A program made the position numbers and the translations under genes. Of a stretch of 64,000 nt of DNA, positions 1 to 64,000 are shown piece by piece; the stretch's first letter is position 1, and the number at the start of each line of letters is the position of its first letter. Where the stretch lies: assembly GCA_012026655.1 (NCBI GenBank), contig JAAILG010001070.1:1-64000 (forward strand). The letters run 5' to 3'. The DNA is from Hydrolagus affinis. Its lineage: Eukaryota. The notes under the pieces are model-generated. The model ran no database searches and was not told the DNA's origin. It saw nothing but the letters and a program-made list of their open reading frames with translations.

Positions 1-212
1 ACGTTAGACTGACTGGTCTGTAGTTACCAGGCTTGTCCTTCTGCCCCTTTTTATACAAGGGAGTAACATTAGCTATCCTCCAGTCCTCTGGCACGACCCC
101 TGTGTCCAAGGAAGATTGAAAGATCGTGGCCAGAGTCTCTGCTATTTGCTCCCGTGCCTCCCTTAGTAACCGAGGGTGCATCCCATCCGGACCAGGTGAC
201 TTATCCACATGC
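1..212 (-). mobile_element. CR1 LINE ORF2 fragment (truncated by window edge)
   Basis: Minus-strand translation HVDKSPGPDGMHPRLLREAREQIAETLATIFQSSLDTGVVPEDWRIANVTPLYKKGQKDKPGNYRPVSLT is the typical CR1 pre-RT segment. Confidence 0.92.
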
Positions 213-474
213 AGCACCAGAACTGAAATGATAGCCCAAAGTTTTGATATGCTGTGAATTCACTCACCCATGAGAGTGCCCTCATCTATTTAATATGAAC
301 AATGACATACTTTGTATTAACTAACCCACTAACTGGTTTACCTTTATGATGCAAATATGATGAATTAAGCAAAAAAGCTGACTGGGTTGCCTTGATAATT
401 AAAAATCATTTTCATGTACAAATTGAAGCATTTAAAATGATTAATGGTGACTAATTTTTATTTTGTTTCATCAG

Positions 475-3400
475 AACTGGGTTGTGAGTAAATTTGGGAG
501 AGTATTGCCAATTCTTCATCTCAGACCAATTGGCCAGAACAAAATATCCTTTTATAAGTGTAAATTGTAACAATTGTATGTACCTACTGTAATATTCAAA
601 TGATCAAAAAGTTCCTTAATTCACTTTACATTATAAAATATGATCCTTCCAAATATTGCCATAACATCAAGAAACTAGATAATTCATCAGAAACTCAAAC
701 TCCAATTTCCAAACTTACCTGGAAAATGGAAGAGCAAGACGATGAAATCAGCAAGAAACGCCGAGGGGACTTCACAGCTCGTAAATGCACTATAAAAAAC
801 AAGGCTTCAGTCAATGATTGTAATAAGGGCCATTCCAGCACCTCTTCCATTGAGAGCAAGGTATACACAAAGAAAGTGTCTTCAGCTGCAGCAAAATATA
901 ATGCTCACAGAGAATCTGCTAAAGGTCAGTTGGTGGTTCCGAAGAAAAAGGAATTAATCGCCTCAAAATCTGACTCCGAAAAGAGAAACGTGAGCACCAA
1001 CACTAATAAACAGAATATCTGGTCAAAAACCTGGACGGCACGGAATGATTCGGAGTCTGAGGAAGAATTAAAGTTATTGATTGAAACTGAGAAAAATAAA
1101 ATGAAAGAACTTGGCCAGAAGACAGCAGCCACACAGGATGTGTATCACTTAGAGGTGGTTGGCGAGGACTACATTCCGAAATACAATTCTCATTGGTCAT
1201 TAAATGTGTCTAAAGCTAGTGGAACTGATCAGAGAGCAGCCGCAGATGATGGTGAGTATGATTCAGCAGACACTGATGAAATTATAGCTGCTAAAAGGAC
1301 ACCAGCCAAAATAATACCCAAGATGAAATCTAGTGGAGAAGAAAAGTCTATGACAAACAACAATTGTCAGAAGGAGACGTGTGAGTTAATTAGCAACAGT
1401 GATGAAGAGTCAGAAGAAGTTTCTTCAGAATCAAGTTTGGAATCTGATTATGAAGAAATGATGAGAAACTGTTACAGAATAGACCTATCACTTGCTGACC
1501 TTGAGCAGCTTGCAAATAATTCTTCCAAATTTAAAACAGAAAACAATGAAGATCGTTCACTGGTGCCATCCACTTCAGGTATTAAGATTGCCCAACACCT
1601 GCAAGCTGTGACAATAAATACTGTGTCACATTCTGCTAAGTCAGCTATTCAAAGTGAAGAGAGCAGTGAGGATGAAATCACAGGAAACAAAAGGCTGAAT
1701 GTTGTGCAATTGCCTCCTTTTCGAGGTACAAAGTGCCTCTCGGTAGTCCAGGAAACAAGTGCTAATGAAGCAGAGCAAACCACTGATCATTGTGTACTGA
1801 AGGAAAAGAGAAAAATCACCCAAGAGTCTTGCAATGATTCTACAAGTGCGCCTGTTCTCAAAAAGAAGAAAGTTAATAAGAAAAAGATTGAATCTGACTC
1901 TGACAGTGACATGGAATGTGGCTACAAACCGCCACCGTTTAGAGGAACTAAGTCTCTTCAGATCACACTCACTGCTGACCCTCCCAATCAGATGCTTCAT
2001 CCTAATCTACCTGAAAGTAAAGAAATTTCATGCAACTCCAATTTACTGAACCATGATGGAAGAAATGATTCCAAAGATGTTGAGGGTGGAAAGGAAACAA
2101 TAGTTCCTGTAAATTCAAGAGATTCTCAGACACTCAAAGCCACACCTGCCCAAGCCATAAACAGAATTGCTGTGTCAAATTGTTTAAAGAGTGAGAATGG
2201 CACAGTTTCTTCCAGCACTGAGGCTGCTGCTTGTCATGTTGTCTCGCGAATGGCTGGAAACATGGATAAACATTCACTGGACAATCAAAAAAGACTGGCT
2301 GCATTGCAACGGAGGCAAGAAGAAACCAAGATACAAAAGAATCTCATTAAGGGAGCCCTCTCCAATGTGGTATGTTGATGTTTGAGGAGGATAATAAATG
2401 TAAAATTTAAAGATAATCAGCCCCTTCCAAATTCAATATTCCTTCAACTGCATCTTGATTAGTCACCCATGCATTATATATCTATAAACAAGATTGGTTC
2501 GGATCAAAATAGCCCTTTGGCCTATTTAAGAACACTTTGAGAAGGTAGTTTCTACCATCACATTAATTGTATTAGTGTTTCCTGATTTCCTGGACGGGAA
2601 AAAAAGTCCAATTGTGTTTGGGCTTTATAATAATCCTTGCATTTGATATAGCGCTTTTCACATCTTCTAGATGTCTCAAAGCACTTCACAGAATATCATT
2701 TGAAACCCAAGAATATGTGGTTAGCTTATTAGGTGGATTGGCAAGCACATTTGTAAACAACCAGTTCTGAGTATTCTCTTGGATCCATTATGTCTGTCTG
2801 TTGCCGTCTTTTGTGACGGACAAACCCCCCAAAGTAATGGATTTTACTGTCCCAAACTGGAGGAGTTTGCGTGCGCAGCTTAAAAGGGAAGGAATTTAAC
2901 TTTGTTAACATTGTTAACCCTTGCTAACTGAAAACTAGTCTACGAGAAAAGTAACTGGAAAAACCTTAAATAAATATTACACCCATTTCCTTCCTACACT
3001 GGTCCTGAAGGAAAACTCACGTAGAGAGATCTCACAATGGTAAATGAAGGCGGCAGCATTCATATTCCCATGCAAAACTCCTCTGTAAAGTGACACCCTG
3101 TTGTATCATTGCTCCCATATACGACAATATATTCAGTACCCCAGAAGGCTGTAGATGCTCAGTGCTTGAACATTTTTTTTAAAAATAGAGGGATTAGGGG
3201 ATATGGGGGTAGGTAGGTAACTAGAGTTGGATCAGAAGATCAGCCATGATCTTATCAAATGGCGGGGCAGGCTCGAGGGGCTGAATGGCATACTCCTGCT
3301 CCTAATTCTTATCTTATGAAAGTCTGAAAAATATTATAATATTTTGAACGGATCATTTCCATAGGACAGTCTAAAACCTGGCTCTGGGAATCACATTGTC

Positions 3401-6400
3401 TTTGATTCTGAAGAGAGTGAAAATGAGCAAAATGAGGTGCAGAACAAGGTAATCCTTGAAGATGATTCTGAAGATGATGATTCTGAAGAGGAAGATAGTT
3501 CTGAAGAGAAAGATGGAATACCACAAGCAGAAGAAAGGGGAACGTCACAAGGAAAACTACCTGTTGCTGCAAAGGTAAGCGTCTCTCTTGTGTATTGACT
3601 AAAGTGAAAATCAATAAATTGCTCCAATGCTCTAGCACTTTGTGTTGGCATTATGTACTTCCAGGTTAGCATTGTGTGACTGGTAGAAATTAAAACTGAT
3701 ATTCTCATACTTTTCAATTTTTCTATACTTCCAGGAGTTTAAAATCAAAACTGTTGGAAAGTTGTTTGACAGTAGTGAGGATGAAGACATGAATATCGAT
3801 GATGAAATATTTGAGATTAAGCCACAGTTTGAAGGAAAAGCTGGTCAGAAGGTGAGCAATGTGCCCAGTTTAACAACTGCCCTGGTGAATAAAGAGCCTC
3901 CTTCAAATGAGCTTGTCATGTTTATTTTAATAGAAGTGGTTACAGCACTTACCCTCTCTAACCCCACCCCCCCCCCTCCTCCGACAGCGTCGCTGTTAAG
4001 CGCTCTGAGACACCATCCATCCTGCATGGAGGGCGCTATATAAGTGCAAGTTGTTTCTGTTGTTAGCTATAGGTGAAACACCCAACATATTTTAATCCAA
4101 TATAATCTATCCTCAATGGAAGGAGATTCCTTCTCAGTGAACTTGCAGAAGCCTGAAGAGTACAGCCTGAGCCCCGTACAACATTTTTGTCAATGTGGAG
4201 AAATGAGAATAGGTGGTCTGTATGCACACCCTGAACAACTGATGAGGAACTTAAAAGGGATAAGGAGTTTTATTTTAATAAATCTGGTTTTTTTTGTAGT
4301 TGTTGGCTTTACAGTCACGATTTGGGACAGATGAACGATTTCGAATGGATGAACGTTTTTTGGACAATGACGAGGAAAATTCAGGTAATCATGAGTTTTT
4401 TTTAATGTACAGAATAGTTTTACTCCAGGACATTACTTAATGTGTTGAGAGAAGATTAAAGAAAAGTTGAGTGGTTTGGGAACATTTAAATAATAAATGT
4501 AATATTTTTCTTACACAAGAGGCAGATACAGGCGAGAATCAGGCTGCTGAAAAAGATGAACTGGCTATGGAGAAGAAGAGAAATCTAGACATTTTACAGG
4601 GTCTTCTCAAAGTCAGTGTGAAAACGCCTGAACTCAACAAAGAACAGGCAAAGGCTAAGAAATTTAGGTATGTAATCACAACACTAAAAAAAATTATCCA
4701 CTATACCTAAAAACACATGACGTCTGCTCATAATGAGCCCCTGATATGGGTTAAAGTCTGATAGACTTAGTCAATAGAAGTGCTTGCTCCAGTGTTTCCT
4801 TCTGTCAACATTTGCCTCAAATCGTGCTGTCCTTTCAAGTAATCGAACAACATACTTTGTTGTACCTGTTTTAAAAAATATATATAATTGAATAACTTTC
4901 CTATGCTTTCTCCTTTCAGAGATGTCTCTGCTCTGCACTATGATCCCACACGAGCAGACCATGCAGTATTTGAAACCAAAGTAGAAACTAAGAAAGAAAG
5001 GTAATTCTGATTAACGAAATGTACATTAGTCATCCACAGCATCTGGAACTCAAGTATGCTTGAATTATCATTCTTTATCTCGCTCTTTCTTTAAAATTGT
5101 CTTTAAAGCATAATGCACTCACCCTGCTCCTCCATACATGCAAGCATTAGGCATTGTCCCTTTGTTTAATTTGGCCAAAGATCTTTTGACTTAATATATT
5201 ACTGAATAATAATCAAAAAAATATACAGTTGTTAACCCTGTTAAACAGATGTAGCTCTGTAGCTAACAAATCCTGTCCTAAATGTTCCAGCAAGGCAGAA
5301 AGAAGGAAAAAAAGAGAAGTGGCTGAAAAACTTCCTGAAGTGTCAAAAGAAACATACTTTGATGTTGCCGTGAATTTAAAAGAAATCTTCAGTTCAAGTA
5401 CTAAAGACGAAGGAAACACTGAGGAGAAGAAAGAAGATGATCAGCATCAAAAAGAAGCTGTAAAATTACATGAAGATTCAAGTGCCCAGAACATAGCTAG
5501 CGCCTTTCCTAATAATACTCCAAAGGAAGAATCTGCAGGATTTAAGTTTTCGTTCTTTGACATGGATGCCACGCTTACTGTTCCGAATAAAGGTAAAATA
5601 AATAGGGTGGCTTCCTTCAGGCTACTTTTTGTGGCCAGAAAAACTTTATAGACATCATAACAGCTAGAAAATAGCAGACTTGCCATTTCTTGTTGCTGTA
5701 GATGTTTATATTTATCAACAACATCACATTTGTATAGTAATTTGTATAGTAAATATACATTTGTATGGTGCCTTTCACGTTGGGAGGACGTCTCAAAGCG
5801 CTGGACAATGTTTCGAACTGGCAGTTAGTCATTTCGATTTTGGAGAATGGAACATTTTTTGAGATTCAAGTGTTTGTCTGCTTGAATCAGTGCCAGGCTT
5901 GTAATAGGGCAGATGCAAAGTGAGGCTCCTTTTGCTACACCCAGTCCATGGCCTAAGGAAATCATGCCCTAATTGGCAAATTTCGGGGCAGTAATCGGGA
6001 TGAGATCTGGCATAACGCACAACTAATTGTGATGCACGTAAATCGATTCTTCCCTATTCAGAGAAGCAGCTGATATCTGAATCTAAGCAATGGGGAATCA
6101 GACTTGTTCTCTGTGTGACAAGCTGACTTTATTTATGATCATCTTCTACTGTTTCAGAACTCTACAAGGCTGAGTCACTAAATGTAGCTAAAGTTTCCTG
6201 GATAGAAGATCCTCGATTCCAAGATAGTTCCTCTGAGGAAGAGGAAGAAGATTTGAAAGGTCAAGATGACACCATGGCACAAAGGTAAATCTAAACATAT
6301 TGTGTTTCAGTTTGTAAATGTACTGATCTTTTCTGTGGGTTACACTATTAAAATGATCATGTACCCAGCATAACCATTGTGAGGAATTCACATGGGTAAT

Positions 6401-7532
6401 CTAAGATTATGCAGAATTATAACAAGGTCTTAATTTGAGAACTGTTTTTCTGCAGTTGTTGAATAATCACTTTCTAAATTAAACTGAATTTAATAACTGC
6501 AATTTAAAATTCAAGACAAAAGATGTGCTAGAATTTTGAACCCTCTGAGGGTTTGATTGTGGCTGTGAATTGAGCACATTGTTAACATGCGACAGAGTGA
6601 TTACAGCGAGCCACTTGGCTTTGTTGATCATTTCAGAAATTACCTGTAATTAATTAGTGACATTGTAATGTGATAATAATAACTCATTGAAGAATATGCA
6701 TCCGGTTAAACCAATTCCTGACAAGTGTACAACTTGTCTTTGTTTGGCAGGGAGTTTGATTTCACTGTGTTTTGATGTTCAGGGTCACCTTGTGTCCTAA
6801 TGTTAACAATTTCAAAGGATCGTGGCAATTACATCCCTGTTTACCATAGTAACACCTTTTTTCTCCCATTTTATTTTAGTGTTGAACCACTTCTTGAGAA
6901 GAAAGTAAATTTGTTTTTCTTTTTTAAAGATGACCAGAGGCTAAAAGGTAAGCGGATCTGCAAGTCAATTAGAATTAATCCAAACCTGTTACAGTGCGTT
7001 ACAACATGTGCGTTAATGGACATTTCTGCAACTTCATAGTTTTAATAAATAAAATTTTATTTCTCTTTGTTTTGTTTAGATGGCCCTGAACTATTTTGTC
7101 ATACTGCAGACCTTGAAGTTCAAAGAGATGATTGGGAAGAAAAGCGAACTTCATTAATTGAGGTACCCAGGTGTTCTTTAATTATTTTTTTTATTGGGCA
7201 AGGTGCAAATGGCAGAGATTAATCTGATTGTATTTTCACCTTGGTAGTTAATGTCAGTAGTTGCATGTAGTAGACACATTTTAAGAACCGAGTGAGTCTA
7301 GTGGGATTCAAAATCTCTGGTCGGTGCTCAGCTGACCGAGTGAACCACGTGGGGTGTGTATTTATATTAGCTTTGCTTGAGGAAGATAATGTGACATTTT
7401 GTAACATTGTCTAAAAGATGTTCTTGAATTTTTCTTCCCCTTTTTCAGGAATACAGAAAAAAGCACAAAGATGCACGGAGGAAAGTAAAAGATAAACGAT
7501 ATATGGGAGTTTTAGGGGAGATGTATAAGTGA
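475..7532 (+). CDS. NOL8: Nucleolar protein 8, 3' portion (5' RRM exons lie upstream of the window)
   Basis: Phase-consistent exons: 475-543, 630-2369, 3365-3574, 3735-3851, 4300-4384, 4520(or 4526)-4667, 4920-5000, 5291-5592, 6158-6284, 6880-6947, 7080-7162, 7449-7532 (TGA). NOL8 motifs NWVVSKFGRVLP, IIKYDPSKYCHN, DNQKRLAAL, HIVFDS, KPQFEGKAGQKL, FGTDERFRMD, HYDPT, EDPRFQDSSSEE, RKKHKDARRK. Tandem upstream of IARS1 as in human. Confidence 0.93.
544..629 (+). other. NOL8: U12-type (minor spliceosome) AT-AC intron of NOL8
   Basis: 5' site ATATCCTTT at 544, branch site TTCCTTAAT at 612-620, terminal AC at 628-629; removal joins ...GQNK to IIKYDPSK in frame. Confidence 0.9.
630..2369 (+). CDS. 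NOL8: NOL8 large internal exon (1740 nt, low-complexity acidic/basic region)
   Basis: ORF 600-2378; bounded by AC acceptor at 628-629 and GTATGT donor at 2370. Confidence 0.92.
2627..2696 (-). mobile_element. SINE 3' tail fragment (same family as 63495-63807)
   Basis: ataataatccttgcatttgatatagcgcttttcac...cttcacagaatat is the reverse complement of the family tail. Confidence 0.8.
3188..3318 (+). mobile_element. CR1-type 3' end remnant
   Basis: gatcagccatgatctt...aatggcggggcaggctcgaggggctgaatggc...tactcctgctcctaattcttat; second copy at about 53716-53835. Confidence 0.75.
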
Positions 7533-7834
7533 CGTGCTAAGAAAGCAAGGAAATACGTCAGATCATAAACGGGTCTGTTTGCATTTGACAATTTGACCTT
7601 GTATTAGTTGATACTGTACATCATTTTAACTTCATCATGTCCCAGTGTATCACCACATCTCTGAAAGGTGAGAGCTCCTGATCTTTGCCAAGTTATCGTG
7701 AAAACCTCTTTACCGCAATGGAAAAACAATGAGCAGAACACACCGCCGCTAACACAGTCAAGGGGATATTGAGAATTGGCACCTGCTCAGGAGATGGTGA
7801 TGGAAGAAGATAACAACTACAGCTAGCTAACAAT

Positions 7835-7992
7835 CCTTATCACAGTATTGAGACCCCTCAAAATGATTTCCAGGGACAGAGAAACTCTTCTCTTTTCAAC
7901 CAGTTCCATGGGATAATTAACATCCACTTGAGCAGAGAGATGGGACCTCAATTTAATATCTCGTCTGAAGGATGGCACTTCCGACTATGCAA
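7835..7992 (-). mobile_element. Deu-domain SINE remnant in the NOL8 3' region
   Basis: Reverse complement resembles the Deu core (gtcggaagtgccatccttcagacgagatattaaattgaggtccc...gtggatgtt...atcccatgg). Confidence 0.6.
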
Positions 7993-8299
7993 CCCCCCTC
8001 CCCCTCCATCACTGTAATAGTTTGCATACAAGTAATCACCACACTTTATACCCTGTGAAGTGCTTTGGGATGATCTGCTGTGAAAGTGGCTTTACTAGCT
8101 TTAAGTATCATTTATTAAGTCCATGTGTATTACTGTATCTACTTCAGATTGGCTGCTGGGGGAAAGTCAGGTATTTGATTATATTGCTGGTATCAAGCCC
8201 TTATCCCTTCACTGATTCTAGTCCCCAACACAGGTGTGTGAACCCTAACCAAACCAGGGTGGCCTGAAGGCTTGTGCTGAATGGGAAAATTTTCTATTG

Positions 8300-8404
8300 T
8301 AAAACAAAAAGAGAAATGGCTGGGAACACTCAGCAGGCCAGGCAGCATCCATGGAGAGAGAAAAAGTGAGTCAACGTTTCGTGTCCACGACCCTTTGTCA
8401 GAAC
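8300..8404 (-). mobile_element. Penelope-like element terminal repeat remnant with degenerate minimal hammerhead core
   Basis: gctgggaacactcagcaggccaggcagcatc...aacgtttcg...ccctttgtcagaac; the minus strand reads CTGACAA-AGGGTC-GTG-GACAC-GAAAC; related fragment at about 20865-20955. Confidence 0.6.
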
Positions 8405-9497
8405 TCAAACATTTTCTATTATAACTTGGCCATTATGTGCCTCCAGTGCCTTGGGACGGCCGCCCATCTGAAAGGTGCTATACAAATGTCATTTTGTTGT
8501 TTTCATTTGTTTGTATTAAAAAAAAGCTTTGTGTACAATGCATTTTTCCCACTACACCAGTAGGAGAGCTGACCAAAGACTATTGTATTTGCCAATTTAC
8601 AGTTGCAATGCTGATTATGTATATTGCAACCCCTAGTTTTATTAACCGTGTTGACATGCATTCTGTATGTGTTTGCTGATGCAGGATTTAGGAGCCTGTA
8701 AAGCCTGACTGTTTTTATAGTAACTTGCATCATCTTTGACTTGACTAAGCAAACCAGTATCATGGACATGCGCCTGTGGCTTAAAGTGACAGCAGCAGCT
8801 GCAATCGCACGTCCAGTGCTTGAAGGGAGAGGTGATGCATTGATTGACAATTCTTGGATTATTTTGTAACATTGGAACGCATTTAATTTGAGATGGGATG
8901 TGAGAAAGGTGCAGTAATGAGGTGCATTTATTCCTGCAAAAATTGATCTTGGGACTAACATTTGATGAAAGGCAGGAATCACTTGATTTTTAATTAAAAC
9001 AAAATGGGGGTAGATGTCGATCATAATCGCTGCTGCGCGAATAAATCTGAAAAGTTTGTATAATACAGTATATCCAAATGCTAAAGTTGACCCTGCAGTA
9101 ATGTGAGCCAAAGGCACTGATAGTTGTAACCAGATCTCATTAAGCAGCAGTCAGCCATGTGAGACAAGTTCTAACTTGTTAACGAGTAACGCCCGTTCTC
9201 GCTGCTGAGAGGGAGAGTATGAAAATGTCCTGTGTGTAGTGATCATGTTGAAGGATTTCTCTTCCTTTCTCTGCTCACTGGACGAATCCCATCGCAGAAA
9301 AGCAGCGGAAGCGGCGGCTCGTGTGATTGACATGAAGGGGATGGGGAGATACACAACTGCTGCAGCTCTGTACAGAAAAACAACTGGAGCTTCAGTAAAG
9401 CTGCCGACAGCCACAATCACTGTGGTCACTTCGCTCTGCATTGAAATCTACCAGCCCACATCCCTCTCAGCCTCACTTGCACATTTTAAAAAGCTCA

Positions 9498-9503
9498 AAT
9501 AAA
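9498..9503 (+). terminator. Candidate polyadenylation signal for NOL8
   Basis: AATAAA followed by a U-rich tract; another AATAAA lies near 9040, so usage is uncertain. Confidence 0.4.
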
Positions 9504-9782
9504 CATTTTCTCCCGAAGCTTAAACATTAATTGTTCCATTTTTTTCCACCATCTTTGAAAGTGAGCGTCTGGTGTCAAAAGTAAATATCTACCCCCCCCC
9601 CCCCACACACACACACGGCGGCTCCTCGAGGTTTCACTACAAATCTGATTTTTTTTTAAAAACAGCAACGTGTATTATGAAAGCTGACGGTATTAAGCAA
9701 GAGTCTATTCACACTCTAGCTGCAAACTGAACTAAGCGGTTTATAGGGAAAAAAACAGGAATACAACCATAAAAAAACAGGT

Positions 9783-9788
9783 TTTATT
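9783..9788 (-). terminator. PolyA signal of the CCER1/HEXIM-like gene
   Basis: AATAAA on the minus strand about 170 nt after the stop, followed by U-rich sequence. Confidence 0.65.
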
Positions 9789-9958
9789 AACAAATATACA
9801 AAACATTGGTCACAACCGCGGTACAATGTTGAGGTGGTGCCTTCATCTGTGGCCAGGGAGTTTGACACCCCCGCACACCCCACACACAGCCTGGATCGAT
9901 TTACAGATTTCCCCCTGAAACCGTGTGTATAATAAACCTCCCAATGTCAGCCTCACAT

Positions 9959-10537
9959 TCACACCAGGGCGCTCCAGAAGGCGGCGAAGTCGCGCTGCAT
10001 GAAGTGTTCACTCTCTATCACATCGTCTTCTGACGGGAAGTACTGCAGGCTCTGGTCCTGATCAATCGATCCGAAAAACCTAATACGGAACCGATTGTCC
10101 TCGGCCAAAGGAGGCGTGGCGCAGTCCAGGGCGCCCCGGGCATTCTCCAACACCCCCAGGTAGGCGTCAATGTCCAGGTCCAGCTCCACCTCGTCAGCCC
10201 CGCTGTCGCTGCCGGTGGAGTCTGACCTCATGTGCATCAGCTGGTATTTCTCGTGCATCAGGAACTGGTTGGTGTTCCTGGGCGCCCGGTTGCCCCGCAG
10301 GTTGACCGGCCGTAAAGCCACCCCTTGGGGGCGTGTTGACGGCGCCTGTCCATGGCCACGGCCGCCACCCACTCTAGGGATTTTACCGAACTCCGCCCTT
10401 CTCCGCCGCCTGTGCCAGCGAGGCTTGCCCCGGCCTCTCCGGGGTGGCTCTGCTCTACTCCCGCAGCCTGGCTTGCCCACATCTGACCGCCCTTCCCTGG
10501 CCTCCCACTCAGCAGCACCTTCTCTGCTGCCAGACAT
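9959..10537 (-). CDS. Intronless CCER1-like / HEXIM-related protein, 192 aa
   Basis: ATG-initiated GC-rich ORF; basic RWHRRRRR, LRPVNL-RAPRNTNQFLM (cf. CCER1 RPV-L...RAPPNTTQFIM and HEXIM APYNTTQFLM), acidic region, C-terminal SEHFMQRDF (cf. HEXIM1 SEFLQRDF); flanked by a promoter and a polyA signal. Confidence 0.8.
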   Translation of the reverse strand: MSGSREGAAEWEAREGRSDVGKPGCGSRAEPPRRGRGKPRWHRRRRRAEFGKIPRVGGGRGHGQAPSTRPQGVALRPVNLRGNRAPRNTNQFLMHEKYQLMHMRSDSTGSDSGADEVELDLDIDAYLGVLENARGALDCATPPLAEDNRFRIRFFGSIDQDQSLQYFPSEDDVIESEHFMQRDFAAFWSALV

Positions 10538-10893
10538 TCCTGCCGTGCTGTGTGACTGCGGCGCTTATCTGTTCACATGCTCTGTAGGGTTGGTTCCGTG
10601 CCCGCAAGCACCTGAATTCAGTCTACCTTTTGACTACAGTCTCTGACTTTTTCTTGCCCCAGCGCCTCTTGCAGTGCATGCCCTGCTGTGACTGCTCTTT
10701 ATAACTCGCACCAGCCTTAGGCTTAATAACAAAAACAAGTGAGCGCTCGCCTCTGTCTCCTCGGAGAATACTTGTAGAGATAAAACAGCTGCTTAAAAAA
10801 AACAATGTGTGAGTGTGAGCTGGCCTCTGCTGCAAAATAACAGCCTCAGACACAAGCTCAGCGTAATGAGAGTCGCTCGTCTTCGGGCAGCTC

Positions 10894-10945
10894 TTTATAA
10901 ATACCCCCACAGCCCCGCCCCCACCCCAGCGCCGTCTCCGCCAAT
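10894..10945 (-). promoter_or_regulatory. Core promoter of the CCER1/HEXIM-like gene
   Basis: Minus-strand TATTTATAAA (10894-10903), GC box GGGGCGGGGC (10912-10921), CCAAT (10941-10945) in canonical order. Confidence 0.65.
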
Positions 10946-11789
10946 CAGCCAGCGAGGCCCCTCGTGGACCAGTCCATGTGCTGCAGCCCTCGGGGGGGGG
11001 GGGGGGAAGAGAACGCCTCTGATTAAATATTTCTAGTTCTTTTCATTTGATTTTCATACAAAAAAAACCAACATTCTACAAATCGATATCTTTCAGTCAC
11101 CTCTCCCCTCCCTCAGGCCAGAGAGCCTTTTGTCAACAGTGTCAGGGTCAGAAAGCAAATTCCTCCCTTCCTGCCTCTTTGTGCAGTTGCTCTGGTCCTG
11201 TGTGTAGCCCCCCCGCTCCCCATTTAATTTAACTTTACTGGGCTAAAGTTATTTGTGTAAAGTTTGTTGTCATATGTTTTGAAAGTTAAATGTTAAACCT
11301 GCATTGGCAATTGTTTGCAAAGGTGATTTTTTTTTGCCAAAAGAAACGGATTGGTTGGTGGTGGTTGCCTGGTTTGGACCAGCTCCATTTCTTACGTGAC
11401 TCTGAGCTGCTCTGTGCTTTGTTTACAAGAACATTTGGAGGCGGGGGCACGGCTTGTGAACTACTGTCCTGTACAGTGCTGCACACACGGTCACGTTTCC
11501 CACAGTTCAACCCCAAGCACTTTGAATGCAGTTGACAACAAAATAATTTGCAACTTCTCTTTGGGTGGTTGGGGGTGAAATGATTTTGTTTAACGTAGGG
11601 GGAGGCAGATGGAGGTTTGGGAAATGGCAAATGAAGCTGAGACAGACAAAATATGGTGTTTGTTATGGACCAGATTTGGGGTATGAAACACCATGCTCGA
11701 TAATAATTATAATATTTAATAATCAATCAAAACTTACATTTGTATAGTGCTTTTCACGTCGAGAGGACGTGCCAAGGCGCTGTTCAGTT

Positions 11790-12120
11790 AGGTAGGGACA
11801 AGGGCAGGGGCGGGGGAGAGGTCGGGGCAGGATGAAAAAGAGTAGGAAAATTGACTGTGGTGTCCCACAAACAGTTGCGGAAATGGGGCCAGGGGAGAGA
11901 GGAAAAGAGGGTAAGGGGGGAGAGGGAGGGAAAGGTGGGGTGGGGGTAAAGTCAGGGAGGAAGAGGGGTTGAGAAAGGGGGATAAGGGAGAGAGGGAGGG
12001 AAAGGTGAGTGGGGTGCAAGATCAGGGAGGAAGGGGGGAAAGAGGGAAGAGGGAGGGAAGAGGAAAAGGGAGGAGAAAGTGGGGAAAGGGAGTGAGGAAA
12101 GAAGAAGGGAGGGAATGGCC
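11790..12120 (+). repeat. Polypurine G/A-rich tract
   Basis: About 330 nt strongly G/A-biased with many GGG runs. Confidence 0.8.
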
Positions 12121-12269
12121 AAAAATCAATAAATATAACAATAACTGTTATTATATTTGTTAATAATTAAATGGCCATGTGTTGTGTTTGGCTCTGAGCT
12201 GAGAGTCCAAAGTGGTTATTGCCCCTGTATGTGGTGCACACACAGCAGGTGAGCTCAGGTGTGGGCAGG

Positions 12270-12700
12270 TACCCACAATGCAAATCTGCCCCTCCCCACC
12301 CAAGACTCTCAGCCAATAGAGGCCAGGATTGGGCCAGGGTGGCTTTCGGTCAGGTGGCCAATGGGAGCGGTGGGTGTTGGTTTGAAGGCTGTCGCTGATT
12401 GGTGGAAAGCTCCCGACCCGGCTCTCGGTGTGACCGTTACAGAAGCTACAGCCCCGGCCTCGCCTCACAGCCAGTCACCGCCTGTCAGCCCCGATCCTGT
12501 CTGCTTCACAGCTCCACCGGCGCCACGGCCACCGGTAGGTGAGTGAGAGCCTCGCGGCGGCCGGCCCCGAGCTGCCGGCTGTTGAGACGCCGAGGCCGCG
12601 CTGCTTGTTTGGGGAGCGAGGCTGCCGGTGGGGGGGGTGGGAGGCCTGACCCGGCATCTGATTGCATCATCCAATAGCTGAGCTCGCGGCGCGGGGCTGG
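12270..12700 (+). promoter_or_regulatory. IARS1: IARS1 CpG-island promoter and non-coding exon 1
   Basis: GC/CpG-rich; octamer ATGCAAAT 12278-12285; CCAAT boxes at 12313, 12328(rev), 12358, 12398(rev); exon-1 donor TAG|GTGAGT after 12538. Confidence 0.75.
12661..12669 (-). promoter_or_regulatory. C/EBP-ATF response element (CARE/AARE)
   Basis: ATTGCATCA (TGATGCAAT) about 120 nt into IARS1 intron 1; cytosolic aaRS genes are established ATF4 targets. Confidence 0.6.
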
Positions 12701-12768
12701 AGATGTGGTGCTCAGGCAACGAGAGGCTCAACAGACATCAGTTCCATTGGACAGTGAAGATCCTGGCT

Positions 12769-12790
12769 CACACACACACACACACACACA
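12769..12790 (+). repeat. (CA)n microsatellite
   Basis: 11 CA units. Confidence 0.9.
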
Positions 12791-12886
12791 GAGAGTCCTG
12801 GTCAACAATCTCCAGATAAATCGGTCCTTCATTTGCTGACCGTTTTCAGTACCTGATGTGCAAATAGCTGCTTAAAGTTATTATTG

Positions 12887-13197
12887 ATAATAATGCTTAC
12901 TTTTGATAGCGTGTTATCACATCCTGGAGATATCTCAAAGTGCTTCACAGAATACAGTATAATGTAGTGTGAAGTGAATTGACTTGTCTGTTTTGCGGGT
13001 CAAAAGCATGGATTAAGTAAACAAATTATAATTCTTTGTTTGAAGGGATTGTTAACCCCGGAAAAGTGATCTGCCGATCGATTAACACCTGGGTTGCTAC
13101 TTCCTGCGTGTGGAGTAAGAAACTCGCCTCACCTTTCTGCCTGGGGATCAAACCCGCCTGTCTTGCGAGGCGAGCGCGCTAACCACGACAGGACTCC
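12887..13197 (-). mobile_element. tRNA-derived SINE, degenerate full-length copy
   Basis: Tail at 12887 and reverse-complement tRNA head ending ...caggactcc at 13197. Confidence 0.7.
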
Positions 13198-13923
13198 AAT
13201 GTCTCGTTGTTTTGTCGAACTTCCTTTCTTTTTACTCTAGTAGTTTTAATTTATTGCTGATTTGCAAAGATCAATAGTTGTCCATTTGAAACCTTTCAGA
13301 ATTTTGAACACCTGAATTAGATCCTCTCCCATGAATGCACTCAAAAGCACTGACTAGACTTTTCAAATACTGTAGTGTCAGTTGTAGTTTGAAAAGTTCT
13401 TTTGATGTTTTCTGTTGCACTTGACAGGTGCACAAGTAGATTTTAATTCCTGAAAGACACGTTTGGCAAATATTAATTTGGGTTTAGATTTTGATGGGAT
13501 TAATTAAGGATGGAGAGAGAGGAAGGCAAATCCACCCCAATATCCAGCTCGGACAGGTTTGGTAACGGAGTAGTTTATAAGTTTATAGCCAGACCACAAG
13601 ACCGCTTCAAGGCGTTTAGTAAATCCTCAGAATGTTTAAACTGCCTAATATGCATCTTGTCATATCTGAGGGCTATAGGGTGATTGCTTCCCACCAGTAT
13701 TCCACTTGGACGTATGTCCTAAGGAATGTGATGCCGAGGCAAGCAATCTGGTTAAGTAACCAGAAGTATTCTGTCTATAACGCTATAGGGAGGCAGCGCT
13801 CAGATAATATCTTGTGTGAGGGGTCCAATATAACTGCTGTAGTCGGATGTTGACGTTTTCTGCAGTGTTCACCAATATTAAATACTCTTTAATATTTTCA
13901 CTCCCAATCAGGTACCATAAAGA

Positions 13924-16900
13924 ATGGTTCAGCCAGTGCCAGAGACTATTAACTTCCCCGCAGAGGAAGAGCGAATCCTTCAGATTTGGAAACAACTGGA
14001 TTGTTTTCAGGAATGCTTGAAACAGTCCAGAAACCGCCCTAAGTGAGTGAGAGTGTTGGGTTTGATGAAATTGGTACAGTAGTGTGTTCTAATGAATACT
14101 TTCAGTGAGTAATCTAATGCACAACTACTGTTACACTTGACAGGTACACATTTTATGATGGACCTCCTTTTGCCACTGGTCTTCCTCATTATGGGCATAT
14201 ACTCGCCGGGACAATAAAAGATATAGTGACGAGATACGCTCACCAGAATGGGTTTTACGTAGAGAGAAGATTTGGATGGGATTGTCATGGCTTACCTGTG
14301 GTAGGTTTCCAAAAAGTGTTAACCCAATCGAGAATGGTTATTGTATTTATTGTATTTTTTTGAGGGGGTAGGGGGGAGGGTGGGGGGGGGGGGGGTTGGT
14401 GGAGAACCACACTAGTCCTATGTCAAATTTAAAAAATTTAAGTTTATCATCAAAACCCATTTAAAAAAAACTTGGAATCACATTGACCTTTACAACAGGA
14501 GTACGAGATCGACAAGATGCTGGGAATAAAAGGACCTGAAGATGTGGCAAAAATGGGGATTGCTGAGTACAACAAGCACTGCCGAAACATAGTTATGAGA
14601 TACTCAGATGAGTGGGAGGTAAGTACATTAACCCATGATGTATTGAAACAGAATTAGGAAAAAAAGGAAGCATTGAATAGGCTTCAAACAATATGAACTC
14701 ATCAATGTACCTTTTCACATTAACTGTTTTGTAAATGTATTTTTATTGTTTTGAACCATAGAAAATAATATCAAAGAAGGACATTTAGCCCACAGTGTCT
14801 GTGCTGACTCTTTGACAATTATGGAGCACTAAAACAGCCTTCAGGGACTTTAGTATTTATTTCTTTATTATGTCTGATTTCATGTGCTATGAAATCAAGC
14901 TATTTAATGGTGTTCTAAAGTATTATAAAGCAAAAGTTTGTTTTTTTGCTTATTTTTATTACTAGACCTCTGTCACCCGATTAGGACGCTGGATTGATTT
15001 TAAGAATGATTATAAGACCCTGTACCCTTCATTCATGGAAACTGTCTGGTAAGTCTTGTTGATAAAGCAACAGTAGATTTTATTTTTATTGAAACCACAG
15101 ATTTAATGGAAATTTTGTTTGTTGACAAGTAATGGTTGGAAGATGTACTTCAGAAACATACACGTGTGATGTCTCAGTACCATTCCAGTGGTTTTACAAT
15201 CTGGAGATATTGAAGTTTTTATCTTGATGGGTCCTTCTTAAATATTCCATTCATAATTTTAATATGAGCTGCATTTCATTTGAAAGAAAGGTGAAGCTTA
15301 TGGAGTAATACGTTTGTAGTTTAAAAGGTTTGTAGAAATTCAATACCACCTCCTCACTGTTATCTTCTATCCCTCTGGATATAAAGCCCAGGATCCCATT
15401 GGCCTTTTGTATGCCCTTACCTACTTGTGTACTTCCAGAGATTTAAGGCTTTGAATCCCCATATGTTGCTGCACCTCTATTCTTGGGTTTAATTCATTCA
15501 GCCAAGGAATGGGGATGCGATGCAAACAGAATAATTTTACAGATGTGAATTTGGAGAACTTCAAATGTGTTACTGTTAACTACATATAAGTATCATTGTG
15601 CGCACATTTTGTCCTGAATTTTTACTGCATCTGGATATCTGTCCATTATTTAGGTGGGTGTTCAAACAATTATACGACAAGGGTCTGGTTTACAGAGGAG
15701 TGAAAGTTATGCCATTTTCTACTGCATGCAACACTCCACTCTCCAACTTCGAATCGCATCAGAATTATAAGGTGAGCATTACTTTGAATTATTATTCTCT
15801 AACCCTGTAGGAGAGACATTTGCTAATGTACAACGACAATATAATAACAACTTGCACTTATATAGCGCCCTCCACGCAGGGTAACGTCTCAGAGCGCTTA
15901 ACAGTGTCGGACCCTAACTGAATTTTTGGTGTTGCTGAGCCTCATGTTCACAGGAGTCAGTGTAAATCTATTTTTTTTAAATGCAATCTTCAAGTGTCAG
16001 GATGGTGTTCACCTGTGTGTGAAGTGTGTATGTTCTCCCAGGTGGGGGGGGTGGGTGGGGGTTCATAATCAGAGAGATGGGGCATGTGGATTTCTGGAAT
16101 TTAGAAACAAGAGATTTGCTGTTCAGCCCTTCGAGCCTCTAAACTACAAAACATGGAATTTCAGTGATAACATCAAAATTATATTTGTACAGCAAACCAC
16201 ACAATTACAGAGATGCTATGATAGCCGTAGTTTATGCATTGGACCTTGGGGCCACATTCCAGTTTAATTAACTGTTTTATTTTTTTTACCCTCCCAGCTT
16301 GTTTAAAATGAATTGATTTGTATTTGAGAGACTATCTAATACAGAGATTCATTTAATGATATGTCATTAATTTAGTAGAAATTAATTTGGTTCATTTGGG
16401 TTTATGGAATAAATAGCTGTATATTCTATTGTATAATAGTTTATAAGGTGTTCTACTTGCAATTTAAGTGGGATCCTCTCAACACAAAAGGTGCTTTAAA
16501 AATATAATATTGTATTTACAGTTCATACACCTGCCTCTAGATCATATAAAGCTGCAGTGATAGTTTGTGGTTGGCTACATTTTTATATTTTGTTCTAATG
16601 TTTGCAGGATGTTCAAGATCCTTCTGTTATTGTGACCTTCCCGTTAGAGGAGGATCCTAATGTATCCTTGGTTGCTTGGACAACAACACCATGGACCTTA
16701 CCCAGCAACTTGGCTGTGTGTGTCAGCCCAATATTCCAATATGTAAAGATCCAAGGTAAGCCTTGAGTCTCTGTTGGTGTGCACAACCGCTGTGAGGCTT
16801 CTTTGTAACTCAATGATATTTTCAATGAATCTTATGATCAGGACTTTGCCCAGTAGGGAGTGGCAGGTGGAGACCCCAGGCTCACAATGCTATGGGCAGC

Positions 16901-19900
16901 CCTGATATGGGTTTCCCCAATAACCGCTATTAGCAGGACGTCTGATTGTGTCAGGGGATGTGGTGTCAGCCTGGCTTAGCTGATAGCACTCTCGCCTCTC
17001 AATCAGAAGGTTGTGCAAGGATTATTATTATTATTAAACCAAAGTCCTGTCTGCCTGTACAGTTAGACATTAGTAGATCGCATAGATTCTGCCATTTGAA
17101 AAGAGAATGGGGTTTTTTCTGTTGTCCTGGCCTACAATCCGCAAATATCCGGGTCATTCCCTGTTTGTTTGTTATGCGCAAATTAGTTGCCATGTTTTAC
17201 ATGCAAAAGAGTCATTACATTTTAAATCTTGAGACACACTTTGAGAGGTTCTCCCAGTGTGAAAGTCGCTACCAAAAAATGCAATGATTATTTATTGTTC
17301 TATTGTGGCCCTCAAAAGAAAATTCTAGATATGTTTCTTGTCTCACCTCTTCAATGATCTTATTCAGTGATTCATTGTTCCATCTCTTTAAGATAACTCT
17401 ACAGGAAAAGTCTACATAATGATGGAAGCCAGGCTGGTAGCTCTCTTTAAATCTGAGGGGGAGTACACAATTCTGGACAGGTTAGTGCAATTGCTATTCA
17501 ATTCAAGTGCGATACTTGTTTTGGTTGTACATTAAGAAAATGTCTTAATTACCAATTGGTCTTGTTGAGGCTTTGTCTGCGGATAATTCGAGGATATTTT
17601 GGCTGCTAAAAATGTATCTTTTATTTCTCCCATAGATTCAAGGGTATTGATCTGAAAGGCAAGAAATACAAACCATTGTTTGATTATTTTTTAAAGGTAG
17701 GATTGAGTTAATGCCTCTGGCTGAAATTACTACTGTTTTAATGCTGATTATTGGTGTGCAATACACACTACCAGAAAGATTTACAGAGACTACTTACTTA
17801 ACAAAACCTGGACTATATGTACAAGGGAATTTCACGCTGATCCAACTAAAAATCACAGCCAAGAATAGTAATTAATGTGTGCAACAATGTAGTGCTTGAC
17901 ATAACCTTCAGGAGCTTTTTAATAAAGAAACACACAATGTACCAGTGTTTCCCTGACCCCTTGAGGGAGCCAACTCGCCTACAAATATATACAGTCAATT
18001 TACTTTACAGTATATTCTGTGAAGCGCTTTGGGACGTTGATAAGATGTGGAAAGCGCTATATCAAATGCAAGGATTATTATTATTATTATTAACTGTTTT
18101 TGTTCAAGAAAGCGTAAATTCATTGGTTTTATTTTGCAACAATCTGTGATGTATTATGTCTTCATGTTTAGTTTTTAATCAATAAAGTAAATTAATGAAG
18201 TGAGTCAAATGTGCCTCTCATAGCACCAATAACTCGCAAGTTTCGGCCATGCTAATTAGGTACATCTTCATCTTAACTGTGTTAACTGTTCCATTATGTT
18301 CCAGCTCAAATTACACATTCAAGTGAGGAAATGGAACAGTTTGTTCGTTCCAATCTTCCACCTATTTCGGCGTAAAATATGCCCAAACTTCCTTCAGTGT
18401 TTTTAAGAAGTGGAACCCCACATATGATGGCGCCCATGTTAGTGGGTGTGCTGTTATCAACCACATTTTGTAGTGATTGCTGAAGTGCATTTTTTTGTAG
18501 CATTTGAAACTTGACTGTGACTGACAGCAGAGCTGACTGATTCATTCCTGCAGCAGCTGAGAGCATCTCATTCACATTCTGTTCCTCTCCACTAAATAAA
18601 CTTGTTGCAGTTAAGACCGTGAAATAGTTTTATAGTGAATTCAATTCTGAGGCCTGAGATTAATCACACTGGACATTGGTGTTCAATAAGAAACAATATA
18701 AGCTCCAGTCGGCAGTGTTGCTGGTGCATGAGTTTATTCTGGCTATTTTATTTTAGAATGTTAAAGGAACAAGTTATTAATTACGGCTAGCATATTTTGC
18801 AAAACTTTGAATTATTTTTTTAATTCAATTTGTTTAATAATGTTAGAATATGACAGATTAGCTGGTCTGAAATTGGAGAGAATATATTTAATATCACACA
18901 TAATTACCTGATTCTGGAGAGAGCAAGTGTCAACACTGTTCATCAGTCTTCATTTTCCCATGTGTACGTACACCTTTTCTATTAGTTGTAAGAAATCGTA
19001 TACCAAAACGGATTGATTGGTGTGCTTTAGTAAGTTCTCTAGCATGTTGCATGTAGGTGGCTACAACTAATTATGCTATTGTTACAGAGCAAAGAGAGTG
19101 GAGCCTTCACTGTGTTGGTGGATACATATGTGAAAGAAGAGGAAGGAACCGGGGTGGTGCACCAGGCTCCTTACTTTGGGGCAGTGAGTACATTTACTTA
19201 ATGCTTCTTACATTTGAGATTGGAGTTTCTTTATATTGGAGTAAGTATCACATCTTTTTCTGGAGCACAGTGTAGCAACTGCTGCTTATTAGATATCTGG
19301 CCGGCAAGGTCAAAGCAAGAAATAATTGATTAAATTGGAGTCTCGGTCTGCTGTGGGGTCTGACACTGTGGTTTTTGCAGGACGATTTCCGTGTCTGTGT
19401 TGATTACGGCATTATCCAGAAAGATTCCACACCTGTTTGTCCTGTGGATGCATCGGGTTGTTTCACAGCTGAAGTGACGGACTTTGCTGGACAATATGTG
19501 AAGGTTAGTGGTTGGGGAGTTTTTCACTGTCCTAATGTATAGTTTGCTTTCTTTATATGCCATAAAGAAAGTTTTTTAAAAATTATGTCTCAATGGGTTT
19601 TTGAAATTGTTTGCCTTCACTTCATCGGAACGTTCGTGCAATATGATGTCGAGACTTTTTTTTCATAGTTTTGATTGAAAAATCTTGCACTGTTACTCTC
19701 TTAGGATGCAGACAAGTACATCATTAAGTATCTGAAAGCTAAAGGACGAATGGTTCACAGCAGCACCTTCAAACATAATTACCCATTTTGCTGGAGGTGA
19801 GTGACATGATCAAGTGAGTAGCTTCTATTGTGTGTGGAGAATTGCCCAGTGCAGTTCAATCAGTCAATACCATTATAATACATAGGAGGAAAGAGAGGCT

Positions 19901-22900
19901 TTTCAGTTCCTAAGGGGGTGGGGGGGGGGGGGGGTTAGCACAATGGTAATGGTATCCCAGAAAACAAAACCAAGCAAGTAAATCAGCTAATTGTGTAATT
20001 GACCAAATGACCCATTAAATTGCTTTGGTAAATTTGACAATTGCCCTTTCGGACCACTTGGTGGCAGTATACCATTGAAAGTTGAGCTCTTTTGTCCCAG
20101 TGATATAAATAGTGATGTCCTGACATGTCTTTTATTACTATAAGGTGAATTATTTGAATCTAGTCCAGTTCTCCAGTGGTATTCGGTCATCTGCTTTTCT
20201 AACAAATTTAACCTTTCATTTTCCTTGAAAAGGGACATTAGTTCTGCCTAGGTTGGCCCTGGGACCTTTTGAAAGTTGCCTTTCACTTGTTGTTTTGTGA
20301 TCTGTTAAGCCAACAACTTATATTAGCATAGCTTGTGCTTTGGTTATGAAAAATCTTGGCAGTCTAGGTAATAAAATATTTTAAAAAAATACCTTAATGT
20401 GTTTTTTTGTTGAAATTTTGTAAATTTACACAATTTTAATATTTCTTGTGGTTCATTTAAAATCTATAAAGGTGGAAAATAATGATCTTCATTAATCAAA
20501 GAAAATTGAACATTTCAGAAATACTGAATGTGAGCTCAGCGTCAGATGCAAAAGCTTATTTTGTAGCCAAGGTTTAAACACAACCTTCATATAATTCAGG
20601 TGGAGAAATGGCAATTGAAGAATCATTAAATAAAACATCCCATCATTGTGTAATAAATGATGCTTCATTTATTACACAAAGTTTTTTCTGTATTATGGTT
20701 GATCTGTCTTGTACAATGAGGAAATGGTCAATGTTTTTATTCAATTGGTAATATATATACATATATATACAGTATATTGTATGACATAAGCACAGTGGTT
20801 GTAAATCTGGTGAGATGTATATGACAATAAATGCCTGTTCCTAACAGCAGTTTCACAGCCTATTGCAACAAAAACAGAAATCACTGGGAACACTCAGCAG
20901 GTTAAGTAACGATTTCTGTTTCAGATTTCCAGCAGATGTAGTATTTAGTGTTTCTGTCACAGCCGAATGCCCCTGTTTTGTTTCTTCAGGTCAGATACGC
21001 CACTCATTTACAAAGCTGTGCCAAGTTGGTTTGTGCGAGTTGAACACATGGTGGATAAATTGGTGGAGAACAATGGACAATGCTACTGGTAATGTATTAC
21101 CTGAATGCTTCCATCTTTTGGTGGTAATTTTGTGTCCAAAAAAAAGGGAACAGGGAAATTAGTGGAATTGGTTAAAAGGCAGATTTAAACTTCTTTGTGC
21201 ACTGCTGCTTATTGAGGATCACTCCTCATTCTTAACAATAATAATCCTTACAGTTGGTACAATGCCTTAGCACATCAGAACAACGTCATCAATCTCAAAA
21301 TGCTCCTCGGGGTTCACTGAATTACAGGATATTTGGAGGTAACTATTTTTACGGTTTAAGGTGGTATAAAGTGATCTTTCTGATATGATTTAGTACAGTG
21401 TGGGCTAACTGAAAGAACTCTTTTACAACATTCTCCTACTGGAATAAGGAAAAACAAGCTTACAACACCATTCTTTCCTTGAGTGCTTTGGGATGTCCTC
21501 CCCATGTGAGAGGCTCTTGTTTTAATCTTGCACCTGAGCTGTTATGACTCTGCACCAGGGTACTGGATTTATATCGTTCAGAGGAAATCACACTATGTAA
21601 ACCCACTGTTTGCCATCACTGTATTTGCTTTCAGTTGAATCCTGTGGGTTTTGTGTGCTGAATAAATCTTTATGTATAGATTTGTTTATGGTGACATCGT
21701 GAATTTTTGGGAGTGATATTTTTATAATCCAAGTTGGAGAGAAGTTACAAATCATTAGCTTATTCTCACAGGGTGGGGAAGAGAAGTGTTTTCGGTGAAC
21801 TTTACACTGAATCCTCTTGCAGAGGAGTTTAAAGATAGAATTGTTGCTCTCTTGAATCACCCAGCAGTTCACACGACCCAGTTGTGTTGTAATGGGCCTT
21901 TCAAATCGGGAGGACGTCCCAAGGCGCTGGATAGTCTAAATGTTTCAGACCCGAGCTGGGTCATAACCCATGTTATGAAATTGCTTGGGACATGTGGTAT
22001 ATGAAATCACCCATTTCAGCGACTTGCTCTTAGAAAATCTAATCAAAAATCTTTCCAAAGCACCAGTGGGAATTTCTTTAAAGCCCACACTTACTGACTA
22101 TAGCTAATCTATGGAAATTTAAAGCTCTATTTCCCTTCTCTGCAGAGGTAGATTCTCCAGTTTTATATTTTCTTCCCTGCCTGGAATTAGTATCTGTTTC
22201 TTCTGAATTTGTTCTCACATGGGAAGCCTCCAGCTGCTTGAAGTATTGTATATTTTATTTACGTTGGGGAGCACTAGCTATATCCTAATGTCTTCAAAGT
22301 GGAGTCATGTGTATGCACGTTCAAATCCAATGAATTCATGAATGTTTAATTTGTTCTCGTTGTTGGTAAATTACAAAAACGTGAAAGGAAAAAACTGCTG
22401 AGCCGAGAAGCTTTCATTTCACTGACTTAAACATGATTTCTTTTCATTTCAGTGCTTGTTTTGGACCTTTGCCCAAAATCAAATACCCGTAACTCCAGCT
22501 GTAAAGTTTTGTGCACACGATTCTGAAGTTAAACCAGAACTTTACTTGGGGAATATTTTTTGTGCCAAGTTAAATAGTCCACAGGCAGAGCTATGATGTT
22601 TTTAAAATTGCAATTTTTTTTGGAAAAACCCCCAGCATAGACCATAATATCATGGACCTGGGAGTCACGAGGGGGCTATTTAGAGTTGAACTGGCTCCAA
22701 GCTGACAATAATGTTTAACAACCGGAATTGCCCCAGCCCTCTGATGGTCTCCAGTCCGGTTCCTGAGCTCAGCGTGTCCACAGTATTCCAGGGCTCACAC
22801 TCCTGATGATATCCCAGCCCTGCCCATCGGTAGGATCTGGAAGGGCAGACCAATCACTGCGGGGCAGGGAATCATCCCACTACAGCTCCTGTTAACCCTG

Positions 22901-25900
22901 CAGCCATATCGCTAACTAAAGGGGAGGGTAGCCCTGGCTGGACAGGTAGGGGGTAATTTTTCCAGACAGAGCCCAAAGGGTACCAGTCAGACAAAAGCGA
23001 TAACTGATCACCGTTGCCTCTTGTATCTGATTGGGAATTCAATTATTCTGTGAAATTTTGTGTTTTGTGTCTTTCATTCAGGGCAATGGGAACCTGTGGG
23101 ACTAAGTGCGGGTTGTGTGGGGGATGGTGCAGATTAGATTCCTGTTTTGGGAGAAGGGACAATCTGCTCTCATTCTCCCATTTCAATCGTGCCTTTGGTC
23201 ATTTTCCCATCCCTCCACCTCTCTTAATTCCCATCCCCATCTCGTGAAAAGGTGCTATATAAAGGATTAATTAAGTAATAATTATATAAATAAAATCTGT
23301 TATTGTTGCTACATGGATAGGATTGTGGTAATCTCAGTTGTCAGTTGGGTGGCTTCACGTCAGGAGGTGGGTGATTGGGAAGTTAATTAAAAACCAAAAG
23401 AGGGCCTGCTTCACAGCCAGATTGAAATTTCAAAGCCCTAGAGTTTCAATATTTTCTTATCAGCTGTGCCACCAGGCCCTTTGTAACACTCAAAAAAGCG
23501 CTTTGTTTTGTGAGTAAGAAAGTAAGGATTGCCTGTGCTGTCTGTTATATTTTTCTCAATGATTCAGTAGTATTGTCTTATCAAAAACCAGGTTAATCTT
23601 TCTCAGATTATCATTTGAAAGGATGCAAAAAACAATATGCAGAGTTGCTGTTGCACCTTTCAAAGGCTTATAGCAAGGCTTTCTCTGTGTTTAACGATAA
23701 TTTCATTATCAAGCTTGGGACATAATTTCCAAGTAATTGAAATGTTCTCCAGTATTTGTGTCTAGGATTGTAGAGTTCTCAAATGTTTCTAAAGTCGGGC
23801 TTGTGTTTTGTTTCCCATTTGGAAGAAAAAAGTTGTAAAACACACAATTGTGTACTAGCATTGTAAAAGGTACTTGGCAGCTTTTGTAAATGTTCACTGA
23901 GGTTAGGCATTAAGGGGAAGAGAAGTCTGGCCAAAGTACCGCTCTCTGTAGGAGAGGAGAAGGCCGAGAAAGAACATCACTGGAACTTAGCATATTGCTA
24001 ATGAAGTGTGATAGGTATATTGTTCAGAGCATGTTATAGCAAGGCACAAGCTTTACAATCCCCGATTTCTGCTGGTTGCTATGAAAGTCATCGCTGGTAG
24101 CCCGAACAGGAGCCTGGGTAGAGAGAAACATTACCAGAATCATTGCTAAACCAGCTGAGGTGTGAAGCTAGTTGCTGATACTACATTTGTCATCAGTTAG
24201 TAGCTTTAACATGGTGCTCTGCATGACTTGTGTGAATTTGGTGCATGCAATTGACTCAGAGAGTCAAGTATGGGAGGCCAAGTGCTTTAATGAACCTTAA
24301 TCTCTGTCTGTTTGCCCTTCAACCCATGCCATTTGGGTTTATGCCACAAGATGGTAGTATTTAATGCCATTTATTTCAACATTTTGCGCAGGTTTACATT
24401 CCCTGAACAGAAGTGTATAAATATCCAATTGTATGTCGGCTGTGTTTGTGTTAGTGCCTGAAGTGGGTGTGGGGCAATGTGCAGGAGGGATAGAGATGTT
24501 CTAGTGCAGCATAGAAAATTGTTGAATCTTCCGAGGGCAGGTTTCATGTAACCTGCTCATGTATCCTCATCACAGGGTTTACCTGCCAACACATTTGTTA
24601 TATTGGTAATATGAGGATGTCTAGTTAGAATTGTTCAAATCAGAAAGCGAGATTTACTTTTCGTCTTTTTTGGTCACTTTCCACGACTCTGGCACTAGCT
24701 AAACGCTAGTTTAGTTAACTGTAATACAGGTTGATGCACAATCTGGTTGATTTAAAACTATATCATAATAAATGGAGAAGTGGAGAACGGCAAAGATTTT
24801 ACTGACGTGCCGCAACTCAATTGGGCAAACAACAATAACCCTTTTCTTTGATATAGTGCCTTACACATCATTCCGATGTCTCAAAACACTTCTCTGGATA
24901 AAGTGTAAAGTGAATTGGCTGTATTTTGTGAGCTAAACATGGCATTGAGTTGCGTTCAGCAATGTCCCACAAACAATCATGGAGTGAGTGACTTTTTTAT
25001 TTGGTGCGGTATTGGCTGGGATACCAGAGAGAGAGAGAGAGTTGGGGGACGGAGAGAGATTTGGGGGACAAGAAAATAGATCCCATGTCAAAAGCTGTGA
25101 TGTTGTCCTGAGTAAGGGTGGCAAATGATTAGAAACCTACCTCCTTGTCTGAGTCACTTTATATGAAAAAGATGATGGAGTAAATGGTAATGCTGACTTA
25201 CCTGGGTCCCACCAGTGTCTGTTTAATCAGTGTGCTGCAAAGGTCTTACCTTTTAAGGGTTGGGAAATGCTGTGTCCATTTTAGCAGGCTCTACACTCCA
25301 TCATTTGGTACATTAAAGTGACGCATGTGGCTTACTCCCTACAGGGCCTACTGCCTGGATGGAGTGTTAATGTGTCTGGTAGAAGTGGTGCTGCTTGCAT
25401 GGTGCTGGTGAAGCGTGCAATGGGCAGAGATTTGTGACTTGCCTATTTGAATTCTGTAGAAGTTGGTCACGTTCCGTGCTCCCAATGCTGTGAGACATCT
25501 GAGCTGGTGTGTCTGGAGCTGCACCCTGTTGCGCTCCTCAGTATATTTTAGTTTCAGCTGTGGTGTTGTTTTGGGTTAAAATGAGATGAGGAACCATCAT
25601 GCAGCTACATTAAGGGATCATCTGTGAAGCTGCACGTTCATCCTCTATACAAACTGGAGACTAATTGCACAGGGTGGCTGAGATCTTTGCTGTGTTACTG
25701 GGACATTGCCTGAATATTAATGCACAGCTTGTGGCCATGGCTATCGGGGGGAATCAGATGAGGAATACTGCAGCACCAAACCGTGATATCACCAAACCTG
25801 CTTGTTACTGTAGGCCCATTTTGGGAGCTGAGGATCAGCTGAAATGTGAGGTGATAATTATTCAGTTATGTCATATCATATGGGTGACACGTCATTTATT

Positions 25901-28900
25901 TCGAATATCATTGGTAGAAGACGAGCCACTTGGGATGAGTTTATCGCGTTAACATTTTGATGTAATATGTCACTTCAGACATGAAGTATGTGATGTTACT
26001 ACAGTTTAGGAGGATTGGTAAACAGATGCTTTATTGGGATCCTGATTCCTGCATCAATGTGCTGGAGAATGCTTCAGCCTTGAATTCAAATTGCTGCAAA
26101 TACAACTCATCTTGAAAGTTGTTAAAAGCCAATGGAGGCTGTAGCTGTCTGAGTTAAATCTACTGCTTACAGTGCAGTGAACTTGTCAAGTCTGCATGTT
26201 ACTGGTGTTGCTTGTTAACAAATAGATTACGTTAATTATGAAGAAAAAACCTTAATGCTTTTAATCATGCCTACACAAATTCTCTCAGGTCTTCAGTTCT
26301 CTGTGAGCGATTTACTCCACATAATCTGAACTAATTGGTTTAGAGATACAGACCGATTGAATCTTTGGTTACTAACACATTTATAAGGTGAAATGTTATG
26401 ATTCTCCACTATGAAGTTGGTAGTGCAAACTGTTACCAGCAGTTAGAATAGCTATGTTTCATTGCAGTGTACTTTCCCAGGTTACTAAACACTCAAATTT
26501 TTCTCAGTTTGGCACAGCATTGGGAGATACCTGTGTTCAGAATACTGTGTAGTTAGACAGGCTGGGAATCAATGCTAGGTTTATTACAAACATATTTGGG
26601 GATCCTTGGCCCAAATGTTTGCCTTTATTTTTAATAGTGGTGATCATGCTGCTGCTTTTGACCAAAATGAGCTATTTGTGGAATTAGCTCCATCCTCCAG
26701 TGTGTGAAATGCTTGATCCCGGATCAATAGTTGTCCACCATCCATGGCCTTCTTGGATATGGGAAAAGGATAAGCATTTTCTGTAAAGTGTCTTTGGGAT
26801 ACCGATTGTGTCATTGGCACAGGCTGTCATTCCTATTATGTCATTTTGATTATTGACATTGCTGGTCTTCCAGAGTTGTCCTATATTGGCCAGTGTTTTT
26901 ATTGGATGGATTATTCGATGGATTTGGCAGAACGCCAGAGCTCTCCTTACAGTTCATCTTTGCAATCTGAGGCTTATAAAATTGCACCTGAGATGAACTA
27001 ATTTCCATTTCAGGTTTACATTCACCAGTGACTATTATAGGGAAATGTATTGCAGCTTACCTTCTCACCAGAATGAGCAATATGCACTTAAAGCATATGT
27101 CAGCGTCTTTGTGGCAGATAGTTATACCGAGAGAACTGAAATGTTCCTGCTCTCAAACTGCTGACAGCTTATACCCTATAAATATTAATTTGATAAAAAT
27201 TAGCATAATCTTGCCATGCATAATTGCCTTTGAATGTTGCAGCCTTTGCGGTATTGTGCTGCAGGATTTGGTAAGCCTTGTGGCACCATTTCAGCAAAAG
27301 TACCACTGAATTTAGCCAGGTTATACAAGCCCAGATGGTAAAGCTGAAACTATATTTCCACAGAATTATTTCACAAGATGGTAAAATCATTGTTTTTATG
27401 CCTCGGATACAGCTTAATATTTGGTCTACATTCACAGCTTAGTTGAAATGCATTTAATGCGACCCTTCCTGAGATTCCAGACTCTTGTTCCAATCTGGGC
27501 CTTGGTAAACGATTGAGCTGATTTACTTCAGAATCGTCGCTGAGCAGAGAGAAGCTGAAACCAGGAAAATCATCAGTTGTTCTTTGTACCGATTGTGCCC
27601 TCTTCCTGTTCACTGAGCAGTAGTGAGTGAGGCTGTAAAGATTCCAACAGGGTGTTCTATCAAACCATCAATGACTGAGAGTTCAGCAACTCTTCCCCTG
27701 CTCTCTGGAATTCAGAATCCATTTGTCTAGTGCCCTCTTCCAGCTTTTAAATCCATATCCCCTCCTGGCCCCTCACCCATGTTCCCATTCTGGTTGTTTA
27801 AGTTTTATAATGGGTGTCAGAGGGCTATTGTCTGCTGTCCTGGCTGAGATCAGCTGATAGCACAGCTGGGATTTGATCTGATTTGCGAGCCCGAGCACTC
27901 TATCTGAGTGGTACATTTATCCACTTGGCTGTTGATGGCAAGCATTAAAAGAAAATTCTATAGAAACCTGGGCATTATTGCTTTACTGTGTGTAAAGCAC
28001 CTTTAGAATTCAGAATGGTTTTGGGCTGCACATTCCTAATTGATTCATATTGTACAGCGAGGTATCTCTTCTGGTTTGTCAGATTATTATTTTAGAAAAT
28101 CTTTTGTCAGAAATTAAAATATTCCCAAACTGACACCAGCAGTGATGTGACTGAGCTCACCACTGATTCTAATGAAGTGTATTTTCAATGTGGGTGGATA
28201 GCATTATACACTAATGTCAAAGTGCAAAGCTGATATTTCTATATTTCCCACGGTGATAGATGATCTACACAAGTGCGAATTTCTATCCTTTGGACTTTTC
28301 CTATGTGGGCTTGTTGTTAGAGTGTCAGTCTGCCTGTTGATGGCACTCTCTGATATAGTAGTTTTTGCAATCGTCAAAGTCTCCTCAGCTCTTCACAGAA
28401 TATGCTGTAAAGTGATGTAACTGTATTTTGTGGGCGAACACGGCACACAATTTGTTCCCCACAATGTGCCATAAACAGCCAGGGAGTGAGCGACCAATTT
28501 TATTTGGGGAATGTTGGTCACGACACAGGGAGAGTATGCTTTTTATATCATGCCACCAGATTTTTAATATCCACCTGGAGTTGAGAGTCAGTTTAGACTA
28601 AGGCTCAAGTCAATATTGGCAGAAAAGCTGCAATATTAGAGGTGTTGACTTTTGTATAAGATGTTAAACCCCAGGACTTGTCTGCTTGTTCTGGTGGACA
28701 CTAAGGAAACTGTGGCTGTATTGAATGAGAGAGGAGTTTCTTCCAATATCTTGGCCAACAACCCTCCACAAATATTGTTCATGGATTTTTTTGTGAGACC
28801 ATGTTTGCCTATAAATAGTCATTACACTTAACAGTAATCCCTTTGTACCGCTTTGAGATATTTCAGTGTAATAGTTGCTATAAAGATGCTTGCTTTCCGT

Positions 28901-31900
28901 TAAAGGCCCGTTGCCAATGAGGATGGGAAACAACCAAATCTATGACTTGTATTTCATGAATAAAATATACAAATGATTTGAATCTATAGAAAAGTTTCTA
29001 TTGAATTTTGAAACACTTAGACTTGCCATTGACTAATGTCTTTGTGCTAAAGCGAGGGCTATATTGATTTCAGTAATTAGAAAAGGAAAAGAAAAGGACA
29101 GGTCTCACTATGCTGTATTCAAGCTTGCTTTAATAACAAATCCATTCAAAATGCATTACGAAACTTTCCAGTCAATAAAATGGATTTGTTTAATCTTCAT
29201 CTTAAATACTTTCTTACCTTTTTGGAATCATTTTTCATTGTTAGATGGAAGAAAACCTAGGGAAGTAAACTTCAGAAACTAAGCAGCAGTTGCAGCTGGA
29301 AATTCAATGTCACGAGTCACTTTCCCTCCTTAATCTGAAGCATGACAGGTGAAAGGAACCTGATCTTTTTAACAAAAATTGAACAAGCAGCAAAGAGAGT
29401 ACAAGAAGGTCTTGTTCATCAACAAAGGTAGTAAAATAAGAACAGAGAGGAGGCCATTCCGCCCATCAGAGCTGTTCTGCCATTTTATTAACAGGGCAAA
29501 TCTTCTACTTTTTCTCCATATCTTAATACTATTGCTATCCTTCAAATCTATTTTTCTAGCTGACATTGGTACACAATAAAACTCATAACTCTTACCTTTA
29601 TACATAGTATGTATATAAATAGTTTACATTTATTCCCTATGTACAGGGTTCCAGACTTTGTCAGAGAAAAACGCTTTGGAAACTGGTTGAAGGATGCTCG
29701 TGATTGGGCCATTTCGCGTAACAGATACTGGGGTACCCCCATCCCACTGTGGGTCAGTGATGACTTTGAGGAGGTGAGTTAACCCACGTACACAATGTAA
29801 TTCAGTATAATTCAATGTAATTCTCACACTGGTTCTTTACAAAGATCCAAGGTATATTGTAGGGTCCGTCGATATGGAAATTTTCAGATATCGATATATC
29901 GGTGGGCTCATATCGATATATACTGATATATCGATATTTCCGAGTTTATTGTACTGCGCATGCGCGCACATTCGGAGGTGCGCGTGCATTCGGAGCACTG
30001 AACTATAAGACCTTTTATATCCTTAAGTCTATTATATTAGACTTTTTTTTAGAAAAACAGGATCTTAATTGCAAGCCTACAATTAAAGCAATCAGGTTAG
30101 AATTGCATCTATATCTTATTAATAGATGTACTTGAGCCCATATGTTATTTTTTCAAACATTAAAACGTTCAAAATAAGGCTTGCTTTAAAAGGACGACAC
30201 AGTTATTTAGCTATTTTAATCAACTAGCTTGATTTCAGTATAGAAACAAAATATTTTAGAAATTAGATGTTGAACACTTTATTACAAACCCATATTATAT
30301 GCCACTGGCAAGAGTGTGCTTTTATTATTTTTAAAAAAAAAGTGTTTTATTATGCATTTGCTCTTGCAAAGGACAACTAATATTCCTTACATTTAAGAAT
30401 AATTCACACGTTCGCTCAACTCTCTCACTCACTCATTGCCTAAAATAGATAAATGCTTAACACGTATAATATTACAATCTAGCTCCTCTAAATTCTCAGA
30501 TTCCCAATGTATAGGACGCAGTGGATGGAATAGCATTGGCGGTGAAGCCCAAATGTAAATGATTGCAACTCGCCATTTTTTCTCTCCCCTCTTCTCTCTT
30601 CCCTCCCCCCCCTCATACCTCCCTCCAATACCCACTCCCCTCCCTCTGACTCCCCAATCCTATCACCCACTGTTAAGAGAAAAGACAGAGACAAGCTTTT
30701 AGTTTTTTAGTTCAGTGATTCGGAGGTGCGCAGCATTCGGGGTGTGCGCGCATTCCGGTGTGTGCGCGCATTCGGATGTGCGCGTGCATTTCGTGCTCTA
30801 AGCCCAGGAGGTTTGCAATGCCGGTGACAAGGTAAGCTGGAAAAGTTCGCATTATACCGATTATATCGTCAGGCACGATATACCGATATTTTCAATATAT
30901 CGATTTTTAAAAAATATCGAATTTTTTGATAAACCGATATTTTTGAATTTCTGATATCGGCATATCGATATGAAAAATTATATCGATATAATCGATATAT
31001 CGCCAGACACTAGTATATTGTATAGAAATTGTTCATAATTCTGTTTTTTCTCAAACTGCATCAATCTCTAGGACCACTAGAGAAAGCGAGAGATGGGGTT
31101 TGATGTGTTTCCCTGGCATCCATTCCCTTTAATGTAACATCAAATCGAGTTTCTTAAAACTTGTGGAATATAATTAATAATTGAAGTAAATTTTATAGGC
31201 AAACAGAATCCCCTTTAATTTGAGTGAGTTAGGTTGGTGCAAAAGAAGCTCAGCTGGCACGGGTCTGCTGCACTGCTCGACCCCTCTGTTTCACAATTGG
31301 TGATTGTGCTTTTAGCCACTATGCCCTGAATCTCTGGAACTCATTGTCTCAGTGCCCCTGTCTTGCCCTGTCTTTTGCTGTTTTCAAATAACTACCCAAA
31401 GACTCCTCTTCAACTGTGCCCCTCTTCTCCTGGCTCCACATTGAGCCACTCCAAAAAATTACCCACATGAAGGATGCTATATATTGGTTTGTATTGTAAA
31501 TTAATACCGACTTGTCAATGGCGTACCTCCAATGCATGTGCATTGCATCACAAGTGCTTTGGACCGTCGATAAGATGTGAAAAACACTATATCAAATGCA
31601 AGGATTAATTGCCTTCCTCCTGTGCTTTGGTAGTTTCTATGTGTTTTGTGATTGTGCATAGAAACGCCGAAACTGAAAGTATGTCTTTGTTGCCAGGTGG
31701 TGTGCGTGGGATCAGTGGCAGAGCTGGAAGACCTCAGCGGAATCAAGATTGAGGACCTTCACCGGGAAAGGTGATTCAATTCACTGTATGTTACCATCAT
31801 GGAATCTGCTCTTTTCTCCCCTCCAACCAATCATTCCTACTACTATTTGTACCCTGAAATCCTGTTCAGCACAGTCTGGATAACAGTGTCACATTGCATA

Positions 31901-34900
31901 ATTGGATGTTAGGAATGTGTTCTCTGACTGGATTAAGTCTCATGCACAGAAATAGAGACATCCTATGACATGCTAATAGGGGTTACTGGCAGGATCCAGG
32001 GACGGAGAAAAGATTAGAGAGAAAAAATCCTCACAAACGGTTCCTACTGGATTTGCAATACTGAACAAATGTATTTTTATTGTTCCTTTCTCATTGGGAG
32101 GATGTCTCGAGGCAGATTTAGAAACAATTGCGTGTAAAATCGCAGCAGCTGTGTGACTGTAGTTGTATAAAGATCTGAATGGTAAAAGCTTAAGATGTAA
32201 AGCTTTATACCAGCTTTGAGAATAATTCATCTCACTATTTCATAGAATGCATATAAAACGTTACAGTAGACGAAGAGGCCATTTGGCCACACAACCTTAA
32301 ACTCTATTGAAGCTCAGTATCTAATCCCAATTTCCAGTTCTTCCATGTATCCTTAATCCTCTAGGTATTTACTTCCCTATTAAATGTTACGGGACTGGCA
32401 ACCAGAAGATGCGGGGGGTTGGGTGGGTGGAGACAACAAATATGTGTCTTTCTTTTGCCCAATCAGGCTTGTCTATGTTCCTCGTCTTGACACATGCTGT
32501 TCAGGCTTATAAATGAACAACCAGCCCTGGTCTGAAGGGCTGCCAGTGTGCAGTGTGTAACTAGCCCAGCATGAATTGCCACTTCAACGAGAAGAAATGC
32601 TTGATGGATATAAATGTGGCACTTTAGCAATACACAGCGCTCTTCTTGCCATGGCTGGTGCTGTGCTCTTTCATCTTTTTGTGTAGATCTTTTATTGATG
32701 CATTCTTTATTTTCTTTAGTGTTGATCATATCACCATCCCGTCTCGCTGTGGAAAGGGAGTTCTTTGCCGTATATCCGAGGTGTTTGACTGCTGGTTTGA
32801 AAGTGGAAGCATGCCATATGCTCAGGTTCATTATCCCTTTGAAAACCGGAGAGAGTTCGAGGACAGCTTCCCAGCGGACTTCATTGCTGAAGGAATTGAC
32901 CAAACCAGAGGCTGGTAAAGTTCTCACATTCCCTTACTGCCTCATTGTGTATTATAATAATAATATAATTAATATTATATTACTAATATATTAATATAAT
33001 ATTAATAATGTAATATTATATTAGCAGGTTCTGAGCTTGAAAACGGCAGGGAAAACATTAAGATTGGGGCTGGTAACTTTTTTAAAAAGCACAAATGTCT
33101 TTTTAAACACAAACGTCTTCATCAAGAAGAGGGATGTTTTGCAGGGAAATTACCTTTTTTATTTCTATTTGAGTGTCAGTATAAAAGTGCTCCCATTGTT
33201 ATTGGCCAGCAAAATTGAATGAAGTTTAGCTTGGGCTTTTAACTATATGATACAATAATAATCCTTGCATTTGATATGGTGCCTAATCTTGTTGAGACAC
33301 GTCAAAGTGCTTCACAGGATTTACAGGATGTTTTTTTTTCCCCAGGTTCTACACTTTGCTGGTATTATCGACAGCTTTGTTTGGGAAACCACCCTTCAAG
33401 AACGTCATAGTGAATGGCCTTGTATTGGCCAGGTAAGCTGCTGTGTGCTGCTCTACCTCATTTAACATTAATGTTGTGTTTGTTGCAGCTGGAGTTTTCA
33501 TATTGTGTTGTGTTTTTAACTTTAAACCAGGGTTGAATTAGAAATAGACTATGGTAAGCTTAAGTGTAATGCAATCAGGTGTGCTGAAGTTTATTGTAAA
33601 CACCCATGATCTTATTAGAGCTGCTCTGAAAAATGTCTCGCTGTCTTCTTACAGAGATGAATCTTGAAATTATAGATATTATTTGAATTGTACAGTATAC
33701 TTGTGATAACTCAACCCTGGATTAACTTGTCACCAACCACTTAAATCATCGTGCTGCCAATATCCAGACCGCATTTATTTATGTGTTATACATACGCCTA
33801 ACTCGCCACTGACAACCCATCTTTGAGCTTTTGGAGTATCGAGTTATCAGGGTTAGGGTTAATTGAATTAAATTGTTCTGTAATTTAAGTGATTTACCTG
33901 AAACATTGTGACCTAACTGTTCAGCGCCTTCGGACGTCCTCCCGACATGAAAGGCGCTCTATAAATGTAATTTTGTTGATGTTGTATTCAGTAAATTGCT
34001 TAACTGTTCTTTGCATTCAGTGACGGTCAGAAAATGAGCAAACGCAAGAAGAACTACCCAGATCCGATTGAAGTTGTGAACAGCTACGGCGCTGATGCAC
34101 TGAGGTGAGGTTTTCCTGTCTGTACAGGATGAGCTTTGGTGTAGAAGGTTGCTTTGCTAACTTTTTAAAAAAAAAATTGAATGATCGAGCTCCATAGGCA
34201 AGCAAAAGGTGTACATTAATTAGAGTGGTCCAGGGCGTCTGCAACTGTACAGACAGACAATGATAATGATATTATCGAGCAAGAATGCATCATGTAAGCA
34301 GATCAGGTGTGGTAAACACAGCATCGAGATAGCAGCAGGTTATCTGCCCAGATAATCTGCTGCCGAGTAACTGCTCCTGTTCCCAGGACCTGTGTGTATA
34401 TACACTGCTGCAGTTCAGAAGGTTGAGAGGTGCCGGACGGTGGTACAGTGTGAGTCTGAATCATCTTGACTCAGACATCTGGCCAAAGCAGTCGTTCTTT
34501 TAAAACTCGTTCCTAAAAAACATCTGTAAATGTCCTGCTCTTTGTGCAGCATTATATTTGTGATTATGTTCATGTGCTGCAAACACATGACAAATGATCT
34601 TAAAAATAAAGATGGAAGTCTGCAGTCTCTTATTTAAAAGCCTGTAACTTTCAGGAAATCCTGCCAATATTATGGGAAATGCACTTCCCAAGGATGAATC
34701 CTGTCACACTGCATTAAAGTTTGAAGTTACCCAAGAGGACAACCTGCTGAACCTATTAAGTTGCCAATGCCTGATGGAAATCCTGATATAACATGGCATT
34801 GTGAGCCTCATAATAAAATATGATTCGGAAGATGTCGCTGAGTGCTAATTTTATAAAATGGTGCTTCTATTCAGCACTCTTTTCCAAGAGCCCTGTTCAA

Positions 34901-37900
34901 ATGAGTCATAACTTGATAGAATGTATTTAACTTTACATTGCCTTCAAATTTATTAGATATTTTATCATCTGAACCTCAGCACAGGAGATATACTGATGGG
35001 GAAAAAGTCCCTTCTGACCATTTAAAGGCATCTGAAAAGGAAAAAATCAAAGGTTATGGAGTGGGGGAAAGGCAGTGGAGTGGGACTAAATGATTTGTTC
35101 TTATGGAGATGATCACAGGTGTGATGGACCAAATGGCCTTTTCTGTGCTGAAACATGATTTTAAACTTGTCATTGATTTATTTTTCTTTCTAAGTGTATC
35201 TCTGGCACCAGTATCAAAGTAGCAATACAAAACCGTTTTTGTGTGCAATCATCTATTTCACCTTTTATTCAGTTACATTTGACGTATACATTATTTCACT
35301 TAAAGCGAAGAGCAGTCCCACAGTTACTGGATGTATTTAACTTTGGGCAAATCAAAACTATTTCAAAACAAATGAAGGTTAGATTTTAATTTAATATGAT
35401 TAGCTTTCCAAAGTGAATAGGTCACTTAGTTTATCCATACAGATTTCCCACATAATTCTTGTTTACTGGCTTTTTTTCCAGGATGTATCTTATTAATTCC
35501 CCTGTTGTGAGAGCAGAAAATTTACGGTTTAAAGAGGATGGAGTGAGAGACATTCTAAAGGATGTGTTCCTGCCTTGGTATAATGCCTACAGATTCCTGG
35601 TTCAGAATGTGCAGCGATTGCATAAGGTAAGGAGTGTTGTGTGTGTAGAGCTTGTAAAATGCTTGTGGCCTGAGTGTGGATGTGCTAATGTGTATGGATT
35701 GGCATATTGGTGGAGATCTGGAGATAAAATAGATTTGACTTTTCATTTGGAATATGAACAGAGAGGCGGTGTAAAGGTATCTCCGTGTCATTGGCAAATG
35801 CTTCTTTCCAGGAAGAGGGTGTCCAGTTTCTTTACAATGAAAACACAGTTGAAAACAGTGACAACTTCATGGATAAATGGATACTTTCATTCACACAATC
35901 TCTGATCCAGTTTTTCAAAGCAGAAATGGGTGGTATGTATAAATCATTTTTAATTATTAAAAGGCCAATCATTGGTTCATAACATGGCTTATGATCTCCA
36001 GGATATGTAATCCACCCTCCTGATCTGTATTGGAGCCTCTCACTGCCGCTCTGTCCTTCAGTGGAGTCTCGTGGGCCAGGCAGTATGTTGTCAATCTGAC
36101 TTGTCCATCGAGGACTGAAACTCACTCCTGCATTGGAGACTAGAATAACAACTACTTATACTTATGCAGAGCTTAATATTGGTGAGTCTGATACTGAGCT
36201 GGTGGGTGTGGGGAGGGAGGGAAGGGTGACTATCAATGAAGTCTAGAATTCACAGCACCTGGTCTCGGCTAAGCTATGTGTTTGAGTGACAAGCATCCAC
36301 AGCATCTTGGCTGAGAATGGAGTGTGGGATCTTTGTAAATAAAATGAAATAAACTTTTTTGCTTACTATTTAAAGCCAGTTGTTGTCAATTATTGTCAGA
36401 TGATCCTAAACCTCTTGTACTGTAAACTTCAGATGAAACCCATGCAGCAACATTTCTAAAATCATAACAGCAGCATTTTTTTTATTTTTTATAAAGCTTA
36501 CAAACTTTACACTGTGGTGCCCAGACTCATCAAGTTTGTTGATATGCTAACCAACTGGTATGTGAGAATGAACCGCAGAAGATTAAAGGTAGGTCTGAAG
36601 TAATCCTGTGAGTTTTTGCAGTTTTTATCCTGTATAATAAATAATAAGATATAATAAATAATAATAATCCTTGGATTTGATATAGCCCTTGAGTGTTTAT
36701 TTGGGGCTAGAATAAACTTTTATGGTGTCTTTATAGGTTTCTAATGAACAAATTCATTTGTGTTCTGGATAGTAGATAACTACTATGCCATGGCGTTTTC
36801 GTGCTTTGTCACCAGAGGAACAAAATACAAATCTGTGATTTACTTGTGCAGTGAATTCGTACATGAAATTTTTGTGGATTTTTTTTTTTAAGTGCTACTG
36901 CCTGTGAATAGTTGAGAATGTTCTTTGCAGATATCTGTATTTGAGATGACCAGGCATTGTCAACTCTAGACTTGGCAAACTGTTGCTTTTTCCTTTAATT
37001 AAGAATTTCACACTCTTTGCTCTTTTTTAGGGTGAAAATGGCACCGAAGACTGCCAGCGAGCTATGGAGACCTTATTCGGTGTGTTGTTCAGTTTGTGCC
37101 GGCTTATGGTAAGCAGTTTAAGTCTGTTTTAAAGTCAAGTGACTAGCAAATTAGATCTCTTTCAGATTGCTTCAACATTTCATTATCATGACTTTGAGGT
37201 ACTGTAGAGTTACTTTGAGATTATGTAGGTAGATGTGAAGGGATAATATTGATATAAAGCAGACTACTGCTGCATTTGTTTCCTTATTTCCTGTTGGGAC
37301 GTCCTCCCAACGTGAAAGGCGCTCCAAATGTTGTTGTTGATTTGCAAAGTTGATTGAGATCTCTCTTCAAGCTGAAGGGTAACTTGCCATCTCAATAGGT
37401 CCCAACCCCCTGACAAGCAACTTGTTTAGCTTTAGCTGCAATCTGCATTTTTTGTCTTGCGTGTTTATGGCTTTGGTCACCGCCATTCTGTTTCTTAAGC
37501 AAAGAACTGTATATATTTAGGGATCCTGCCTGCTCTAATCCTAATTCCCTGCTCTGTACCTGTGCCCAATTCTGTTCTCTTCAAATGTTTACCAATTCTG
37601 TTTAAAATTTTATGGTATTAACTACAATAGCCACAATTTGTGCAATTTTGCTGGTTGAAGTAGGAAATCATATAGGTTTAAAATATACTCCTCAACAATT
37701 TATGATCTGTCCATAATGTGAATTTAAAAATAAACATTATATGCAAGATATAAATGTATTCCATTAATAGGACTCAAGGGTGACAAATTGGGATGGTACA
37801 TTCTCAGTAATTAGTCACTTGAATTTCTTGACTCTAGTTGTTGCAGATCATCTTGCTTGACCCAAATTGCAAAGCTGAGAATTATCAGTTCATTGCTGAC

Positions 37901-40900
37901 TGAGAAAGGTATTAACATGGGATGGCAGTTATTAATTTGCATGCAATGAACTAGTTATTTCTGATGTGATCTGAGCACAGTAACTCTGTCTCTCCAATTC
38001 ATACCTGTCCCACGTCAATCTAGTTTATTCATTTTATTCCAGGTGTGTGCTACTCTGGTTTGTGCCTCTGGCTTCTATAATTCTCTTCATTCTAGATTTT
38101 TGCATGCACGTCTAGAGCAAGTGGTAGAATTTTTAAGTACTTGGAGACAGCCAAGTGTTTTGAATATATATATATATATATATATAAATAATAATCTTTG
38201 CATTTCATATAGCACTTTTCACGTCTTCTAAATATCTCAAAATCTTCACAGAATATACTGTAAGGTGAATTGACTGTATATTTGTGGGTGAATATCTTTC
38301 TATACCTCCCAACATGAAATGTAATTTTGTTGTACCGCTCTGTAAACACACATTAATTAGCCACGCAAGCCTGAGAATTCATCACCATTCCCTTTGCTTT
38401 GTAATTTGTTTGAGGTGTTTGTCAATTATTATTCATTTAATCTTGATCGTTTTGCTTAATCTGTATCATTGGCTTTTGTCTTACACCACTCATTGTGTAA
38501 CGTTTATAATAATGTTTTGAGTTCCACTGTCCTGTCCCCTGTTGTTGATTAAATTTGTTAAGAATACTCACTCACATCCTTTTGAAAGTTACTTTCTCTG
38601 TTTATAAACTTGAAACTTTGTAGAGTTGAATTGAAGTTTGTAATACTAGTGGCATTATCAATCCTTTTTCACAACTTGATATTGTGATACCACAGGCCCC
38701 CTTTACTCCATTCATCACTGAACTAATGTACCAGAATTTAAGACACCTAATAGACCCAGCTTCTGTTCAAGAAAAAGATGCCCGAAGCATTCACTACCTC
38801 ATGCTTCCTCAGGTCAGGTATGGAACCTTTTCAGTGCCTTCACATCATTGGAAAATAATATTTTATTTGGGGTTCAGAATAATTGTGAGAGGAGACAGTA
38901 CTAATCATGTGAGAATTACCAAAGTAATGAGGTGTGCTAACAGTAAAAAAAAACACACATTCTCCCGATTGCCTCCGAATAAGATGCATTCAATGGCTTC
39001 ATCAGCCGATTGACTGAGTGCAGATGTGGATCTCCAAGTGGTGCTGTTTTCCTTTACACTCACTTGCTCTCCTGTTCTCCAGTGACCTGTAAATAAACCA
39101 AATCTCATCTGCACTTGCATTTCATAAATAAAATTAGAATTTCTGGCACACCATGATACAAGTTAACCCTGTGTGGCAGGTTACAATGAACTGTGCTTCT
39201 CACTGTAATAAATTATGTGTTCATTAATTTGTCCAGTACAATGAAAATCAGTAGAGCCAGCAGGAAATGATAGTTTTATGAGCCCCTTTGTAGACAGTGG
39301 GAGCATAATGGCCTTGTTAATGTTGTAATAGGTACTGCTGGAGTGGAGAAGATGCTTTTTTATATTAGGGTTAAAATGAGGGATATGGTGGGAAACATTT
39401 TTTGTGCAATACATTTTACTCTTCTGTTCATGAATAATAGAGTAGCAAAGATGTTAGTAATAACCTAAAAGTCAAATGAAATGTCCTTGAATTTTTTTAG
39501 ATTGTTTTAAAAAAGCATACGTGACATTTGCAATATGAAATGAGACTCCTAGAGTTTTCATTTAATTAATTTAATTTATTTGCCCCCCTCAGCATTTACA
39601 GTCCGTTCTACTAATCACATTGTAGGTGGCAGTGCTTCAAAATGACTATTATGCTGCAGGATTTTCTGAACATTAACTTAAAGTGGAATTTCAAAGCCCA
39701 GTTGGCATCATCTTTTGGTTAGTGATCAATCTGAGTTTGGGTTGAGTAATGTACACCCCTGTCGCGCATATACAAAGGTGAGAAAAAATGACACATTTGG
39801 CAGGACTTTTAGTTTAAGACATTTCTACAGTTTAAAAACAACTTCAAACCTATATTATAAAACAAGTGAAATTGACCTTGTAATCTTGCAGTATTTTGAA
39901 TGTGTTGATCGCACATTTCTTCATCTTCCTGCTTTCTTGTTGGCTGTGTTGATGGACAGATCTCCCCAGTTAGTTATTGGAAGTAATACTATACAGTATT
40001 GAAATACCTTCCTGAGACTCTTAGCTAGAGAAACGCATCAACAACGTTCGTGTCGTGGGATCCTTCTGGATTATAAATTGGCAATGGTAAGTGTGGTGCT
40101 GTAGCACACTGTGTATAAAACTATCCACATCTCTGATTGAGCATGTTATTTTGTTCCAGGGAATCTGTCATTGACAAGCGCATTGAAGGTGCAGTTGCTC
40201 ACATGCAGTCAGTTATTGAACTTGGACGGGTGATCCGAGACAGGAAGACACTGCCCATCAAGGTTTGCCTTTGTTGTTTTTTACTACCTATCATTTCCTT
40301 TACCAATCTACCAGTCAAGCCAAGCAATGACAGCAGAACCAATGGGTGATAAGTTTGAATTATCCCTGTTTAACAATCTATTTACGCAAACAATGAGTGT
40401 TAGTGTGTAATCATTCAGAGTTTATTTTGTTTATTTAAATGGGTTTTGATTATTTTAAATGTTTTACTGGTACATTTACTATGTAAAATTCTAGTTTCGT
40501 TAAATCTCTGATTCAAAAGAGCAAAGTTACTTGTTTTCCCTTCAGTATCCATTGAAGGAAGTTGTAATCATTCACCAGGATTCTGAAGCTCTGAAAGACA
40601 TTCGATCCTTGGAGAAATATATCCTGGAGGTAAGTTGTTGTCTTTTTTGTAAACAATCAGTTAACAAGAACTGTTGGTTATTTTAACTGAATGGTGTTAG
40701 TTTGTCTATGAAATCATTATTTGCAAGACCAAGAGGGGTCTTGTAAGGAAACAGGAAAAATTTATTATTCCACTTGTCACGTAAAAAGTACCTTCAGAAT
40801 TTCTTCCACGTTTTCGCTGCACGAAAGATGGACTTTTCCAGCTATTTAAAAGGAAATATTAGACAATATTTTACTGGAGGATTCCCATGCCTAATGCAAC

Positions 40901-43900
40901 TTGATGGTGTAATGAGATGTCATTCCGTCTGATGGACAGGACAGTAGGTGCTTTAGGGCTTCATTCATTTTAGAAGCATGTTACATGCTTTTCTGTGTGT
41001 GTTACAATTCCTACTGTTTTTACTAGTGTGAAATTTTAAAGTGAAAAATTACCTTTTCCAGTAATTAAACTTTCCCATCACAAACAAACTGTTCAAGAAA
41101 GCTGCACCCGAGTAAGGTTTTGGAGAAAGACATTTATCAGAATTCAATCTGGATCATGAATTGTGGGCACTTAAATAATAAGTTGTTAGCAATTAACTTT
41201 AGGCCATATACAGTGTATATAATATATATATATTTATATGTTGGAGATGTTTTTAAATATTTACTTTGCAAAAAAAATCCGAAGTTCAGTACAATAGTAC
41301 AGATTATTTATCATTTTTCTCCATACTATAAATGCATCTATTTTATGTTAAAAAAAAATCCCCCAAATCAACGAGTAGATTTGCCAGTAGCGATTGAGTG
41401 GCCAGGTTTTGTGACTGTTCACTGAGTCTGGTGACTGTTCATCGGCCTTTAGCTCGGGTGACTGGGATGGCACTACCTCATTTGGCAGAGATCCCTGTGA
41501 ATCTGTTTGGCATCTCTGCGCAAATACTTCAGGCATAAAATTGGCAGTTTCACTAAGTGAGACGGAAAATGTGTCTTTATACGGAGAGTGAAAACGTAAA
41601 ATAAACCTCCTGTGGGCGCACACTGTCAGCAGTTCTAAGAGGGAATTAAATAGCTGTTTGGTGAAGGATTGATTTGAAGGGAATAACAACCCTTATTTAA
41701 TATAGCGCTTTTCGTGTCTTCTAGACGTCTCAAAGCGCTTCACAGATTATACTGTAAAATGAATTGACTATATATTTGTGGGCCAGTAATTTGGACTATT
41801 TGTGGGACACTTCTGTGCGGTAGATAGTCCAAATTATTGTTTGTTTTTTAGGGGATTATTATCAAGCGTGTGGGGTAAGGAAACTTTCCCAAGGTTTGCC
41901 CAGATCTGCCGGGAATCGAACCCAGGTGTCTCGCTTGTGAGGCGAGTGCTCTAACCAGTGTAGTGTAACGTTGGACACAGCAGTCTATTCCAATCCAGCA
42001 TATTCATCTGTTGGAAATGTTATCCTGCTTCTGAGGCGAACTTCTTTTAAAGCAGCTCACATGTCACTATCGAATGATTCCTCATTGTAGCTGGGCTGCC
42101 CTTTTGGTAGTTTGTCCTTGCATCTGCAATGCTTTAAATCTTGGCAGTAAATGGTGAGTCTATAATGTGTGTTCAGCATAGATATATGTACTGTTGGACA
42201 GCAGTTTTGTAACACGTTTGCACTTAATCCTACGAATGTGCAAACGTGCAGCCGGGTGGGTATATTGTGTTGTTCGGGGAGACTGAATGTTACATGCTGC
42301 ATGCTTTCCAGGGGAAGCTAATCCCCTTTGTTGATTAAATTGAAACATATTAAGACTCTGGATTACCCTTAAATCATACTTCTGATATCTTTTGTGTTCA
42401 CTGAAATATTTTAAGACAAAGTAATTGTTCTCCAAGCTCATGGTATTGGAGCACGTACCAGCATAATGGCCAAATAAAATTGCTTTGTGAAAGACTTCTG
42501 AAACCATACGTTTGAGAAAATTAAATTGCTCTAAGGTTATCAATCATATACATAGTTTAATTTGGAAAATCCTGTGCAAGAGAAATGACTATCTTTGCGG
42601 TAATATTCTATCACATTCATTCAGAATAGTATTACGAGTTGAAAATTTCATCTTGGCATAAGATCAGACTTATTTTTGTCCAGATTCATTGGAGAAAACA
42701 ATGTTTACTATTGTACAGTACTTTGCATGCTGAGTTTCTCCTGGTGGCGATGGTTTAGTGTGTGCTGACTTTGTGTAGGAGATAATAATAAAATGTGATC
42801 TCAGTACTATTTTTACCTTTTCTTTATTTTGGAGCAAATGTCTTCATCAAGTAATGCCAGCTCGACGGCAGATCTTAATATAAAGTGAATTGTTGAGCAG
42901 GGAAGAGCCTGACTAACGCATGGACGCACACTGCTGCAGCATGGCTTCTGCTGCTCCAACCTGTTATTTAAGAGGGAAAAAAAATCCTCAAGATGCTGTC
43001 ATAGGCAGAATCTGGTCTTAAATTGCGTGCACTGGGTAGAGGTTTGGACTCTCGGATATATAGAAAAAAATCCTGAAATTTTTAGGAAAGGATTGTGAGT
43101 GGTCCCTGACTGGATAGGTTTTCTGGCTCCAACTGAAGACTGATCCAGCATAAAGCATTGGACAGGAAAGAGTAATTGTCCTATCAAGTCTGTTCTTTCT
43201 GGAGACCATGCCTGTCACCTTCACATCACATATTTGAAGATTACTGCAAGGTTGTGCTATTTGGCAGCTATGGTAGCCATTAATGAAGCTGGAGAAGGGA
43301 AGGATCTGGGTGCCATGATTTATTAACCAAAGGCTTCCAGTCAATGAAGCTGCTGCATACGAAGCCAAACGAATACCAAGTTTAAGTTGCCTGTATGTTG
43401 AGGGCATTTGACTGTGAATCGAAATGTTGTCTTAACCTTGCCCTTAATGTCAGCTTGAATTTGAGTGAGCCGCGCAGACTTGACATTCAATTCTGGTGGG
43501 AACTATTTACATTATTCTGGGGTGTACTGGAAAATGAATCCCAGTCCGTGGAGGAATTGTGATCACATTAATCATAGCGAGAGGAATTCTATCCTCACCA
43601 TTATCAATAAGATATATTTTTATTATGTATGTATTTAAAACTTTGGTCATCTTAATTTCCATCTGATATGTTATTTAATATTTGTCCAAAGTTTGCTCTT
43701 TATTGGAAAGTATATAAAGTATGGGTTATTGTTATGTCTCATAGGAAATAAACACTCTTATGTTGCTGATTAACAAGCGAATGACTGCTGATGACTATTT
43801 ATGACTGAGTGATTGTGTACGAGTGCCTTTCTGTCTCGTTCTCTGCAAATTAATCCTGATGAATATTTATCACTAATGTCACTTAATGCCTTGAAAATAA

Positions 43901-46900
43901 TGTGGAGTAAAATGACAGTGCATCTTGACTGTATTCTATTCCTCAGCCTCACAGTACTATCAGTAGCCAAGTTTCAAATTAATGTAAGTGTTTCTGACAT
44001 CTTCAGAATATAAAATGCCAAAAACTGTGTAAAATATTATAACAAGGCTGAATTATGTTCAACCATCTTTATACTGAATTTTGATGGGAATTTAATACTG
44101 TACTATAATGGACTAACACCCCCAAACTTGTGAACAGTATAACTCATTGGTTACACAGTACGTCTTGTAGTGCAGCCTGCGAGGGGTGCCTATGCAGTCA
44201 ATGCAAGATGCAAATATAATCCAGAGGTGTTTGTGTTTACAAATAGGTTTTATTAAGTCATGGAAGTTTACATACAGAAAATAAGGAAAGAAAGAATAAA
44301 TGGTAATAGGATTTGCATGATCTGATTTTAATTTGGAGGATTCAATACTCTCTAAGTATCTAATGCTCAAGGTGGAGGAGTCCTGAAGCTCGGTAGTTAG
44401 AGAACTTGCCTCGCAAGCGAGAGACCCGGGTTTGATTCCTGTCAAGGCAAAACCTTATGCAAGGCTTCTTACTCCATACGCCTAATTATAATCCTTCAAG
44501 AAAAAAAACAGTAATAAAATTAGTCACTCCAATCCACTACTGTTTGCAGGACGCTGCTCTGCACAATTGGATGCCATGCTTCACCCACAAAGTATACAGT
44601 CAATTCACTTTACAGTATATTCTGTGAAGCGCTTTTAGAAATCCAGAAGACATGAAAAGGCGCTATTTCAAATGCAAGGATTATTATAATACTGTAACTT
44701 TGAGGCATTTTACACATGAAGAAAGCTGCTGACGGGAGAAAATATTCACATTTGTCCAACTTGCTAATTGATTATTAAGATGTTCAGGGCATAATTCATA
44801 ATATTGTTTCTTTTTTGAATTTGTATTAGAATTAGCAGCAGTAGTTTTGCAATTATGATTATGAATTGAGAGAGGTTGTACTTGTTTTCTGGGCGGATAT
44901 ATGGAAAAGGGAACAACGTTACCTTATTAGCAGGGCATTCATTCTATTGGAATTGCATGTCTTTAGTTGCGTTCTGAGACACCACCTAGTATGGAGGGCA
45001 CTATATGAGTTGTTGTTTTGTTATTTTTTCGCAAGAACCAGAAAGTTCTGAATGGAGTAAATTGGCCTTCCCTGCATTTATCGCACTCTGCTGTCTGAAC
45101 AATATAAAGCAGTATTAAGAATTTTTTGTGTACTTTTTCAGGATTTAATATTTTAGAGAAACTACATACAGTTAAAGATGCCATGAGGCACAGTGCAATG
45201 TAGCTAGTTGCAGGTACTGTCATGTTCTCATCCTACTTTGTTGACTTTCTCACAGTTACTGTTATCAAACACATCTTGATGCTTTTTATCAACTTTAGTT
45301 TCCGCATCCTAAAGAAAGCATTTTTTTTTCAATCTCCCTATTATCCTTTGGGGGGTGATGGAGAGAGATAAAGCTTTGTATCCTTGCTCTGACATTTTGG
45401 TAATCTGGTGTCTTTATTTTCAGTTTAATCTGTTGTTAGTTCTGCTACACACAAAATTGGTTAATTATTTTTGTCTATTCAGTCCTTTGCCTGAATTGTT
45501 GGCAGTGTTCCATCATGTAAAATCATTGACCTGTGGTTCATTGTATGTTGATCACCTAATCCTGAAGGGTGTTTACCTTCTGACTAAATTGCAGTGACAT
45601 AAGCTTTGGAAGTTGGTGTTGGACTGAAACACATTTTAATGTTACAATATCTGTATTTGCTTCAAAAGGGGCACAATGAGAAGATTTTGATTACCTGGGC
45701 TGGTGGAAAACTATCTTGGCCGTAATGACGCCATTTCTTGAACAGAAGGGTCAAAATGACCAATTGGAGAGGATTTGGGTGTTAACCTTTGTGTTCGGTC
45801 GCTGATTGCCAGGCAATGTGAGCAGGGCTGTTCTGGTTCTGCAACAACAAAAGGTGCAGTTTTGAGTGGAATATCCTTGTGCTATTGCAATATCCAGTGC
45901 TATTTTCCTTGTCGATAAATTGCGTAGATCAGTAACATATTTGCACAGCCTCAAGGGAAGCAGGAGCTACACTTGGTTTGTGTTCTGCCTTTGTGTCCCA
46001 ATGATGGATTGGGAAGAGGAATTAGGCTTTGAAATGGAAGCTTGATTCACTTATGTACACTGTACTCGCTCTATGCTATTCCTCTTGCAGTTTGTTAATG
46101 AGCTGAAAATAAATCAGAAAATCTGTACAGCAGTTATAGCTCATTAAAACAACCCAAAGTTGGATTGGAAGGGAGTCCTGTAGGAATCATTTCTTGAAAG
46201 ACCAGATGTGAAATACCTGCTATTTTAATGTGTGTGTAAGAATGCAACCGGCATCTAACACCTGCATTAAACACTTGTAACATGCTATACAGGTTTAAAC
46301 TCCTGTTACATGCTAAATTAAACACCTGTAACATGCATTGTAAAAAATTTCATTGATCAGCAACCACAGAATTACACTTGTATAGTGCCTTAGGGCTAAC
46401 TTGATAAGCACATGATGACTCTGACTCTTAACTTTTGTTCCTCAACACTTTATGGTGATTAAAACTGGTGAATTTGTGAAATGTAACAGAATCATGTGTA
46501 GATATATGTGATTCCTGACTGTGTATATATAATTACCCTTGGATTTGATATAGTGTTACATCATCACAATGTCTCAGCAATTTGTGCACAAACATCCATG
46601 AAGTGAATGACCAGTTTTATGTGGAGGTTATTGGCCAGTCCACCCAGAGAGATTGTCTTTCTTGTGGAAGGAGCTGCAAAGTCAGGGTTGTGTACTTCAG
46701 AAGAGCCTGGGCACTTGCAAATTTCAGTTTCTAAAGCAGTTAGGTTTTCATTTTGTTTATTTGGTTTCATACCAGTAGCTTCAGACATTTGTAAACAGGG
46801 CAGGTTATTATTTAAATCCTTCAAAGATATTTTGGTTCTAATAATTAAACCACCAAGAACATTTGAGTGGATGATGGGCTTCAGTTTAGCTTTTGTGAAC

Positions 46901-49900
46901 AAAAACAACACATCGACTTGCGCTTATGTAGCGCCCTCCAGAGCACTTTACAGTGATGGAGTCTGACTCCGAGCTGGGGGAGAGGTGCCTTAAGCACGAT
47001 GGAAGAGATTTTCAGGCAGGACTTGAAAAAGGAGAGAAAGGGGGCAACGCAGACAGATAGAGGCAGAGTGTTCCAGAGTTTGGGAGCGCAGTGTGCGACC
47101 TAAGGTGGGTGGAGGGTGTGAGGAACGAGCAGGAGGCTGGTGTCAGTTGAGTATAGAGGCTGGGTGGTGGATTGGGGAGTGAGGAGGTTGGAGAGGTAGG
47201 GAGTGAGTGGATCTTGAAGTCGATCCTTTCGGTAATGGGGAGCTAGTTGGTCCGGTCAGGATGTCCGCAGAGTTGAATCAGTTGGATCTTTTGAATGGTG
47301 GAGCTGGGGAGATCAAAGAGGAGTGTGTTGGAGTAATCCAGGTGGAGGTTACAAAACATGAGGGTTTCAGCTGCATTTGGTAGAGTGGGCAATGTGGCGG
47401 AGGTGGAAGAAGGTGGTCCTGGTCAGGGACCAGATGTGGGAGGAAGGGAGGACAGCTTGGGGCCGAACCGAAATCGTAGCAGAATAAATGGAGGGAATTC
47501 TGGTCATTATATACAATGGAATCTGACTATGCTCTGCTTCACTGCACTTGAGAATATCAGATAATTGTCACTCTACTGTGACACTGAAAAAAGGCATTGT
47601 CTCATTTTAATGCCCTTTTGAAAATCTTCAGACAAAGCATTTTATTTATTTTGCAGTAAATCAGGTTCCCATTTTAAAGCTGATCTCTTCTGGTAACTGT
47701 CACTGAGAAGTCGTTGAGTTGCTTTGCAATAGGATAGGAAGCCGTTGGATGTTTTTGTAGATGGGTTGAGAATAAATATCAGGTTCACTGTTGGTGGTGA
47801 CTGTAAAAAGAGAAAGATAGTGGAATGCTATCTATAGAACTGGCCACCTATGGTGGCTCCATTTTCCTTGTGTCTCTCACTCAATCCCTCCGCCTTGCCC
47901 ACGTTCTCCCCTCTTTCAAGTCCCGCCTGAAAACATTCCTCTTCAACTGTGCTTATGGCAACCCCCCCCCCCTAGCATTTTTTGCGCATATTATGATCAA
48001 TTTGATTCTATTTTATATCGTTACTTATTTTAGGTGTTTTGATCTGGACTGGATTTGTTTGAGACTTAATGTTAATGCATGGATGAGGCATGTTATTCAC
48101 CTTGTGGCTTCCGCATCCAGCCCAAACTGATCTAATGGAAGGATTGTTCTTTTTCTAATCACAGTTGGCCTAGAATATGGTGTATTTTTGTCTTCTGAGC
48201 AGCTTGGATTTAAGAAAGCAACTGTTCTGACCAAATAATTTCTCTGTTTAAGATCTTTGCATCGTATTATGTTCTGAGGTCAAAATTCCAACTTCCATTC
48301 TATGTTACTGTTCTCATCAGTCGTCAAGTGAGATTGGGATCACTTGCGGGACATGAAAGGAGATAACATTTCAACTTTGCAGCTTCATCTGGATGTTTCC
48401 CACCTCTAGGTTATCCATCAATTCCAATTTATGATTGAATTTAATATTTGCATTTACCTTAGTGCGCTAATACTTTAGTACACGACGATCTGAATTTGTG
48501 TAAATGATCTCCCCTCTGTTTCCTTCCCGTGGGGAGAGGGACTGAAGTAGCTCCCTCTTAATTGCACTTTCTCTAACCAATATTAGTAGCAGATTACAGT
48601 TATAAGTATCTCTTTAGTACCTTCCAACTCTTGCTGTAACTGAATTCAACCCATTATGATGCATTAAACCTGTTACGAATCTTCGTGCTTGCTGCCAATT
48701 CCTCCCCCACTTTAGTCCACTTGGTCATTTGCAATATAGTGAAGCAACAGTAATTATTTTCCAGTAATTATATAGTGTTTCGGATTAAATGTTCAACAAG
48801 TGAGGTGGTTTAAAAGATTGAAGTGGGTGGCACAGATTGAGGACACTTGTGTACACTTGCTTTCAATATGTGGTGGGTAATGTTAGTTGGAGAGCAGAGT
48901 GCTATCTGATGTTTGCCTGTAGAAAATGTTTGTTAAACAATCTGCATCATCAATTTCCATAATTAAATAGTTCCAGTGAGACCAGCCATGGAGGTATTTG
49001 ATATCATAGAAGTGAAGCAGAGGCCTGGCTAATGATGTAACATTCTGCCTGCTGCACCAGTCTGCTCACCAGAACCTCAGTATTTCTTATATAAATCTTT
49101 GGCTGCATTCCTTGAACACGCCAAGAGGAAGGAGATGAAATCTTTCCAGATATTTTTTGTCAGGTGTGACTGAGCCATTTATTTCTAAGAGTTCATTTTG
49201 TTTGAAGTAAAAGCAGTGGTATGAAATGTTTCCAGTGTGTGAGTGCAAAGATGATTGGAGCGATGAGCCCATATTTCAACAGCAACTTCAATCTATTTTG
49301 CTGAGTTTTAACAGGCAGTGACGTTCTTCGGTTCTGTATTTTCTAGAAGTTTCCATTGAGCATGTACAGCTTAATCTGAGTTTCAATTTGTTTCTGATTT
49401 ATTCAACCTTAATATCTAGCGTTTCACAGGATTTACTGTAAAGGGTGTCATTGTGTATTTTGAAGGCGATTGCATCAGTCAATTTGCACACAGCAGTGTT
49501 TCACAACATCAAGTCGATGACCAATTTTATCTGGGGGCTTGTTGACCAGAACACAGCAAGAAACTTTATTTGCACAGCTTTTGGGAGGAGAGATGGCCAC
49601 ATAACTGCACCTGAGCAAAGTGGTAATTGGTAAATCCATGGGAACAGATCCACTGCATTCATTTGGTAACAATTAAACAAATGTTTCACATTTTTAGTAA
49701 TATTATTGCTGTTATAAACCAGGAGAGGCAAAGCATTAACCTGGTTCTAAAGCCTCAGGAAACATCTAAATGCAATGAAATGTTAACCAAGATGTGGACA
49801 AGATTTTTAAAAACAAACGTGATAAATTGGGCCTTCTTTCACTTAAGCTGAGCAGGTTGATTGGCACCCTCATGGAGGTATCCAAGATAATGAAGGATTA

Positions 49901-52900
49901 GAACAGGGCAAATGTTCACTAGTTGGAGAGGTGCTGCCAAGAGGGCACAAATTATGATTATCGACTGATGATTTAAAAAGGAAGTTAAAAAGAATTACGC
50001 AGAGGATGGATGGATTGTTGCATTCTGTGCCATAAACTGCTGTCAAACCGAGTCTATCAATTATCTTGAAAGGGAATTAGACAGATGCTTGGAAAAGTAG
50101 ATGAGGCTATGGAGAGAGAGCTAGAGAGTTGGATGAGGTGCTTTTGTGGTGAATACCCACTGGCTATTTCTGTGCTCTAATGTTTTATGATTTTTTAATT
50201 AGATTACAGTAGGAACTAACCGTAAAAGGAATGTGTGGAGCACTGAAACCAGTTGCCCTAACTGTTGATATCAGGAAGTGTTTCCAATTTGTGTCGATGC
50301 AATTCAGAAATGGGCACCGTTCTGGAAGGAAATTTTAATTTGGGTGCAAATTCTCACAGTGAAGTGGGAATCCGAGTAACGTTGCCTAGCAACACTCCCG
50401 CTTATAGATTCTAATTGAGCCTTATTGTCCTGTGTGGATGAGATACCCACCCACTTACTGAGTATACTCTGGTCTTGTTTATTCTTACATAACTACAGAA
50501 TGAGAAATCCCTCAAAGATTAGTTAATAAAGAAAACTAATGAAAAGCATAAGATGCTTGGACAAACCCCAAGATAAGTGAACTGGAAATCTCGTAATTTC
50601 CTATAATTAGCATTGAACTGCTGATCACTGTGACACCATCTCGCTATCAGTTAAACACAGTCCTGCCAGCTCTCACAACATGTAAAATCCATGCCTGAAT
50701 ACTGATGAGGAACCAATTCCTATTTCACTTCAGGAAGTTCTCACTGGTTAATGTCCTGCATGCATTCATCCATCCGTCTTGCTCAATGTGTTTCTTCATT
50801 ACATCCAATACTATTTTAATTTTGAGGGTCACATTGATAGGCTGCTGCTCTGACCATAAAACTATGGAACATTTGGTGTATAAATAAAATAGAAACAAAT
50901 TACAGAACAATTAATGTGAACTCCAATCTTGAGTTAACTCTTGCTTTTGTTTATTTAAAACGAACCTCCAAGAAATGGTTGGCTGTACGATTGATACTGG
51001 TTTGACCCGAGTCTGCTTCTAACGTCAGTGCTCGCCTGAACTGACTGGAGTCGAGCTTTGATCAGTGCCATGTGTTTTCAGACAGCAGAGATCTCTGTAT
51101 GGTGCCTGACGTTAGCCCGGTAAGATCCCTGCTATGCTGCTGGTCCATAGAATTTAAAAGGTCAAAGATTTGTAGTTGTATCAACCTTCAAACGTCAGCC
51201 TGATACCTGGAGTTAACCTGCTAGTCAAACCAGGGACGTGTAAAATCCAGGATCACAGCCTGATAGCATAAGCCATTACACAGCAATGTCACATAGGGAA
51301 TAATGGGATGTTTGGAGCAATTCTATGTATTTAAAATCTGCTCAAAAAGCTCAGATAACCTTACCCACAAAGAACTAGTCTTAATGAGTTACTAAACATA
51401 AACATCCTGATTGTGAACTTCACCAGCATGACTTAGTTTACATGTTTAATCTACCAGGATTCATTTAAGTCGTATTCTAGGGCAGGGTATCATCCCGTGA
51501 CACCTGTTTGATTTCAGATCTATTGAATGAAAGAATTGTCACTGTAAATTGTTCTGTCACACTGTGTTTTCTCCTCTCTATTTCAGCTACAATGACCAGA
51601 TAACCCATCTACCGATACTGCAGTGGTGTTTACTTATTGTATGGAATAGCATTTTGCCATTGTGTCTGGTCAAATACTTTTTATGTTTCCGTAATCATTT
51701 TTTTCAACTATGAGGAAGCGTTTGCATAAAATTGCCTTTGCATTAAATCTGTACCAAGTGTAATGGTTCTCCTTGACACGTGCCTTCTGCTATCCCCATT
51801 GTGTCAGCTCTTTGTTACTATTAATGGCTTGGGGTTGAACTGTGGTGGAAATATTTTTACCTGATGTATAGAGGCTCTGTGGTGGTGTGTAAACTATCCA
51901 GTACAGTATGTTACTTGATAAAGTGCAAAACCAAGCAAATATCCAGTGTGTTGTCGCCAGGTAATTTCATTGCTCAGTGAAGTGATTCAGTACAAATTGT
52001 CCATGATATTAGAAATGCACAATCTTGATGGTTATCTGACATTAGCAACAAGAGTTATTACAATGCAGGGATTTGAAATGAATGCTCTTATCATATCATC
52101 CTCACTTTTAAATGCTTTTATGGTCTTGCCGAATTCTACCCCTGTACCTTCTTAAAACCTGCCATCTACCTGCCCCACCATTAGGGGTCGGGCTTTCAGC
52201 CTATCTGACCCAACTCTCTGGAACTCCATTCCAGATTCCCTTAGCCTCGCCCCTTCCTTCACCTCCTTCACAAGATCCATCTCAAAGCTTTCATATTTGA
52301 CCAAGGCTTTGGTCATCTTTTACTCCCGCCCCACCGTTCCTGAATACAGCTCAGATCAGCTGCAAGTCCTCAACTGTTCAATGCATTGGAACTTCCTTCT
52401 GATATGAAAGGCTCTATATAAATGTACTTTGTTATTATTACTGTGATGTCCTTCATGCTGAACTCTGAAAGTGTTTCCTTTTGACAACTCCAAAAAGGAA
52501 TTGAATGTCCGTCAACTCACCCTGTCTTCGGACAAAGACAAGTACGGCATCCAGCTAAGGGCAGAACCAGATCACATGGTGCTGGGCAAACGGCTGAAGG
52601 GAGCATTCAGATCAGTCACAGCAGCTATCAGAGGCCTGCAGAGCAATCAGCTGGAGGAGTTCCAAACAACAGGTGAGCATTGGGAAGGCTGTTTGTAGCA
52701 CAGAGTCACACCTTGTCCAGAATATTGGCCTCATAGTTGAGCAAGGGGACTCTGCTGTCTTTGTCGCTGGGTGAACATCACTTCCAGTATTGTTTTGAAG
52801 ACTGGCAAATGTTATGTTTAATTCTGTCATAATAACTAATACAATAGCAAATATTTTGGGGACAGACTTTTTATTATCATGTCTTATTTTCAGTCGATAC

Positions 52901-55900
52901 CTTTCCTGGGAGTAAATGTGCACACGATTGGGACACTTTGTAAGCTTCAAGTTCGTATGTTTCTGTTGGTTTAGTTTTTAATATAGGAATACACCGAGCT
53001 AATTAACAGATCAATCCCAATGCCATCTTGCAACTGTAGAGCTCTGATCCTAACCGGGTAATGATGCAGATTGTCAAACAAGTGATTTCACTTTGTTTGC
53101 ACACTGGCTGTACATTGAGGGAGTACATTGCTGAAGGTGAGGCTGATCCATGTCTTGCAATTGCATCTGAGATTCATCAGAGTGAATGTGATACAAACAT
53201 TGATTAGCTGATCCGTTCACGTGATCTGTACAATTGCTGAATTGAGCCTTGCACCCCTGCAAAATTGTCAAAACTTGATTTCTTTTAAATTGTTCTCTGG
53301 TCGTGTATCTCTGTGGTCGTATCCATGAAGACTGTTGTTGCGCTAAGTGTAAACTGTCCATTCGGCAGGCATCATCATGGTTGAAGGGCACGAACTCCAT
53401 GAAGAGGATTTACGCTTGATGTACACATTTGAGCAAAGTGCAGACAAAGCTGCCCAATACGAGGCCCATTCTGATGCCCAGGTGAGTGTGGGACGCTGCC
53501 TGGTGTGAAGGGCGCTGTATAAATGTTGTGGTTGTGAGTGGTGCTGATGTTCATTATTGATGTTTGGGGTGTAATGCTCAGGGAAGTTTCTTACAATTGC
53601 CAGAAAGGCATGGATTTTGAGGGGTGTTTACATGCCATTCAGGTGCGAGGCCTTGCACTTGACTGTGATCTCCGTCACAATTCATCCCTGTGAAAACTCA
53701 CATTGTTTGTTAGGTCAGGGTATTAATGATATGGGGCAAGGGTGGTTTACTTGAGATACAGATCAGCCATGATCTTATAGAATGGTGGAACATGTTTGAG
53801 GGGTTGAATGGCCTCCTCCTACTTCGATGTTTCTATCAACGCACACTGTGCAACACACTAGAGGTTGCTTGGTGGCTATATTAATGTATGCCAAGACACG
53901 AAAAATATTGGTGAATTGAGCGCAAGTCAGAATAATATTTCCTCATAAAAAAGGTGTTTGAATTGAATTTTTGGGCACTGTAAAGCATTGGTACGCTTTG
54001 CTTTGGGTTGTCCTCCTGATGTGAAAGCTGCTTTACAAATGTAATTTTGTTGTTTAAAAAAATTTCATCTGGCTTCTTGAAACGGGAAAGCTGTAGATTG
54101 TTACTGGAGGTAAAAGATGTTAAGAGCACGTGCTTGTTGTACCCTTTTACTGGTAGCTTGCCATTAGCTTGCCATTATTGGTGAGGTTAAAAGTGCCTCA
54201 ATCAAAAGGTTTGTTTTCCAGGCTCTGGTGCTGTTGGATGTTACGCCTGACCAGTCTATGGTGGAAGAAGGAGTTGCACGAGAAGTCATAAATCGAATCC
54301 AAAAGCTCAGGAAGAAGGTCTGATATATGATTTATTAATGTAAAACGTGAAAGATACAAAACACTATTCAGTTAAAAAAAAATTAATATATCGTCTTCAA
54401 CCCCTACCCACCCCCATTAATTTGTGATATTTGCAGAAGGATTTGTAGCTGTGATTCCCAGATGTGCAACTGCCAACTTTACAGTTTTCCACTTGGAATT
54501 CAGAACAGAGAACAACATCCTAGTGGAGTTCAGAACCTGCAACCTATTCAGGATTTGCTGGTTTCAACTCCTTTTCACAATATCACTAATTAATGACCAC
54601 TATCAATAATTCCCTTATAAAGCCCAGGGCCAAACTGTACGAGGATTCAATAATGAGAGCTTGTTGCATTCCATGTTGCATTCTCTTGAAGAGTAACTAT
54701 TCCCAAAGGTGATATCTTGCACAGAGAACATTGGATGGTGTTCTGAGGCAGTGACAGTATTTGAAGTTTAAATGTTATTTTTTTTTAAAATAACTTAATC
54801 TCAACTCCTTTAGTTGGCAAATACCAACGCAAAATGTTAACCTAATTCTAATTTAATTTCTGTTTTAAGGGGTTTTAGTCAGCCTTTAATTTAACAGATT
54901 GTATTGAAGATTAGGTCAAAATTTCAGTAGTTAACGAAGTTTGTTTGGCCCAAAAGATACAGGCGGAAATTATTCTCCTTCACTATTGGGCTTAATTTCA
55001 ATTTTTTTAATACTAAAACTGATTTTTTGGGGGAATGGAATTTTTTCCCAACTGGAAGCTGACAATCTGCCTGAATCATCTTGTACCCATTCAGTGGATA
55101 CCTACTTTCTAGCTCAAACCTATATCACCCTGAAGGCAGGAAATGATTGGCGCCTAAACGGATTAACCCAACATCACTTTGCTCAGACATGTTGAAATGC
55201 ACCAGGCGATGGTTGCCTAGTATGAAAGCCTCCAACACTTGGTCAGCGAGGACCTTTGGATTATCCAGTCATGCAGCATATTGGTCAACCTTCTAAACCA
55301 TGTACATTATTTACACCTTTTCTGGCAGATCTATTTTTGAAACCTATTAAATATTTGAAATTGTTCTTTCAAAGAAACCATGCTGTTTTACCCTGGTAAT
55401 GATTGTTGACATATTTTGATCCTGACAGTTGCAATTGGCTGTAGCATCTTGCTCCACAATAGTTTTCTTCATAAATAGATGTTTTAAATTGAACCATTCA
55501 ATTTGTATAGTAAAACAACTAATAACATTATAACCAGAGGCGTATGGTTTCCAGTTTCACGTATTTAGGTGAGGATTTTAGAGTTGTGTGTAATTGCTTC
55601 TTTGCTTGTTTTCAGATTCCTACACTAACCTGAATAATGCCTTGCCGTGATTTTTAGCCAATAGTGGAATACTAATTGTTTATTATTTTTGTTTCAAATT
55701 GTATTTGTGTGAAATAGTTATCCCAGGACAAGCTGAGATCAATCCTGGGATCTCCCTGCTTTGACACAAACTGAATACATAGTTTACTCAGGAGATGTGG
55801 TTGTAAATATGTGCATGGCGAGCTTCACAAAGCTGTGTGTGTGTATTCTCAGAAATTGGGCAGTGAAATATGTTATGATGAGGGAATGGGGTGGCGGCGG

Positions 55901-58900
55901 GGTAGATTAAATTGGGGAAAAGTAACTTTATTGATGAATTTTGCTGATATATTGTGTATTTGTGTGAAAATTAGTTTATTAAAAGATAACTGTAATAGTC
56001 CTTCAGTACACTCTGCTCTATCCTGTCGACATTCTTAAGAACAATGAACTGATTCACAATAAGAAAAAATGGTGACGATTTGTGTCATGTTTGTTTGCAG
56101 GCTCACCTGGTGCCCTCGGATCAGATCACAGTATACTACAGCTCTCAGCCAGGAGATTACCTGGACACGGTCATTAGGAATCACACTGAGTTTATCTTGG
56201 GAACTATCAAAGCCCCATTGAAGCTTTACCCTGTACCAATTTCTGCAGAAGTGATTATACAGGAGACCACACAGGTAAGGTTTGCACATGTTGCTGCTGA
56301 ATTAGTGAGGGACAGTGTTGGGTTTGAGCATGTGTGCACAATGTCCATCCAGTCCATACAGGAAAGGCTCATTGAAAATTTACAGTCAGCAAAATGCCCC
56401 TTCCATTTTGTTTCCAAATATTGATGCTCTAAACTTCAATCTTGGAATCAATTTAGATATTAAGCTGACCTGTGCAAAAATTAACCATATTTTATACACA
56501 TTTTGTAATTCTTCGAATTTATTTGATGTCATGATCTTTCCTTTCTCGGCCCCTCATTCTGTGTATGTTGTCCTTGTTACTTCACCAAGTCTGAGATCCG
56601 AAATCAAAGACAATGTGTTGGAAACCCATCCCAGCATTATCCCATGTGTTTCAGGCACTGTCCTTCAGCAGGACTGGAGCTGAGGGATGTTTTATCACTT
56701 TGTCCTGGTGGGAAGTGTCTTTTTCCTGCTTTGAAGTTCCTCGTAGCAATACGACAAAAATTGCAAACTCATTGACAACAAAAATTCAACCTCTGTTCTT
56801 ACTGACACTGGCATCATGTGCCATTGGACCCTCAGTGACTCTTACCCAGCATTTTCTAAAATAGAACTAATCTGGTTATTTTCATGTTAGTAGTTGAGTT
56901 TTAGCTGCACTAATTGGACTCAGCTAGAGTTTTGCATAAGGTGAGGTCAGCAACTGAAACTCAGTGGTTGAGGTAATTGTGATTGCTCTCAAAGTGAAGT
57001 ACTGTAATGATGCCTGAGGAAAGCTTGGAGCTGAGGAATGTGCTATCTGTGAATATCATCAAAGTAAAGCTTTCTTCCTTTCCCTGTGTCTGTCTAGTTG
57101 AAGGGTTCTGATCTGGATTTGACTCTTGTGAAGGGAACAGCAGGAGCTGTGCTTTCAGAGCTTGCCTGTGCATATGTGAACCTGAAGATTGCACTGGATG
57201 GAAAGGAGCAGGGTGAGGAGTCATTGTGAGGGAAGCTGCAATCTGCTGTTCTGTATAATGTATAAAAGTTTCTTTAATAACTTACCATCATCTAACGCTC
57301 TGAGGCGTGGAGGGCGCTATATTATTGCAAGTTGTTGTAATGTATTTTATCACCTGTTGTGTCCCTGCAATAGAATCTGACACTAAATTTGATATTTGCT
57401 TGTTACCTTTGGCTGTGAGTCTTACTTGACTCGGCGAAGTAACTGAACACTTACTTGGAGCCATCAATATCCCGAGTCCTGCAAAGTTCATGCAGGTCTG
57501 AACTGCACATCTGTTGTACTTAGCGGAAAACCAGAATAAGAATCCTTGCATTTGATATAACTCCTTATCATATCATTGAGACATCTCAAAAGATATACAG
57601 TAGAACCTCGATAACGTGACCACCCATGGGACCACGACCAGGTGGTCGCTTTGGCGTGGTGGTCGCATAAGTGAGGTGTCGATTCTGCTGGATGGAAGAT
57701 TAAACTATTGGCTACCGTCCATGCAGAGTCGGAGAGGCTGGGGAGGGGGGGTATTCGAGGCCGGGGAGGGAGGGTACTCGAGGCTTGGAGGTGGGGGAGA
57801 TAGCAATAGGAATAGGCCATTCTGCCATTTAACTAAATTGAATCCTTTCAATTCCAATTGCTCGAGGCTGGGGAGTCTCAGGGAAGGGGGAAATATACGA
57901 GGCCGGCGAGGGAGGGAGGATACGAGACTGGGAAGTGAGTGTCTGGAGGCCGGGGGGGGAGGGGGATACTCGGAGGAGGTGTCTCGGAGCCGGGGAGTGG
58001 AACTACTCAAGGCTGGGGAAATGTTCGGGGCCGCGGGGCTGGACGCTCCGTTACCAGCAGCTTCTCTTTGTTTTTTACTGTCTGACAAAGCAGCCGCTCA
58101 CCTGACCTCTTCAAATCCGCCATCTTGTCTCGGTGACATCACGCCGCAGCCTAATTGGCCAGAGTGGTCGCGTTAGGGCCATAAAAATGTTGTTTGGGAC
58201 CCGCCAAATTAGTGGTGGCGGGCCAGGAACCGGGGTGGTCGCGTCAGTGAGGTTTATTTAACTGGAAATGATAAGGAAATATTCGGGAATGACTCTGACT
58301 GGTCACCTAGGCGGGGTGGTCGCGCCACTGAGGTGGTCGCCAACCGAGGTTCTACGGCATTGTATTTTGGGGGAACAGAGTAGGGTGTGGCGAATATTTC
58401 CTAAACAACTCGAATGACAAGCTGAGAAATATTTTGTAAAACAGACTTAAATTTCATTCTGACTGCGTGCGGCATGGATGGCTCCATTGTATTAAGCAAA
58501 TGTTCTCCTGAGCTTTGAGCTGAGGTGAAACTTTGCACTTGCAATTGGCAAATCCTGCTGCAGCTCTGCATTAATCAATGCAATTCATTGCTATTTTAGA
58601 TGGTGTGGTTTTGCTGGAGAATCCCAAGGGAGACAACATCCTAGATTTTGTCAAGTTGAAAAATGTGATTTCCAATATATTTGGGCTACAGACAACTCGG
58701 CTGGCTATTTATCACGGCAAAACTGGTAAGTGTGAACTTTACACAGTGTGTTTTTAGCATTAGTTTCTCTGAAATAGTTAGCCTCTTATTTTTGTTCTTA
58801 TTACTTAGTGATGCAAAGTTGACTTGTCATAGTAAGTGCAACAACTTTCATTTTTCTGGCATCTGTGTGTTAAACAATGTCTCAAAATGTTTTACAATAT

Positions 58901-61900
58901 TCCAGCTTTCTATTCCGAATGTCCAAACTGCTCAGCTGCTTGAGAACTGGGTCAGAGATGCTTTTAAAATCAGTGTTTAATAATTAACTGGTTCAGTGGG
59001 TCAAGAAACAGAAATCTGTTGAGAAGGGGTCAGTCTAATCTAGGACTATTTATTTCTATCTCAATACCATCCATGCTGTTCTATTGTGTAGCCACTAGAT
59101 GTCACTGGTGTCTGTCCTAATGCTAAAGGGGCTGGAGATAAGTGTTTTTAGTAACTCTTTAGTGTGTCCATATAGAGGATGCCCTTAGCCCCTTCTAACT
59201 TCCAGTTCATCATTCTCATTCTAGACTTTGATGAATTGTGAATATGATTTTCAATCCATAAATTGCCTTTCGAAGACTCTCCAAGCGTTAGCACGGAGTG
59301 AGCTGTGTGTGACTGCCTACGTTGAAATTCCTGTAATTTATCTGTCAATTTATCTGTGCAGCAGCTGCCTATAAGGTGTACAATCCTGGCTCTACATACA
59401 GCTACCACAAAACAGGATTGATGTGGAATGTAGCAGCAAGTTTCCAGTGTTGGTATGCTATTTAAGTGAAGCTGTAGATGACCCGTCTGTTACAGAACTG
59501 GAAATCACTGTCGATCTGCAATGACTGCCGAGCCAGTGGGGAGCTCAGCATCTGAATGGCAAAGGCAGAGTAGGTTGAAGGATTGATCCTGCAGGTCTAC
59601 TACAACAACAACAAAAAATTACATTTGTATAGCGCCTTTCACATCAGGAGGACGTCAAACAACTTGCGTTTACATAGTGCTCCACACGCAAAGTAGTGTC
59701 CCAGAGAGCTTGACAGTGACGGAACACAATGTGATCCAGTGAAGGTGAAGATCTAATTTGGGTGATCAGAACCTTCCAGTCCCTGGTTTTGCTTGTGCAC
59801 AAGGAAGCCGGTGCTGATTGTAAACAGATATTCCCTCCAAAATCAACACTTGGAAGCCACCTGCAATAGTTAATCTCGCTTTATAACAGGCTTTCAATCA
59901 AGTCCAACACCAGAAACTCCTTTATAAAGTATTGTTGTTGGGGATAGGGGTTAGTAATTGGCTACAGGGAAGGAAATACTGGGCAACAATCCTTTTAGAT
60001 GTGCTGATGAAGCATGACAAGAGGGCTGTGGATGTGAAAGGCAAGTTCACAGTGTATTTGGGAGACTGCAGTCAGATACCATTGGAACAATCCCTGTAAG
60101 TGGCTCAATGGGAGCTCATCTGATTCTCCGTAAACTCGGACGTGTTGTTACATTGTATGCAAGACAGCTGCTCTCTGTCTCATGGAGTGACTTCTCTTCA
60201 AGGACTGCTCTGGCTTGACATTGCCCAAACAGCTCCCACTTTAGCAGGATGTAGCTGTTGGGCCATGAACACTGACTCATTGGACATCATATTATATTTT
60301 CTTGCCATCTATTCCAGTGTAATATTGATTTAGTTTGGTTGAATAACTTTGTTTATTGAAAATGCTGCCGTGTATTGTTGCCCTACCTTACTATCTGCCA
60401 ACACAATGTGTGTGGGGTCCCATTTAGATTTATTTATTTAAATATTCATATTATTAGCTGCCATGTTGTAATTTGCATCTGCTGCCATCACTATGGCTGT
60501 TTTATCAATAAGCAATCCACCTCTGACTATGATCTTAAGCTGTGATATTGGCATTGAACCCACAATCTTCTAACTCACAGCAATAAGTGACTGAGGCAGA
60601 AATATTGCAGTTTAATGCCTTAGGATATATATCCCACTCTTGTAAGCTGCTTGAGCTATTTAATTCTCTTTATATGGAATCCACGGGGTGACTTTCACAG
60701 AAATCGGATGAGCAATTTATTCCATGTGGACTTGCATTTAGCAATGATTATAAATACAGAGGATAATTTTGGTATTACAGACTCTCTAATAGTTGTATCT
60801 CTGAGGTTTAACTTTGAGGCAGCTTTTACCCAGAAACAATACAATATAATTTTTTTTCTTATTTTGGTGTAATATTTGATTGATGTTTTGAATTCCTTCA
60901 CAGCTATCGAGCACATTTGGCAGACTTCATTTCTCCTCAGTTTGGTGTCCAAGCCTTTGAGCATCCAGTGACAGATTCACTAGATTAATTTATTTTATTA
61001 AGAAAACTTTATCCACCTTCAAACCCAAAGTTTGACCAATGGATTCTTCTTGGCATTGTTTTAGGATTTCCTTTCTCCCAAGTCCAGGGACTTTTGTGCT
61101 CATTGGTGTTGATTTACTAATAACCAGCATCCCCGTAGTCTGTTTCACTGCAGATGTTTCACTGCTTAAGTGTCCCAGTGCCTTGGGACGTCCGCCTGAC
61201 GTGAAAGGCGCTTATACAAATGTAATTTGTTATTGTTAAATAATTGCTAAATTGGGTGTCATATAGAGGTATAATAGTAAACTGGTCACCCAAGTTACCC
61301 AGTTTGCTATTGAAAATAAACACTTGGTTTTCAGAGCTGATGAATAAACCTTTTTTAAAAATATATTTTTTAGATATATATATGTGTTTAATCCTGTTTC
61401 TTGGCACATGAGAACATTTTCCTTCATGTTATGTTCACAGTCATATTTATCTTAAAGTGATTATGCTGAATATTGTGCAAATAAGTCCACATTTACATCT
61501 ACAAAGCTATGTACTAATCTGTGGGGAAAAAAAATTCGAACTTGGAACCAAAATTAAACATCAATATGCCAACATAGAGGGAACCAGAGGCCAATGGAGG
61601 ATTGAAAACATCAACATCTGCAGCCGAGTAAATAATGCTATAAATGTGTAAATGTTTGACCTGCGTGCTCACCACCAGTCTCGTCACACAGCGACAAGTC
61701 AGTGCATCTGAATGAATTGTTCTTCTAAAAAGAAGTCAGAAATGCTTACAGAGTGAAGTGAAAATGGAATGATTATTGTTTCTATGTATCGTTGTAAATT
61801 TTGTGTTGTAGGTATTATTTCTTACCAGCTCACTTTGCTATTAGCCCTGCTTAGACACTGTGGCTTGTCTTAGTGATAGTTTGAATACATCCACCAGTCA

Positions 61901-62869
61901 CTCCTTTCACTAAGGCTGAATGAACGCTTGCTGGTGATGTAGGATATCAGTGTACGTTTATGAACATTATCTAAGGCATAGTGTGGTAGACATTGCATTA
62001 GAGAAGGATGCCATTCAGCCCATTGTATAATTGGTGGCGCTGACTCCTTCATTGGATCTATCTACTCTAATTCCAATTCCCATCAATTTCTGTTCGTTCA
62101 CGTTGAAATACTTTAGTCTCAGCCTCCACAGTCAATGTGACAAAGTGTTGCTTGTTCTAATGTGAAACATTTCTCTGTTTATGGAATAAAACTCACTGGA
62201 GAGAGAGATCATTGGTCCTGTGCATTCGGGCATCACCTTCGGTGAGATATTCATAGTGAATTGCTGCCGCTCACATAGAATAGCACAAAGTGGCAAGGCA
62301 TAGGATTCCCGAACACTGCTATGCAGCAGAGGAGGTCATTTGAGGAGCATAATGGTTTATCAAAGGAGAAATAAAAATCATATCTGGTTTATTTCTAAGG
62401 CTAGTGGGAGAGTGGTAATAATAATAATACTTGCATTTGATTTAGCGATTTATCACGCCTTTACGATGTCTCAAAGTGCTTCACAGGATATACTGTAACG
62501 TGGATTGACTACAAGTGTAATTTTGATGTTGTATATTTTGTGGGTGAAACATAGTAGCAAACCAGGTTTTATTTTGATGAATTATTGAGTACAGGATACT
62601 ATTGGGTTTCTTGATATTCCCATTTCTGATTTTGAAAATTAACTCTCAAGTGAAATGATGTTGCTCAGGTGAGGAGCAATAAGGGCTGTGTCCTGGGTGA
62701 CTGATTGTGTTTGTTTCCCTTGCAGAGCTGACAGCCGAGGCTGATCTGATGAGTCTCAACAGAAAGACACTGCACGTGACATCTGGGGCTTCACCAGCAA
62801 AGATCCCTAGCACCGATCCCCTGCTCTGCCAGTACACCAACCTGCAGCTGGTGAATGCCAAGCCCCAAG
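13924..62869 (+). CDS. IARS1: Isoleucine--tRNA ligase, cytoplasmic (final exons beyond the window)
   Basis: Coding exons: 13924-14042, 14144-14300, 14499-14618, 14966-15048, 15654-15771, 16608-16755, 17393-17480, 17636-17696, 19088-19183, 19381-19503, 19705-19796, 20990-21088, 29647-29773, 31697-31770, 32720-32914, 33346-33432, 34021-34104, 35482-35626, 35812-35932, 36497-36588, 37031-37108, 38696-38817, 40160-40262, 40546-40629, 52498-52672, 53369-53481, 54222-54317, 56101-56274, 57098-57212, 58600-58725, 62726-62869. All GT-AG and phase-consistent. Motifs: [14 protein letters not shown] (HIGH), [20 protein letters not shown] and [12 protein letters not shown] (CP1 editing), [28 protein letters not shown]-terminal UNE-I repeat LLENPKG. 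Confidence 0.97.
16960..17297 (+). mobile_element. Degenerate tRNA-headed, L2-tailed (DeuSINE-like) SINE
   Basis: Head ggcttagctgatagcactctcgcctct...agaaggttgtg; tail gtgaaagtcgctac...aatgcaatgattattt. Confidence 0.55.
17955..18091 (+). mobile_element. SINE 3' half with (TTA)n tail
   Basis: ctgtgaagcgctttgggacg...aaagcgctatatcaaatgcaaggattattattatt. Confidence 0.8.
28340..28895. mobile_element. Two Deu-domain SINE remnants in opposite orientations
   Basis: Minus copy about 28340-28600; plus copy about 28630-28895 with Deu core (gatgttaaacc...gtctg...ggtggac...ttggccaac). Confidence 0.5.
29860..31012. mobile_element. Non-autonomous hAT DNA transposon (1153 bp)
   Basis: Perfect 8-bp TSD GTATATTG (29852-29859 and 31013-31020); imperfect TIRs TAGGGTCCGTCGATAT / TAGTGTCTGGCGATAT; many subterminal CGATAT repeats. 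Confidence 0.88.
31255..31610 (+). mobile_element. L2 LINE / SINE 3' remnant
   Basis: gcttttagccactatgcccc...ctctggaactc...ttcaaa...; ends in the family tail gtgaaaaacactatatcaaatgcaaggatt. Confidence 0.6.
33255..33327 (-). mobile_element. SINE tail directly upstream of the IARS1 acceptor at 33345
   Basis: ataataatccttgcatttgatatggtgcc...aaagtgcttcacag. Confidence 0.75.
41682..41960 (-). mobile_element. tRNA-derived SINE
   Basis: Reverse tail plus reverse head gggaatcgaacccaggtgtctcgcttgtgaggcgagtgctctaacca (B and A boxes). Confidence 0.8.
44377..44690 (+). mobile_element. tRNA-derived SINE, near full length
   Basis: Colinear with 63495-63807 (head ggagtcctgaagctcggt, B-box-like ggtttgattcc, L2-like tail). 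Confidence 0.85.
46900..47470 (-). mobile_element. L2 LINE 3' remnant
   Basis: Minus strand resembles the L2 ORF2 C-terminus (LDYSN...[11 protein letters not shown]-like) plus the 3' tail; frameshifted. Confidence 0.65.
49820..50190 (+). mobile_element. Degenerate CR1 ORF2 end / 3' UTR
   Basis: ggccttctttcactt...gaggtatccaagataatgaaggattaga...aagagggcacaaattat...gggaattagacagatgcttg, typical of a CR1 C-terminus. Confidence 0.55.
52020..52442 (+). mobile_element. L2 LINE 3' remnant
   Basis: gggctttcagc...ctctctggaactcc...tttgaccaaggctttggtca...gaaaggctctatataaatgtac. Confidence 0.65.
57598..58357. mobile_element. Tc1/mariner (Tigger/pogo-like) MITE, 760 bp
   Basis: TA-CAGTAGAACCTCG ... CGAGGTTCTACGG-CA (13-bp TIR with 1 mismatch, TA TSD mutated on the right); repeated GTGGTCGC subterminal motifs; GC-rich interior. 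Confidence 0.82.
62416..62550 (-). mobile_element. SINE tail fragment
   Basis: taataataataatacttgcatttgatttagcg...tctcaaagtgcttcacagg; similar copies at about 24830 and 38185. Confidence 0.75.
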
Positions 62870-63494
62870 GTATGCCGTGAGAAAGAAAACTCATATTGTT
62901 ACATCTGCTGATCCTTCACAAGTAATTACTGTTCTGTAGGGAAGCTCAGGCAGCCTGCAGGGAATCACAAACAGCCAGGAGGTGAATGTGCAACGAATCC
63001 CCACTAATGTCGGGAGCTTTAGATCAGGGAATCGTCTCTCGAAAGTCAGTCCTTCTGACAATCCCTTCTCTGGCTGTTAATGACAGCCTGTGTGCACGTT
63101 TAGTGAGATAGATTGCTGAGGAAATGCTGGTGCTCATCACCTGATATTTCTGCGGCAAACTGCCGATTTTATGCTAATGGCAATGTGGGTGTACAGCCAG
63201 GAAATGTTATCTGAACATTTATCAACAGTCTTTGCATCATTTATTCACAATTTCAGTCACTTTACTGTTTCACTACAAATATTCAGTTGTTATCAATGCT
63301 AACTTAATGCCCTATGAATTACACTTTTCTTTTCATTCCTGAGGTTGTTTGGGGCTAGAGGTGATGGTTGCTGCCCCTCTCCACACCCCCCACGCCACCC
63401 CCACCACTGCTCTGTCACTATATTCAGCCGGTCGATCTCTCCCCCTCCACACACTAGCAGAATAATCAGAACAACACAAACTCAGACACTGTTC

Positions 63495-63807
63495 GGAGTC
63501 CTGTAGCTCAGTGGCAAGTAGCACTTGCCTCGCTAGCAAGAGACCGGGGTTCAATTCCAGGCAGGTTAGGGCAAAACCTTGGGCAAGTTTCCATACTCTA
63601 CAGGCCTGATAATAATCCCTCCCCCACAAAAAAAAATTGGTCATTTCTATCCACGACTTTGTGGGGACGCTGCTGTACGCAATTGGCTGCCACGTTTTGC
63701 CCACAAAATATATAGTTATTCACTCAACAGTATATGCTGTGAAGCGGCTTTAAGATGTCTAGAAGACGTGATAAAGCGCCATATCAAATGCAAAGATGAT
63801 TATTATT
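63495..63807 (+). mobile_element. Full-length tRNA-derived SINE with L2-like tail (dominant repeat of the window)
   Basis: A box TAGCTCAGTGG 63504-63514, B box GGTTCAATTCC 63548-63558, (TTA)n tail; many partial copies across the window. Confidence 0.88.
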
Positions 63808-64000
63808 GAGTAAATAACAATGATAAATTGGGCATGGGGCAGCTGAGAGTCAGTGATAATCAGGAAACAGATGAGTGGTCCTGATGCAAAGTGAACAGAG
63901 CTTGAGAGAGAGGTTCAACATTGGTTGTTCACTTGCTGCCTTGATTGATATATTGTGGTATTTAATTTTCAATAGTTCCTCTCCTATATACAGTGTTGGG

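What the first reader, a model, noticed from the sequence alone, without database searches (positions are those of the whole stretch)
9959..10537. Compact HEXIM/CCER1-like gene lacking the cyclin-T-binding coiled coil: possible alternative regulator of 7SK/P-TEFb
Seen: an intact single-exon 192-aa ORF with its own promoter and polyA signal, carrying in HEXIM order an Arg-rich motif (RWHRRRRR), APRNTNQFLM, an acidic linker and SEHFMQRDF, then stopping. Known: HEXIM1 uses an arginine-rich motif to bind 7SK, PYNT (APYNTTQFLM) to inhibit CDK9, and a coiled coil after EFLQRDF to dimerise and bind cyclin T1. CCER1 shares RPV-L...RAPxNTTQF but has a long Glu-rich region, which is absent here. Inference: a family member bridging HEXIM and CCER1, with PYNT changed to PRNT and no cyclin-T-binding domain. 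It could act as a 7SK-binding decoy, a non-inhibitory competitor or a CDK9 pseudosubstrate.
Basis: partly seen in the sequence, partly recalled or inferred. Interest (0 to 1): 0.82.

Follow-up and report, generated by a model that had tools for sequence, protein, structure and literature searches.

The report
HEXIM-related CCER1 paralogue without coiled coil
This is a real, transcribed, single-exon gene for a small disordered protein that is an old, slowly evolving sister of the male-fertility gene CCER1 and a distant relative of the transcription brake HEXIM, but what it does has never been tested.

Summary

PolyA RNA of a close relative covers about 9760-10867 at 30-80x. It lies on the minus strand and shows no splice joint.

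It has 228 homologues. All 120 listed keep P-x-NTNQFLM and FM-x-x-DF, and 119 of 120 stop 8-23 residues after the second motif.

It is not the orthologue of mammalian CCER1. A tree splits the family into a slow clade A (this gene; zebrafish wu:fb55g09) and a fast clade B that holds mammalian CCER1. Elephant shark, coelacanth, newt and lizard have both. The gene lies between NOL8 and IARS1.

Kinship to HEXIM is supported indirectly:
- The ORF scores 16.7 bits on Pfam HEXIM, below the cut-off of 29.
- 36 of 38 homologues give weak HEXIM hits.
- A collinear lamprey homologue passes the cut-off at 35.3 bits.
- No canonical HEXIM was found by profile search.

A role in 7SK/P-TEFb control is inferred only. 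No paper in the library holds both CCER1 and HEXIM.

The parts
9959..10537 (-). Coding sequence, 192 codons plus stop, single exon
   Evidence: ORF. 63% G+C against 40% for the window. 228 homologues. RNA cover without joints.
9760..10867 (-). Approximate transcript, about 1.1 kb: 5'UTR of about 330 nt, CDS, 3'UTR of about 190 nt
   Evidence: stranded polyA reads of runs X2-X4 cover these bins. Depth is zero from 10868 on and fades in bin 9740-9833. Read ends lie at 10841 and 10851. No joints.
10894..10899 (-). TATA-like element about 30 nt upstream of where RNA cover begins
   Evidence: Pattern scan; RNA boundary. Its function as a promoter is inferred.
10915..10945 (.). GC box (10915-10920) and CCAAT box (10941-10945) upstream of the TATA-like element
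   Evidence: Pattern scan. Consensus matches only; no test of function.
9783..9788 (-). AATAAA polyadenylation signal
   Evidence: The only minus-strand AATAAA in 9600-11100. RNA cover fades in the bin that holds it.
10397..10441 (-). Basic stretch RRGRGK-P-RWHRRRRR (residues 33-47), inside a region of 17 K+R in 54 residues
   Evidence: Conserved in clade A mainly in composition. The Pfam HEXIM match of this ORF does not cover it.
10211..10315 (-). Core block LRPVN..G.RAP-R-NTNQFLMHEKYQLMHMRSDS.G (residues 75-109), holding the HEXIM-like PxNT-QFLM motif (86-94 = 10256-10282)
   Evidence: Invariant columns in 38 sequences. 120 of 120 homologues keep P-x-NTNQFLM. Aligns from Pfam HEXIM position 37. 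Predicted helix 89-104.
10124..10225 (-). Acidic linker (residues 105-126) and conserved D.D.YLGVLENARGAL block (122-138)
   Evidence: 8 D+E and 0 K+R in residues 105-126. Invariant columns D122, D124, L127, L130, E131, N132, R134, G135, L137. Predicted helix 123-134. Also aligned in lamprey.
9974..10051 (-). C-terminal block S.QYFPSEDD...SE.FMQRDF..F (residues 163-188), followed by 4 residues and the stop
   Evidence: Invariant columns. FM-x-[RKQ]-DF in 120 of 120, with tails of 8-23 aa in 119 of 120. Confident predicted helix 170-191, pLDDT about 96. The Pfam HEXIM match of the ORF ends here, at residue 186 = profile position 110.
600..2378 (+). Neighbour: large exon of NOL8, convergent with the gene
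   Evidence: E=1.3e-78 to nucleolar protein 8 of Rhincodon typus. 91 hits in all, nearly every named one NOL8.
35480..35635 (+). Neighbour: an exon of cytoplasmic isoleucine-tRNA ligase (IARS1)
   Evidence: E=1.7e-22 to PDB 9w01_B residues 625-676, 'Isoleucine--tRNA ligase, cytoplasmic'.

Best explanation
SHOWN:
- The ORF is a transcribed, single-exon, protein-coding gene.
- It is the holocephalan orthologue of a gene found across jawed vertebrates (sharks, ray-finned fishes, coelacanth, amphibians, lizards, birds). Zebrafish calls it wu:fb55g09; many annotations auto-name it CCER1.
- It belongs to clade A, a slow-evolving paralogue of clade B. Clade B contains mammalian CCER1.
- It lies between NOL8 and IARS1.
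- The protein is predicted mostly disordered. It has a basic N-terminal half, a PxNT-QFLM helix, an acidic linker, a YLGVLENARGAL helix and a confident C-terminal FMQRDF helix. It has no coiled coil.

WELL SUPPORTED BUT INDIRECT:
- The whole CCER1 family is a distant relative of HEXIM. It shares the central HEXIM plan in the same order (basic region, PYNT-type motif, acidic region, F-x-x-RDF helix). It ends where HEXIM's cyclin-T-binding coiled coil would begin.

INFERRED (about 0.3):
- Like HEXIM's 202-PYNTTQFLM-210, the invariant NT-x-QFLM helix contacts a cyclin-dependent kinase, most likely CDK9.
- Without a dimerising, cyclin-T-binding coiled coil and without the conserved Tyr, the protein would act as a monomeric modulator or competitor of P-TEFb control rather than as a 7SK-dependent inhibitor.
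- The basic stretch may bind RNA.
For: Gene reality: ORF; stranded, unspliced RNA cover at 20-82x; 228 homologues, best 84% identical; 42 invariant columns in 38 sequences spanning sharks to birds.

Clade structure:
- IQ-TREE on 32 sequences gives A one side of a branch (85/94) and B the other (90/88), rooted on lamprey. The window pairs with Callorhinchus (100/98).
- Callorhinchus, Latimeria, Podarcis and Pleurodeles each have one A and one B protein.
- In Podarcis and Pleurodeles the A and B proteins come from contigs of different length.
- A versus B by hhalign: 99.5%.

Locus:
- NOL8 and IARS1 flank the gene.
- In three other genomes the A-type protein and NOL8 carry the same 'longest contig' length: Pelobates 152836226, Gekko kuhli 151239192, and an unnamed NCBI record 1023967.
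- Human CCER1 lies beside EPYC, KERA, LUM and DCN at 12q21.33 (passages of PMC3997350).

HEXIM kinship:
- Pfam HEXIM is the second-best family for the ORF: E=0.009, residues 84-186 against profile 37-110.
- 36 of 38 clade-A proteins hit HEXIM at E<=0.1, best 1.2e-4. No other family recurs.
- Callorhinchus B-type scores 26.6 bits, E=7.8e-6, over both motifs.
- Lamprey P0139 scores 35.3 bits against a cut-off of 29, E=1.6e-8, and has no CCER1 hit. It aligns with the clade-A profile over 123 columns that include all three conserved blocks: hhalign 98.7%, E=2.7e-16. The profile search found it at E=2.7e-10 among 1.84 billion representatives.
- Every HEXIM match begins at profile position 37-38 on '(R)AP-x-NT'.
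- HEXIM1's motif is 202-PYNTTQFLM-210 and binds Cdk9 (passages of PMC12901311). The ORF has PRNTNQFLM, 7 of 9 identical.

No coiled coil: tails of 8-23 aa after FM-x-x-DF in 119 of 120. The AlphaFold2 model has only three short helices.
Against: - The ORF itself is below both Pfam cut-offs: CCER1 21.8 against 27, HEXIM 16.7 against 29.
- The clade-A profile found no canonical HEXIM at E<=0.001 among 1.84 billion representatives.
- It found nothing in PDB sequences at E<=10.
- I could not get any HEXIM sequence, so no direct profile-profile test was run.
- The 36 of 38 weak HEXIM hits are not independent, because the proteins are homologous to each other.
- Part of the lamprey score may come from a basic, Gln-rich stretch.
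- The residue at the place of HEXIM Tyr203 is not conserved: R, K, Q, E or M in clade A and H in lamprey.
- The basic region is conserved only in composition.
- The tree rests on a short conserved core, and clade B has very long branches.
- No interaction, localisation or phenotype data exist for clade A. Searches found only a passing mention in fish muscle.
- 'Absent from mammals' is not shown. No mammal appears among the 120 listed hits, but 108 of the 228 were not listed.
Confidence: 0.75

Rival explanations
1. The protein works like mouse CCER1. It is a disordered nuclear scaffold that forms condensates and affects chromatin or transcription without touching P-TEFb or 7SK. On this view the HEXIM-like motifs are inherited but now serve another partner.
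For: Mouse CCER1 is described as an intrinsically disordered, phase-separating nuclear protein that raises Tnp1/2 and Prm1/2 transcripts (abstract and passages of PMC10713660). That text has no occurrence of CDK9, 7SK or P-TEFb. The ORF is predicted mostly disordered: mean pLDDT 59, with 58 residues below 50. The Tyr of PYNT is not kept.
Against: Clade A lacks the Glu-rich region of mammalian CCER1. It evolves far more slowly than clade B: end branches of 0.01-0.7 against 0.02-2.7. Its invariant residues fall in three short helical blocks, which is typical of specific binding motifs rather than bulk condensate drivers. Family members turn up in somatic transcriptomes: wu:fb55g09 in fish muscle and a 'C12orf12 homolog', paralogue unknown, in shark heart. 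Mouse CCER1 is germline-specific.
Confidence: 0.3
2. The likeness to HEXIM is a short linear motif that arose by chance or convergence. The CCER1 family would then be unrelated to HEXIM by descent.
For: No canonical HEXIM at E<=0.001 in the profile search of 1.84 billion representatives. Nothing in the ESM Atlas once CCER1 clusters are skipped. The ORF's own HEXIM score is only 16.7 bits. The identical stretch is 7-8 of 9 residues.
Against: The Pfam HEXIM matches are collinear over two motifs about 90 residues apart, in the ORF and in Callorhinchus B-type. The lamprey homologue exceeds Pfam's curated HEXIM cut-off, with E=1.6e-8 and two stretches that include the basic region upstream of the motif. 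Order and charge pattern (basic, motif, acidic, F-x-x-RDF helix) match the HEXIM1 plan described in PMC12901311.
Confidence: 0.12
3. The ORF is not a gene of its own. It would be a chance ORF in a CpG-rich stretch, a pseudogene, or part of the NOL8 or IARS1 transcripts.
For: The region is G+C-rich (63%) and also carries a 158-aa ORF on the opposite strand. The ORF is below the Pfam cut-offs.
Against: Deep conservation of the protein. A strand-specific, unspliced transcript with its own ends, about ten times deeper than the adjacent NOL8 exon. Opposite-strand reads are at most 3x.
Confidence: 0.01

Closest known systems
HEXIM1/HEXIM2 (Pfam PF15313), the 7SK-dependent inhibitors of P-TEFb
   Same: Same order of elements: basic Arg-rich stretch, P-x-NT-x-QFLM motif (7 of 9 identical to HEXIM1 202-PYNTTQFLM-210), acidic region, then an F-x-x-RDF helix. 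Weak collinear Pfam match. The lamprey family member passes the HEXIM cut-off. The central region is largely disordered in both.
   Different: No C-terminal coiled coil; in HEXIM1 this is residues 254-359, which dimerise and bind cyclin T1. The Tyr of PYNT is replaced and variable. No long N-terminal region. There are extra invariant blocks (LRPVN, HEKYQ..H.RSDS, YLGVLENARGAL, QYFPSEDD). No evidence of 7SK or P-TEFb binding.
Mammalian CCER1 (C12orf12; Pfam PF15482), the germline-specific phase-separating protein needed for the histone-to-protamine transition
   Same: Homologous core LRPVN..G.RAPGMRAP.NT.QF (hhalign 99.5%). Single-exon, CpG-rich gene. Predicted disorder.
   Different: A paralogue, not the orthologue: clade A against clade B, with both present in four species. 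Different locus: NOL8-IARS1 here against the SLRP cluster at human 12q21.33. No Glu-rich region. NTNQFLM rather than NTTQFIM. Keeps the C-terminal FMQRDF helix. Evolves much more slowly.
Zebrafish wu:fb55g09 and its named orthologues in sharks, teleosts, coelacanth, amphibians, lizards and birds
   Same: Same orthologous group: 59-84% identity to cartilaginous-fish members and 45-56% to bony vertebrates over the conserved parts. Same length class and the same two motifs in 120 of 120.
   Different: The two holocephalan proteins (window and Callorhinchus) lack five residues (RAPGM) just before the motif. No functional study of the group was found.

Membership tests
HEXIM (Pfam PF15313) | Score at or above Pfam's gathering cut-off (29 bits) | tested here: not met
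   16.7 bits, E=0.009. 36 of 38 clade-A homologues hit at E<=0.1, best 1.2e-4, all below the cut-off. The lamprey homologue P0139 passes at 35.3 bits.
HEXIM (Pfam PF15313) | PYNT motif (HEXIM1 202-PYNTTQFLM-210) that binds and inactivates Cdk9 | tested here: not met
   PRNTNQFLM is 7 of 9 identical, but Tyr is replaced. In clade A that position is R in 66, K in 46, Q in 6, E in 1 and M in 1 of 120. Motif definition from passages of PMC12901311. Binding is not testable here.
HEXIM (Pfam PF15313) | Basic region of two Arg/Lys stretches separated by Pro-Ser, which binds 7SK | tested here: inconclusive
   RRGRGK-P-RWHRRRRR at residues 33-47. Only composition is conserved. The ORF's Pfam HEXIM match does not cover it; the lamprey match does.
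HEXIM (Pfam PF15313) | Acidic region after the PYNT linker | tested here: met
   Residues 105-126 have 8 D+E and 0 K+R.
HEXIM (Pfam PF15313) | C-terminal coiled coil of about 100 residues that dimerises and binds cyclin T1 | tested here: not met
   The ORF stops 8 residues after FMQRDF. 119 of 120 homologues stop 8-23 residues after it. The model has only a 22-residue terminal helix.
CCER1 (Pfam PF15482) | Score at or above Pfam's gathering cut-off (27 bits) | tested here: inconclusive
   The ORF scores 21.8 bits, E=1.9e-4. All 38 aligned homologues hit at E<=0.1, best 6.4e-14. Most listed homologues carry a precomputed PF15482 hit.
CCER1 (Pfam PF15482) | Orthology with mammalian CCER1 (clade B; locus beside EPYC, KERA, LUM and DCN) | tested here: not met
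   The tree puts the ORF in clade A and mammals in clade B. Four species have both. The locus here is NOL8-IARS1, against 12q21.33 in human.
CCER1 (Pfam PF15482) | Glu-rich or coiled-coil region that gives the family its name | tested here: not met
   Absent from the ORF and from the clade-A alignment. Present in mammal-type sequences such as P0144.
Clade A (wu:fb55g09 group) | P-x-NTNQFLM plus FM-x-[RKQ]-DF close to the C-terminus | tested here: met
   Both motifs are present in the ORF and in 120 of 120 listed homologues.
Clade A (wu:fb55g09 group) | Groups with clade-A proteins in a tree | tested here: met
   With Callorhinchus A-type at 100/98. Clade A is one side of a branch at 85/94, in 85% of bootstrap trees.
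Clade A (wu:fb55g09 group) | Linkage to NOL8 | tested here: met
   In the window the two genes converge. In three other genomes the A-type protein and NOL8 share one contig length.

The most novel reading that the evidence does not exclude
The whole CCER1 family, including the human male-fertility gene CCER1, descends from HEXIM. It keeps a working CDK9-contacting NT-x-QFLM helix but has lost the cyclin-T-binding coiled coil. Clade A would then be an ancient, 7SK-independent (or 7SK-competing) monomeric regulator of P-TEFb and promoter-proximal pause release. It would act in somatic tissues of all jawed vertebrates except, apparently, mammals.
Probability: 0.22. Interest if true: 0.85.

Novelty: new variant of a known kind. 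Interest (0 to 1): 0.6.

Why it matters
HEXIM1 and HEXIM2 are the only known protein inhibitors that lock P-TEFb into the 7SK particle. A second, deeply conserved vertebrate family with the same central plan but no cyclin-T-binding domain would add a new kind of player to the control of transcription elongation.

It would also give a concrete, testable lead for how mammalian CCER1 raises transition-protein and protamine transcripts in spermatids.

In practice, many genome annotations name the clade-A gene 'CCER1'. The tree and the gene neighbours show that it is a paralogue, so transferring function from mouse CCER1 is unsafe.

The gene can be studied in zebrafish, Xenopus and chicken.

Tried and rejected
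- PDB sequence searches found nothing at E<=10, with the ORF or with the 38-sequence profile.
- ESM Atlas gave no usable hit for the ORF once CCER1 clusters were skipped.
- For the NOL8 exon, ESM Atlas gave only a weak, unrelated lead (RAD51-interacting, score 0.76), which I dropped.
- Pfam on five neighbouring ORFs gave nothing useful.
- Rfam at gathering score found nothing in the whole window.
- Canonical HEXIM proteins could not be fetched for a direct profile-profile test.
  - The lamprey-region search returned only 3 lamprey proteins among 509 candidates.
  - A local phmmer run showed that clade-A proteins would have passed on score, down to E=2.5e-5 at the same database size. The limit was therefore the tool's word filter.
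  - So hhalign against HEXIM was not done. The HEXIM link rests on Pfam's own model.
- No fold search was run. The model is mostly low confidence (mean pLDDT 59, pTM 0.22), and matches would be meaningless.
- No dN/dS was computed. The related RNA and contigs differ from the CDS at only 2 and 4 places: P142S and D111E shared, plus two synonymous changes in X1.
I used equal 'longest contig' lengths as a proxy.
- 'Lost in mammals' could not be tested. 108 of the 228 hits were not listed, and I did not search mammalian genomes.
- Recalled, not from any call: the place of human NOL8/IARS1 near a second SLRP cluster on 9q22; the intronless state of HEXIM1; the HEXIM1 'FLQRDF' motif; and Pfam's note on RPV/NTTQF motifs.
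- Papers:
  - PMC10713660: abstract, outline and four passages.
  - PMC3997350, PMC12901311, PMC13361329 and PMC3832898: passages only.
  - Hits: search listings only.
- Supplements were not opened. The HEXIM alignments in the supplementary figures of PMC12901311 could bear on the motif comparison.
Full report
THE OBSERVATION

The ORF listing returns a single 192-codon ORF at 9959..10537 on the minus strand (DNA read). It carries the following, in order:
- RWHRRRRR at residues 40-47, inside a region with 17 K+R in 54 residues.
- APRNTNQFLM at residues 85-94.
- An acidic stretch at 105-126, with 8 D+E and no K+R.
- SEHFMQRDF at 176-184.
- A stop 8 residues later.

The CDS is 63% G+C in a window of 40%.

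In minus-strand orientation there is a TATA-like element at 10894-10899, a GC box at 10915 and a CCAAT box at 10941. The only minus-strand AATAAA in 9600-11100 is at 9783-9788.

IS IT A GENE?

One DNA-type run and three polyA RNA runs were offered for this stretch. The RNA runs come from one sample of a coded close relative.

Laid on 8800-11600, the RNA runs placed 370, 746 and 510 reads:
- Depth is about 20-82x over the bins 9834-10867.
- It fades in bin 9740-9833, which holds the AATAAA.
- It is zero from 10868 on, about 30 nt downstream of the TATA-like element. Read ends pile up at 10841 and 10851.
- No joint was reported, so the transcript of about 1.1 kb is unspliced.
- First mates lie on + over this gene and on - over the neighbouring plus-strand NOL8 exon (8800-9081, 0.3-8x). 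That fixes the RNA on the minus strand and gives an internal control.
- Opposite-strand depth over the ORF is at most 3x. The 158-aa ORF on the plus strand is therefore a shadow of the G+C-rich CDS.
- The RNA differs from the window's CDS at two places only, P142S and D111E, both in poorly conserved linkers. The 328-nt 5'UTR has about five differences.

Limits: the RNA is from a related organism and the tissue is unknown.

WHAT IS IT?

The ORF finds 228 proteins at E<=0.01.
- The best is an uncharacterised 192-aa protein of Callorhinchus milii, 84% identical. The window therefore comes from a holocephalan or a close relative.
- Next come sharks and a sawfish (59-64%, named 'wu:fb55g09'), then coelacanth, gar, bowfin, many teleosts, geckos, a lizard and birds.
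- Many of these are auto-named 'coiled-coil domain-containing glutamate-rich protein 1'.
- All 120 listed proteins keep P-x-NTNQFLM and FM-x-[RKQ]-DF. In 119 of 120 the protein ends 8-23 residues after the second motif; the exception has a 70-residue tail.

A 38-sequence alignment has 42 invariant columns in three blocks:
- LRP..RAP.NTNQFLM.EKYQ..H..SDS.G
- D.D..L..LEN.RG.L
- S..Y.PSE.D......FM..DF..F

AlphaFold2 with this alignment gives a mostly disordered chain (mean pLDDT 59, pTM 0.22). It has three helices at exactly these blocks: 89-104, 123-134, and a confident 170-191 with pLDDT about 96.

TWO PARALOGUES

A profile of the 38 sequences was searched against 1.84 billion representatives with no length limit. 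It found only 29 clusters at E<=0.001. Besides clade-A clusters these include proteins with NTTQF in place of NTNQF.

Look-ups gave their sources:
- NTTQF type: Callorhinchus (P0134), a sawshark, Latimeria (P0135), a caecilian, Pleurodeles (P0138), Podarcis (P0140), turtles, and mammal-type CCER1 sequences (unnamed Logan records; one fused into a chinchilla ZNF839 model).
- Lamprey: P0139.
- Amphibian clade-A proteins: Discoglossus, Pleurodeles, Xenopus and Pelobates.

Callorhinchus, Latimeria, Podarcis and Pleurodeles each have one protein of each type.

A maximum-likelihood tree of 32 sequences, rooted on lamprey, puts type A (18 rows, 85/94) and type B (12 rows, 90/88) on opposite sides of one branch. 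Each side runs from cartilaginous fishes to tetrapods. The window pairs with Callorhinchus A (100/98). Mammal-type CCER1 falls inside B.

B has far longer end branches than A: up to 2.7 against at most 0.7. The tree rests on a short conserved core, so it is not strong. The duplication nonetheless predates the jawed-vertebrate crown. hhalign of A against B gives 99.5% over 56 columns.

The window gene is therefore a paralogue of mammalian CCER1, not its orthologue.

LOCUS

The 592-codon ORF at 600-2378 (+) is NOL8, with E=1.3e-78 to whale-shark NOL8 and 91 hits in all. An exon at about 35480-35635 (+) is cytoplasmic isoleucine-tRNA ligase, with E=1.7e-22 to PDB 9w01_B. The gene thus lies between NOL8 and IARS1 and converges with NOL8.

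As an indirect proxy:
- The clade-A protein and NOL8 report the same longest-contig length in Pelobates cultripes, in Gekko kuhli (locus tags 21 apart) and in one unnamed 1.02-Mb NCBI contig.
- A and B report different contig lengths in Podarcis and Pleurodeles.

Human CCER1 lies in the 12q21.33 deletion interval together with EPYC, KERA, LUM and DCN (passages of PMC3997350).

From memory, human NOL8 and IARS1 lie at 9q22 next to the paralogous SLRP cluster. That would fit an origin of A and B by whole-genome duplication. I did not test this.

No mammal is among the named rows of the 120 listed hits. However, 108 hits were not listed, so loss in mammals is likely but not shown.

THE LINK TO HEXIM

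For the link:
- Pfam puts HEXIM second after CCER1 for the ORF. The score is 16.7 bits, E=0.009, below the cut-off of 29. The match is collinear: residues 84-186 on profile positions 37-110 of 142, that is from RAP-R-NT to FMQRDF.
- 36 of 38 clade-A proteins hit HEXIM at E<=0.1 (best 1.2e-4). No other family recurs. These hits are not independent.
- Among ten B-type and lamprey proteins, eight hit HEXIM at E<=1. Callorhinchus B scores 26.6 bits (E=7.8e-6) over both motifs.
- Lamprey P0139 scores 35.3 bits (E=1.6e-8, two stretches). That is above Pfam's curated cut-off, and it has no CCER1 hit. The database also carries PF15313 as its precomputed domain.
- Every HEXIM match starts at profile position 37-38 on '(R)AP-x-NT'.
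- The lamprey protein is a full family member. It aligns with the clade-A profile over 123 columns that cover all three blocks (hhalign 98.7%, E=2.7e-16). It also ends 10 residues after FMERDF.
- According to PMC12901311 (passages), HEXIM1 has a basic RNA-binding region; a linker with the conserved 202-PYNTTQFLM-210 that binds and inactivates Cdk9; an acidic region; and a coiled coil (254-359) that dimerises and binds cyclin T1.
- The ORF has the first three in the same order, with 7 of 9 motif residues identical. It stops where the coiled coil would begin.

Against the link:
- No canonical HEXIM reached E<=0.001.
- Nothing was found in PDB.
- The position of Tyr203 is variable in clade A (R 66, K 46, Q 6, E 1, M 1 of 120) and is H in lamprey.
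- The basic region is conserved only in composition.
- I could not obtain HEXIM sequences for a direct profile-profile test.

I rate common descent with HEXIM at about 0.8.

HOW IT MOST LIKELY WORKS (INFERRED)

The three invariant helical blocks in an otherwise disordered chain look like docking motifs. The most economical reading has three parts:
- The NT-x-QFLM helix still contacts a CDK, most likely CDK9.
- The protein is monomeric and cannot hold cyclin T, because it has no coiled coil.
- It therefore modulates or competes in P-TEFb control rather than acting as a 7SK-dependent inhibitor.

The basic stretch may bind RNA. I give this about 0.3.

The main rival, also about 0.3, is a CCER1-like disordered nuclear scaffold with no tie to P-TEFb. 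Mouse CCER1 is reported as germline-specific and phase-separating, and it raises Tnp1/2 and Prm1/2 transcripts (abstract and passages of PMC10713660). That text does not mention CDK9, 7SK or P-TEFb.

Hints that family members are also expressed in somatic tissue:
- wu:fb55g09 is listed as up-regulated in grass-carp muscle (passages of PMC13361329).
- A 'C12orf12 homolog' appears in a white-shark heart transcriptome (passage of PMC3832898). Which paralogue it is remains unknown.

NOVELTY

- The gene is already annotated in many genomes, so as a sequence it is not new.
- No paper in the library holds both 'CCER1' and 'HEXIM'.
- 'fb55g09' occurs in one paper only.
- A search for HEXIM3, HEXIM-like, HEXIM homolog and HEXIM paralog gave six papers, which I saw only as a listing.
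- Domain databases may already link the families. I could not check that.

What appears to be unreported is threefold:
- The split into a slow clade A and a fast clade B that holds mammalian CCER1.
- The HEXIM-like plan of the family.
- The lamprey protein that bridges the two Pfam families.

I class this as a new variant of a known kind and score interest at 0.6.

Noticed in passing
window 10256-10315 (-), residues 75-94: The window protein and Callorhinchus A-type both lack five residues (RAPGM) that all 36 other aligned clade-A proteins have just before the PxNT motif. It looks like a holocephalan-specific deletion of one copy of a short RAP repeat. It probably explains why this ORF falls below Pfam's CCER1 cut-off.
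   Followed up: partly
window 10538-10865 (-), 5'UTR: Two upstream ATGs lie in the RNA-supported 5'UTR: one at 10679 (18-codon uORF) and one at 10578 (1 codon), both out of frame with the CDS.
   Followed up: no
window 8800-9560 (+): Plus-strand RNA cover over the NOL8 3' region stops near 9081 in the related organism. The stretch 9082-9551, which ends at a plus-strand AATAAA near 9499, has almost no reads. The NOL8 3' end may lie further upstream than the sequence suggests, or it may differ between the two organisms.
   Followed up: no
window 9862 and 10783: RNA reads of the relative run off the window at a C-rich tract near 9862 (loose ends in all three runs). Most of them also carry an extra G after 10783 (147 of 168 reads). 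These are differences between organisms in the UTRs, not splice sites.
   Followed up: partly
proteins P0139, P0147-P0151 (lamprey): The 90% cluster of the lamprey family member also holds 'PAK4-inhibitor INKA2-like' proteins. The cause is one 543-aa model (P0151) that fuses the two. This suggests that the lamprey gene lies next to an INKA2-like gene, and it shows that the name is an artefact.
   Followed up: partly
protein P0141 (Chinchilla lanigera, 860 aa): A model named 'zinc finger protein 839 isoform X2' starts with a mammal-type CCER1 N-terminal part that includes LLRPVNLYGWRAPGMRAPRNTTQFIM. It is probably an annotation chimera.
   Followed up: no
window 10170-10646 (+): A 158-aa ORF lies antisense to the CDS. 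Reads of that orientation are at most 3x against 30-80x for the gene strand. I take it for a shadow ORF of the G+C-rich CDS.
   Followed up: yes
window 9590-9615 and 10985-11003: A C-run followed by a (CA)n tract lies between the two convergent 3' ends. A G-run of about 17 lies upstream of the promoter-like elements. Contigs of run X1 break at the first of these.
   Followed up: no
window 1-64000: No Rfam family reaches its gathering score anywhere in the window, so no annotated snoRNA or other known RNA lies in the NOL8 or IARS1 introns here.
   Followed up: yes
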